A stretch of 63,993 nucleotides of DNA, the filler included, from Sphacelaria rigidula (Eukaryota): assembly GCA_964200075.2 (NCBI GenBank). It is 3 parts of 3 records of this genome, joined end to end, with 100 filler letters (N's around TTAATTAATTAA, not from the genome) between each part and the next. Parts side by side here need not be neighbours in the genome. Positions count along the whole stretch, not along the records: positions 21,605 to 43,106 come from CAXNAA020000412.1; 2 more parts are not named here. The stretch is one strand, 5' to 3'. Made by a program: the position numbers and the translations under genes. How positions within the stretch are numbered: position 1 is the stretch's first letter; the number at the start of each line of letters is the position of its first letter. The notes beneath the pieces are model-generated. The model saw only the letters and a program-made list of their open reading frames with translations, did no database searches and was not told the DNA's origin. Shown piece by piece: positions 1-63,993 of this stretch.

Positions 1-115
1 CAAACCTCCTACAATGTCCCCTAGCTCGACTCTGTACACGAGTAACCCTACCCATCCTGTTTCGTTCTCCACAGGGCGTTCGTTCATCACACGAGATACG
101 GTAACAACATTCATC

Positions 116-523
116 AAGGCTATGTTTCTATAGTAGGGTATACAGTACCCGGAAGCGGGGGATTTTCTGGTTCGTATACTGGACCATACCGGAGTGTGTA
201 CTCAACATTCCGGTGTGGTCCGCCAGGATGTCGAGTCTCGTTCCGAACAATCCGCTGCGGTTGGGACGGGTTTTCTCCAATTAAACACCTCATTAACCCT
301 TTTGGGACCGGACTCGCAGAAACATTGCCGATTTGCACGCAGGGGCGTTCCCGTGAATCGGCATCATTTTTACTTGGAAACGATTGAAAATGTTGCCGAT
401 TCAAAAAAAGGTCCGTGCGTGCAAACCACGTGCTTCTGGGAATCCGGTCCCAAACAGTGTTAATATAGCACTTCTGTATAATACCCGAATTACAGCCGGT
501 ATGGTCTACAGAACACAACCTTG
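116..523. mobile_element. MITE-like element of the abundant family ending CAGAACACAACCTTG
   Basis: Imperfect terminal inverted repeats CAAGGCTATGTTTCTATAG / CTACAGAACACAACCTTG. The same terminus recurs near 17440, 18340 and 47755. Confidence 0.45.
297..459. mobile_element. piggyBac-like MITE nested in the previous element
   Basis: TTAA on both sides (293-296, 460-463) and ~25-bp imperfect TIRs CCCTTTTGGGACCGGACTCGCAGAA / TTCTGGGAATCCGGTCCCAAACAGTG. Confidence 0.7.
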
Positions 524-531
524 CAACATAC

Positions 532-595
532 CGGCGCATGAGAAGGCGAGGGCAGATGCTAGAAACACGAGCGGCACAGACGGCCTCCTCATCAT
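532..595 (-). CDS. Putative first exon of a secreted or ER-targeted protein (signal peptide); gene continues leftwards off the window
   Basis: ATG at 595 reads MMRRPSVPLVFLASALAFSCA-G (basic n-region, hydrophobic core, small residues), followed by a phase-1 GTATGT donor at 531. Confidence 0.5.
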
Positions 596-1917
596 GTTCG
601 TCCCACGGACAACGTTTGAATACCGCTTTTCAATGGGCACGAAAAAAAGTACTGATGTGTGAGTACGACTTTTGTGAAGCAGCTTCAACTCGACACTTTT
701 TAAAGCCAGCCCCTCTGCACGACCAACTAGGCCCCCCAACAGGTCGTCATTAATGGATATCGCCGTCAAACGTGCATGTAATTACTTTCCACCCTGAGAC
801 GATGGTCTACGCATGCTAAGCGGCGGCAAATAATATATTACGCACGTCGCGGAGGGTTCCGCCATCGCATCGAATGCTGAGAGCTGCCATCTATTAAAAA
901 TGAGGGTTTACAGTGTGTAGTGGACGGATATATTCCGCCGATTGTAGCATCCCGTTCGTGTGCTCGCCACGTCATCATGTTTGGGCAGCACATGTGTGGG
1001 AACAGCTCGCACGTCATGATGCTCCAGGCCGCCCCTTATGCTACAACAACAGTGCGCCGCACACGTGTGGGAACGGCTTTTTCTGGGTGGGTGGTGGCTG
1101 TCCAAACACAAGTATCATGGGTCCGTTTGGCATCCAAATGCGAGTATTTCAGGTCCGCTTATGGTTGAAGTATGAGTATTATACGTCCGTTTGGCTCCAA
1201 ATACGAGTATTACAGGTCTCTTAGCGTCCTACTACGTGGGAGTCCGGAGCGAAATAATGGCGAACGAACCCTGTGATATCTAGAAAGAATGGTGACGGGA
1301 AGCAAGCTTCGTTGAACGGTAGTCGCTTGTGGCTCATGGACATCATCACGAACGAACAGGTGTTGAGAATCCTGTGTCGCACATGCGTACGCCTAGCCGA
1401 CGACGGTCACACAACTTCGGAACAACAAGGTATGCTGAGGTGATTCACCTCACGACCACTTCAATGACCTTCCCTCTCATTGTGAATGTCTCTTCGGCAT
1501 ATTTACCCGCTGTTTTGGTTGTGCTGTTGCCACTTAGATAACCCGGCTTTCAAGCAGTCTAAAGACAACAGTGCAGTGTGTCGCTAGCGGGTCCACACAT
1601 GCCTCGGGAACCAAACTATCACTCCCAAAACGGAAAACTCACGAGGATATATCGCTCTCAAGAGCGTCAAGGATTCAGCACGGGAGGCATGGTGACACCC
1701 GGGATCCGGGTCGCCTCTCGGAGGAATACACAGCAAGTGCAAGGCATTTTGAAACGCAGGATCTAGGTCGCCTCGTATAGAGTACACACAGTAAACAGCA
1801 AGCGCACCTCAAAACTCAGTTCGACGATGAAGAAATCTCGGGTAGTGCGTGATCAAAGTCTGCTCGGTGTCGTTCCCCCCTACCCTTTCCCCCCGCTTCT
1901 TCACGACACAAACACAC

Positions 1918-4900
1918 CTTTCCCTGGCGATTAATCTTGGTAAGCAGAACGCCACGGTTGAGCTTCGCAACGAACCCGACGAGGTCGAATTTTGACTTCT
2001 GCACCTCGTGATAACTGTCACCGCTGCAGGCGCCGCTATTTCGGTGAGTCTTGGGTGCCCCACTTGCTGTTGGCGGCAACGCCGACAACCTCGCCGGGAT
2101 GTCGCCCGAGCCAGAGACTAGACTTCCGCCCATCGCCTCACTACCTACGCGGGGCAAAACAACCCCCCTGGGCAACCGTGCCCCACCACCTTCCCCCGCC
2201 ACAGGGCGGCTGTTCGAATGAGCTGCCCGTACCCTTGCTGTCGCCGCCCGTGTCTTTCCCGCGTTGGCAACGTTTGCTTCGCTACCGCTGGGCCTGCGTC
2301 GGTGACCAGCTGTGGGGGCAGTTATGCTGCCTTCGCCGGTGTTGGTGCCTGCATCATAGCCGTTGACTTTCCTGTCAAGACGTGGGCAATAGGAACAGGA
2401 CGAATGAGAAAAAATGGGTGCTGGAGGGGACAAGAGGGAGGTGGGGGAGGAGGGGAGGAGGGGAGGGGGGTGGCAAAGTTGTTCCATCCCACGTACTGAG
2501 GTCTCGATTTTTGTCTCATGTAGATATGCGCACTGCAGACGCACTCTTTTTTGTGGCGCTTGGTAGTCATCCTATGCACCAGTGTTCCCCACTGCAGCAG
2601 TAGTCCGAGAAAAAATAGCAGTCGAGGGACGAACAGGTCAAAGTCTCAGTTGTATCGGACCGAAGCCATCCAGCGTCCAACTTTAGTGCGAGGTGCGACT
2701 AGCATCTTTCAAGTCGGACAACGTGGCGACAAGCGGGGAACGCAACGCTCAAAACAGGCCTGACAGTCCAAGGGACGCGGTTGGAATCGGGCTGAGGGTG
2801 AGGGTTATTTCAATAATAACAAATTTCGGTCCCGATCCCTGTCCCCTGTCCACAACTGTCCACACCTGTCCACCCCCGTCAACTTGCGTGTCTTCCTCCA
2901 AATTTTAACTCGAAATCTGCCGCCGACCCACTCGGTGTTGTAAATTAAAATGGCCTGACTGTCACCATGAGGGTGGAGAGAACGTGGGTTCGAAAGTATC
3001 TGGTTCCCACCGTCGAAAGCGAGAGTACGGAAGTCAACAAAAAGTACTTCACTGAGTTCGTTCGGACATGAGTTGACGGCCGTACGAGAGTGCTGATAGT
3101 CATCATCCAATCCGCGAGACCAAAATGCAAGGCGTGTACTGTACCGGGGAGAGGTACGTCGATCCCCTGAGTAGGCGGACTCATCTCGAGGGAAGGGAAG
3201 GATTCAAAGTGTGACGAAAAATAATAATCATCAAAAACTACATGAAGGTTTCAAAGCGCTGTTTTTTTTACAGACAATATACGCCGCCGGCCAGCGGGAC
3301 ACGTCATAGCACCTCAGGTCCCAACCGAAAGCGTCAGTAGGGTCGCCCGCCCGCGCGATAACCACCAGTCATGTGGTGAGCGGGGCAGTCACCGCTGTAC
3401 TGTGCGTTATTTGCAGCTTCGCACTATCTGGATAGCGCATTTCCCTCTCGTACTTGGATGTCCTGTACAGGGTTACCTGAGCGGCTCTAAAAACGTGCGC
3501 TGTATAGTATGCTGCTGCTATTTGTGCATGCATGCCTCCAGCCAACGTAGAGCCACGCGTGCTGCCCGTTCTCTTCCACAACAGTGCTAGCTGCGCCGGA
3601 CTGTTTGCTTCACCGTGCAGTATGTGTGCTGTCTGTACAGCTAGCCGCAGCGTGCTCGGCGAGAGTTCTTTTTGACAACATCCCATTCCGACGAACTTCC
3701 ATCTTTCGGGAAACAGTCTACCTTATCCAAGATGTGGGCGGCCAAAGCACATATCTGGGGGAAAACTCAAGATTTCGAGCAATGTTCACCGCAGAAACGG
3801 GCACAAACGAAACGGTTTCAGAGAACGTATCTGGTATTCTCCTCCTCCCACCCACCCTAACTTCCTGCGATGAACGGTTTGATCGATTAATAAGAAGCCC
3901 AAGTGGGATAGATCAGGAGAGTCACAAAAGGTTCGCTTTTCAACAACATGAAAATAAACTATTATAACACTTAATTCTAGATTTTGCTAAATGCGTACTG
4001 TCTCCACTATTCGTCGACATGTACGCAGAGGAGGGGGTGAGAAAGGAGAAGGAAATGGACGATTGGACGCTCTGAGCTTCCCTTTGGCTAACTAGCAACT
4101 CGACTGAGTGACCCTTGGGCGTGGATTGCGTCGATTATGTGCAAACGGCCGTGCGCAATCGGGATAATCAAGACATAGTTGAAGGTTCGACCGGTAAATT
4201 GTAATTCGTCGGGAGGGGGTTTAAATCGAATGACTGTTTTCATGTTATACACCCTCCGGTCACATGAAAACCCTCGGTACGGAAGCCGAAAAAGACGGGC
4301 ATAGATGAGATTCCGTCATACTTTTGACTCTCGTCACACTTTCAACCCCCCCGCGTTCCTCGAGTCGAGTCTGCAGTTCCAAGGGATCAACCAATCCCTG
4401 CCCCGCTACACGCTCATCATGTTAGTATCGCCAATTGGATCATGACGATCAGCACTCCAGCACTCCAGCACCGCATCGACTCTTCGTCAAAGTAAGTTGC
4501 TTCGCAAGTGGCTGGTCACCACCAAATATCACCGTTTACAGCTCCGCTACATGGTGACCATATTGGCAAAACGCAAAAAATGTGCACCAAGCCCCAGGAC
4601 TGTGCCCTCCAAGTGACTCGTCAGGGATTGGGAGCAGAGGTCGGTCACTACAGCACCCTTCGCACGTGCAACTCAGAAAAGTCGCTATCACTCGCAACGG
4701 CATTCGGATTGATTTGAACTTCCCACATCGCAGTCACCAACGCCAGCGGATGAAAAGGTCGCTATTGATAACAAAGAAATATCTCTCACGGGTACCTGGA
4801 CGGCGGCGCGGCGGAGTATAACGTCGTGTTACGAGCCTTGGCACCCAACATTTCAGTGCTAGCGGTGGTGCTCGAGGCGCCGGGGGCGGCTCCGACGTGC

Positions 4901-5686
4901 GACTCCCGGCCGGCCGGAGTGGAGAATGACTGCTGCTGAGGGCGCGAGGGAGTCGATGAGGCTGACGCACCGCTGATTTCCCACCCCACCTTCTCAACCG
5001 AACGACCAGTGCTTGCGGTGGACACCGTCAAGTCCGAGTTTGACGGGTTATGACGCCCGTGCTGAAGCTGGGGAGGGAAGGGACGGGGGACGGGGGACGG
5101 GGGGGGGGCTAAGTATCGTCGCGGTTTCGGACATTCTTCAAATCCCGGGTGGGCTTGCATGTGCGGCCCTGACTAGCCGCACGTGTTTTTGCCATTATCC
5201 CAGGGTGCAGATGAAGTTTCACTCAATCTATTTTCTGGTGCAGGCACAAACTGTAGTTCGGGTGTCGTGCGCATCAGGTGATGTAATGACGTATCAAGCA
5301 GTTTGAGTCGCCGTAGAGAGCTTTCAACAGGATGCGGCGACCGCCGCCCACCACTTGTGGCTTTGGATGATATTTTTGTCCCCATCACCTTGCCACACAG
5401 TCCTTTGTGATCGGGGTGGGCCACGATTTCCCTCTTTGTCGCAAGCGGCACCTGCGGAGGGCATGGGCGTTGCGGCGCAGGTACAGTACAGTACGCCTCT
5501 CCGGATGCAGAAGTAGCTGCCGCTGCATACTCCCTTACGCGTTCTGGGTAGTTCTCCGCGACGGAGATCAGCTGCCGATACAGAGCTTGTTCGTTCCCGT
5601 CGATTACTTACGACCTCACTGCATGCTGTACCGCCTTAACAAAAGGATACGCAGAACTCCTGCTTTAACTTCGTCTCTCGTTTCAT
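1918..5686 (-). pseudogene. Disrupted multi-exon gene: low-complexity N-terminus leading into the start of a PH-like domain
   Basis: Exons 5686-5389 (ATG MKRETKLKQEF, then a 1-nt frameshift and an in-frame TAA at 5608-5610), 5067-4796 (phase 0 to 2, strong pyrimidine tract) and 2371-1918 (phase 2 to 0). The last ends FDLVGFVAKLNRGVLLTKINRQGK|gtgtgt, resembling the N-terminal strand of PLC-type PH domains. No in-phase next exon found. Confidence 0.55.
2951..3240 (+). mobile_element. tRNA-derived SINE (family 1), 5'-degraded copy
   Basis: Reverse complement of the copies at 15672-15983 and 55222-55552; B-box-like GGTTCGAA and an A-rich tail. A further fragment lies at about 4335-4495. Confidence 0.7.
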
Positions 5687-6227
5687 GGCGTTGCTAGATT
5701 CAGGCGCGTTGTGAAGATGACTACATGTACAGTAGGATACGCTACTCCCGTATTCCGCCCGAGCATCATGTGCTAGTGTAATTACTAGGTTTCACGATAG
5801 GATGGTAACCCAAAATACACAGGGGGAATTGGGGGAGGACCTATGTAAAATGAGAGTAAATGACAGAAAAAGCGGGAAACAGCTCCCCGCCCATGGCGGC
5901 TTTTTTTTGCTTCGAAGGGTTTTTTGTGGGTCAGGGACAGGGTAAACACAACAACTCGGCAGTGACATCACACACGTCAACAGCCCCTCCCCACTGGTCG
6001 TTCGGATGTGGTCGATAAATTTCGTCTCGCCATGATTGGCAGGTCGCTCGCAGACTTTTTTATTAATAGTTCACCAACACATGGTAAACCCCTTGTTACT
6101 GAAAGGGTTAATCGGTAGATACTCTTCGAGACCATACCGGAGTGTTCGGCAGTAGAGCTCGATATCCTTCCGAACCACATACGAGCTGGTTCAGGCACAT
6201 CACCCAAAAAACACTAATCGGCAAAAC

Positions 6228-6900
6228 CTCACGCCGTTTCAAGGAGTTAGACCCTGACGTTTTGCACACATGTTCTATGGGGCATTACACAACTTTCGAA
6301 GGTCGAGGTTTTCGACTTCTTTACATTTTTCACCGTTTTTCAGGCGTCCCAGTTTTGTCCGGGAAACATCGACCCAATCGGATCCCCGTAAAACGGGAAA
6401 GAAGGGAAAACTCGGAAAACCTCGTTCATACAAAGTTGCGCAATGACCCATAGCACAGCTGTGCAAAATTTCAGGGTCTAACTCCTTAAAACGGCGTGAG
6501 ATTCTTCTCTTTTGTGCGTTTAACTTTGACGTGCCACGGTGAAACCGCAAACTACTTGATTTTTGTACCAAATCGCCCTTTTGGGGCCTTCTTTGACGTG
6601 AACATGAAAACTCAAGCATCCGTTGATCGAGTTATACGACAAAACTTTGTGGGACCCTTCCTCGGGTCATGCGGAGACAGCTCGCTCACGAAAATTGAAA
6701 TATATATATCGTCGTGCCGGTTTTCCCGGGTCCCAGAATGGAGACTACTTCGAAAAACAACTTCGATCCCGTCGGACACCCGGAAAACGGTGAAAAACTC
6801 AGGAATTACAAAAAAACATCGTCCGTAGAAAGTTGAGTGATGATACATAGCACATTTATGCAAAGTTTCAGGATCTAACTCCTCATGACAGCGTGAAGGT
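6228..6900. repeat. Fold-back repeat family (~90-bp module in inverted and direct copies)
   Basis: CTCACGCCGTTTCAAGGAGTTAGACCCTGA... at 6228 is inverted at about 6410-6500 and again at about 6810-6897; related copy at 14120-14385. Confidence 0.7.
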
Positions 6901-7871
6901 TTGCGCGTTTGTGGGGGACGTGGGCTTGAAACGTGCAACTCCTAGCTACTTGGTTTTAGTATGGAAACGTCTTTTGGGGTGAATTTGACGTCAAGACAAT
7001 AAACTGTATGAGGTTTTCGGTTTTCTGCACCAAACTTTGTACATGCCTTCCCTGGACAATCCCAGGACGCATCATTCAACTATTTTTCTCTTGGGGCATT
7101 CTGTACCGCCTTCCGGGGGTCTTCATGCTGGGACCCTCGGAAGCCGGTAGAGAACGGAGAAACCATGAAATACTGTCAAGAACACAGTTCTTCCATTCGA
7201 AGCATCAATACCTACGGAACTTCCAAGTTTCAGGGCGATCTGAGCTTTTTCTACAACAGATATAGGGGACACCGTCACGAGGCTCCCTGGGTCTTTCGTG
7301 CGTATCATTAGTGGAAATTAGACGCCAACACCCGACATCACCGAAACATCACGGTTTGGGGTATAATTCGACCCCCGTAGTAACTGTTTTGAACATATGA
7401 TTTTCTCGTTAGATTTCCGTATCGATGACGGTTACTACGATTAAAAGCATGTAGAGATTGGGTGAAAATTGGGCTTAGTATTCGTAATTTCGATCTCGGA
7501 ACAGTTTGAAGAGCGCTGATTGGCTGAGACACATTTTCGTCCAAAGCGCCACCGCTACGGCCGTAAACAAAAATCCGGCTATGTCAGCCTTCTCGTCTCT
7601 CCATTGCGGTCAGTATGATACCATATATGTGACTATTGGGTGCATATTGCGGAAGGCATTTGCTGATGGCACAATTTCGGGTGATCACCGTGAACCAGCC
7701 TGTAACCTCTATGAAAAAAAAAAAATGAAGGCCCGCTTTCTTTCTATTCGGCACACTTTTGTGGTTCTCTATGCCAACTTTCAAATCACAATTTTGAATT
7801 TTGAGCTAAAACATTGAGATGAGGCCTAATAAGCGCAATGTTCATTTCCCCTCAAAACTCCACTAAAAACA

Positions 7872-7950
7872 CGAAAAAAAATGAAAAAAAATGAAAAAAA
7901 ATGAAAAAAAATGGAAAAAAATGATAAAGCGATGCAAAAAATGAAAAAAC
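7872..7950 (+). repeat. 10-bp A-rich tandem repeat (ATGAAAAAAA)n
   Basis: Directly visible tandem copies. Confidence 0.85.
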
Positions 7951-8292
7951 GTAACAAGCTGTTTTTATTTCTTTTATTATGTACTAGCGGTTCACCACAC
8001 GAAATTTTATGGAACAACTCTCAAGAACTGAGACGCGATATCTAGATTTAGGTCACCTAGAGCCTCTGCTCGTAATATATTGATTTTAGTATGGAAAATT
8101 ATGTGCGCCATATCTCGGGATAGATGACGAGTTAGGTCAAGGTGAGGATGTCTATCGTCTCCGCTTGCCCCAGAGAATGTCCACACCAAAATTCATCGTC
8201 ATCCGCTGAATGCATAGATCGGGGGGTTCGTATAGATTTTAGTATGGACGCCATCTCCGCTAGGTATAGGAAATACTAGACATGGGGTTGAA

Positions 8293-9131
8293 CCCTTAGA
8301 CAGCGACCGCCACGCTGGTAGACTGAGGTAGACACTACACTTTTTGGGTTCAGAATTCTTCCTTTGTCACAACTCAAAACGCCTACTCTACGGAGGAAGG
8401 GACCGGGAGTGCGTCAGAGGCACATAGGTGCGTCAAAACACAGACGGCGGTGTGGCTGTCGACCACCTGATTATTACGCCTCATACTCTTGTTGTGCAGT
8501 CTATCGTGTATCGTGCCGCGGCTGCACGTGCGGTCTGCAGCGTACAGGATCTTACAGTGTTGAAGGTGCCGAGTGTACGCAGCATGCGTGTGGATATCGC
8601 ACCATGACTACCGCTGCGAACGCCCCTGACTACCGTAGCTAAAATGTACGTGCGCCGGGTACTCGTGACCGCCGCTCGCGTGTTGCGCCGTGACGTTTAA
8701 TACCAGACGGAGATGTGGAGCTAGTGCGAAGCTCAGGCAGTACTGAACAGACAGACACAGTGTACCGAAGATGTTCGGACACCTACTTTTCGGTGATATA
8801 AAATATGGTTGATTTGGCATTCTCAAAATGAGTCATGAGGGTAGACAGCGAATATGTCTACCAGGTGTCTACCTCTAACCGTAACAAAAGCGCTCATTTT
8901 GACGACCGTGATTGGTCAGAATGGTCATACCGCGTCTCTCGGGCCTCGTGCACGGCTCATTTCTCCGCGGGGAACTTCCAAACACACATGGTTGACTTCG
9001 TGAGCTTGTCCCACGCTCCGCGAAGAGACACCCTCCCCTCACAAACCACCCCCCCCGGGCTTTGGAAACCCCCGGATGTCTCGGAACTCAGCCTGTACAA
9101 CTGTTCCGAGGCGACGCTCGTCGTCTAAGGG
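8293..9131. mobile_element. Non-autonomous piggyBac-like DNA transposon
   Basis: TIRs CCCTTAGAC / GTCTAAGGG flanked by TGAA and TTAA; an inverted homologous copy lies at about 12645-13710. Confidence 0.7.
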
Positions 9132-11619
9132 TTAATCAACGAGAAAATATGGGCCCAAATTTTAGGGCAGATGGGCACCTTCCCCTTGGTTAGACTATTA
9201 ATACGATATGCGGATCACGGCCCAACTCGTCTACGTCGATGAGATATTGCTTCTAGAACATAAATCCGTCTTTAGGCTGGCCCAGCTTGTATCGACATCG
9301 TTAGTGAAAGCTGCCACGGGATTTACAACAGTGACGGTGCAGTATTGACGTCAATCCTCACACATCTCACCAGTCACTGTTTCACTGTTCCGGGGGGTTT
9401 GTCCGCGGAAACGCTACGAGCACTTCAGCCTAGATATACGTACCTTTGACATGGAACCCAAAGACACCGGCTCCGGCGCTTGGACGGACAGAGACGAATG
9501 GTCCAACGCAGGAATACTCACCATTCCCTCCGACTGACTCTGCGTGCACACCGAAAACGAGGAGGGGGGGGAGTCCGTGGTCAACATATAATCTTCACAT
9601 TTTTTCGCGGCCAGCTGCTGTTTTTGTTCGTGTCATTTCGCAAGACTAGATTGTGAATATTTCAGTAGGTACCTTCCGGCCCCTAGCGCCACCGTTATAG
9701 CCTTGAACAAAAAATATGACAGTGTCACCCTCTTCAGGTGTCCATGGCGGTCAGCATGGTAACATGTACGCGACTAGTGGGTAGGTATTGCGGAAGGCAT
9801 TTGAGCGTGCTAATGACACGATTTGGGGTGATCAGCGCCAACCAGCTCACGGATAGCTCGAGCTGTAGCTTTCCATACCTCTCGCAGCTCACGTCTGTTC
9901 AGTCGTCGGTGGCCTAGTTGAGAAGTCAACTGGTCGAGATATTTTTCGACCGAGAGTTATTCCAAGGCACCGAGGGCGTGTTGGGTGAGGTGTTTCCTAC
10001 ATTTTGTTTTGTTTCTTTAAATCATACTCCGAGCACACAAAACTCGAGTGGAGTATTGAGATCGTACTAAACGATACCCTGATATTGCGTAGAGTATTGC
10101 GATCGCACCTACAGCATCTCTACCCAATATTCGGGAAGAGTTCGGAGATCGGACCATCGCAACGCAGAATTCGGGAGAGTAAATATCCGGGTATTTCCCC
10201 TACCCGAGTGATGCTACGATAGGGGTTGCACTTTTTCTAGAGGAAGTATTTCTCGGGGGTGTTGGACGGATCATTTTGAGAATCGGCATCATTTTTACTT
10301 GAAAAAGACTGAACAAGACTGAAAATGATGCCAATTCACGAAACGACCGCAGCGTGCATCTCCATGCCCGGTCCCCGAACATTTGGGTTGCACAGTACAG
10401 TGTTGCGTCAAAAAAAAAACGCTTTTTTCGGGGAAGAATCTGACCGCGTTTCCCCTTAGTGCGCACTACTGCAGCGCACAGCACCAGATATAGCGACATG
10501 GAACTGTTGACTGTGATTCGCACAACATATGAGCGAAGTTTCAGCGCCCATCACCGGCTACAGCGCGCGCAGGGTCGTGCGTCATGAACCACGCAGCTCT
10601 ACAGACTGTATGTCGATCGGTACACTACATATTGTCATGATCTAGAAAGGGTCGCAGTACAGACCGGTGTCAGTTTGCCCCCACAGCGACCGCCCAGCCG
10701 CTCAACATATCGAAGTTTGTGCATCCGCGCGTGCATATATGCCTTCACCTGTCGTGCACAAAGTCTGAGCTGCGGGATAGCCGATTTTGAGAGCGCAATC
10801 GAAGACATTCCCCGAAATCGCTTGTGGCCATGTTGTAGTAAAGTCTGGGGCCCAATCGTGCGGGCGCTTTGCGCATATGCTGTGTCCAACTAGTGTGCAA
10901 CGTTTCATGATGGAACGCGCAGTCACAGGCGAGATACCCACAAGCAAAGCTGCGCTGGAAATTGGAAGTTTACAGTAGAAAAGTATCTAGATAAACATGA
11001 GATGCGGTTACGCGCTGGTTACACCGCATGTCAGATGCGGTTACACAGTTATGGGTAGGAGTGGGGACCCTAACGACAAAAAATCGGCACAAGATTTAAA
11101 ACAAGAAATAACGCGGGGGAATAATGAAAACGTCAGTAGGTGGTCGGACCTGTGCCGAGGCCCTCACGAACAGAAGACACGCTTCATCACTTATTAAGTT
11201 GGTGTAGTATGGGAAAGTTGTAGCACTGGAGATCGCGCGGTTCTCGACACGGGAATCAAGTCGATCCACGGCACTTGACAGCCCCCCGCATACACACAAG
11301 ATCTAGGGGACGTAGTTTGATATTTTGCTGGGGTCGCGTCAGCGGCAAGAAAATCCCCTCTCAGAGCGAAAAACACCTCATTTTAGTATATTTAGGTCAT
11401 TTGCGAGTCAGCATCACGCGCAAACGCAAAAACCAAACCAGGCGACATAGCTCGGGTGTGTGGGAAGCGCACGCAAGAAACCGCAGTCCAATCGATCGCT
11501 TCGTTGCCGAGTTGCAAGCGTTGCGCGATCGGCACTTTTGGGTTGAGGATCAGCAGCGTCTTTCGAGGCCGAAGATGGTAAATTCAAAACAATCGATGCG
11601 CATACTACTTTCCCTGCCG

Positions 11620-12160
11620 CAAGCAAGTTGTGACAACATGCACTTGGGTTGCGTGCCTCCAGGCGCTGCTTTGTTTTGGGCGGCTGTGCACAAAGGGCAA
11701 CTTCGCCTTTCAATGGCGAGTGTCCTTTGAAGTGTCGAATTACAGAGGGAGAGTGAACAGAAGAAAGACAAAGCTGGCGGCTGCTTCATGTCAGGGCTCC
11801 AGTGCAGAAGCCAAGGCGTCGAGAGCGATTTTAGTACGAGTATGTGCGTTACATCTCATGTATTTAGTAACCGTCTGTGTATACTATTAATAGTATGAGA
11901 ATGAGATGTAAACTACAGGTATGCATGCTTTTTAGTTGCGGCGAGCAGTGTGTGATGGATGACATTCGACTTTGTGGCGTGCCACCAGGTGCTGCTTTGT
12001 TCTGTACGGCTGTGCACGAAGGGCAACTTCGCCTTTCAACAGCGAGTACCCTTCATGTGTTGAGTTGCAGAAAGCGAGGTCGCACATGAATTTCGGCTGT
12101 TGTGTCTGAGGGTTCCAGAGGAGAAGCCAAGGGGGCGAAGAGTGATCTTGATTTCAGACT
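11620..12160 (+). repeat. Diverged direct duplication (~200-bp unit, ~330-bp period)
   Basis: GCTGCTTTGTT...GGCTGTGCAC..AGGGCAACTTCGCCTTTCAA occurs at about 11666 and about 11991. Confidence 0.75.
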
Positions 12161-12644
12161 GCACACCATGTATGCCTAGGTCGGCAGAGCCACGATGTTT
12201 CAACTGACTACCTGTACATACTGAAAATAGGGGAAAATTGAAAAATTGACGTTGAAGATATTGATCTGGACAGAGAACCAGACCGTGCCCAAGCGACCGA
12301 TCAGATGGGATTCCTTCCACTCATGCCATGACCCCGACCACATGGGGCCCATGACAAATTCACTCTTCAATCCCGCAGCCATAGCCGTGTGTAGGACATG
12401 CAGCGCTTAGCCAATCCGTATGGCATGAACCTCTTGATCGTCATAATCATCAACATCGTTCTCAGTAGTTTTCGGATACGCGACGCTGCTGCTCATTATC
12501 TCCAAATTTCTGTACTTTCTCGTTCTAGCACCATGTCAGGCACGCCTGTCACTGCAGTTACGTTGGTGTGTAGCGACCACAACAGCTGCTGTTCGTGCTC
12601 TTGTTTTGTCATCTTCGCAATGACGGTAAACGTGGGGTGGTCTC

Positions 12645-13710
12645 CGCGGAGCATCGGAGAAGCTCACGAAGTCAACCATGTGTGTTTGGAAGTTTCCCGC
12701 GGAAAATTATGAGCCGTGCAGGAGGCTCGAGAGGCGCGGGATGACCCTTCTGACCAATCACGGTCGTCAAAATGAGCACTTTTGTTCCGCTAGAGGTGGA
12801 CACCGGGTAGACACATTCGCCGTCTACCCTCAAATCTCATTTGATCATGCCAAATCAACCACAGATTATATAACCAAGAAGCAGGTGTTCGAGCATCTTT
12901 GTTACACTGTTTCTGTCCAGTACTGCCTGAGCGTCCTAATAGCTCCGAACATTTTCCTGGTATAAAACGTAGTGGCGCAACACGCGAGCGGCGGCCACGA
13001 GTATCCCACGCACGTAGATGTAGACAAGTACTTCGACCGTGAGGCGACCGCCATCGCCGAGCAATTGCTCCACGGTAGTCAGGGGCGTTCGCGGCGGTAA
13101 TCATGGCGCGATATCGAAACGCACGCTGCGTACACTCGGCACGTTCAACGCTGTAAAATCCAGTACGCTGCAGACCGCGCATAACAATGGTTTCGTGAGA
13201 TTGAGAGGAGAGGATACGATTGAGAGTGAAAAGCGGTGAATGAGTGAATAAATCGTTTTGGTTCCGAAATGCCCCTCCGCGAGGCCCGATATGCTTTCCG
13301 CAGTACCTCACCACTGAGGCCCTTGATATCCCTAGTAGGATATCGACGTCTACAGCTGTAAGCACCCGCCAGTGATGGAGGCAAAGAAAAGCACACACGG
13401 AATGAAAAATCGGCCAAGTTGAAGGGAGTGATCAAAGCCACTCTCACTCAGCGTTCTACTCTTGATGTCACGAAATCGTTGTTACGTGTAGCCGCGGCAC
13501 GATACACTACAGACTGCACAGCAAAAATATGAGGCGAAATAATGAGGTGGTCGACAACCACACCACCGTCTGTGTATGACACATATATGTGCCCCTTAGG
13601 CACTCCTTCCGCCGTAGAGTAGGCGTTTTACGTTGTGACAAAGGAATGATTCTGAACCCAAGAAGTGTAGTGTCTACCTCTTCACCAGCGGGGGGGTTGC
13701 TGCCCAAGGG
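12645..13710. mobile_element. Inverted copy of the 8293-9131 element, with an internal ~300-bp insertion
   Basis: 12645-13180 and 13500-13710 are reverse complements of 8520-9020 and 8293-8505; ends CCCAAGGG-TTGA. Confidence 0.7.
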
Positions 13711-13714
13711 TTGA

Positions 13715-13916
13715 CCCTTGGACAGCGAGGGCAGGTCATCCATTGAATCGGCATTAATTTCACTCGAAAAGGGTACGCGTGATCCAGGTGGACTACCCTT
13801 GGGTTTAAGGGTTGACCCTTAGACAGCAAAAGTTGGTCATCTGTTAAATCGGCATCAATATAACTTGGAAAAAGTGTGCATGATCGAGTTGGACTACCCG
13901 CATCACGGTCCAAGGG
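13715..13916. mobile_element. Two tandem ~100-bp piggyBac-like MITEs (13715-13811, 13816-13916)
   Basis: Each runs CCCTT...AAGGG; junction tetramers are TTGA, TTGA, TCAA. The internal AATCGGCAT motif is shared with 297-459 and (inverted) 20093-20190. Confidence 0.65.
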
Positions 13917-14912
13917 TCAATCAAGATGTACTTTTTCTTGTTTGAATCCAACAGCAAAGTGATATTCATTGCCTATTCAGCTTACACGTGTACCCCTGAC
14001 GTAGAACTGCAGTTACTCCCGTTTCAAAGTCAAAATACTTTTCTACAAAAAAAAAGTCAAGTATACTAGTCAGGAGTTTGTGACCATCGAAGGTCATCTC
14101 ATCACACACGAGCACGAATGCTCACGCCGATTCCTGGAGTTAGACTCTGGAACTTCGCACACAACTACTATGAAACATCACGCAACTTTTAATAAATGGG
14201 ATATTTCGATTTTTTTCCTCTTTTCGACAATTATCAGGTGTCCCAGAAGGGCACGTGATCCCCAAAAGTCCCCAAAAATAACTGTCGAACAAAAAACGAA
14301 AGGCCCATCCACTGAAAGTTTTGTAATGTTTTTTAGTTAGGGTATGCACATTTTTTTAGAGTGTAACTCTACGAATCGGTGTAAACATTTCACACCCTGG
14401 ACAATATATGGTCAATAGATTCAATAGACGAGAAGTGTACTGCATCAAGTATAGGCCTATTGCAACTATTGCCGGCCAACAATAGCCGCAATAGGCCTAT
14501 ACTTTATGCAGTACGTATCTTGTCTATTGCAACTTTTGACTATATTTTGTCCAAGGTGTGAAACAATTGCACATGAATGAATTTTGAGTGACAGCGCATG
14601 ACCCAGCTCGTATCTCCTTTTCAGTCGTTCGCAGTGCACCTCAAATCTGCATGTGTGGATGTGGTACATCAAGTCACGCGTCTTCACGCCCAATTTCACA
14701 GGAGAGCGGCTTACGAGTTGAACCCTTTCAGCGCCCGACGCTCGACCATCTCCTTTCCAGCGGGGGGTTTGGGACTAACGATTTATGGTGGGAAGACAAC
14801 GCCTCCACATGCAATATCGTCGCCATACGTAAACTGTGCGTTGCTGCAAGCCTTCAATACCAGTACCCGACAGTTCTGAAAGATATGTGCGAAATATTTA
14901 CCCTTACCCGTC

Positions 14913-15150
14913 CGACACTTTCTACGATAGCCCCCCGCGAAAAAGTGCATGGCTTTAGGAGGCAACATCTTCACGTAGATCGACATGGAAAAAGCCGAGC
15001 ACAACCAGCAGTTGGGAATTCTCACGCTTGGGTTCGTTCCAGCCAATGTCGCCAATATGAGGCGCTTCATGCAGCCTGAACCCAAACATCAGGCGCTGCA
15101 TGGTCATTTTTTTCACGACACTTATGGGCTGGTTTTGGGGGGGGGCTGTC
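14913..15150. mobile_element. PIF/Harbinger-like MITE, degraded copy
   Basis: Clearly homologous to 40383-40595. Confidence 0.6.
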
Positions 15151-15671
15151 GTCCCCTGATGTTGTATACCCTTTTGGAAATACCCAGGTGCGGATACGGG
15201 TAGGGGTTTCTGTACAACATTCACACCCTACCCAGAAGATTTTGTACGTTGTGCTAGACTTCCATACCCAGTCTTGTTCCTGTTCAAATAATATGGAGGC
15301 ATTTTAGGGAATTCGAAATTCTGACGCAGGGTTACCTTTGAAACGGTGCTTCTCCGCGTTGTGGAACGTGCGGTGGTTAGGGAGGCACACGACCTTCGAG
15401 GAGGGGTATCCACATTAGCACGATAAGTTGGCGCTAGAGAAAACGTTGGTGGTGGCTGAGGCGCCCACATGGCCCAAAGATGCATGTCACTGTGCAGGGA
15501 AGAAGCGCTTAATACACGACAAGTATCAGGCGCCTCGAAGCTACGACCAACTCGACACCGTGTGCTTCGGGACGACAGCACTGAACTGACTGCACGATGC
15601 GAACTATGCGTTGGCAGGGCTGAAATACCCGCGATCCATCCTTAAAAAATGAAGGTTGCAAGGTTTGTCCT

Positions 15672-15983
15672 GTTTTCTTTCTTCTTCTTTGCACTTCGAA
15701 CCCCTCCCCTTCCTCGGGATGAGTCCGTGGTCTCGAGGGATCAACCCCTCTCTCACCTGGTACGCACCGTACATTTTGGTTTCGCCGATTGGGTCAGCAC
15801 TCCAGCACCGCGTCAACTCAAGTCACACAAACCCAGTCGACTATATCGTTTCACTCACGTCCTCACGCTTTCCACGGTGGAAGTCATACATCACGAAGAA
15901 AAAACCCAAGGCATCGGGAATCGAACCCTCGTTCTCTCCACCGTAATGGCGACAGTCAGACCATCACACCACCGGGGCACGGC
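15672..15983 (-). mobile_element. tRNA-derived SINE (family 1), full length
   Basis: Minus-strand head GCCCCGGTGGTGTGATGGTCTGA...GGGTTCGATTCCCG with Pol III A and B boxes and a (GAA)-rich tail; three copies in the window. Confidence 0.75.
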
Positions 15984-16004
15984 GGCACTGTAGCCTACCT
16001 TTTT

Positions 16005-18570
16005 TGTATACCCAGGGTGTTTTGAGGGGTACTACCCGTATCCGACAGTTCTGTAACTTTGGTAGGATTTTCATATTCCTACGCGATAGGTCAGTAAGTC
16101 CTCTAAGCCTCCCATACCCTTACCGGGGTCGCGGGCATACCCTTACCAAAATATTTGGTTGCGGGTACGGTTTTTTGTGCAACCTCCATACCCTACCCGG
16201 CAAGTTCTGTGACTTCTGGAAGACTTTCATGTTGGTACAGTAACCGACAATTATGTAACTTCTGTGGGGCTTTCATACCGGTACCCAATAGATCAGTAAG
16301 TCCTGTAAACCTCCCATACCCCTACCCCAGGTTTGGGTATACCCCTGTAGATATACCTGATGCAGAGACAAGCCCCGGGATGGGCCCTGGAGAGTTATGG
16401 AAATAGGATTGATTCCGACACAATCTGATAACCTGAACTTGTATCCCGAGCCCCCATCAATTAACCAGTAGAGTTTACCGGGGTAGGGCTGCAAATATCC
16501 ATGGTTGACATTACTCGATGTGAGTGTGAACAACGAGAAACAGAATTTTAGTGGAGCTGACAGTCCTTTGTGCTCCTCGCGTGCGCAGAACGCGTTTTCG
16601 TTGAAATCGGCGCCACAGGCGCCGATTTGGGGTCCACCAAGGCCGCACGTGGCCTAGGGTTAGGGGTGGCGATACTTGAAAAATTGTGTAAACCATGGAC
16701 ACTTGTAGCCCAAAGCCGCTGAAATAGCCTCTCAATGAACCCCCCCTCGTTCTCTCAAGACCACACACACACACACACACAAAAATTCAAACTTGCAAAG
16801 ATACTTGAAAAGATCATACACGGACGGGTTACGGGGTACCGTTGGATGGAAACACGAAACATGAGCAGCAACGCCGGCCTTGAGGACGGATTACGCCACA
16901 GTCGCGCGGTAGCTCGAGTTGGGGCGCTTCATCTGCGCCACCAGGGGGATCAAGTAGCAAGGTACACGTTGATGGTGGTCGTGCCAAATATTGTGTTCTC
17001 CATGCGGTACGGTTTTTGTATACCCGGGGTGTTTTCCCACGTATTATACCCGTACCCGACAGCTTTGTGACTCGTGTAAGACTTTCATACCTGTACCCGA
17101 TGGTTCCGTGAGTTCTGTAAGATTCTCACACCGGTACTCGACGGTTCTGTGCGTTCTGTTAGTCTGCTCTACCTTTACCCGACATTACTGTAAGTTCTGC
17201 AGAAAATGTCTACCCCTACCCGGGGAGCGGGTATACCCTTGCAAAAATACCCGGTTGCGGGTCGGTTTTTCTGTGCAACATTCATACCCTACCCCACAAG
17301 TTCTGTGACATCCGTGAGCTTCCCATACTCTACCCGGCAGGTTCTGTAACTTCTGCAAGACTCTCATACCAGTACCCGATAGTTTTATGAGTTCTGTATG
17401 GAACCTCATACCCTGCCGAACATACCCGTACCCTACAGAACACAACCTTGGAATATTGCACTCAGTCGCACCCCGAGAGCAAGTGAAACAATGAAAAAAA
17501 AATCGCAACACGTTGACAAGGTGAACGACGGAGAAAGCTGAAGATTTTCACGTTGGAGCACCGTCGAGGACAAATGCAAATTGATTTTGAAATAATACAA
17601 CTACAACCGCCAGCTTCGTGCTTAGCCTATCGTAATGTCGGAGCTGGCTCTGTACTGTGTGTGAGGAATATTGCCCCCTTTCCGAACAGCTGCACAACGG
17701 TCCTTGGCAGAAGACACTGCCCTCTTCGACTCGGCTGTACGGTCACGTCTGGCGCGCGACGGCGTGTAGACACCAGGGGCAGCAACCTCGAAGATATGAT
17801 GGAAGCCTGAATGGCGGCTGCTATCTGTATTACTGCGAGCGTCCACCAATAAGCGGACCGAGTAAGACGACTTTGCTGGCGAATTCTCTGCCGCTGCCTC
17901 TGAGTCGATTGGAAATTGTACCAACTGTACCGCCTGCATATTTTCGAAAATGAACACTATACCGGCACCAGACAGTTTCTTCACCTCTGGCAGGAAACTC
18001 ATACCCTACCGAGCGCATCAGTACCCTCCAGAACACGGCATTAAATATTTGTGTATCTATGTTCATACTCCCGAGTATATGACAGTACCGTTCATGATAT
18101 CCGGCATATTTGGTGCTCATTGGAGGTATATTTTACAGTAATATAAAGCCAAGTATACCGGGAACCTCGACTTTTTGATACCTCCATTGCTACGTCATAT
18201 ATTGGAATTTGGGACATGATATTTGATCATTGATACCGTGACTATATATATATCACTATATATATGTATATATATGTTGATTAATCACCATTTATATATT
18301 GAAGTAGATAGATAAATCACAACAGTAAACCAAATGATCCAAGGTTGTGTTCTGTAGGGTACGGGTATGTTTTGTAGGGTGTGGGATTCCTTACGGACCT
18401 TACATAAATGTATTGGTAAGGTAATGATAATATTATTAAATAATTAAATAATTCAATGATTAAAGATTGCTTGAGGATGTATGGTTGGATGGGATGGTTA
18501 GGATTGAATTTTATTTTTTGGACGAGGAAAAGACAATATATCGGGTACCGGTATGACAGTGTGACGGACA
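16005..18570. repeat. Cluster of fragments of a repeat family with ~41-bp internal units (ACCCTACCCGACAGTTCTGTAACTTCTG-like)
   Basis: The motif recurs many times at 16005-16380, 17005-17452, 17960-18035 and 18340-18570, and also at 15170-15270, 34410-35400 and 47270-47770. Confidence 0.7.
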
Positions 18571-18574
18571 TTAA

Positions 18575-20088
18575 CCCTTTTGGAACTCACAATGGAAAAT
18601 TGATCATTTGCAATTGACGATTTTTGAGCAAGATATGGTTGATGGTTCATAGCTTAGACGCAACAATTTTGGCTAAACGCGCATTTTTCAGACCCGTACG
18701 AATGACAAATGGAACAAAAGAAGGTTGCCTATTTTCTTGCTGCGATCCGTCGGCTTTTTTTCTACACTCATGAGGTCCTTGCTCGGTCACAGTGCGCGGC
18801 AGGCCTCTGTGAAGTATGCTTCCCGCCTGACCTGCACGCCTTGCCCGCTGCAGTTTATACTCTTTGCAGTGTCAGAGCAACACGGGCAACGCCGATGGCA
18901 CATTCGCTAAATGTATGAACTGGTGGTATGCAATCCCAGGCATTTACCTTTCCGTGCCGCCGGGGGTGCTGCGACACTGCCCTGTACAGTACTGGGTGTG
19001 ATCACAGCAGTTTGAGGTAATCTCGACTGCAGACTCACGTCATGCGCAACATCGCGCTCATGCACGTTCCGGCAGCACCATCCCGCCCTTTGAAAATGGG
19101 TAAAGGCGATGCAGACGCCGTGTGCCCTGCAGTTATGCACAGTCACTGTGGTGTAGAGTCTGCCAAGTGCCGTCGCCCCAGGGGTAAAATACCTTACTGC
19201 TTCGTGTCATGTCTGTATTGTATTTTGAAAATATCTCTGTACAACGCGGGGCATGCACAGAACTGCGCTCTGCCAAGTACGTGCCGACAACATCATACTT
19301 CGGACTGACTATTACACAACGGCGTAGCGAAAGGCACAGTTGCCCCACCACATCTATACCGCGGGTTGATCGTTCCCGACCGTTGCATAGACATACTTAT
19401 GCTGCATGAGATTCATGACGCCGGCTACCGCTATCGTCTCGTGCCGTCTACTCTCGTGGCCGGCTTTTCACGACATGCCCATATTTATCTTGCATGGAGT
19501 GTAGCCGCAAGTCAATACTGTCACCAACTGCATTTACCGACTGTGATGTTTTTCATCTGGCCAGATTACGGTAGGCGGTGTCCGTCGGCTCCCTCCCGTG
19601 TACATGTATATCGCCTGTTCGGACGCCTGCGATTACGTCCGCCATGTACCGCCCGCACAACCCACTGTGCCTTCCACATGTGGTGACGGGATTTCGCTGG
19701 GTTCAGCCATACTGTGCTGTATGTACGGTGTGGCTTGGCAAACTCGCCACCCGATGCTGCAGCCCGTCAAAGCGGTGCTTCCCTTGTGTACCAATGCTAA
19801 TATACAAACGTGCCCGGTTGGACCCTGGAGCCCATTGCTATTTTTTGAATGGAATGTTTCATGGTTTTGCTAATTATTGTCGATGGATATGATTGGACAC
19901 ATTTCATCCGTTGCGTGGTATGATTGGACAGACCTTACCCAAATGTTCCAGGGAGGACATTCTTCTTCGGGCTTCCATTATAAAAATGGTTGTCGTCGGC
20001 CTATTCTGTTTCCATGTTTTCCTCTTCGTCAGAGCTTTTCAATATGAGGCGTTTGGCCAGGGGACAGGAGGGGAGGGTTCCAAAAGGG
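18575..20088. mobile_element. 1.5-kb non-autonomous piggyBac-like element
   Basis: TTAA-CCCTTTTGGAAC ... GTTCCAAAAGGG-TTAA: perfect 12-bp TIR and TTAA target duplication; no transposase ORF. Confidence 0.75.
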
Positions 20089-20092
20089 TTAA

Positions 20093-20190
20093 CCTTTAGA
20101 CCGCGAGATTAGTCTTTCTGGATCATGCATACCCCTTTTCACTTGAAATTGATGCCGATTCAACAGAAGACTAACCTCGCGGTTGAAGGG
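20093..20190. mobile_element. 98-bp piggyBac-like MITE sharing a TTAA with the previous element
   Basis: TTAA-CCTTTAGACCGCGAGATTAGTCT ... AGACTAACCTCGCGGTTGAAGGG-TTAA. Confidence 0.75.
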
Positions 20191-21504
20191 TTAAGCCGCC
20201 GTGTCTTATCAAGTTTTCTTCGCCTCGAATGAGTTCGTGCGGCGGAACTGACTCAGTTCGCGTTGCTATGTTTGGGTCCGAGCGAATTTGCACGCTTTGA
20301 GCGGAAAAGGCTAAGTGAAATTCGTGAAGCGGTACTTCTTTACTTACATTTAGTACAGTACAGCAGTATAGTTCACCACTTGGGCGGGTGGGGATAGTTC
20401 TCGGAAAATTCACGATATGGGAGCAGGTGAGCGTGAATATCATTATTATTTTGGGCAAACCGAGCGAGGTGATGATGATCACAATTATTCTTTTCCCATG
20501 AGAATCAAATCTGGAACCACAGACGTAAGCTGCCCGCCACCTCTTCTCGTGATGGACAGTCCCGGATCAACTGCATCACTTTTGAGCACGAACTCACACA
20601 CAGGTCATACACACGACATTCCCGAAACAATTGCGCTGCTCTTCAGCAGCACCGAGCAAATACAGTTGGCACACACACTCAATATAGCTAGCACACACAC
20701 ACAATACAGCTAGCACACATACACCCTCTGTTTGTCTGTCTGTCTGCCTTTCTCTCTCTCTTTCTCTCTCGCTCACACACACACATACACACATTGTAGT
20801 AAATTTCCTGAAGGAGCTGGTGTCGCGTTTCCGATGGCTGTATTTTGTAGAGTGGGGTCGGGTGACGCTCACAGGTTTTCACAGGATACTTTTTTCATCT
20901 CATGTCCATTGATCATCCTCAACGTAAGCCTATCACGCTGAATCGCATGCAATTATACTGGTGAGACGATAGATCGGCGAAGCTTTCTCGCAAAAATAAA
21001 ACAGAATAATAAAAAAGAAGAAAAGTACAAAACGAGAAAAAAGGAACAGAAAAACGACAGAAGCAACGGCCTCAGAAAGGAAAGAAGGGGGGGCGGCGAT
21101 AACAACAAAAACACACCACCACCACCAACAACAACAACATCAACAACAATCAACAGTAACAACATTAACAACAAAATAACGACAAACACAAACACAAGCA
21201 CGATATCATCGTTATAAGCAGTAACGTCTGTTCGGACGCGCCTGGTTCCAATAAAACACAGTGCTTCATAATGGTCAACACTGTTCCGTCCTGAACAAAG
21301 CGCACCGCGACTGTTTTAGGTCCTGCGACACACCTGGCTGTGAGGCTCGACGTTGAGGTATTGAAATAACCCCCTCCCCTTTCGTAGCATCGGTCATTTT
21401 TTCATTTGCTGCACTTTTCTAGAGAGATATATATATATATATAAATACTTTCTCTGTCCCATAAGTCTGTATCGTTATGTTTGTACGAGCCCTTAACGAT
21501 GTCC

Positions 21505-21604
21505 NNNNNNNNNNNNNNNNNNNNNNNNNNNNNNNNNNNNNNNNNNNNTTAATTAATTAANNNNNNNNNNNNNNNNNNNNNNNNNNNNNNNNNNNNNNNN
21601 NNNN
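21505..21604. other. Assembly gap with artificial TTAATTAATTAA linker
   Basis: N44-TTAATTAATTAA-N44, identical in layout to the second gap. Confidence 0.97.
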
Positions 21605-23091
21605 AACGCCACCCGCCGCCAACCCCATCGGGGGTCCGCCCCTGCAAAAGGGGGGGGGGGGGGGGGGGGGGAATAAAAATCGGAAAATATTTGAAGACGG
21701 TGCACGAGGATGCGAACAAAATGCGCCATCTCTCCCTGTAAGCTCCGAAGAGAGAGTGAAAATATAGTCGTTATTTTAGTGATGGAGGAAAAAGTTGGAC
21801 TAGAGATGTTACGTTCTTCTGAGACGGGCCCGATTTTTCGTTTAACTTGAAAAACAAGGTAATGAGAGGGAAAGAAGAGATGTAACAAAAAACGTTTTGG
21901 AAACACATGTCGGGACCAAACCCGTTATCCATCTCAGCTCCTAAGATAGACACGACACACGGTTCTCTTGACGCTTGACAGAAGACATGCACCCTACCTC
22001 ATGTTTTGGGGTTCCCGCTTTTTGTCTCAACCAAACATTAAAGAGAAAAGGGGGGGAGGCGGGGCGTACTCATTTGCGGCTTGGTTTAGTCGTTCGACCA
22101 TTGACTATGCATCCCTTTCGAGGCGGAGCAAAGAGGGGGAAGGAGGGAAGAGCAAAAACGGGGGAAGGAAAGGAGCTATCAAGAAAAAAAGCGAAATGTT
22201 GTATCCGGACGAAACACAACCGACCCGGTCAGTCCCTGAGAGAGAAGAGGAATGAAGTTAGTTTATGTCTGGAGAGGAGAGTCGAATTCCACCTATCTAA
22301 CGTTTTTCTTGGGAGACCGAATTGTACCCGAACCAAGAGAAGAAAAATAGCGGGAGGGAAATAGTATAGAGGGAAAAAAAGGTACACACGTGAAGACAAC
22401 GTGTTGGGACGACAACTCCTGCCAGAACGCAGCTCACTTCTCATGCGACTCGCTGAACAAATCACGGCGCTTCGCGGTTGGCGAGTGAATGTGAGCCTGG
22501 TCCGGCCAAGACCCAGCGTGCTCCGTCCCGTCTTTGTAGGGAGTGGAGATTTTTTTGTACCATGCAAGATCATGAGCACACCCTTGTCAGCTCCTGGTTT
22601 AAGAGAGAAGGGAAGTAATGGAGTTTCTCTTAGCTCTCGAGGGAAAAGAATGCACTCTGCCAACATTTCTTACAGAACTGGCGTTTTTCTGTACCAGAAA
22701 AAAAGAAGGGGAGGAAACATAGGGACAAATACGCGAAGGGAGAAAGGCGAAAGAAATGTTGGAGGAAGAGAGGAAGCAAAATGGAGTTCTTCAGCCCAGC
22801 GCTCGAGAGAAACGCCGCTGCTGCGCTTGGGTATTGAAAAAATCGATACAATTCCACGATGCAGATGGAGTCATTCCGTACGCCTATCAAGCATCAAGTT
22901 AGTTAATCAGCAGCCGAGTGTGCCTCACTGGGTGCTTCGCGCTTTTTTCGTGACTTGACAATGTTTCGAATGACACATGAACTTTATGTGAACGATAGTG
23001 AGAGCCTGTCCGAGCTCGAGAGGGTGCATGAAATGGAACGCTGTCAGCGACCGAGAGATTCTTGTGCTGTGTGTGCTCCGACGAAAGTCGA

Positions 23092-26000
23092 ATGAAGAGG
23101 TCAATGCATGAAACCGGAAATCCCTTCTTCGCGCAGCGGCTGTTAGTGAACATATACGGCATCGACTACACGTCGTACCTCGAAAACACGATACGAGTCC
23201 CCCGCTTTATCCTCTCACCGCGCTTTACTACATGATGACTCCGCGAAACACGCCCAGTTTGCCACAGCTGCTTCCCCACTGCTTGGTCAGAGACACGATG
23301 AACATTGAAGCTGGCGTCAACATTGACATTCTACGTTGCTTTGTCTCCCATGCCGTTCTATCGTCAACAGGCGGAGAACTACCACATCTCTTGGATACCG
23401 GGTAACTGCTCGCCGATTCTCACCAGGAAAGAGCTATCTCACCGTTTCAAGGAAATGAAACGTATCGGCGCGGGTGGTCAAGGGACCGTGTACGAAGGTA
23501 ATATCGGGCTCGTTACACCTGCGTACCAACCTGCATAAACTTGACCCGAAGACAACGGTGCCATTGATATACATTCGCTTGGGTTGTGATTTTCAAAAAC
23601 GCACGTAAGACTGGGGAGGATGCTTGTCCTGGGCATACACGGATGACAACTGGTACACGTTGTCTCACGATATGCACATGCTCAACGTACGGCTGATAAC
23701 AACCGTACCACGTACATGTATTCAAGACGCATCTCAAGATATGTGCAGACTTTCAAAGGTCGTACGACGCGACTCGGGTTGAGGAGATGCGCATTCATAA
23801 CCTGACTAACGTCGTACATACGTAATCTACCTGCCTGTAATCTGGAGACACTGGGATATGCGGATGACGCGGGATAATACGCGAAATCATTCACCAGCCA
23901 TAGCTAGCGCATTTCAGATTTTTCTGTCCAGGGGCGCCGTTGTATCAATCGCGCCTTTCTCGTCCACTACAGCATGTGATATTGTCAGCTACGATCGAAC
24001 ATTTCATTTGCTTGTGAGGTATACCGCTAGCTTGTCCTTCGGCGATGACCCTGTGTGCAAACCTGTCACCGATAGACGTAACTCCTAGTACGATGTTAGG
24101 GCGATAGCGACGAGTCTTGAGATTTTAAGCCAAGGCCAACGGCAGGCGTATCTGGATCTACCGATGGAGAGATGCGTTGACCGAATTCACATGTTGAACG
24201 GTATTGGATGCCAGCGAGTACTGCTAATCATAGTTTTTCTTCATGTGTGCATGGTAGTTTCTGGGGGCTTGTGCCCCTGCCAACGCTGCTACCAGTATGC
24301 AGGAAGGGGAAAGTTGCCCGTGGATGCGTCATCCAGTCGACGCATGGGTCCGATTTCCTTTGTATTTCCCGCTGCTTGTTGGTGTTGTGTTGTTGGAGGG
24401 TTGCATGGTTGGAGGTGAGGGCAGCAGAGGCAGAGAATACTGACCCGGAGGAGGTCGTTGTTCTGCGATATGTTCCAACATTACCATGACGTCACGACAA
24501 ACATTCATGCGGATTTGCTGTGCTTGCGAATGGAGGGTACGTTCGAAAAAATGCAGCTGGTCCCAACAGGGTGTACATACGGTGTTGAGAGCAGTGGCGC
24601 CGTTCCTGGGTACGCTTCTGAAGAGAAACGTCCTACTAACGTTTGGCCCTTGCCCGATTGGTCTTTCACCCTCTGCCGATGTGATCGGTTCCGTATCGTC
24701 CGAAGAAAACAACAAACATAACCAGACACCGCGCTGACTCTGTGTTATAAGAGTCATAGAGGCTCTCAAGGGTCCCCACCACGTCCCAGGATCTGCTCCG
24801 CATGTCACTGTGCGATGCACTGTGGCCATACTTCCTGCTGCGTCTGCCCCGACTTTCCCTGCTGTTCCCCACGCCATCCTCTCTTGTCCAGCAGCCGTGG
24901 ATCGGAACACGGGCGAGCGGTGCGCTCTCAAGGTTATCAAGGGTGGCTCTAGTGAACGGGAACGCCGAAGTGTAAGCCAGCCCTACTTACGAGGAAACAA
25001 GATAGAGACGCACGTTGTGCCACCACGTCACATGCCACCACCGCTTTCCTCGAGTTTGCACAACAACGCCGAGTCGATTTCTCCGCTTTTATTGTTTTGT
25101 GGCAAACTCACTAAAAAATGACGCATAGCGGAGCAGAGGTGTTGATGCACGCTCCTGCAAGTATCACGCTGAGCGTACTTCCTGTTTCCGCTTGCTCAGG
25201 TGTGCAGCCTCACCTACAAGAGAGCGGGAAAGGAAACTGCCCCGCACAATCTCTGCTCTCTGAGAGACGAAAATCCTTCGCTCCTTGAGCCCCGCGAACG
25301 TGTACTACTGTATCACTAATCCCACAAGAGCGAGGGTATTCTGCAAAACCTCCAGGGCCTCACCCCCGATGCTTTTGCCGTTCGTACCTCGGCCGACCCT
25401 TGAGCTGCACGCGTGTAGGTCGCTGCGTGCGTGAAGCGCGAGATCCGGATGATGCAGACATCCGCAGAGGGAAACAGGCAGAGCGTCGTGGGGTGAGCGT
25501 GTGAAGAGTCTCTCGAGCATACGGATTTGTTGATGAGTATCTTCCAAGCAACCGTTTTTGGTGCTGTTTCTGGGTAAGTGACATGTGTATGCGTAGCTTG
25601 TGGTCGTTCGAGAAAAGCTTCTGATTTTGGTCATGACAAGAGGAAACTGCGACATACACCCTGTCATAATCAACTACCGACATAGCGGGTCGAAGCGAGA
25701 CTTCTGAACGTCGGGTACGAAAACAGGATACGCGGAGATACCGGTACGGTGATCATCAAGTGTATCGAGTATCGAGACAGATCATTGACGAATACTGCAG
25801 CCTATCTACGCTTGTTCCATTTTATGTCTTGTACAACGACGAACAGATTCAAGGGCTACATCCGTTGCAAGAATTCCCACGTCATTCTGATGGAGTTCGC
25901 TGAAGGGGCGGATCTTTTTGAATTTCGTAAGAAGATCGCAACGGCGTCACGCACTCGAAATCTGCCTCTTGCCATGGTCAAGAAAATCGCTCGAGGCGTC

Positions 26001-29000
26001 CTGGGGGCTCTCCGACGTATGCACCGCAATGGTGTCGTACACCGCGACGTGAAGGGGGAGAATATCATGGTTGATAGTAACAACAACATCAAGGTAGGTC
26101 TGCACATCATACCGTGCACTCGATTCCTATCTTTTCCTATCTCGGATGGCTGATGCTGCACCACAACGAGTGCCGCGTGAGAATAGCCATTTTTGTCTCC
26201 TGGATGGAATCCGCGTGGCGAGTTTTGCTACAATATATAATGTGTCGGTGCTCAGATTCTTCAACTTCTTATTGTTGCTATTCAAGCCACTGCTCATTAT
26301 TGACGACCGGGGGCTGTGACGGCCGGGAGTGTCATGCGGTGGTGCCTACCTTGTCTTGTTACACGGTGGGTCAGCACTCCCCCCTTGATCTGGACCGTAG
26401 TAATTGACGGCGGTATATTGTCTCGAGCACATTTTTCGCTTCCGTCGGAGCTTCTGCCACGTACCCACTTTGCCCATACGTCTCAAGAAGAAACGTGGCG
26501 AGTCCACGGTACGAAATGTCCACCTCACCGATGGATGACTTTGAGCACATCCCGCGGGACAAGGATCAAACGGGATTGAATACAGGTGATCTGTATCAGT
26601 CTTGGGTGTGAACCGTGAGCACTGCAGCGAAAACCCGCAAAGCAAATAGCTGCGAATCGTTCGTCGAGCAGAATGGTATTTGAAGCCTTCCCTCAAGTGC
26701 TTACGCCGTAGCGTGACAATATCTGCTTGCATCAGACGCTAGGTACATGGCCATTGTTTCTCGTCTTGAATGTGTACGCCGGAAATCCTCCCCGACTTGC
26801 CCATGCTCCTGTCTTTTCCCCTGCAGTTGATCGACCTCGGCCAAGCTTCAAAGGCGGGAGCGAATGGTCTCGTGCGGCCAAGAAACGTGGGGACGCCTAC
26901 ATACAGGGCACCTGAGGCCGTCATGAATCTGGAACACGATGGCTATAAGGTGAGCGACGAACATTAAACACTGCGGATGCGAAAGTCATGGTATTGGTCA
27001 GGATGAGGCTGATCTTGACATGAACAACCGTAAAAAGACTCCAGTCTAGCACTTTCGGTGCGATCAAACTTTCGACGTGGGAGCACAAATGCGAACCTGC
27101 AATCGCACACGGTTCTGTAGAAATGCGGGCGAGTTGGTCAAAATGTTTCATTTTGTTTCCCCGGGCAAAGCGCTCAAATGGTTTCTGAACGTACGTATCG
27201 TGACGATAGAGGCCTATCCGAGTGTGTTTCATGAGCTGACCGATCTGGATACCGCAGAAAGTGATCTGCATGCCTCACAAGACACCTTGTTCATTCTTAC
27301 ACGATGCTTGTGTTTTTGCAGTAGGGTGCATCCGAATTGGGAAAGCGTTGGTTGAAATCGATTTTTTCAAGTTCTTCGGATACAACCACCTATCACGCTG
27401 AATTTTCCACCCCCAAACATGGGGCCCGAGAGGAATGAGTATCTGTTTCAACTTCCCGACCGAAAATAATCTCAATGAACAATACTGAACGACTTGCGAC
27501 CTACTGTAGCCTGTCATGGAGGATTCTGTGGCCATATACAGCCCCCGGTTTCAGACTCTCCAGTATTTTCGTTCAATCGACCCAATCCCAGTCGTCCTGG
27601 TGGACAACCTTCGATTTGGATTTGTTTGTTTGATTGATTGATTGCCGCACATTGGCTGATCCCCAGGAGTCATGATTCAGCCGAGGTCAAATGATGGACG
27701 CACCCGAGATAAAAACAAAACGAAACCAAACATTACCTCAAGAAAGGCGAAGGGATCATGAAGACAGGACAGACAAGCCGGGGAGACTGGATTATTTTCC
27801 CGAAGGTCTAGATATTCATTGCGCTCCAGTCGAAAAACCGTGTTGTTGTGCCAAACACAGTCCACGATATCCCCGACAAACAGCATTCATTTCGTCTTGT
27901 TCCGGACACAAAATAGGTGGGACATGTGTCCTCAGCACGACCTACTGTTTTTCACCAATATCCACGTGCTCTACACTAGCACTGCCGATTGTTGATATTG
28001 ATACAATTTGATCAGCGAAAAGTCCTGATTGAGTCATGTCCTGACTCAGATGCACCGTACGGTGCAGGAACCGATATTTCAGCCTCTCAGGACTTGCCAC
28101 CGCACAACTGATGCTCAACCCGACGGATCTGGAGCAGCAGCGATGTGTGATGGTTGCAAGAGTTACCTTAATTCACACCTGGTTCTGAGCGTTATTTGGC
28201 TACCCACCACATAAGCGCGTGTCAACTGTTGTTGTTGTTGTGGTGGTGGTGGTGGTAGTGGTCGTCGTCTTTACATGAAAAGTCAATTCGATATTTGCGC
28301 AGTACGTCTTGCTTCCGCACTGGGCATCTGATGCGGAGGCCTTCCGTCGTCACAGGTTATCTATCCGAAATAAGGTATAGGTTGATAAATGAAAATAGAA
28401 TATGACCGAGAAAAATTGATACGGACACCAATTCCTCTGTCTAATATCCACCCCTTGACACAAGGTTCGGCCTGCAGTGGGAGAATACAACGCTCGTTTG
28501 ACCTCTGTACCTTTCTGTCGTGACTGCCGCCAATGTACGCGCGCTGTTGGAATTTCCCCACGATTGACTGGCACCAGGCGGATGTGTGGAGTGCGGGGGT
28601 CGTGATATATCAAACCTTGACGATGAGACCGCTCTTGCGGTCAAACAACAGCGCACAGGAGGTATGTGGTTATAACCACTGTAATTTGTCGTTTGCTTTC
28701 TGCTCCGTGGTGAAACCTTGTAGCAAAACCTTTCTTAACCTCGATCCACGCAGAAATATGGCCGGACTCGAAATTCACCGCCGCATAACACAGTCTTGCG
28801 CCCTGTTGTTCCTAGCCACACCGTATGATATTGACCTGCTATTATCAATGCTTTAGCGTCTAAAGATGGTATCGGGTTGGAGGGTTTGAAGCCATCGGTA
28901 GCCTAAACCGACGGTGCCTCGTGTTTTGGTGTTGGTGTTGGTGTCTGTGTTGGTGTCTGTGTTTCGCCTTTGAAAAGTGCAAGATCTACGTGCCATCAAT

Positions 29001-31077
29001 CCTACTCGATGTACGTAAGTGGAGCACGGTGAACTACCGTCAACTTTAGAGGAACCTTCCTTTGTGTTCCGAGGACTACGGCACTACAACAAACTCAAAT
29101 GAGCACTGAACCAGCATGAATGCGTGCGCCGTTGCCTGACTCTCGTCGTTTATCCACCATCTTGACATTTGAATCGGTACGTTATGGCCAGCCCCTGAGT
29201 TGGGGACAATATGTTGAAGATGACACAGCACGAGACCTGCTGAGGGGAATGTTGCATCCTGACCCTGCAGACAGATTGACGGTGGATGCCGCCCTCGCCC
29301 ACCCATGGCTGCGGAATGAAGATGCCGCTACCGCTGCCGCTGAGAAGCCGGAACCTGCCACGACGGTGAGTACCCGAGCACAGTATTGTACGAGTAGTGC
29401 ACTCGCAAGAATGTTCACGCTTGTTGTTTGGCGTTGTAACGAAGCCCCCGGTGTCGCATCGATAGACACAGCTACTGGTAAGGCCAGTTCTGCGCGTTTG
29501 TTTCCACGAACCGAGTCGCGAACGTACTGTCGAGCAGCATCACCGGTGAGTCAGGTAGATTTTTCAACGTTCAGGTGGCCTATTTCTTCTCGACCGCACG
29601 TCTGGGCGTCAAGCTATCTCTTGAGACAAGCGTCATTGTTACGACGTGAGATTGCGCCGGTAGTCATCCCGTGAACCCGGATGCTCGTCCCACACATATG
29701 TAGATGGGGGCTGGTTCATTCGTGCTCTGGTGTACGCGTTCGGTGACTATACGGCCAATTGCAACCATATGCCGACGACCAATTTCTCATCCGTACGTAC
29801 ATGTACAGCTTGACCCGACGCCGCGGATGTCATGATCGTCTCTCCGCCACGTTGATGTGGTGCTTGTTTGTATTTATTCTATGGGTACTAAGATGCAGGA
29901 AAGAGCAAGCGTTGGGAAGGGGGATGGAAACTATGCCCATGGCACCCTCGTTGGTGCAGCAAAACTCGTCCGCCGCCCACCGAAAGCTACTGGTAAATGG
30001 CGGCGACGAGAAGCAGACGACACGACTCCTGCTACCGCTGATGAAGGTGCCAAATGTTTCACCGGAGAGACTGCTACCAAATATGAATCACGAGCGGAAC
30101 AGCCCCGCAACAGTGTGAATGTATCGCGGTACACCCGCGCAAGGGAAGTCGATAAAAATGAACATGACGGCATATTTGGTCGACGTCCGTTGCGTGGGTT
30201 CGCCGCGTTATATCTACACTGTTACTCGCAGGATTTTTCCGCTGTTGATTCAAATTCGACAGCAGTCTCTCCGATGCAACATTCGTCACCTTCATTAGCA
30301 GTAGCAGCAGTCATATCGTCTGCTTCTTGTCGCCGGCGATTACCTGCAGCTTTCGGTGAGCGACGGACGAGTTTTGCTGCAGACGAGGTTCAGTCACTGA
30401 TGTGTTTATGCTGGTTCAGTCTATTGTGAGTATGTTCCAATGCCGAAGCCCTCAAAAGACAAGTGAACGTACCAGACAAATGATGGGGGGAACAGTATGT
30501 GCCCTCGGCATGGTATAATCGGATTATGTTTTCTGTCGAACAAGATTGTCCCTTTCACCAACCTCGACTTCGACGTGATGAACAAGAGGTATACCTCTCT
30601 AATACATTGGCGTGAGAGGTGTTGGTGCTTGGTCCGCGAAAACGAAACATGATCGTATGATGCTGATGGTGTTTACTTGGGAAACGACCAAGTTGGGTAC
30701 TTTATTTTCTCTCGCGCCGTGTCTCCGGGAGAGGAGACTCATTTATGACGAATTTCTCCGAACATGGTAAATCTACCGACGTCCTTCCCGTGCCGAAAAT
30801 GACACAGGATGCAGTTGGAGCGACTCCACAGGCTGGTCCAGAAGCTCCAGCATCGATTGTGCAGGGTAGGTGCAATAGCAGCGGGGTTGAATCAAGGAAC
30901 AGTAACAAGAAGTCCGCGAAGAGGCGTTTGGAGGACGACCTGGTGGTAGAGTCAGACGGGAACGTGGAGAACGGGGATGGGTTGAGGAATGCGGGGGTAA
31001 AGCGGAAGTTGGAAATACGAGAAGCAAGCGGGACAGTGGGCCAGAAGAAGAAAAAGAGTCAGAGTGAGACTGACTAG
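23092..31077 (+). CDS. Intron-rich Ser/Thr protein kinase (divergent, CAMK-like by C-lobe motifs) with a basic C-terminal tail
   Basis: Phase-consistent GT-AG exons: 23371-23497 (IGAGGQGTVYE), 24895-24971 (CALKVIK), 25419-25492 (VKREIRMM, alphaC Glu), 25847-26093 (ILMEFAEG...HRDVKGEN), 26827-26949 (DLG...GTPTYRAPE), 28578-28661 (ADVWSAGVVIY), 29192-29365 (DPADRLT..ALAHPW). Less certain: first exon 23092-23190/23196, microexon 28984-29010, exon 29899-30355 (or -29992), and last exon 30734-31077 with KRR/KRK/KKKK clusters. Confidence 0.88.
29946..30388. ncRNA. Long imperfect hairpin; candidate miRNA/siRNA precursor overlapping a kinase exon
   Basis: Arms 29946-30160 and 30171-30388 are reverse complements at roughly 80% identity by eye, around a ~10-nt loop (AACATGACGG). 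The inverted repeat is certain; the RNA function is inferred. Confidence 0.5.
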
Positions 31078-33589
31078 GGAGGTGTAGTGCTGGAGTGTGG
31101 CGTATAACGGATTTCGTTCCACGCTGAACTGCGCTAACAACATCATGGTTCGCTGGTCGTAGCAATAGTGCACACAGGAATGGTGCCCAGCTTGTGGAGA
31201 CCAAGTGTACCCCTTGCTAGTATAGTGCTTGTGCAGGATTATTCCCTGTACATTCTCTGTATGAGTGGGCCATTCGTGAACTGAGGAGAGCACAAGGAAT
31301 CGAGCGGTGTCACTTGCACGCTATTCCATCGACGGGGTCGAAAGGGGGGGGGGGGGGCTGGATATCGTAAAAAAGTATGTAAAGTGCTCGTCATGTGTCG
31401 GCCTGGCTCAACCGATCGATCAGGTTGGCATGAGTATCACCTCAACCCACTAGCGAAGGTTTGGCAGGGTGATGGAGTTAGTGTATCACAAACAACGACG
31501 TACAAGCGTGGTGTTGTGAAATTGTACTGTTCCACAAGTTCCGATTGTTCAAGTGGAGTTTTAATTACATATGACATATTCATGATGGGGGGGGGGGGGG
31601 GCGTTCAGATAATGACTGCTTTCGTAAGGATTGCTACAACGACGGAGCTTTGTGACTCCCGGTTGCGTATGAGGATGGCTTCATGCTGATCTTATGGTGA
31701 GAAATGTGACGGGGAGGGAACAAGGAAAGAGGTGCGTGGATTAATTAGCGTGTGTAGACTTCGTAGTGGGCGGGGATGTTAAGGGGAGGGGGAGGGGGGG
31801 GGGGGGTAGGTGTTTTTAGTGTTCTTGACGTTCTTGTGGTGCCAGGTTTCGTGTTGTTCCGTGACCGTGACCCTAAGCCGTCAGTATTCTTGTGTCGTCG
31901 TTGTTCTTGATATCGGTTATGCGAAATGGAAGATATGCGTGTATCGTCAGGGGTTGCCACGAAAATGCTCCCGGCTGCCAGGACTCAGTGGAATGAGTAG
32001 ATCATTGATGGAGGCCTAGTCGTAGAATGGCCGAGTGGTGAATGGTCCGTTTAAACCGGAGTGGAACTCCGGCGGAGTATACACGTTGGGGTGAAGGAGA
32101 CGTACGATAACGCGATATACTGGGTATTACAGTCAACCTTAGCTGACATATCGTTTTGTACGGTCGCCCCCTCAACAGTCTAGACGTAAAGGTCCCCTAA
32201 AGTCGAAACTTGTTGAATATTTGGTGCTACCCCTACGTGTTAGTGCTATTCCCCAGCGGGTGGTGGGCGTGTTAGCAAGCGGTGACGTACCCTTTAGAGG
32301 AGTGCTATCTTCTATGTGTGCTTGCCCAGGTGAATCTTTGATGTTATGACCGCGGGTCTGAATAATAGAGTTGATGAGGCAGTAGAATAACTACGGGGGG
32401 GCAGAAGGTCAAGACTCCGAGAGCCTGCGACATCGCTAGTTAAGTATGGTACATTGGTGCGGCGACTACTCGGACACGCGATGCGCCAAAATCGTTTACA
32501 GTAGGTATGTGCCAACGAATGTCGTAATGTCAGGGCCATATGTTGAGGTTTCAATTGTAGTGTCCCACCTTGCATGGGGGTAAAGAGGGACAGTGCTCCT
32601 AGGCACATGAAGGCCATAGTTGGTGGTGTGGATATAAACTCCTGCGGCTTTTGAGCCTTTTATCAACAGTGAATGTTCACGCGGTACATGGCTTTGTGCT
32701 ACGTTGGTCGGGAAAAAAGGAACTCGCGGTACTAGTAGTCCTTTACTTTTCTCGTTCGATGCCCTTGCTCGCGTGTTACCAAGCAGATATTCCCAGTAGA
32801 CGCCAGGTGGCCCAGGAGTGGGCAAGGTGGGCACATAGGATACGTTTCCAGGAGAGACGAAGATATTCCTTCTCGGGGATTTGGAGTTTGACACGTATAT
32901 TGTTTCACCAATTGCGGTAGTCCACGGCACGTGGACCGTCGAATTTCGACACCAACCTCATCACATCGTGCATACTTAACGCTACTACATTTTTAATGAA
33001 TGGCTGAACGATTCAACACACATGGTGGAACATTACCCCGTCTTCACCGTATGTGCTATCGGCCATCGAATTCCCATGGCAACATATATGTATACTGTGC
33101 TACTGTAGTGTATAATGATATACAGTAAGAATATACCACCGCGCCACGGTGGTTTAACTGCTTCAACTGAAACCAGTTACGGCTGAGGAGAGCCAACGAT
33201 TCTTATTCAGGTGGATGCGTTTGATTTTTTTCTGAAAAACATGTGGTTTCCATCAGTATGTAGCCTCTACCTGACGATCTGGAGAAGAGGATTTTCAACG
33301 AGGGACTCCTCCAGTATCACTGGCCTCGTGCTCGACAAGTCCTTTCTTCTCACTTTTTATTATCACGGAGCGATCCAGAAACAGACCACATCATGAGCCA
33401 GACAGCAAGGGGCCACAAAGATAAGGGCCATCCAGGATATATTCCAGGATCCCCTGTCCCCTGCCACTGCTCCAACCATGCATGCGATTATTCTGAAATC
33501 TACGGCTTGGTATCATTTGGCTACAGCACCCCCGAAGCGAATTCAAGACAAACGAACAAGCTTGACAATCAACAAAAACCAAGGCGAAA

Positions 33590-34100
33590 TCTCATGCGCC
33601 AGATTACAAAGAAATACTACATTCCGACGCTCATTTACTGCTCAGCGCCCGAGTCAACCGCATTTCATGCAGTCCTTTGTGAACAAATTCAGGCGCAGAA
33701 GGATGAACCTTGCGAAGAGACTCCCACGCACGTTCTTCAGCACCGAACCCTTCCCAATCGACCAAAACAATGACATCACCATTGTCATCCTCAGCGACGT
33801 GCACCAAAGCATTCATCCGACGTTAACCTTGAGCATACCAATGCTGAAATACATCTTTTAGTTCCGCAGTGATGTGCAACTGCGAGTCAGCATAGAAACG
33901 TAAACGAGCGACATGGGCCGAGTGCACAGCGCCAGAAATAATGTTCTGCACCGAATACACGTAAGCGTGATCGGCTTCGACCACTCGCCACGGACCTGTC
34001 CACGTGGACATCAACTTTGGCGTCACACCTTGCCTACGAACACGGGCATACAATACGAAATCGCCAACTGCAAACTTGGGCAACACAGCCTGGCCCTGAG
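33590..34100 (-). mobile_element. Ty3/Gypsy (chromovirus-type) pol 3' remnant: integrase C-terminus plus chromodomain
   Basis: FAVGDFVL...PKLMSTWTGPWRVV...AHVARLRFY (GPY/F module), then VLVDWEGFGAEERAWESL (chromodomain), separated by a stop. 5'-truncated by another repeat. Confidence 0.85.
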
Positions 34101-34408
34101 CAAGCTATATTGAATCATGAATATATAGATATTGACCTCGTGTGGCAGCCAATATATTACTCGATCAATATATATATATATATTTGTGCCTTGCCGCACC
34201 AACGTTTTACTCGGTCAATGTATGTGGAGGTGGCGCGTATCATGATATATTGTTCAGTCGATATATATTGCATGTCGCGAGCCTTGACATGTTGATGGCA
34301 CGATATATTTTGAACTGTTTCGTGCCATCATACTGCTCGCCCAATATATGCTGACCACCCGACGCGTCGACATATTGAGCGGGCAATATATATTACATAT
34401 TGTTTTGT

Positions 34409-35400
34409 CCAGGGTGTGGAGTATTTACAGAACTTACAGAACTAACGGGTACCGGCACAGGGGTTACAGAATCTATCGGGTAGGTATAGGAGGCTTACAG
34501 AGAATTCAAAACCTTTCTGGTGAGGAATGAAGATTGCATAGAAAATCGAATCCGCACCCGGGTATTCTTAAAAGGTTATGCCCTAACCCGGGTAGGGATA
34601 AATCTTGTGTACAGAAAATACAAATCTGTCGGGTAAGGGTATAGGGGGGGTACAATAGACACGGAAATATCGTGGGCCGGTATGAAAGTGTCACCGAAGT
34701 CACAGACCGATTGAGTAGGAGTATGAAAGTGTTACCGAAGTCACAGACCTATCGAGTAGGGGGATGAAAGTCTCACATAATTCACAGAAATATCGGGTAG
34801 GGCAATGAAAGTATTGCAGAAGCTACAGAAATGTTGGGTACCGGAATGAAAGTCTTACAGAAGTCATAGAACTGTCGGGAAGGGATAATACCCGGCAAGA
34901 TACCCCGGGTATACAACAAACCGTATCGTATATAACACAGACTTGGACACCACCACCATCAAATTCGACGACCTGCACCTTGCTACTTGATACTGCTGGT
35001 GGCGCAGATGAAGCGCCCCCACTCGATCCACCACTCGTGTCTAGGAATGGTCCACCCCGACGGTCTGTATTGCTTTCCATGTTTCGCTTTTCCACTCAAC
35101 GGTACCGCGTAACCCGTCAGTGTACGAAACTTGATTACAACTTTTATAGGTGTATGGTTTTGAGTGAACGAGGGGAGTTTGATTGGAGTGGGTTAGGGAA
35201 CAAATGAAAGTTATCAGACTGCGTAGGGATTGAATCAATATTCATACCTCCCCCGGACATATACCTGGAATCTGCCTACATTGGATATACGCACAAGAGT
35301 ATACCCTGAGCCCGGGTTGGGGTAATGAGAGGCTGACAGACCTCACAGAATTGTCGACCAGGGGTGTGATGGCCTTACAAAACTGTCGGGCACCGGCATG
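34409..35400. repeat. Repeat-family copy with tandem ~41-bp units (GTATGAAAGT...AGTCACAGA)
   Basis: About five tandem units at 34680-34885; reverse complement of the 16005-17452 family. Confidence 0.7.
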
Positions 35401-35443
35401 AAATTTCACAGGGGTGACAGGATTCAGGAACACACAGCAGTAA

Positions 35444-36048
35444 CCGGTCGCCTCAGTGGAAACCTTCTGACAATTGGGACGTGGGTTCGAATCTCGGGAC
35501 GACCTGGGATTTTCTCTCACACCATGCCCAAGAGTGTGTTGTCATCCCATCTATTCTGGACGCTAGTCTACACCTTTCGGTATATGTGGGCGCACCAGCC
35601 GGGGTCACAAAGGAGGAAGGCCAACACAGGAGATTTTCGTTTTTGTTTTGCTTTAGTTCTCCACCTTCTTTCTGCGGTGCTTGCCTTTATTTTTTATTGC
35701 GAGAGGAGATTAGCAGTCCCTTTCCCTCGTCGACCATTGAGTCGAATTTTGTGTACCGACGACATAGTCGCTCTTCACTGTTGGGCATGAGAAAACATCC
35801 CAAATCATTCTGAGATTCGAACCCACGGCCCAACCGTCAGAAGGTGCCTAGGTTACCAACTGAGACAGCGGGGCGACCGGCTAGAGTGGAGAGCGACTAT
35901 GTCGTGCGTACACAAAGCCCTACTTCAATATCGACGAGGGGAGGGACCGCTGAGCCCTTCCCTCGGTAAAAAGAAAGGCAAGCACCGCAGAAGGGAGGTG
36001 GAGTACTCAAAAGACACAAAAAAACTCCTGTGTTAGCCTTCCTCTGTG
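35444..36048 (+). mobile_element. tRNA-derived SINE (family 2), split by an antisense copy of itself
   Basis: Head 35444-35536 (GGTTCGAATCTC B box) resumes at 35883-36048; AGAGTG is duplicated at 35531-35536 and 35883-35888. Confidence 0.75.
35537..35882 (-). mobile_element. tRNA-derived SINE (family 2), full-length nested copy
   Basis: Minus-strand head ...TCTCAGTTGGTAA...GGGTTCGAATCTC; the body is homologous to both flanking halves. Confidence 0.75.
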
Positions 36049-36061
36049 CGAAAAAAGTATA

Positions 36062-36757
36062 CTTCCTCTGTATCATAAGTCTGTGCAGTTATGTTTTTGC
36101 GCCCCCTTAAGGGTGTCCGATCTGTTTTCCGTTTTTTTCGTTGAATTCTCCGGCGTTTTTTGAGCAAGAAAAACCCACTTTTTTTTTCAGCTGGTGCTTG
36201 AACCAGGCGGCCTAACGGCTTAGAAAAGTTGAGTCGGTCCAAAAATGGCCATTTTTCGCCCCTTTCTAGGGGTGGGTGGGTCGGGCACCACGGAAAACAA
36301 AGCAGGAAAAACCAAGAATTAGCGCTTGCCCTAAACCTTCAACCCCCCTCTTCTCAACGGTCCATGTCGCGTACCCTATACTAAAACCAAGACAATTGGG
36401 GGTCTCACACTAAAACCAAGACACTTGAGGGGTAAATGGTTATAATAAATCTAGGGCGAGGTGGGGGAGTACTTGGGGGCATATCCCTCGTTTCTAGTGT
36501 GCGGGGGTAATCACGAATTATTGCAAGAATTCTCAAAAACATTATCAAAAACGTTCTCAAAAATATTCTCCAAACAGGGCCAAAATGGGTATATTTTGAC
36601 CTAGTTTTAGTGTACAAGATCATCTCCGAATTTTTTTTCAGTGAGCTTCGTATGCGTTTTGTCTTTCTAACGCGCCCGGCCAAAGGCTAAACGTAAAAGT
36701 ATAAGTACCTTTACGACTAAGCGCCCATAACTGCACAGACTTATGATACAGAGGAAG
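36062..36757. mobile_element. Tc1/mariner (Stowaway-like) MITE
   Basis: Perfect 32-bp TIR CTTCCTCTGTATCATAAGTCTGTGCAGTTATG with TA on both sides; a related terminus lies near 21448. Confidence 0.85.
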
Positions 36758-38652
36758 TATTCACCCATAAATGGGGAAATAAGAATCCACCCACACCTTC
36801 TATTATGGCCAATCCCGCGTCGTTTTTTTATTCGGGAGCCCACTTTTTCTTAATCTGAGGCGTTAGACCAACGTGCATGGTAGCCAATCCCGAATGTGGC
36901 GGGACCCCAATCTGTGCCAAATCGGGGGGATTCAAATTCGCGAAACTCAGATTCGTGTGTACACCTGTATGTGTCCTCGTTTCACAGATTTGTTGAAATT
37001 GTTGTGTACATGGAGTGTCATTTTCTGCAGGGGTGTCGTGTCACAATGAAGCCGAACAAGAGGCAGGCAGTGATTCATCTTTCAAGAGCAGCGTCGTACC
37101 GTGGTACCCTAGGGTCTAATGCAGTGCAGTACACTCCATAATCACAGTACATGGTAATGCCGTGTGGTAAAACATGGCGATATAGTCGGTATTGCGAAAA
37201 CAATGCACAGTGTGCGCCAGGCATTCACAGTGTGCATAGTGTGCGACAAGATTTCACGAGTGCAGTGCCACTCATCGCCCTTCAAGTACAGCGACAGCGG
37301 AGGGTAGGACAGTACAGTACCGTCTGTTATGATACACACAGACAGTAGCGCAGTGCATCATAAAATATTACCATCGCACCAGGGTACGGCGTCAACACTT
37401 CTTATCCGCCTGTCAAACCCCCGTGCGAAGCGCCGTGCGAAGCGCAGCTCTGCAAGCACAAACAGTTCAGTAGTGCAAGGTTGCAAATACAGGCTGTGCT
37501 CGCGAACACAGTACAGTAGGTTCCTGTATACTTCGGACACAAACAAGCTGGCATCTAGTAGCGGTGTTGTCGGCAATGTCTGTAGTTGTACACCGTCTAA
37601 CGGGAGGACTCATTTTAAAATATGTTGGCATCGATTTCCTGCCCGGTTCGTGGTTGCTTTCTCCTCTATCCCTATGCAAAGCTTCGGAAGGTCGGACGAA
37701 TTGATGATTCGTCTAGAAATTACTTGCTTTTAGTGTGATTGATTCGTACCGTACGAATCGATCCTTAGGCTTTGTTACCAGCGTTGCAACCCAGGTACGC
37801 GCAGCCCAGGCACGTGTAATGGCACAGAAATCGCGTCGAAACGTTCTTGACCAGCGGTCAACTATTGTTTTACCTTTTTAGAGCAACCAGGCCTGAAGAA
37901 TCGTGGATTTGGTGATTCGAACCGGCGATGATTCATCCGAACCGTGAAAGCTTCACGAGTTAATAAACCGGGAAGTCGATCACGGTGCGTGGTTGCTCTC
38001 TCCTCTGTGAAAGCTTCACGAGTGAATGAACCGGAACGTCGATCACTTAGTTTAACAGCCCCTCCACCTCAGCCACGGACGGCGTCGGCACGCACAAGCG
38101 AAGACAACGGAGAAATCGGCAATAAAGCTGAACTTTCTTGAGGGTGTTTAAAGTGATTATGAGAGCCGGTTGCTACGTATGGTTCCTCCAACCTCCAAAC
38201 GTGCCTCGATCGAAGCTACGACAGTCCAGTCTGAGAAGTTCAATCAAAACTCGCCCTGGTCAAAAGGGGTCGAATCATGGGTGTTCTCGAGTGCGCCCAG
38301 AGACAGAAGCGAAACGCAACGCCATGAGTACCAATGAAGCTGAAACTTGTCGAGGGCGTCTCGGTTGATGTTAGAAGAGCGATGAGATGTTTTTTTCGCG
38401 CAGCGCGGCTTCGAATCAATACGCGAAAAAAAGTGCGTGGCTCGGAGCATCGTGATGAGGCCTGGACGGATAGGACAGGACAGAATATGTTTTGAATTTT
38501 GGTTCAGTAGAAGCCTTTTCAGCCCTAAGGGCCTCAAAGGAACTTGGTAGTATAGCTAGCTAGCTCTCTGTCACGTTTCGTTGACCTTTTTCAAAGTTGC
38601 GCATTAAAACGTGCACACCACCGAAATCTGTGGTCCTCCGATGCATGCAACT

Positions 38653-38941
38653 TCAACTTCCCTCTACTTGTCGACGGTATCGCACAAAAAGTGTCCGAGC
38701 TGACACGGGGATGAGCGGGCGGATGAACTTCCACTTGTGAGCTACTCCGAGTAAGTCCAGAGTGTCGCAAGTTGAGTCATCATTGTCGAGTCGCGGACCC
38801 CTTCAGCCTGTCGGCCCTCGCCGCTTGTTCGCGTCGCCGCTTTGAGATTACGTCCACGGACGATTGGAACTCCTCGTCTGCGTCTCTGTAGTACCACGTG
38901 CCGTCCTTGGACAGAAATAAACGTTTCTCGTCAAGAGACAT
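38653..38941 (-). pseudogene. Frameshifted orphan ORF fragment
   Basis: MSLDEKRLFLSKDGTWYYRDADEEFQSSVDVISKRRREQAARADRLKG; removing one G from a GGGG run extends it through PRLDNDDSTCDTLDLLGVAHKWKFIRP... to a stop at 38653. Confidence 0.3.
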
Positions 38942-40382
38942 GATTTCTCCGTGCTTCGCACCAGCCAGCTACACGTGCGACATTCGTCGCAGTACAAGAA
39001 AGTGTATGTGACGATTGATACCGCAGAGGACAGTGGGATCGTGCGGCTCCTCGTACGTCTTTCGTCTCAATGCATGATTGTGAGCCTGCTTCACAGCAGG
39101 CGTGTGATTCTTCTTCCTTTATTGTGTACAGCCGAGTACGCACAGCAGGTTAAAATATGTGTGCAACTTCCAAAATATCTGTCGCTGGTAGAATTTGGAA
39201 GGGTCATCTGCTAATACTTGTCGGCAGTGTTGTCGTAGTGTTGTCCTAGCGGAGGAGTCCCCCTTGACGCCGTACATTGATGTGATTTGCTTGTGTATGT
39301 GTGTTTTTTCTTCGTCTTTCCGACGCGCTCAGCCGCTTGTCGTACGTAACACGACCGCATGTATGTGGAAGAGTGGGGAGAAAAAGAGGAGGCTGCTTGC
39401 GTACACATATTATTCAAGGAAGGTCGGCATTTCATGCACGCCGGCGAAAGAGAAACAAAACCTCACTGTTGTCAACCTTGCCTGCTACATATTATACACA
39501 TACACTGGTCCCTACGACAACAGATGATGTCAACATCCGTCCAACGTAGTGACGGCGTGGTGACCGGTCTTCTCTAGAGTGAGAGCCAACACATCCCCCA
39601 AAAGTCATTGAAGCTGGAAATAAAAAGTTCGCATACATTATATGTGCACGTATGGAAAGTACGTACTGGTTTTGGTATTCGTGATCAAGCTCAGTGGCGT
39701 TGCAAGATATTTCGATGCGCGGGTCTGCTCGTAGACCCTGGGTGCCGTGACGCATTGTTTCGCCTTTGTTATTGTCATTCTTGTGGCGAGATATTGAGCT
39801 TGACTGGAAGCCGTGGCCTCATCTTCTCGCCTTGCTGGCTTCGCCTTGCTTGCTGGCTCCGCGTTGCTGGCACCATCACTACGCTTTGCTCCTATGGCTG
39901 CGCCCCGGCTGTACTGAGTTAGAGAGCTGCTTGTAGATAAAGTATGATGCTATCAAACATGTGAGTTTTCAACCAGAAATTACATAAATCAACCTGTGTG
40001 CATTGTGTGCTTGATGGATAAGCTAAAGGTCTGTATGATGTTGCCCACGTTGGGAGCTTGGTGGGCTGGCACCATGGTATCCCCTGGCACTCATACTGAG
40101 AGACCCCAGCCAACACACTAGCTACCCCATCATTATGACATATTTTATATTTTAACATTATTCAGTGGTTGGTTACACACAAGCACGCGAGATCGTTACC
40201 GGCTCCCCCCAGTACACTACCTCGAGACTTTTGGGTTGGCGTCGAGTGGCAATGTTGCTGAAAAACAAACCAACAGCACCTAGACATATAATGTACAGAT
40301 TGTCACCGTACCTGTACCATGAACCACCACTAGACAAAAAAACTCCCGGACCGACAAACACAATAGACATGCAAAAACCTAA

Positions 40383-40595
40383 GACACTTTCTACGATAGC
40401 CCCCATTTGGATTTACGTGAAGAAAAGCCGAGCACAGCGAGAAGCTGGGAATTCCCACGCTTGAGTTCGTTCTAGCCAATGTCGCCAATATGAGGCGCTC
40501 CATGCAGCCTGAACTCGAACACCAGGCGCTGTATGGTCATTTTTTTCGTGACACTTTTAGCTGGTTTTGGGAGGGGGCTATCGTAGAAAGTGTCC
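40383..40595. mobile_element. PIF/Harbinger (Tourist-like) MITE
   Basis: 22-bp TIR GACACTTTCTACGATAGCCCCC / GGGGGCTATCGTAGAAAGTGTC flanked by TAA on both sides. Confidence 0.75.
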
Positions 40596-40830
40596 TAATT
40601 AACCAATTTTGTTTCCCCTAGACACAGACAAGATGGATATGGTGGATATGACGTAAAAACGCTGTCCTCTTTCTTAACTCATTTTCCTTATTCTGTGTGT
40701 ATTTTCCCCTTTTTTTTGCGGCTCTTGCTTCTTCCCTTTCCTCTTTCTCTACATGTGTTTTTCTCCTTCTCCTGTTTGCTGTTTTCGTTTTTTTTCTGTT
40801 GTTTTCCTGTTTTTCCCTGTTTTTTTCGCT

Positions 40831-41675
40831 ACCATACCACGACCCGGACATAAACATGGAATGAAGAAGGGAACCATCCCTTTCCTTTAAGCTACCACAC
40901 CACAGCCCGGACATAGACATGGTATAGAGGAACTTGCCCTGCTCTTCTATAATTTACCATGACACAGCCCGGACATGGACATAGAATGACGAAGCTAACC
41001 ATCCTTTGTCTTTAACTTACCACAACACAGCCCCGACATAGACATGAAATAGAGAAGCTGACCCTCTTTTTTCTTCAACCTACCATAACATAGCCCGGGT
41101 ATAGACGTGGATTGAAGAAGCTTAACATCTTTCTTCTCTAAGTTACCATGACACGACCCGGACATGGACATAGAATGACGAAGCTAACCATCCTTTGTCT
41201 TCAACATACCACAACACAGCCCCGACATAAACATGAAATAGAGAAGTTAACCCTCTTTTTTCTTCAAGCTACCATAACACAGCCCGGGCATAGACATGGG
41301 TTGGAGAAGCTCACCATCCTTCTTCTTTAAGCTGCTACAACACAGCCCGGACATAGACATAAAACAAAGAAGCTGACCCTGCTTTTTCTTTTACCTACCA
41401 TAACACAGCCCGGGTATTGACATGAAACAAAGGAGCTGATCCTCCTTTTCTTTCACCTAGCATAACATAGCCCAGACATAGACATGAAACAAAGAAGCTA
41501 ACCATCCTTCCTCTTGAACGTACCAGAACACAGCCTGGACATAAACATGGAATAGAGAAGCTAGCCATGCTTTTTCTTTAGCCTACCATAATACAGCCTG
41601 GGAATAGATATGAAACGAAGAAACCAACCATCCTTTGTCTTTGACCTGCCATAACACAGCACAGATACAGACGTA
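40831..41675 (+). repeat. 63-bp tandem array (~13 units) with a 189-bp higher-order repeat
   Basis: Unit about ACCATAACACAGCCCGGACATAGACATGAAATAGAGAAGCTAACCATCCTTTTTCTTCAACCT; near-identical variants lie 189 bp apart (about 40956 and 41145). Confidence 0.9.
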
Positions 41676-41849
41676 AAATAGTGGGGAAAAAAAACTACTT
41701 TCCTATATAGAGAAGGGAAATAATCGACAATATAAATCACAACAAAGGTAAAACAAGAATAGAACCAGAACCTAGACAAGTAAGTAATAGCGTCAAGGTT
41801 GACCACCTTACAGGAAAATCGAGAATACAAAATACATAGCAAGTACGGA

Positions 41850-43100
41850 TAGGGTAGGGTCATCACCCCTCCATGTTGAAGTCACATGGACGTTGGAGTC
41901 TCGTGGTGAGATACCCATTCAACCTCACCGGTTTCCGGTAGGCGGTGGAAATCTGGTCAGCCATTTTCCTGAAATTTCCGACATTAAGTACTAAAAGCGC
42001 CTATTGAAGGCAAGGGGTAGATACTGCATGACATAAACGACAAGACCTACTGTGCACTCATGAAACAAACACCTTACCAATGGCCGACCTACGAGAAGGA
42101 GCACCAAATGGTACGTAGACTTCTTGAGATTTTGAAGGACAAAAGCTGGTACAAAGTGTGGGGGAATCGTTGGCCAAACTTTCGGCAGCGAAGGTCCACT
42201 CGGAAGCATTAATGGAGTAGCGACCCATGGTGAACCACGGAGTGGGAAAAGTGGTGTACGGGACATGCGGATGTGAGTAAGACCGTGTGTTGTGCAAGCC
42301 GTCCTTGAATCCTACACGGTGAAAATGACCTCCCTGAAGGAAAGTAACCAGTACAGCAGCGGGGCAAGAAGGTAGAAGATACGGTCGTGGGGCGTCTGGA
42401 TGGTTAACCATGAAGATCGCTTGGCACGAACGTGGGGTACTTGTATCAAAGGTGTTGGACTTGGCTTCAGGCTACGAGCCCGTGTTGGAGGCATTCTTTA
42501 GTATCGGTGAGCCAGAAAAAAAACTCAAAGGCTCTAGATCCCCAACAAGTACTAGGATTGGGATGTCCCAGTACGTTGACTACGTCCCACCGATACAACT
42601 CAAGCGAAGAAGCTGGAGATTCTCTCGAAAGAGATCGAGAGAGAGACGGTAAGGAAGGACGGATGGATAAGTAAGGAGTGGACGGATAAAGTAGTAGTAG
42701 TGGTGGTATCCGGAGTTTGTAGCGATATGACGAGAATATACTTCTAAAAGAAATGCAATGGACTTGAACGGCCTTGTTTGGTAAGAGGAAAATTAGGAAG
42801 GGGGGGCGAACACTTCCGAGTCACGTGAAAACAGAGCGCGAGAAAGAAGTGGAAAAGGATCGAGACAAGTATGGTGTCGGCATGGGTTAGAAAAATAGGG
42901 TGGAGAGTATGCATAGCTAGTGGAACAACAAACCTAGGACGTAGTCCATGGGTAAACGGAGGGGGAGAGGAATAGGTTAGTACCCGGAAGGGGAAGGGGG
43001 GGGTGTACTCATGATCATGCATGCCATAGTCATGAAACAGCCGATCATCTATGTTGAGGATGGTGCTTTTCATTGAGGATGAGAACCCGGAGGATTAAAA
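41850..43100 (-). mobile_element. Degraded Penelope-like retroelement (RT C-terminus plus GIY-YIG endonuclease)
   Basis: Frameshifted minus-strand motifs in the expected order: KSNTF...RSC, VTFLQGG, YSHPHVP, LPKVWPTIPP..AF...NLK, ECTVGLVVYVMQ, EVEWVSHHET..P. These parallel PLE motifs KPTN..QYL..S.HP, FL.RGY, TYHP.LP, IF..PP.VAF...NL, C...NVVY.I.C and E..WI..L.T..P.GLN. Confidence 0.6.
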
Positions 43101-43106
43101 TCTTCG

Positions 43107-43206
43107 NNNNNNNNNNNNNNNNNNNNNNNNNNNNNNNNNNNNNNNNNNNNTTAATTAATTAANNNNNNNNNNNNNNNNNNNNNNNNNNNNNNNNNNNNNN
43201 NNNNNN
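43107..43206. other. Assembly gap with artificial TTAATTAATTAA linker
   Basis: N44-TTAATTAATTAA-N44. Confidence 0.97.
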
Positions 43207-45633
43207 ATACTAAAACCAAGTAATTTCCAGACGAATCATTATTTGTCCGACCCTTGCACGATTTCGATAAACATCGTCGATACGGCGTATCGAATTCGCC
43301 GGTTTCCAAGCCGATATTTGTCGATACGTACCAATATCGATATCGGATATCGGATATCGATACGGTAGATATTTTGTTCTTATTTCTTTACCGGGGGGTG
43401 GTGGGTAGCATATCGTCCCCCCTTTTCTCGCATGCCTCCGCCCACCGCCCGCCACCCCATCGCTCACCACCCCAGCACCCACCACACATGGCAACATTAT
43501 CACGAAGAAACGCAACAGGCTGGGTTCCGAAGCGGTCAACAACTTAGTATTTCTTCATGGGTGGCAAGGGGTCTGGTGACAAATGGGTGATTCGAACCCG
43601 AGGGCCAAGAACAGTGTTTTTCCTTTGCAATATTATGGAGGCGGTGTGTTGATCACGTCAATAATCCGAAGCGGTGAAACACTTTGAGACGTTCATGCTC
43701 CAAGGCCTAACATATGATGCTGAGGGAGCAGACGATTTGGGGGAAGAGGGCTCCACATCGGCCCGGATAAGAGGCACTACAGAGGTCGGGCACGCATATC
43801 TCAGCGGGAGGGGGCAAGAAGGTATGTCGCTGCGTGGTTGAGAAGCATTCATTGTTCGATATATGCAGGTCCCGGCTGCGGCGACAATGCAATGCATTGA
43901 TCGCCTGTGGTCCGCGTACCCTGACGGCGTACCTGTACTGTACCAGGTAGGCAATGAGTGTGGCAAAGAGTAGGCATATACAGAGAGGGTGCAACGTGTT
44001 CGCTGCTGTGCGGTGCGCTGTATCATGCATCGGCGCATGTCGCCATGCTACAGTAATTCATGTCCACAGTGCACTTGTGATTCCCCGTGTATGTTTGCTG
44101 CGAGTTGAAGACTACCCGAAGTTGACATTTCTCCCTCATGTTACGCATGACTGCTCTCTGACACTACTATAGTTAATGTAGTATAGTCCGTAGAGATGAC
44201 GTCTTGGTGAGTACAGATTGATTGGCGGTATTGTAACACCCCCCTCGGGATATATGCTGTAGTGCTCATATGAGTTAGGGTTGAGTAGCGCAAATCCCAC
44301 GCCACAACGTGTAGCACGGCCTGTGCTTTAGTGACACTGGCCCTTATCTCCTGCTGCATGCATCACGCGTGAACGGGTGGCCCCATGCGACATCCCGTTT
44401 GTAGCAGTACCCACGAGATGTGGTGAGATGCTCTTCAGGGAGAACAAGATGTTGCCCCGCAATTGCACAGCGATCATTGCGGTATCAGCGAGTTGCACAC
44501 GAATAGACAGGATGAGGTTAACTTGTGCGATCATATCACTGTGCAGGGCGATAGCGGTCGCCTCAGCGATGTACGAGCGCGTGTGTCACCCCGCCTGTCC
44601 TCTGCAGCTGAAATTAGGATATTTATCCATATCTGACGGTGATTAACACCCCCCTCATGAAAACGGTCCGAGGGCTCACGGGCGGGATAGTCCGGACATG
44701 TAGACATCAGCGCTTCTGTCCTGCGACGGAGTTTGTTCCTTCCCAACATGCACGCATTTCAGCTCATTTCAGCGGGTGCAATCAGTCGTGTATGTGTGAA
44801 GAAAGTGCCGAAACATGAGTCGGAGTCGGGATTCCACGTGCGATGCCGTCGATCGATTTCGGTTGAGCAGCCATGATTGTGCGGGTGTGCCGCTGTCACA
44901 AGGCGGGCGGGATTTGTAGAAGGCTATACTTTGTAAAACATGCCAGTCGCCTTCCTTCATTCATTCCACCATTGTTACGTGAACAGGTGTGATGGCAGGG
45001 AACAAAAAGGGTGCAAGTACAACTTGGGTATGATTGAAGCCACCATTATGAATCACGACAGACATTCGCATTGTGCATGACACCCCGCAACACGCAACGT
45101 TAGCATCCGCTCCGATTCGTGTAAATATGCTGTATTCCTTCATCAATTGCTCGTGATTGCGAAGCACCATGCTCCCCACCAATTGAGATTCCGATAACCG
45201 ATGTCTTGGGGTCTTGTAGAAAAAATCAATGAAGGGGAGTGGACGCGAATAAATGAGGTCCGAAATAAAATTTGGTGTGGTGGAGTCTTCGTAATCCAAC
45301 AGCGAAAAAATCGTTCAGTGCGCCGAAATGTTGCTTGTGTCTACCCTAATTGTGTGGCGTGTGGTAGTTCTCAAAAGCTACCTGTCGGCGAAGTAAGTCA
45401 CCATATTTTGCTCGAGCATAGTATGAGTGCAGCATGCAGCACATGGCAGTCATGTGCTTTCGAGTTTTCCGCGCGGCAGTAAACGTAGCCCGTGCTGTAG
45501 GTTCCGTTTACGGTCTGTACCACACGACGAGTTCCGTGCGGTAGGGAAAAGTGCAACCGGGTATCTTTCGTGGGGCCTGCTGTACGGACTGTGTTGTGCC
45601 GAATATCGACCCATGATAATAAATTACTGTTAG

Positions 45634-46693
45634 AGTTGGTTGATGGGGTGCGACTCCTGCCTGCATGTTTGACATACCGTCGATGCGGCGATCATGATCC
45701 CCCCCCCGCGCCGGATCTTACTCATGCTGCTTTTGCTCCCTCCGTGTACGCCATGGAGCGCAGGTTGGAAGGATTGGAGCGGAGCAACTCTACGCGTCGG
45801 CGAAGAGGGGTCGCCAGCTCCAGTAGCAGGAGCGGTACACCCCCGGTGCACCCGGCTGCATGACGGCGGCTGAGAGGAGAGACGCGGCGCGGTCTAATCG
45901 TGATGCCACTTTCGGCGATGAACCATCGCCGGGTATCACCAGCGACGGCACACCGGTCGCCGGCGAGCGCCCACCAGCTTTGGCCAGCGGCTCCCGCTGA
46001 CGCAGTCGCCGACAGTCTGCCGCGCGAGGAGGATGTAGCGGGAATATGCTGGCAGGATTTCTGTTGGGGGTGCAACGGCCGACGTCACCTACCTCTACAG
46101 AAGAACCTGGGCAGGACGACGTGCATACCCCCAAAAGGCGGGAACGGGTGTCGCTGTCATGCGGAAAGGCGGCTTGTGGTACCACGGAAGCGTGGCCGAC
46201 GCCCTGTCCGGTATGTCCTGGTAATCCCATGCACTCCGGCGATCTACTGTGTTGCACGTGCCACTGGCGGCCGCCGGACACACCACGCTCCGACCCACAA
46301 TTTCGGCATCTTCCCGATGACGAGGCGGTCGCCGATGCGGCGGAACTCTGGGATCGGATGTCAGCGACGGGCGCGGCGGCAAAGACGGCAGTTGTGCCGG
46401 GTTGGGTGCCGAGCCGCGGGTGTCTGTGTTATGCCCCCGATTGCTTCTATGCTCTCCGGAGGAGAGAGAAGCTGAAGGAGGAGCGGGCGGTGGCGAAGTG
46501 CATAGCATGCTGCCGGACGCCAAAGACGGAGTTGCGGACAGCCGGGACAAAAATTCGACTCATGCAAGAATTACCATGTTGTCGGTGTAACCAGATAGTA
46601 GCGCGGCAGACAGTGGAGAGGAGTCCGATGCGGAGACCTTACCGGAGCCCGGGGACTTCTGAGCAGACGGGAGCACCCACTTGCAGCGGCATG
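45634..46693 (+). pseudogene. GC-rich, Cys-rich coding-like segment (possible zinc-binding protein exon), apparently disrupted
   Basis: TAG acceptor at 45633 and GTGAGC donor at 46694. ORF 46046-46795 has CGKAAC, CPVC, CCTCH, CYAPDC, CIACC and CCRC. The upstream part is in another frame with a TGA at 45861-45863. Confidence 0.4.
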
Positions 46694-48261
46694 GTGAGCA
46701 CTCAATGGTTTCTGTTATTTTCAACACGTACGCGGAGCTATAACGGCATACACGTACGTGCTGGAAGCGAGATGCCAGAGGACAACCCCCAATGAACGAC
46801 ACGCCGTGTCCGTACCACCGAGAATACAGCAGTCGGGTGTTGCGTCCTGTGCCCCACCTGCTTCTAGAGATACCGGTCACCCGCGGTAATGCCGGATGCT
46901 GACTAAGCATGTACTTTTTTTTCAATGCCATGAATAAAATCATAGCGGAATGATTGGCACTAGTGCCGTTTTGTTCACGCTATACCTACCAGTAGTGTTT
47001 TCGCGCATCAGGCGCTTGGCTCCAAACAGTGATCATAGGCGCATGGTGGTATGTCGACATCATGCCCCGGTATCTGTGGGAAGAGATGGAACTGGAGTCG
47101 TTTATTCACGGACTCCGATACACCTAAGAATAAAGACACACGAGCAGAAAATAAAATGAAGATGAGGGCCGTCAACACCCAGAAGAAGCCGCACCCCCCA
47201 CGTTCATCCCTCTAACGTAACACAGGCAGTAGATGGCGAATTATTTTCAGATAAAATGTGGCGGAATATCAGGAAAGAAAATCATAGCTGGCGTCATTGT
47301 CAGGCAAGGGTATATGGGAGGCGTACTGAACTGACGGAAAGTGTCTGGCAGGATATGGAGACTACACCGCAAACCGCACCCGCAACCGAGCACGTTATGA
47401 AGAGCGTACCCGGTCCCCTGGTAACGGGACGGGAGGCTCAAAGAACTCTTACAGCCATCGGATGAGGATATGAAAGTGTTTCCGAGTTTTCAGAATTCAT
47501 GTGGCACCGTTGATAATTCCTTGGTTGATTTGATTGTCGCACTTGAAGTAACCCCCCAGCGATTCGGCGGTGGTGACATGATAGACGTGCCCAAGACACA
47601 ACAGAAGTCAAAACCGAGCCTGCAAACCGTTAGAAACAGAAGAAAAGGATGACACAAGTATATAATATACGCAGACGTACAACAAGAAGCGACAGACAGA
47701 ATAATTAAATATCGTGAACACCTGGGAGAGTGCCTCTGGTATACAGACCCTACAGAACACAACATTGGAAAACAGCACGGCAACGACAGGAGTCGCGCGC
47801 GCAAGTCATGCAAAATCGCCGCAGATGAGAATGTTCACAAAATTCCACAAAGTAGTGAATATCGCGTCTGGCATGAATCATGTCGGTTGTTGATTATATT
47901 CTTCGGTGACTGACCGGTGCCCACTGGTGTGTATCTGTACCTCCTCTGCTGCCCTGAATCCCTGGGGCTTTTGCTGTTTTTCATCATACTATTTTAATTT
48001 TATCGCCCCTGCTCTTTACTTTCCTCTTCTATTTCTTCTTTTCTGGTTCTAGGTCGGCCATAAACTTCTATGCTTTTCTTTTCTTGACTTTTTTTTACAA
48101 TCGTCAATGATTGATTGATTGATTGGTTGGTTGATTGATTCTCGCACTTCAATATTATGATTTTCTTACATATCAGTCTACTATGTAATTCTCTTCTACC
48201 TTTTGTTTCATCTGTTCCTTCTTTTCTTCAGCGAGTGCTTCAGTCTTCTTTTTATTGGGTG

Positions 48262-48335
48262 CGTCTATCATGAGACCATGGCTAGATCCCTGGGGGGTCA
48301 CTTAAAGTGCGACAACCAATGAATTAATTAATTAG
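48262..48335 (+). mobile_element. 3' end of a non-LTR retroelement with a simple-repeat tail
   Basis: GTCTATCATGAGACCA.GGCT.GA.CCCTGGGGGGT.A.TTAAAGTGCGACAA plus a tail is repeated at 57951-58030; a related inverted copy lies near 27620-27680. Confidence 0.55.
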
Positions 48336-51300
48336 AGCAACTTCATGCTGAAGTATCACCGGAATTAAATACGCCAGACCACTGTCGTGCGCGCTTATTA
48401 CTGGGACTGGCGCAGGTATTCACGTCGGACAGGTCTAAATATTTACCCGATGTCCATGGGACGAAGGGCGCCGCGGGATGGCAGGGCATGGCATTTGACG
48501 GGAGGAAGTGCGGCCGCAGGGACGTGGCAGATGAAGTTATGCTGTAGTAACGCCGGTCACCCCGTGATTCTGCCGCGCAAATCCCAACGTCCGGACCCGG
48601 CGGCGACTGTACTTGGTGGCCGTGGTGAATGCGCCACGGCCCGCCCGTCATGTGTGATGCCAAGCTAATTGTTGGGTGGTAAGGTGGTGGCAATTGCGAC
48701 GATAAAGACCACTTGTGTGGAAGTGTAGAAGCGCCCAAAGTTGCGGGCCGTGCGGTGCGACGGCATTTATGCGGGGGCCTGGGCGGGTAGAGGCGAGGGT
48801 GTTGATGTAGCGCGATGGCGCCGCTGTGCAGGGGCGTTGTTTGTATCGTTGTGGCGGTGCTGTACGGTAACACCCATTTCATGTTGTATTAGTCACAGAG
48901 CGGTACGATGCATGAAATTATTTCGGTGCGTTTTCACGGCACACGGCGGATGGGACATCATCGCGAGGGACGGGGAGGCACGCAAAACCTGTCGAGTTTT
49001 GCGATATGTATGCTCGTGCGGTGTGCACGACTTGCTACCGCGAAGCGATCGCGCGCGCCGACAACCCCCTATTTTCGTCTCCTTTTTGTTCTGGTTGTTT
49101 TGATAACACTTTCATTCGCTTTTTTTCTGTTTTTGAATCGCATCTGTGACTTGTTTGTAGCACGATAGGTTATTTTCATTTTTTTAGCTCTATCTTTACA
49201 ATCTTTGCCTTTCACCACGGGAAGCGCCCGCGTAATATGCCCGGTACAAAGCAATGCGGTGATGTCGAACTGGTTAAAACTCTTCACGCAACAATTGCAA
49301 CGACTACAACGACAAGTTGGGCGCATGGATCGTGCTTTACAGACAATCCACATTCCAATGAGTGCACAAACACCCATCGAAATGCTGATCACCACAAATA
49401 TTGGGGGGTCATGATAACGCGAGAGGGCAAGGTTCCCCCCGGGAGCAATGCTACGGCAGGAGTGCACTTCCGACGCAAAATCTCGTCTGGTTCAGGGGCT
49501 CCGAACGACTCCAGAGGCACAATAATGTGGGTCAGGACATTCTCGTTGGCAAATTCATTCGGGATATTCTCCGCACACTAGAGAAATAAACCTGGCGTAC
49601 TCTCACATATTTCATAAGTCGTGTTTTGAATTAGATCAAGGCAAGAAAACAGTTTTTGACCCCAGACAAAAAAAGTGCACCCCTACTGTAGTATCACCCC
49701 CGGCCTTCGCAGCTAGTGCCTCGCGTACGTGCACTTATGCTGTGATGAGAAGCGATCCCGAACTGGCCACGAAAATGCCGCGCGTACCTGGGCTGTAACT
49801 TATTGCATCAGATGACGCCAAGGATATTAAAGTTTTCCGTATCCCAGCACCGCCGGAATGTGCGGTGAAAAGACTAATGCGCCGTGTTTACTTCAAATGA
49901 CCTGTGGCAGTCGATCACACTGCACGGTGCTGTCACCGTGCATCATCTCACGCGATGGGCTTCAATATCTTCCCCAAACTCTTAGCGAAAGATACCCGTC
50001 ACAACTACCGCCATCGCGGAAGATCCGCTCCACGGTGTTGCAGGGACTGCACGAGGAGTACCGATGGACATCACTGCCGCCATATATGTTTCTCTGCCCA
50101 CGCTTCCTGTTTATACCGCGGTATTCCGCAGTGCACCCCCTGGCTTTTGCTCTGGACAAGTGTACTGCATACAGTACGGAAAATGCGATCGCGATACAAA
50201 CAACGTACCATACTGTATGCAGTACACCTGTTGCGACAGGTGGCTGTCGGGGTGGCGGAAATTGTATACTAGGATCAAATGAAAATGACGTCAAGTCCGC
50301 AACACGCCGACGGCGTGCCTGTCAGGGAAACGTCAATATCTTTACGTGGAATCAGGAACACGCAGAATATCCGGTTGATTGCGATAGAAGGACACTACAA
50401 GAACCTCCCCTATCATTGTCAGGCCGCCGTGATGAGGAGAACGGTAAGTCTGGCACTGAAAGATGAGAGACGTTGCCCGCTGCCGGAGCAGGTTCGCATT
50501 GCTCCTCGGCTGAACACACTCTCCTCTTTGGCTACTCTGCGCGGCCCCGCCTTGCTCGACACGGCGTCTAAACCCCAACGGCATCTACCTTCACTGTCGA
50601 GCAATTCTCGTCTTGGTGCCAGCCTCGACCGACAGGGGGGCGATGTAGACAACAAGGCTGGCAAGATATGCCCCTGGCTCCGTACGGATTTGATACCATT
50701 ACCCTCTAGAACTGTCATTAGAAAGTGTTCTACTTTTCGGAACAGGTTCAGCATCGTCCAAAATCTTTGTTTCAGGTCACGCTGCGCTTAAAACGCATTG
50801 GATCGCCGCAACTGCCGCGTCGACACATAGCTCCGGCTTCAACCCACACACACATCAACTTTCAGCTTCATCAGACGCTAGGTGTGCGGTATTGGGGCGC
50901 CAATTTTCCGAAAACACCGCCTCCATATCATTGAAAAGGAATAACACTGAGGAAACAATGCGCTCATGAGACGTCACCGCACTGGAGCCAACTCGTGTTT
51001 GTGTGTCCGGCGTTTCCACAGTGTTTGCACATTGCAGTTGGTAATTTAGTGGTATCGCATGTGCAGACATCAGAAGGGGGTGAAAGAGTACCGCGGATGC
51101 CTCGGGAATGTTTCATGTCGGCGGGAGTGTTTCGCGGGTGAGGGTAGACGGCCATTTTCATTTCCCATAATATCCATTTGTTTTCTGCAAGCTTTTGATC
51201 TCTCGTGCTTTGGCATTTAGGGGTTTGGAGTTTATACTTTGTTGGGCATCCACCAACGAAAAAAGTTGACGTATGCTGCCAACGTTTTCCCTTGTTTTGT

Positions 51301-52844
51301 TTGGATAACAGAAAAAGCGAGCGCGCATTTACATCTATCGCACAGGTTCGACGTTCGGCGCGTTTGTTATTGAATAATGAGGAGGGTGTCCGCAGTGCGC
51401 AGTGCGCAAAGTCAAGGTGAATGCTCTGATTCGATCGAAGCATTACAGGAAAGTGGCCCCGGAATGTACTTTGCACATCACAAGCTTGAACAACACTATG
51501 CATCATACATCGCACCTGGCGTTGTGATCTAGTACCTCTTTTGCTTCTTGTCTTGCACGATGAAGGACGATTTTTGTTAGACGGAAGCATCACGCCGCGT
51601 GTGAAGTCGCCACTTCTATGATGTCCAACACCAAATCACACACTTCTGCTGCTGTACCTTCACACAGTCAGGCGTGCACCCCACACTTCGGGCTAGGTGG
51701 CTAGTTTGCCAGAGTAGTGTCGTGAAGTCTTGCAAGCTGTGTCCCCACCAAAGTTCCTGTATCGTATCGAGTGTAGATCTTCGATACGTATCGCGTCATT
51801 TTCCGAGTATCGAAAAAATGTCGGTATCGACGCTTTTTCGTCGATATTTTGAGAATACTGTATCGAAATTTTTTTTTCGTTCGATTTTCAACACTGGTAC
51901 CTGGAGTATCGACAGCTCAAATTAGTCGTACCCGTACTCTACTCCACCCAAGTCATGTTTGAAATGAATCATTCGTGGGGAATTGATTTTCGCGAGCAAT
52001 GACAACTAGAGGGTCGGTGGCACTATTTGTTCAACAACACTGAAGCAAGTGGCGAGACTAGCAATGCTATTATAGTCGCAAAGCGACAATGAACATATAA
52101 TCACACATGCTACCTCAAGATGAATTACCCAGCAGCCCTTCGTCGTATCGGTAAAGCATTGTGCATAATACATGACAGCATCATCACACATCAACTACGC
52201 ACGAGGCCTGATCTGGAAGGATACCCTAACGACCCATCGAAGGAACAGCTCTGCACAAATCACGATGACTCACGGGCCAATGGCGGTGAGGAAGGAGAGT
52301 CCGAGGTAGACCGGTGTGATGTGCTGCGACAGCGTAAACGTAACGTACCCCAGCATCATGCCGTACAAACCTGCACAGCGACGGCGAAATCGCGGTATGC
52401 AGCGCATCGATGACAGTTCGGACATACAGTATCAGGATAGCAGGGCGTACACAATGCGCAACGAGGAAGGTTGGCCACTTCAATAACGTGAGAACCAAAT
52501 GAAGGCACAAATGGCCGATTAACATACTTAATCCATGCCATGCGGACTGTGATTGATGCCATGTACGACGACATAATCCAGGCTGGGATGTCAGAAACTA
52601 GGACGGAAGGGTGTACGACATGCGGACGGCTTAGCAAGGACAACGGGCGCCTCGGGTTACAGCTCCCAACATCTCAAGCAGTAGCCGATGCTCGACTTCA
52701 GTCGTATAATTGACTGATTTGGGAGAAAACATTCCTGTATGGAAAATTAACATTTCGTCAAATCCTAACACTCGATCAGGAGATCCGTCTCAAAACGTCG
52801 TTGGTGTGGACAGTGCATTATAACATCTGCATGTTCGTACACAG

Positions 52845-53436
52845 CAAAGGTTTCAGGAGCAATGCGCGAGTCAAAGGTATGGAATAAGACGACAACCTGC
52901 GGCGCACTGAAGAGCAAGGAGTGGATGCTGACACCACAACAGAGAACCCAATCCTAGTCCAGCGAGACAAGGCTTTCAAAAGACGAAAAAAAAACTTGTC
53001 CCGAAAGGAACTTCGACGCAAAAGGGAATACCGCACCCATGAGCCTGATGCATCCGCCCCCCCTCATAAATCGTCACCTCCACGGTCGCCGAGTGCCTTG
53101 CAACCCAGCACCAATGCGCCATGCTACGGATAAGATCATAAAATTTGCGACAAAACACGATCGTCACTCGTGCAACGTAGCACCAACCCAATACCTATGC
53201 CATCAACCGACGAACCTGCCCTGGAGCGGAAAAAACCCACAACGGGACTGAGCGTCCTAACCAGCGGAGATCTTTGAAGGACAGACTCCTCCACCTCCAC
53301 GCCATTATCCAGCACGTAGGAGTTGGAAACGCAGTTGGCAATCGACCATGTTCCCGATCCGGTGCCATTGTTGGCCGACATATGCCCCTCACCATTACCT
53401 GCATACATACGTGCACCGTGCATTCATGTTTCGTAG
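52845..53436 (+). pseudogene. Decayed low-complexity terminal exon with a basic NLS-like stretch
   Basis: CAG acceptor at 52844; one protein-like frame (…KAFKRRKKNLSRKELRRKREYR…) is broken by four single stops (52885, 53131, 53275, 53317). Confidence 0.4.
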
Positions 53437-55039
53437 TTGAATGCTGATAGGAAACACGTGGTAGGCCGGCATTCATTTATTCATTGAGTGAGTGAGTGAG
53501 TGAGCGACTTTTTTTTTTCTATTTGGTTGACTGTCGTACTTCTAACCGATTCTCGAGGGATAAACTCGTGCTCACATGATACACGTACCCGAGACAAACC
53601 AAGCCATGTCGAACCGTTGTAGCGCTCGGAGATAATGGTGGCATTCTGTTCGCTTGTCTATTTTGAGTAGGCTTGGAGTAGTTGATCTGATGAAAGACTC
53701 GATGCCTACATAGAATCAGGGAGGCATAGGCGCGCCGGGTCGTTGCCACGCACATACCCGAATTATAGTCTGTAAAATAAGCACAGCACAGAGCACGGTA
53801 CAGCAATCTCCGCGGGATACGCGTTGTTGGAGGTGCGTCCATTGTGCTGACGGAGCCTTCCAAACAAACAGCTGCCAGCACTATGCTGTGTGATAGAGAC
53901 GCCCTCAAAACTCCAGCCCCGCCTACTCAACCATGATCATAGACGGTCGCACTTGCCATATTCCAAAAAGAAATAACGGATGTTTTGAGCAGAATGTATT
54001 CTTGATTAACCAAGTATAATACCTGGGCATTTGCTTTATCCAAATTTCGGTAGATTGGGTACGACCTCACAAACTCCACCCAAATAATGGGCAGAGTTGG
54101 GCATGCTAGCAATAGCGGCAATATTTTACCCAAATATTAGGTGAGTGCTCTCAGCAGTACCTGGGCACAGAGTATCACTTTGGCATGACCCCAAAACTCT
54201 ACTCGAAAGTTGGGAAGAGTTGGGTACGATCTCAATAACAAAATTGAGTAATCTCGGTAACTGTGACCGTCGGCGACTTCGTAATGTCACTTCACAGACG
54301 ACCTTGACTATGAGGGTGAATGATGACCGCCCGCGAAAAAAACGTTTAGCTTCATCGCCCCGCACATGAAAACTCCGAATTGTGGCCACATTTCAGTTTT
54401 CAGCACAGGGCGCCATCACCTTCTTGCGTGTATTTGACTAGACGGGCAGAGGGGGCACAAATGAGCGCTAATAAGGACCACACGCTACGGAAACTACTAG
54501 AGGTAGTGCAGTGAGTATAGTGCAGCACAGGACAAGACAGTATACTGTCCATACAGATGTACACCAGTACGTCGATCGATCTCACGTACATGTTCCACTG
54601 CTTGTATTATTCTCTCGTCTTGTCCTGTCATACGGTATACTGGACTGCACTGTCTGTACAGTAATTTCGGTAGCGTATGGTGTTCCATACGTACACCTGT
54701 GAACAGAGAAAAAAATTGCGACAACGAGATGCTCTTGATGTTGTCAACGGGCAATATGTCGCGTGTGAAAAAATCTGGTGCAAAGTAAACGTGTACATTG
54801 ATCTGCTTGTACTTCTATCCTGTCCTGTCCTTCCCTGTCCTGCAGTGTACTGACTGCACTGGTATTTGTGTTTTCGGTCATGTGTGGTATCTAAAACGCA
54901 TCCTTGTGAGAATCGACGAAAACAATACAAGATATATGAAGGTGTTTTGTTGTGTAGGGTCAGCAAACGCGCCAATACGGGGTTGTCAAAACCGTGGATA
55001 CAAATTGAGGTTACGACCGATATATCTAGTCGTGTATGT

Positions 55040-55810
55040 ACGCTACCCAAATTTAGGATAGATTGGGACCAACCTCAACACTCTACACCCCGAAATGGGG
55101 CAAGGTTATACCTGATGTCCACACTTTACGTGTGTACTGGCCGAGCTCTCTCAGCGATACCCGGGTATAGAGTATCACTTGAGTAGAACTCAATAATCTA
55201 CCCACATATTGGGTAGAGTTTGGTTTTTTTATTCATTGGTTTTCTATGTATTTGCCGCACTTTGAACCCCTCCCCTTCCTCGGGATGAGTCCGTGGTCTC
55301 AAGGGAGCAACCCATCTCCGGTGCACGCCTCGCATTTTGGTCTCGCGGATTGGGTCATGACTATCAGCACTCCCGCACCGCGTCAACTCACGTCAAACAA
55401 TTTCAGTCGACTGCTTTTTTTACTCACCTTCTCACGCTTTGCACGGTGGAAATTAGACATCAAGAAGAACGAACCCAACGCATCGGGAATCGAACCCTCG
55501 TTCTCTCCACCCTAGTGGCGACAGTCGGACCATTACACCACCGGGGCGCGGCAAAGGTGTGATCTCGATACTCTACCCAAACATTGGGTAAGTACTCTTA
55601 GTAATACACGGGTATGGAGTATCACTCGGGTATGATATCAAAACGATACTCAAATTTTGGGTAGGGATGGGAAATACCTCGATACTCTACCCAACTATTG
55701 GGTAGAGTTGGGTAAGATCTCAATACTCTACCCAATATTTTGAGCTGAAAGTGCGAGGTTTGAAAATACTCGGGTATAGGGTATATCCTACTAAACACAC
55801 CCTTGGAAAC
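55040..55810. repeat. Repeat family with ATACTCTACCCAA...GGGTAGAGT palindromic units, interrupted by a SINE
   Basis: The same motif family occurs at 10020-10250 and 54030-54250. Confidence 0.65.
55222..55552 (-). mobile_element. tRNA-derived SINE (family 1), full length
   Basis: Head GCCCCGGTGGTGTAATGGTCCGA...GGGTTCGATTCCCG; colinear with 15672-15983. Confidence 0.75.
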
Positions 55811-55859
55811 TTCCACGGTTCAGACTAATCAAAGTTAATACGGGTTGACTCCCCATGAG

Positions 55860-58140
55860 TGATTGCATACGAATCATGTACCAAAGAGTCATCCCGTATG
55901 AATCATGGATGGTAAAGTTGTACGTTCAAGATCATACTGCACGATTCACGAAGTGGGAATGTAATCACTCCAAGTAGTGTCAGACGAATCAAGAGTGCAA
56001 AATATGTACGAATCATATTTCATGAATTATTGGTGGGAAACAGGTACACTTGATTCATCTTGTACGGAAGATGGGGAACATGTACGTACGATACGCTTGA
56101 TTCACCCTGCATGGGTGGAAGGCGGAATACATCTACGTATGATTCAGTCGGCATGAACAGTAAACGAGAAACGTGTACGCTTGGCTCATCTCGTATGAAT
56201 GGAAAGTGAAGAACATGCGCCTATGATTAATGCTGCATGGATGAAGGGGGAGATATATGAACGTTTGATTCACATGATATGAACGGAAGGTGGGAAACAT
56301 ATACCAATGATTCATGCTCATGAACGCATCGTGGAAAACATGTACAAAAATCACCTGATTCATGCTGTATTACTCAAAGGCGAGAAAAACGGCATGTGCC
56401 GATGATTCATGCCGTGTGAATATGGAAGGTTTCGTGATACTATTTTGGGGGTGAATGAGGGCCGATTTGGGGTACAATATATCGGGAAAGTGAACATCGA
56501 CACCTATCCACAGAAGAAATGAAGCCTAAATGAGCCAATCAGCAGCAATCACAAGAGCATGTGTCACCTCGAAATAGCGACCACGCTCATATAACATGTA
56601 CTATTGTTACAGTACATGCTACAACAAGCCTGTGACTGACTTTGCTGTACGTCTGTACACAGGGTCACAACAACAGGAGGATAGAAGCTGCTGCTCGTGT
56701 TGTTGTTGTGCCAAGCTTTCAAGGCGGGTTTCTCGGCAACCCAGAGGATTGCACTGCGGTTTGTTGCTTGCGCTTCCCACACACCCAAACTAGTGAAATA
56801 TATTATATATTCCCTTGACACGTCTCACAAACGCTGCACGCTACCAGAATGTACTGAAATGTACTGAAAAAGAACGTTCTTCTTTGCTGTTTGGGAGGCT
56901 TTTTGGGTCCGCTGTGCGATCTGAGTGAAGTTTAAATATGCTTCACCAGCTTTTGCGTGTGTACGAGAGGCTGTAAAGTGCCACAGGCCGGCTTGCTTCC
57001 TGTGCCTCGAGAAAACCGCGATGAAAGGACTGCAGATGTCGTATACTAATACCAACTTTTAAGGGGATGAAGCGTGTGTCTTGCTCCAAACAGCTGATGA
57101 CGGGCCCATTAGTCCTCCGCGTTTCCTTCGTTTAGCCTAGCCGCGCATTTTTAGTCGTTAAGGCCCTCATTCACCCCCATAACTGTTTGCTGTTGTCCGC
57201 TGTGCAGATTGCACAGTACTATGCGCTGACTGCAGTGGGCGCCTCCGGAGTGTTTCCAAAACCTCACACGAACATGCGGGGACGACTCTTGCAGTACTGG
57301 TGCTGTCTGAAATTGTCGCTGTACTGTTTCATATATTCGGATCAACTGTACCGCAGAACAAAACATGAAAAGCGGAAATGCCGTCAACAGCTTAGCTCGG
57401 GAAAACAACCTGCTGATGTCCTACACCTGCAAAAAATCTGCGCCACCGAAGAGTCGCGTCCCATGAAATGACTGCTGGGAAACAAACATGCTCTCATGAT
57501 TCATATAGTATGAACACAAGGTGGGAAACATGTACGTATGATTCACGCTGCATACATGAAGAATGACAAACATGTACACCTCATCCATCTCGTATGAATT
57601 GAAGGTGGGGAACATGTACGTATGATTCACACGGCAGAAAGAGAAATTGGGAAACATGTACGCTTGTTTCACCTCGTATGAATGGAAGGTGGGAAACATG
57701 TACATATGATGCATGCTACATGGATGAAAGGGGAGAAACATGGACGCTTGATTTCACCTCGTATAAATGGGAGGTGGGGAACGTGTGCCTACGATTCATG
57801 CTGTATGAATGGAAATTAGGAGAGGTTTATTTTACATACCTTTTTTGTCACGACTTAGTCTGCTACGTCGTTCTGTTCGACCCTCTTTTTTTTTATGTTC
57901 TTTCTTTTTTCTCAGAGCTTGTTTCAGTTTCATTTTTGTTGGGTACGTACGTCTATCATGAGACCACGGCTGGACCCCTGGGGGGTTAGTTAAAGTGCGA
58001 CAATTAATCAATCAACCAATCAATCAATTATCTATGATTTATACCACACGAATGGAAGGTAGGAAACGTGTACCTTGGACGATGTACCGCACGGATCACG
58101 AACCTGAAACATGTACAAATCACAACTTGAGTACAAGTCG
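55860..58140 (+). repeat. Interrupted 42-bp tandem array (blocks 55860-56430, 57478-57820, 58030-58140) with 84-bp alternation
   Basis: Unit about ATGATTCACGCTGTATGAATGGAAGGTGGGAAACATGTACGT; the minus frame gives a 14-aa periodic YMFPTF..Y peptide. Confidence 0.85.
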
Positions 58141-59760
58141 TGTGGTAGATTTGTTCAAGTGTTGAATATGAGTCAGATCACGATTTTATTCGTCCGAACC
58201 GTGAACATTTTGTACTTCAGTCTGGTTTAGCGCCCAGAGGCCATCAATGCATACAATCATCTCCCGATGCCGGAGCGATTGTCAAGCCTTGGGCGCGTAA
58301 GTAGTTAATATCGCACTCGAGACATTCAATATACCTACTTCCAAAGTACGGAGAATGACAAGTACACGCGTATGGAGGTCCTGGAGCAATGAACAGATAT
58401 TCCACCTTCTTTGGAAGTAGCGATTCACAGCACGAGGCAGGTACTGTTTGAAAGCGGTACTCACAGGCTTCCCGCCGACGCTCGCAGGACGTGTATATTA
58501 GTCGCTGGAGTCCAGAAATATGCGAAAAAACAAACGTCTAACTTTTCCGAGATCATGTTTTGCGTGTTTTTGGATCTTTGACTAACTCCGTGCACAGGTT
58601 GTAATGTCTACGTTAGAAGGACCTTGACGATAGCTGTCATTCGATATACGTTCCTCCATGTGGGGTGTCATCCTACCAGACGATGAAAAGCAGTGCCCGT
58701 ACGTAGCCGTAACTTCCGTCACTTTATCTCAATCACACAGCCACCTTCCAGGTTTCTTCCAACGAGGTTGTACTCCAGTATTCTGGCACTCTGCGTGGTT
58801 CATCAGTGTTTCGCTGGCGATGAAGTCACCTGCAAGCGGCACTTGCTAGCAGCCATCGCTTGAAGACGAAGTTGTGCTCATGAAGTCAGCAAATAGTGCG
58901 ATATTTGGTAGTCGTGCGCCGTGAATTGATGATTAAAAGTGGAGTTGAAAGCATTGGTGGCTGTATCTTGGTCACGTCGCGCATGTTAAGTTGTTTCAGT
59001 TTACCTCGTATTGGTGAAGATATTGCCAACTACGTGCACGATGTTTGAGAAAAGAAGATGCGGTCGAAACGATCATTAACATCAACGTATAGTAATAAGC
59101 ACGGCAATTTCGCCGCACATGGCTCTTGCTGGCGAATCCAAGCTCTTCAGGCATCGTACTACACTTAGGGTGCAGGGTTTTGCTGTTTGTTGCACTGGAG
59201 GCATATATCATGTCATCTGTGTACTTATTTGGAGTTGACATGCTGTCGACCAGCCGTTTCTTCGTGCTTGACAGCCAGTACAACACTGTACAGTCAGCGC
59301 TGGATACCGGCTGCACTGAAGCAAAGTCAAGCGCGCTTTGATATCCTGGCATATGTAGGGTTGTCCAACTGCTGCCGCGATGTTCAACTCACGGGATAGG
59401 TGAAATCACGTCAAAACGTTTGCAATGGATCTCGTATGGAGTGCAGATGACGTGCATATTTTTCTTGTCTTAATAGGCTACATAGCGTCGTAGATTTCTC
59501 CATTTGATCTTAGAACAGCGGTATAAGGACATAGCTACCTAGGCACAGTTCTCGCGAAAGTCTGGTCAGTGGGATTTTTCAGCTAACGTTTCCGACACGT
59601 CATTAACTTGAACCGAGGTGTTTACCTGACGATGTCCAAATGAATCAGCTAAACCTCTTGTGATATGTTGTGATGGAATACCCATGACCTTGAGGTTATG
59701 CATATTGCGTTGGGGATGTAGAAAGCGATATATTGCGAGAGTAAAAGTCTCCCACAACAC

Positions 59761-61429
59761 CTTGGGGCTGGCCCGCGCGGTGGGGAGCGGTAGACACGAG
59801 AGCACCAACAAAGTCCACCCTCCCTTGTCTCATACTACCTAATTTTGCTCGAACGCGTCGGTTATACTTTACTCCTGAACTTTGTGATGCATTTTCAATC
59901 GTTTTCGCAATCGGTTATTCTTGCTGCGTGCTGCACTTTGTCTTGAAGGAATGGGGGTCAAGTGCCCAACATCACGTCCAGAAACTCGCGATATTTGCCA
60001 TCAACGGTAAAACAGAGGTGATTAAACCGGTATAACCAAAAGTATGTGGTCGGCGGCACATGTTCATACGCGGTACTCCAATTTAATCATAACCAACAAT
60101 GAGACACAGCCGCAAATTACACAAAAAAACAGAAGCAAAACGGTGATAAAAACGCACCAGCAACTCAACCGCGACACACCTTCTCTGCCTCGTTTGCCTC
60201 GCCCCCCGCCCCCGCCCCCGTCTCCGCCTCCACCCCCTCCCTGTCGCCCTCTCCCTCTCCCATCACTATCGGCTGCTGGTGGGCCCGTTGCCTTTTGCTT
60301 CGACCCCAAGCTGAACCACTCACCTTTGCTCTCCACTGCGGGTGCTTTTCCACCCTGTTGTTTTTACGGGGAATCGTAATGTGAAGACGATAATATGTAG
60401 GTATGGCATGGTAGGTATACTACTTGGCCGTTTAACATCGATCAATCTGCGTCGAATCCAGCTGTGGTCACAATATGGACATACACCAAACATTGCTGAA
60501 TTGGCACATGCTTGCACTCAACTGCCACATGTGATGCACGTATCCTGCCACACGAAGGCGTTCAATACATGACAGCACGTTGAGAGCACGCGATTTTTAC
60601 ATGTCGCGGGCCGACAGTTCTGTACACTAGCGAGCTGTTCAAGACTTACGCGCACCAGCAGCCAGCAGCCAACTAGCGCTGCAAACCCAAACCAGAGCGT
60701 TCGAGTGCAAAAATAAAAACAAATGGACACCCCACACCAATCGATGGTGCTACAGCAACCACGACAACCTGCTACACAACAATAAAAGGCCAATACACAC
60801 ACCTGAGCCGCAGTGCTCGGGGTGGCCTTGGATCCTCCTCGCCCTGGGAGCCAAGCCGCACACCCCCCCGATGCTCCCGAAAGCCTGAGGCTCATACCAA
60901 CACCCCAACCCCTGCCTTGCTTGTTCGATGCGAATACTTGGGCACCATGCAATCCACCCGAATCCCAAGCACAAGCATTGCTGCTGGGTATTCCACGAAC
61001 CATCAATCCATCTTGGGCAGGTGATGCAGCTTGCAGCTTCGACTCCACCTCATAACGCAATTCCACAACGTTCCTTGAGCAATCCCGACGTGTCCACGCA
61101 TCTCGAACGGTGATGGAGGTGTACCGCTTGACTGGTCTTCGCTTGCAGCTCTGACCATTGGGGTGTAGGCTATGAGGTTGAAGATGCCTGCGGCTTGTCT
61201 GGGGGCGTGTTGCTTGCGTTGAGGGAGATCCTAAGAGTGAGAACGCGGTGGTTGGCGCTGTCGCAAGTGCCCCAACCAGCACGGCAGTGAACCGGCCAGC
61301 TCGGCTGAAAGGCGGTTCAACAACGTTCGAGTACGATGGTGATGGCGGTGGCGGTGGTGATGATGACACTCGACACAGCACAATTGCAGAGATGGTGCGC
61401 CATCCCAATACGGCACAAATGCCATACAT
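59761..61429 (-). CDS. 5' exons of a probable organelle-targeted protein with a Gly/Arg-rich region; 3' part not found (possibly truncated)
   Basis: Phase-consistent exons 61429-60803 (…RFTAVLVGALATAPTTAFSLLGS…, donor GTGTGT), 60354-60180 (AAAAAACAACAG acceptor; GRGRGRQGGGG…GRGKRGRE) and 59838-59761 (GSMRQGRVDFVGALVSTAPHRAGQPQ). Confidence 0.5.
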
Positions 61430-63993
61430 TCACTACGGAGAACTACTGCCATGACTGCCCATCAACCGCGCAGAGAAAGTCGTGCTTGGATCATCGGGCA
61501 CGTCGGTTATTCGGCGTATTGCCCAGCCCGGTTACCTCAGGGCAATGCGAAAAGTATTCGGCAATTGCAAGCAGAACTACTCAAGGCAACCCCTCCCCAC
61601 TCGCTAAGAAGTTTCCGTAGTTGCTTTGAAAGCTGAAAGCTGGGATCTAAGCTCGCATCTAAATTTACATGAATGAAACAGTGTAGTGCAGTACAGCAGT
61701 ACTCACAATGCAGTACAAAGAGTACAGTTGCATCAGAAACAACATGCATTCCCGCATTTATCAGGAACTCTAGATCGCACAGCATGGGGGAAGTGTTCAG
61801 GATTTGGTACTGTACAGATTGAATCACGATTGATGAGGTACTAGTCATACACGTTACCCCTGGCGCTCGCTCACCTAAGCACGATGGTAAACGGGTACCG
61901 CATTCGGTGACTTCCTTCCGTCTCACACCCGCGATTACCTGGTGCCTTCATCCCATGCAAAGTAATGTGTCCGACGTACGGCAGTTTTGGGGAAATCGAA
62001 CAACCGCCGCCACCCCCACACTGCTTAGAAAACACTGCCCACAATCGCAGCATCGCAATAGCTTCATGCAACGGTACACTTCAAGGGTTGCCTCTACTTC
62101 TACACACTTCTGCACCACATTCCAGGTATCTACCTCGCTGGGCAAATATATGCCCACGTTAAATGTACAAGCCAAGCTCGAGTCATTGTGTTATCACAAG
62201 ATACAGCATCAACAGCGGACGCTACAGAAACCTCGACGAGGCGACTCACTGAAATGGGGTACGAATACGAGTACAGGCAATGGTGTACAGGGCGGCGATC
62301 ACACGATAACACGAGAGGCAATCCGATACAGTTTAGTTACTCCAAGCCCAGACTGCACCGACACCGACTGCTGCGTGACAATTGTGCAATTGGACGGTGC
62401 TTGCAGTATAGAAGAGTAGTAGCGCCGCTATTGTCATTCGCGCGGACTTTTACGGTACCCTAATCCTTCGAACAGAGGGCGATGCCGCAGGTGACGGTCC
62501 AGGCGGCATAGCGTACAGCATATAACAAGGGTGGTGATGAGTGTTTCGATCTCGATTTTTTCCATGAAGAGGAACTGAAACCCTCTAGGGTTTCCGTTGC
62601 GTACGTATGAGAATATCTTAACGAGATCTGCCCAAGGCCATGACACAGCCTTCGATGGCGTCGTGGCCGCTTTGTCGAGGTTCTATACAACATACCAAGA
62701 GGGGGTGTTCTCCTCCGTCACCAACGTTGCAGTACGGTCGAGTGCGGTGTGGAACATTGGATACTGAACATTGCCAAGCCATGGATACGGGTGGATACGG
62801 GTGGATATCGGGTGCTACAACAGAAAACAAGTAAACGATCAACTTCCTTACCTGATGTGATCCCTTGATGCTTCTGTATCATGGGCACGGGCACCCTAAC
62901 CTGCCTGATGCCGCATACAACGAACCACTGCATCGATGTACACCAGCGTTATTCACACATCGCACCAGCCCCGACATTCAGACCCGTGATCGTAAGATAG
63001 TAGATTCCCGGGCAAGCACGCATGACAACATCACAGCTCTGGTAGAACGCACATCGCTACAGCGGCGAGCTGAATACGCTACGTTTCCGCCCTGGACGAG
63101 TCATAGAAGTATATATTGGTGGCAAAGGCATGTATTTGCGGTTCAAATCCCTCATAACAGAATATGTGGCGCTTTGAAAATATCAATATTAGAGTATGGC
63201 TAACATGCGCGGGCAGATTGTGGCCGTTTGAAACTTTGTCATCTCGAGACACGTGGAATGTATTGCACTGGAACAGTGCGTCGCTCCGAGACTAGTGGTA
63301 AGAACGATTCCGAGGTGAGAACCCAAGTAAAAAATTTCCTGCAGTGAATGATCCAGCCACATTTACTGCAGCAGCATCGTCCTCCTAATCTTGCTGTGCC
63401 AATTTGTTGATCGGTACGACACACTGTGTTGTATCTGAAGCACAGAGTGTACTTGTAATGTGCAGGACTAACCCGAGCAGAACGCACCCCTGCAAGCGCC
63501 CAAGCAGGTACATAGGTGAGGGAGAATTCTCGAAAAGTGACTCTTTGAGCAGCCATGAGTGGTGCTGTGGCCAGGAGCTGTATATTTACCGAGAAACGGC
63601 TGCCATGTACAAAATATGTTCGCACCTCTCCTGTCTTGGGATAATCCTTTGTCACATGACATGTGCAGATTGCCGTGATGACTTCTTGTAAGGCCGTCCA
63701 CCACACATTTCATTCACTGCACAGCCATCCGTTCAAGGCCTGAGTCTATTTTGTGCCCTAGTGTGTTGCACTATTGTAGGTGAAGTACCGGCACGTAATA
63801 CGTATTATATGCAAGCATTGTACTGTCTTTACTCTAGTCTGCGTTGTAGGTAACGCCTGGTTCCCGAAAAAACAGAGGATACTAGAAAATGAGGTTCCTC
63901 AATAAAATGAGGTTCGAGCTCAAAACAGTACTTTCTCCACGCTTTCAGCGATGGTGCCCAATGACTTTCTTGTCGGCCTAATGCCCCTCGATC

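Follow-up and report, generated by a model that had tools for sequence, protein, structure and literature searches.

A long single-copy inverted repeat with an open reading frame inside a protein kinase gene of Sphacelaria rigidula

The hpRNA loci of Drosophila are the classic case of hpRNAs, and the inverted-duplication model of 2004 is said to yield small RNAs that are complementary to the parent sequence by construction. Long inverted repeats (LIRs) encoding hpRNAs that are processed to siRNAs of 21–22 nt are catalogued in LIRBase, whose settings, as given in the excerpted text of its description, require about 80% or more matches between the arms and at most 10% indels (PMC8728187). According to the excerpted text of the surveys of Ectocarpus and Saccharina japonica, 75% of the miRNA loci of these brown algae are located in genes, 93–97% of those being intronic and mostly on the host strand, and the authors proposed an origin of the miRNAs from genomic hairpins; the same text reports no evidence of miRNAs derived from coding genes (PMC4513859; PMC5381526). 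The structural criteria quoted for a miRNA locus in the second survey are at least 15 nt paired with the opposite arm, a terminal loop of at least 8 nt, and no additional loops (PMC5381526). The same survey also asks for small-RNA reads of both miRNA and miRNA*, 3′ overhangs of 2 nt, and one 5′ end common to at least 66% of the reads.

The locus considered here is a hairpin of 443 nt (29946..30388, no strand assigned) close to the 3′ end of a protein kinase gene of S. rigidula. All positions refer to the window, that is, the whole analyzed stretch of DNA, 63,993 nt in length. The hairpin comprises a 5′ arm (29946..30162), a spacer or apical loop of about 9–10 nt (30163..30171, as placed by the + strand fold and the split of the arm alignment), and a 3′ arm (30172..30388). 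Two arms of about 215 nt around a loop of about 10 nt had been proposed in an earlier, sequence-only reading of this DNA, and the repeat search, blastn, and RNAfold confirmed the hairpin. The arm complementarity is 77–82% across methods. When the arms are aligned over their full length, 171 of the 221 columns (77%) are identical, 42 are substitutions, and 8 (3.6%) are indels; the reverse self-match of the hairpin extends over 433 nt at 78.1% (blastn, stretch vs. window); and the repeat search within the window delimited arms of 154 nt that are 82% complementary. The latter arms form the best-paired basal block (29955..30108, partner 30228-30381, i+j=60336), which contains 27 mismatches in 154 columns.

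Each strand folds into a long stem. The + strand gives one stem without branches, in which 182 pairs lead to a terminal loop of 10 nt (−281.5 kcal/mol vs. −137.4 ± 6.2 kcal/mol for shuffled sequences, z = −23.4), and the − strand is more stable (−300.6 kcal/mol, z = −26.7); 0 of 100 shuffles equaled the hairpin in either case. When G.U pairs are allowed, the uninterrupted helices reach 36, 19, and 23 bp on the − strand vs. 18 and 20 bp on the + strand.

The hairpin has several close parallels. Like the hpRNA loci catalogued as LIRs, the hairpin has two arms of a few hundred nucleotides and a short loop, and is not a multi-copy transposon; its predicted RNA is a long, imperfectly paired duplex that greatly exceeds a typical pre-miRNA in length. 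At 77% over the full arms and 82% in the best block, its arm identity straddles the 80% cut-off of LIRBase; unlike the LIR loci as the excerpted description presents them, it lies within a protein-coding gene and contains an open frame. The inverted-duplication model is matched by the long, near-symmetrical inverted duplication and by an arm with coding-like periodicity; if the parent were the host exon, however, precursor and target would be one transcript, a situation outside the model. Finally, the hairpin shows the structural traits asked of brown-algal miRNA loci in the excerpted criteria, namely an unbranched stem, a 10-nt loop, and helices of 18–20 bp on the + strand (PMC5381526). It also shares with these loci, as far as the excerpts describe them, an unusually long foldback and a location within a protein-coding gene, where it is probably intronic and oriented as the host is, whereas its length of 443 nt (mean foldbacks are 170–183 nt) and the codon-like frame pattern of one arm set it apart (PMC4513859; PMC5381526).

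The hairpin is real genomic DNA, present in a single copy at 80% or greater likeness. It is crossed in full by one contig (28318-30830, 0 differences) of DNA data set X1 (record 6) and by one contig (28499-30830, 12 differences) of data set X4 (record 14, labeled “algae metagenome”), the two contig sets coming from different studies and behaving as DNA, since exons and introns are covered alike. An assembly artefact was ruled out by these crossing contigs from independent studies. Contig depth, at a likeness threshold of 80%, served to estimate copy number. Over 29396-30531, the summed depth in each set is that of the lone spanning contig (62.3 in X1, 27.9 in X4), the same over the hairpin as over its single-copy flanks, and the repeats in introns of the same gene have summed depths of 3946, 62094, 1696, and 46792 in the same contig data. 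Single-copy depth and spanning contigs therefore argue jointly against a multi-copy fold-back transposon as well as against an artefact. Of two further data sets, X5 is sparse and covers introns too, and X8, a run guessed to be RNA, has contigs on repeats only (7/30 bins) and says nothing on expression.

The depth data also bear on an origin from a fold-back transposon or MITE, of which the hairpin could be a relic if the other copies had been lost or had diverged beyond recognition. Such an element, like the hairpin, is made up almost wholly of terminal inverted repeats enclosing a short loop; moreover, very high-copy repeats occupy introns of the same gene, and further hairpin repeats occur in the window. 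The single-copy depth at 80% or greater likeness in both DNA data sets nevertheless speaks against this origin, as do the blastn search, which found no second hairpin copy in the 64-kb window (other matches were 22 nt or shorter, E ≥ 0.98), and the flanks beside 29946 and 30388, in which no target-site duplication was seen by eye. The open reading frame (ORF) of the hairpin likewise had no match in IMG/VR viral contigs. We consider the relic highly improbable. The sequence-only reading had separated the hairpin from the local MITEs because it lacked target-site duplications and other copies in the window, and this separation stands. The same reading had named many genomic copies with such duplications as evidence that would overturn it; the depth at 80% or greater likeness corresponds to a single copy.

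Within the kinase gene, the hairpin is flanked by one coding and one coding-like feature of the + strand. The last protein-kinase-domain exon (29192..29365, start approximate) corresponds to positions 233-263 of the 263 positions of the Pfam Pkinase profile and ends in phase 0 at a GTGAGT donor (29366-29371). A Lys/Glu-rich, coding-like C-terminal exon (30808..31077) ends at a TAG codon (31075-31077) and scores +3.18 vs. −8.2 and −7.85 in its other two frames. The frame is also preserved when the hairpin is skipped, with 29365 joined to 30808 via a CAG acceptor (30805-30807). The protein search gave no match to the last kinase exon ORF, the catalytic-loop exon, or the tail exon at E ≤ 0.001. 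Two metagenome loci (L001 and L002) matched by the last kinase exon were rejected as relatives: their match (62% over 29 residues), GC content of 65–69%, and lack of DNA similarity indicate unrelated kinases.

On balance, we favor, with little more than even confidence, the reading of the hairpin as an old, lineage-specific, single-copy long inverted repeat, most likely located in the last intron and neutral or nearly so. A segment of about 215 bp would have given rise to an inverted copy of itself, set apart by a spacer of about 10 nt, and the two would since have diverged by about 22%. The repeat would be positioned between the last kinase-domain exon and the coding-like C-terminal exon, most likely in the last intron (29366-30807). 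It would presumably be transcribed within the kinase pre-mRNA, and its RNA may fold into an imperfectly paired duplex, about 200 bp long, and be removed with the intron; the duplex could also be diced into heterogeneous siRNAs. Genomic hairpins of this type are what brown-algal miRNAs have been proposed to come from. We treat the repeat as neutral or nearly neutral, and not as an established regulator, because no sign of selection on the peptide or on the pairing was observed.

The hairpin also carries an open frame. One + frame is open from stop to stop over both arms (29836..30426, 197 codons in the ORF scan), with 0, 3, and 9 stops inside the hairpin in the three + frames, and any + frame was open in only 0.7–0.9% of shuffled palindromes (20000 trials). 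A candidate CAG acceptor (29896..29898, + strand) with a T-rich tract upstream sets the exon start at 29899, which matches the donor at 29366 in phase (0). Both the stop-free + frame through the two arms and its phase with the acceptor ending at 29898 had been noted from the sequence, and the ORF scan and phase check agree with that description. On the other side, a candidate GTGAGT donor (30426..30431, + strand) contains the TGA stop of the frame and sets the exon end at 30425, in phase 2. The candidate exon (29899-30425) is 527 nt long, which is not a multiple of 3, and can be continued in frame to the tail exon from 30425 to an AG at 30730-30731 (exon start 30732), which follows a strong pyrimidine tract. 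The open frame is therefore bounded by in-phase splice signals: CAG at 29896-98, GTGAGT at 30426, and AG at 30730-31. A mirtron-like arrangement, in which the hairpin ends would themselves serve as splice sites, was rejected by eye; a CAG is present at 30380-82, but the surroundings of the corresponding GT at 29950 are unfavorable for a donor.

Three observations sit uneasily with the intronic reading: such an open frame is unlikely by chance, splice signals occur in phase on both of its sides, and the 5′ arm is not clearly non-coding. They would be accounted for if 29899-30425 were a real coding exon of the kinase, included at least sometimes and adding an unconstrained, probably disordered, lineage-specific insert before the Lys/Glu-rich tail. 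Coding potential was compared by a crude position-specific score trained on 732 nt of kinase exons (leave-one-out range −2.9 to 4.2). The 5′ arm, whose composition is mildly coding-like in the open + frame, scored −0.57 bits/100 nt, which ranks it at the 83rd percentile among 1661 windows free of stops, and the 48 nt preceding it scored +2.18, both about as the kinase exons do. In contrast, the + frame of the 3′ arm resembles an antisense read, its translation being rich in Ser, Leu, and Cys, and scored −7.56 (4.5th percentile). The candidate exon as a whole scored −3.88 vs. a mean of −3.1 for the stop-free windows, and the GC3 of the open frame is 0.41 vs. 0.52–0.71 in the kinase exons.

The divergence between the arms does not have the pattern expected of a conserved peptide. 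In the basal block, each third codon position of the + frame faces another third position, and the mismatches are distributed over the codon classes as 12/51 (1,2), 8/51 (2,1), and 7/52 (3,3). There is hence no wobble excess in the arm divergence, only 7 of the 27 mismatches being at third/third positions, although this arm-vs.-arm test has little power if one arm alone is constrained. The differing codons are mostly non-synonymous in both frames (19 of 22 in the 5′-arm frame, against 3 synonymous, and 18 of 22 in the 3′-arm frame, against 4 synonymous). Two of the three X4 differences within the candidate exon alter a residue, and the AG at 30730-31 has a G at −3 vs. the CAG of the hairpin-skipping acceptor.

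Protein searches point in the same direction. Among 1,835,955,588 representative proteins, the hairpin ORF had only two matches. One of them (P0001) is an ORF of the 2332-nt DNA contig of X4 itself. The other (P0002; 978 aa, E = 1.8e-13, 17 stretches, 26% identity) was rejected as a homologue, since it is a tandem 53-residue repeat and the repetition inflates its score. As the kinase and tail exons are also matchless in the protein library, the absence of a homologue of the hairpin ORF is weak evidence. Pfam gave no match to the hairpin ORF on either strand, and of the 15 window ORFs of at least 170 codons only the kinase-exon ORF matched a family, the hairpin ORF being among the 14 others. 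A single-sequence AlphaFold2 model of the 175-residue candidate exon was uninformative (mean pLDDT 40.8, pTM 0.15). Furthermore, a stem of about −280 kcal/mol within a coding region should hinder translation. The proposal of a dual-use exon made in the sequence-only reading thus fares poorly: the lack of wobble excess, the low score of the 3′ arm, the absence of a true homologue, and the in-frame skipping model all lean against it, and we regard a coding exon here as rather unlikely. Chance, together with a codon-like periodicity of the arm sequence, which may stem from coding DNA, is the best explanation of the open frame.

A different function would be that of a selected small-RNA gene, in which a sense or antisense hairpin is diced to miRNA-like or siRNA species that act on the kinase transcript, providing autoregulation. 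Both strands give a long, stable stem, with the longer helices on the minus strand; in addition, brown-algal miRNA foldbacks are described in the excerpted surveys as long (mean 170–183 nt) and mostly genic (PMC4513859; PMC5381526). The antisense argument rests on the G.U bias of the basal block, for which the sequence-only reading had counted 11 of 14 transition mismatches as G.U-compatible on the minus strand only, with no such bias toward the loop. Our recount of the basal 154-bp block gave 13 of 17 (binomial p = 0.049), a C/A against G/T asymmetry of 13:4, and the apical part, with 2 of 7, is indeed free of this bias and even reversed; over the whole hairpin, however, the ratio is 15 of 24 (p = 0.31). 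The minus-strand bias is therefore weak: it reaches only borderline significance in a block that was selected post hoc, and it is absent overall. An antisense hairpin would also depart from the 90–94% of brown-algal genic miRNAs that, in the excerpted survey, are on the host strand, and 443 nt far exceeds the published mean foldback, “extended hairpins” with several small-RNA species having been screened out there (PMC5381526).

Variation within the species gives no sign of constraint on the hairpin. In the one data set compared (X4), 2 of 443 hairpin bases differ from the window (0.45%) vs. 36 of 8501 (0.42%) over the stretch compared, a SNP density no different from that in the flanks. Each of the two polymorphic sites has an allele that disrupts or weakens pairing: at 30154, the A of the window mismatches G30178, whereas the C of X4 pairs with it, and at 30368, the T of X4 converts a G-C pair to G.U. 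An Rfam search over 29300-31100 yielded 0 matches at E ≤ 1. Taken with the evidence above, a selected small-RNA gene appears unlikely.

A more specific variant would have the 5′ arm be, or have been, C-terminal coding sequence of the kinase and the 3′ arm an inverted copy of it within one transcription unit, making a self-targeting proto-miRNA. We hold this to be very unlikely; if it were true, dicing of the hairpin formed by the gene's own exon would cleave the transcript and at the same time release small RNAs directed against it. It would then represent a proto-miRNA born inside its own target, in a lineage for which the surveys, in their excerpted text, found no evidence of miRNAs derived from coding genes (PMC4513859).

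The interest of the locus differs accordingly between the readings. If the hairpin is merely an intronic inverted repeat, it is one more example of the raw material for brown-algal miRNAs and of little further interest. If RNA data showed that the mature mRNA retains the stem, or that the stem is diced, it would be a natural self-targeting hairpin within a kinase gene and a dated snapshot, at about 22% arm divergence, of a small-RNA locus born from host-gene sequence. For annotation, the hairpin serves as a warning, as gene finders are likely to call an open, splice-compatible palindrome as an exon.

Long hairpins are common in this stretch. The window contains two others, one located at 14379-14572 (z = −17) and one at 6207-6521 (z = −13).

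The hairpin in the kinase gene is a long inverted repeat, with an intron as its likeliest place, and nothing in the tests run supports the sequence-only reading of a dual-use locus whose small RNAs would autoregulate the kinase's own exon. The inverted repeat at 29946-30388 (443 nt; arms 29946-30162 and 30172-30388) is genuine, being recovered by a repeat search, a blastn self-match, an alignment of the arms and folds of both strands. The repeat search of the window returned arms of 154 nt at 29955-30108 and 30228-30381 that are 82% complementary (the basal block), and blastn against the whole window gave a reverse self-match of 433 nt (78.1%), no second copy, and otherwise only matches of up to 22 nt. 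Aligned globally, the 5' arm and the reverse-complemented 3' arm agree in 171 of 221 columns, the rest comprising 42 substitutions and 8 indel columns. The plus-strand RNA folds into a single stem without branches, made up of 182 pairs and closed by a 10-nt loop (-281.5 kcal/mol), compared with a mean of -137.4 ± 6.2 for shuffled sequences (z -23.4, none of 100 equally good); the minus strand forms 186 pairs (-300.6 kcal/mol, z -26.7). An Rfam search with the hairpin returned no match.

Contigs from two public DNA data sets of different studies, X1 and X4 (the latter labelled 'algae metagenome'), were compared with positions 24000-32500 at a likeness threshold set deliberately low (80%). The whole hairpin is crossed by one contig in each set, at 28318-30830 without differences in X1 (record 6) and at 28499-30830 with 12 differences in X4 (record 14). 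Over 29396-30531, the contig depths add up to exactly the depth of the single spanning contig, 62.3 in X1 and 27.9 in X4, in agreement with unique sequence nearby (62-72 and 28-32, respectively). One spanning contig with matching depth in both sets thus rules out a local multi-copy element as well as an assembly artefact, and shows the hairpin to be real genomic DNA, single-copy at 80% likeness or more. The earlier remark that it does not resemble the local MITEs and has no other copy in the window is upheld by blastn and by these depths. High-copy repeats do occur in or beside the kinase gene, at 27408-27975, 28260-28543, 28828-29111, and 31668-31951, with X1 bin depths of up to 3946, 62094, 1696, and 46792, respectively. 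Loose contig ends at about 28356-28363 continue into A-rich sequence.

The hairpin lies between the last kinase exon and a Lys/Glu-rich tail ORF. Plus-strand ORFs match pieces of the Pfam Pkinase profile at approximately 25850-26093, 26827-26949, 28560-28663, and 29192-29365, the last covering the profile end (positions 233-263 of 263) and followed by a consensus phase 0 donor, ACG|GTGAGT, at 29366. The tail ORF (plus strand, 30733-31077, stop TAG at 31075-31077) appears coding-like under a position-specific base model, with an in-frame score of +3.18 bits per 100 nt vs. -8.2 and -7.85 in the other two frames. Pfam assigns it to no family and the database searches gave it no relative; its basic clusters resemble nuclear-localization signals. 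Downstream of the tail exon are G runs of about 16-17 nt (31343-31358 and 31586-31602); X4 carries one additional G at 31343, as well as an insertion of 28 nt after 31634.

Two candidate plus-strand gene models, with the hairpin included or skipped, both keep the reading frame. The first uses an exon at 29899-30425 (acceptor CAG at 29896-29898, phase 2 donor GTGAGT at 30426) and a next exon starting at 30732, after an AG at 30730-30731 with a strong pyrimidine tract ahead and G at -3; the second joins 29365 to 30808 through the acceptor CAG at 30805-30807. Since the candidate exon is 527 nt long, not a multiple of three, it is no simple cassette.

As proposed earlier, one plus frame runs stop-free across both arms in phase with the CAG acceptor at 29898; it spans 29836-30426 (197 codons), and the acceptor also fits the phase 0 donor at 29366. 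That this frame is a genuinely coding, real exon seems unlikely. Any open plus frame occurs in merely 0.7-0.9% of 20000 dinucleotide-shuffled palindromes, and the 12 plus-strand stop triplets inside the hairpin are split 0/3/9 by frame; yet several comparisons speak against coding. The basal block geometry (i+j=60336) sets third codon positions opposite third positions, so coding constraint on both arms should concentrate differences there, whereas mismatches number 12/51, 8/51, and 7/52 in classes (1,2), (2,1), and (3,3), with third positions holding 7 of 27 (p=0.54 against evenness). Differing codons are synonymous vs. non-synonymous in 3 vs. 19 cases in the 5'-arm frame and 4 vs. 18 in the 3'-arm frame, and GC3 is 0.41, as against 0.52-0.71 in kinase exons. 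With the base model trained on five kinase exons (732 nt), the 5' arm scores -0.57 (83rd percentile among 1661 stop-free windows of 72 codons) and the 3' arm -7.56 (4.5th percentile); the whole candidate exon (-3.88) is about the non-coding mean of -3.1. In our reading the 5' arm retains a codon-like periodicity, the duplicated piece having perhaps once been coding; the 3' arm would be its antisense, and the open frame through both arms partly luck.

Among 1.84 billion representative proteins, the hairpin ORF has only two matches: P0001 is an ORF of X4's own 2332-nt DNA contig, in which X4's two hairpin variants appear as residue changes, and P0002 was dismissed as a tandem-repeat artefact. 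Long ORFs lacking a known domain are common: of the 15 ORFs in the window with at least 170 codons, Pfam matches the kinase-exon ORF alone and none of the 14 others, which include the hairpin ORF. Past its donor, the last kinase exon's frame also stays open for 102 codons (29366-29671); scoring -5.6, i.e., non-coding, this extension is another chance-length ORF and illustrates how stop-poor the DNA is (stop triplets at 3.6% of positions vs. 4.7% expected). An AlphaFold2 model of the candidate exon from the single sequence reached an uninformative pLDDT of 40.8. We retain the real exon as an unlikely alternative because the arm-vs-arm test is weak if one arm alone is constrained and the coding model derives from 732 nt.

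The minus-strand bias of G.U-compatible mismatches, put at 11 of 14 in the sequence-only reading, was roughly reproduced in the basal block (13 transition mismatches favouring minus vs. 4 plus, p=0.049), but is borderline for a block picked post hoc; the apical part has 2 vs. 5, and the whole stem 15/24 on the minus and 9/24 on the plus strand (p=0.31). Of the 10 C/T differences in the basal block, 9 have a 5'-arm C aligned with a T in the reverse complement of the 3' arm, and a strand-asymmetric mutation spectrum could explain the bias equally well. Between X4 and the window, 36 of 8501 sites differ (0.42%; two rows inside a high-copy repeat, common to all runs, are omitted), of which 2 lie among the 443 nt of the hairpin (0.45%). 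At 30154, the window's A is mismatched to G30178, with which X4's C pairs; at 30368, X4's T changes a G-C pair with 29968 to G.U on the plus strand and to a C/A mismatch on the minus strand. Within this comparison of two sites, pairing shows no visible constraint.

In Ectocarpus (PMC4513859), miRNA foldbacks have a mean length of 170 nt, and 75% of the loci are in genes, chiefly introns, on the host strand for all except three; the survey found no sign that they stem from coding genes or transposons, and proposed genomic hairpins as source. Saccharina foldbacks average 183 nt, with 97% of genic loci intronic, and that survey excluded candidates on extended hairpins with more abundant small-RNA species (PMC5381526). 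The boldest reading still standing, a putative proto-miRNA that arose when an exon of the host gene itself was duplicated in inverted orientation, is graded as very improbable here. The kinase hairpin fits into the same general class as the long inverted repeats of LIRBase, which, as its description has it, are transcribed to hpRNAs and diced to siRNAs, although a repeat among the 6.6 million catalogued from 424 genomes is not necessarily transcribed (PMC8728187).

Neither of the two further long hairpins in the window has sequence kinship to the kinase hairpin. That at 14379-14572 has 93-nt arms, 82% complementary, and a spacer of 8 nt (-112.6 kcal/mol, z -17); that at 6207-6521 has 132-nt arms, 73% complementary, 51 nt apart (-142.8 kcal/mol, z -13). 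The region 35462-36022 is a possible SINE- or MITE-type element: it holds three nested inverted-repeat pairs (arms 55-61 nt, 77-84% complementary), one carrying a GGTTCGAATC-like, tRNA-like motif, and ARAGORN found no tRNA in it. At 21505-21604 and 43107-43206, a 12-nt TTAATTAATTAA is flanked on each side by 44 N, a pattern resembling an artificial six-frame-stop linker. The window thus probably consists of three separate pieces, each about 21.5 kb long and placed end to end, with the kinase hairpin on the piece at 21605-43106.
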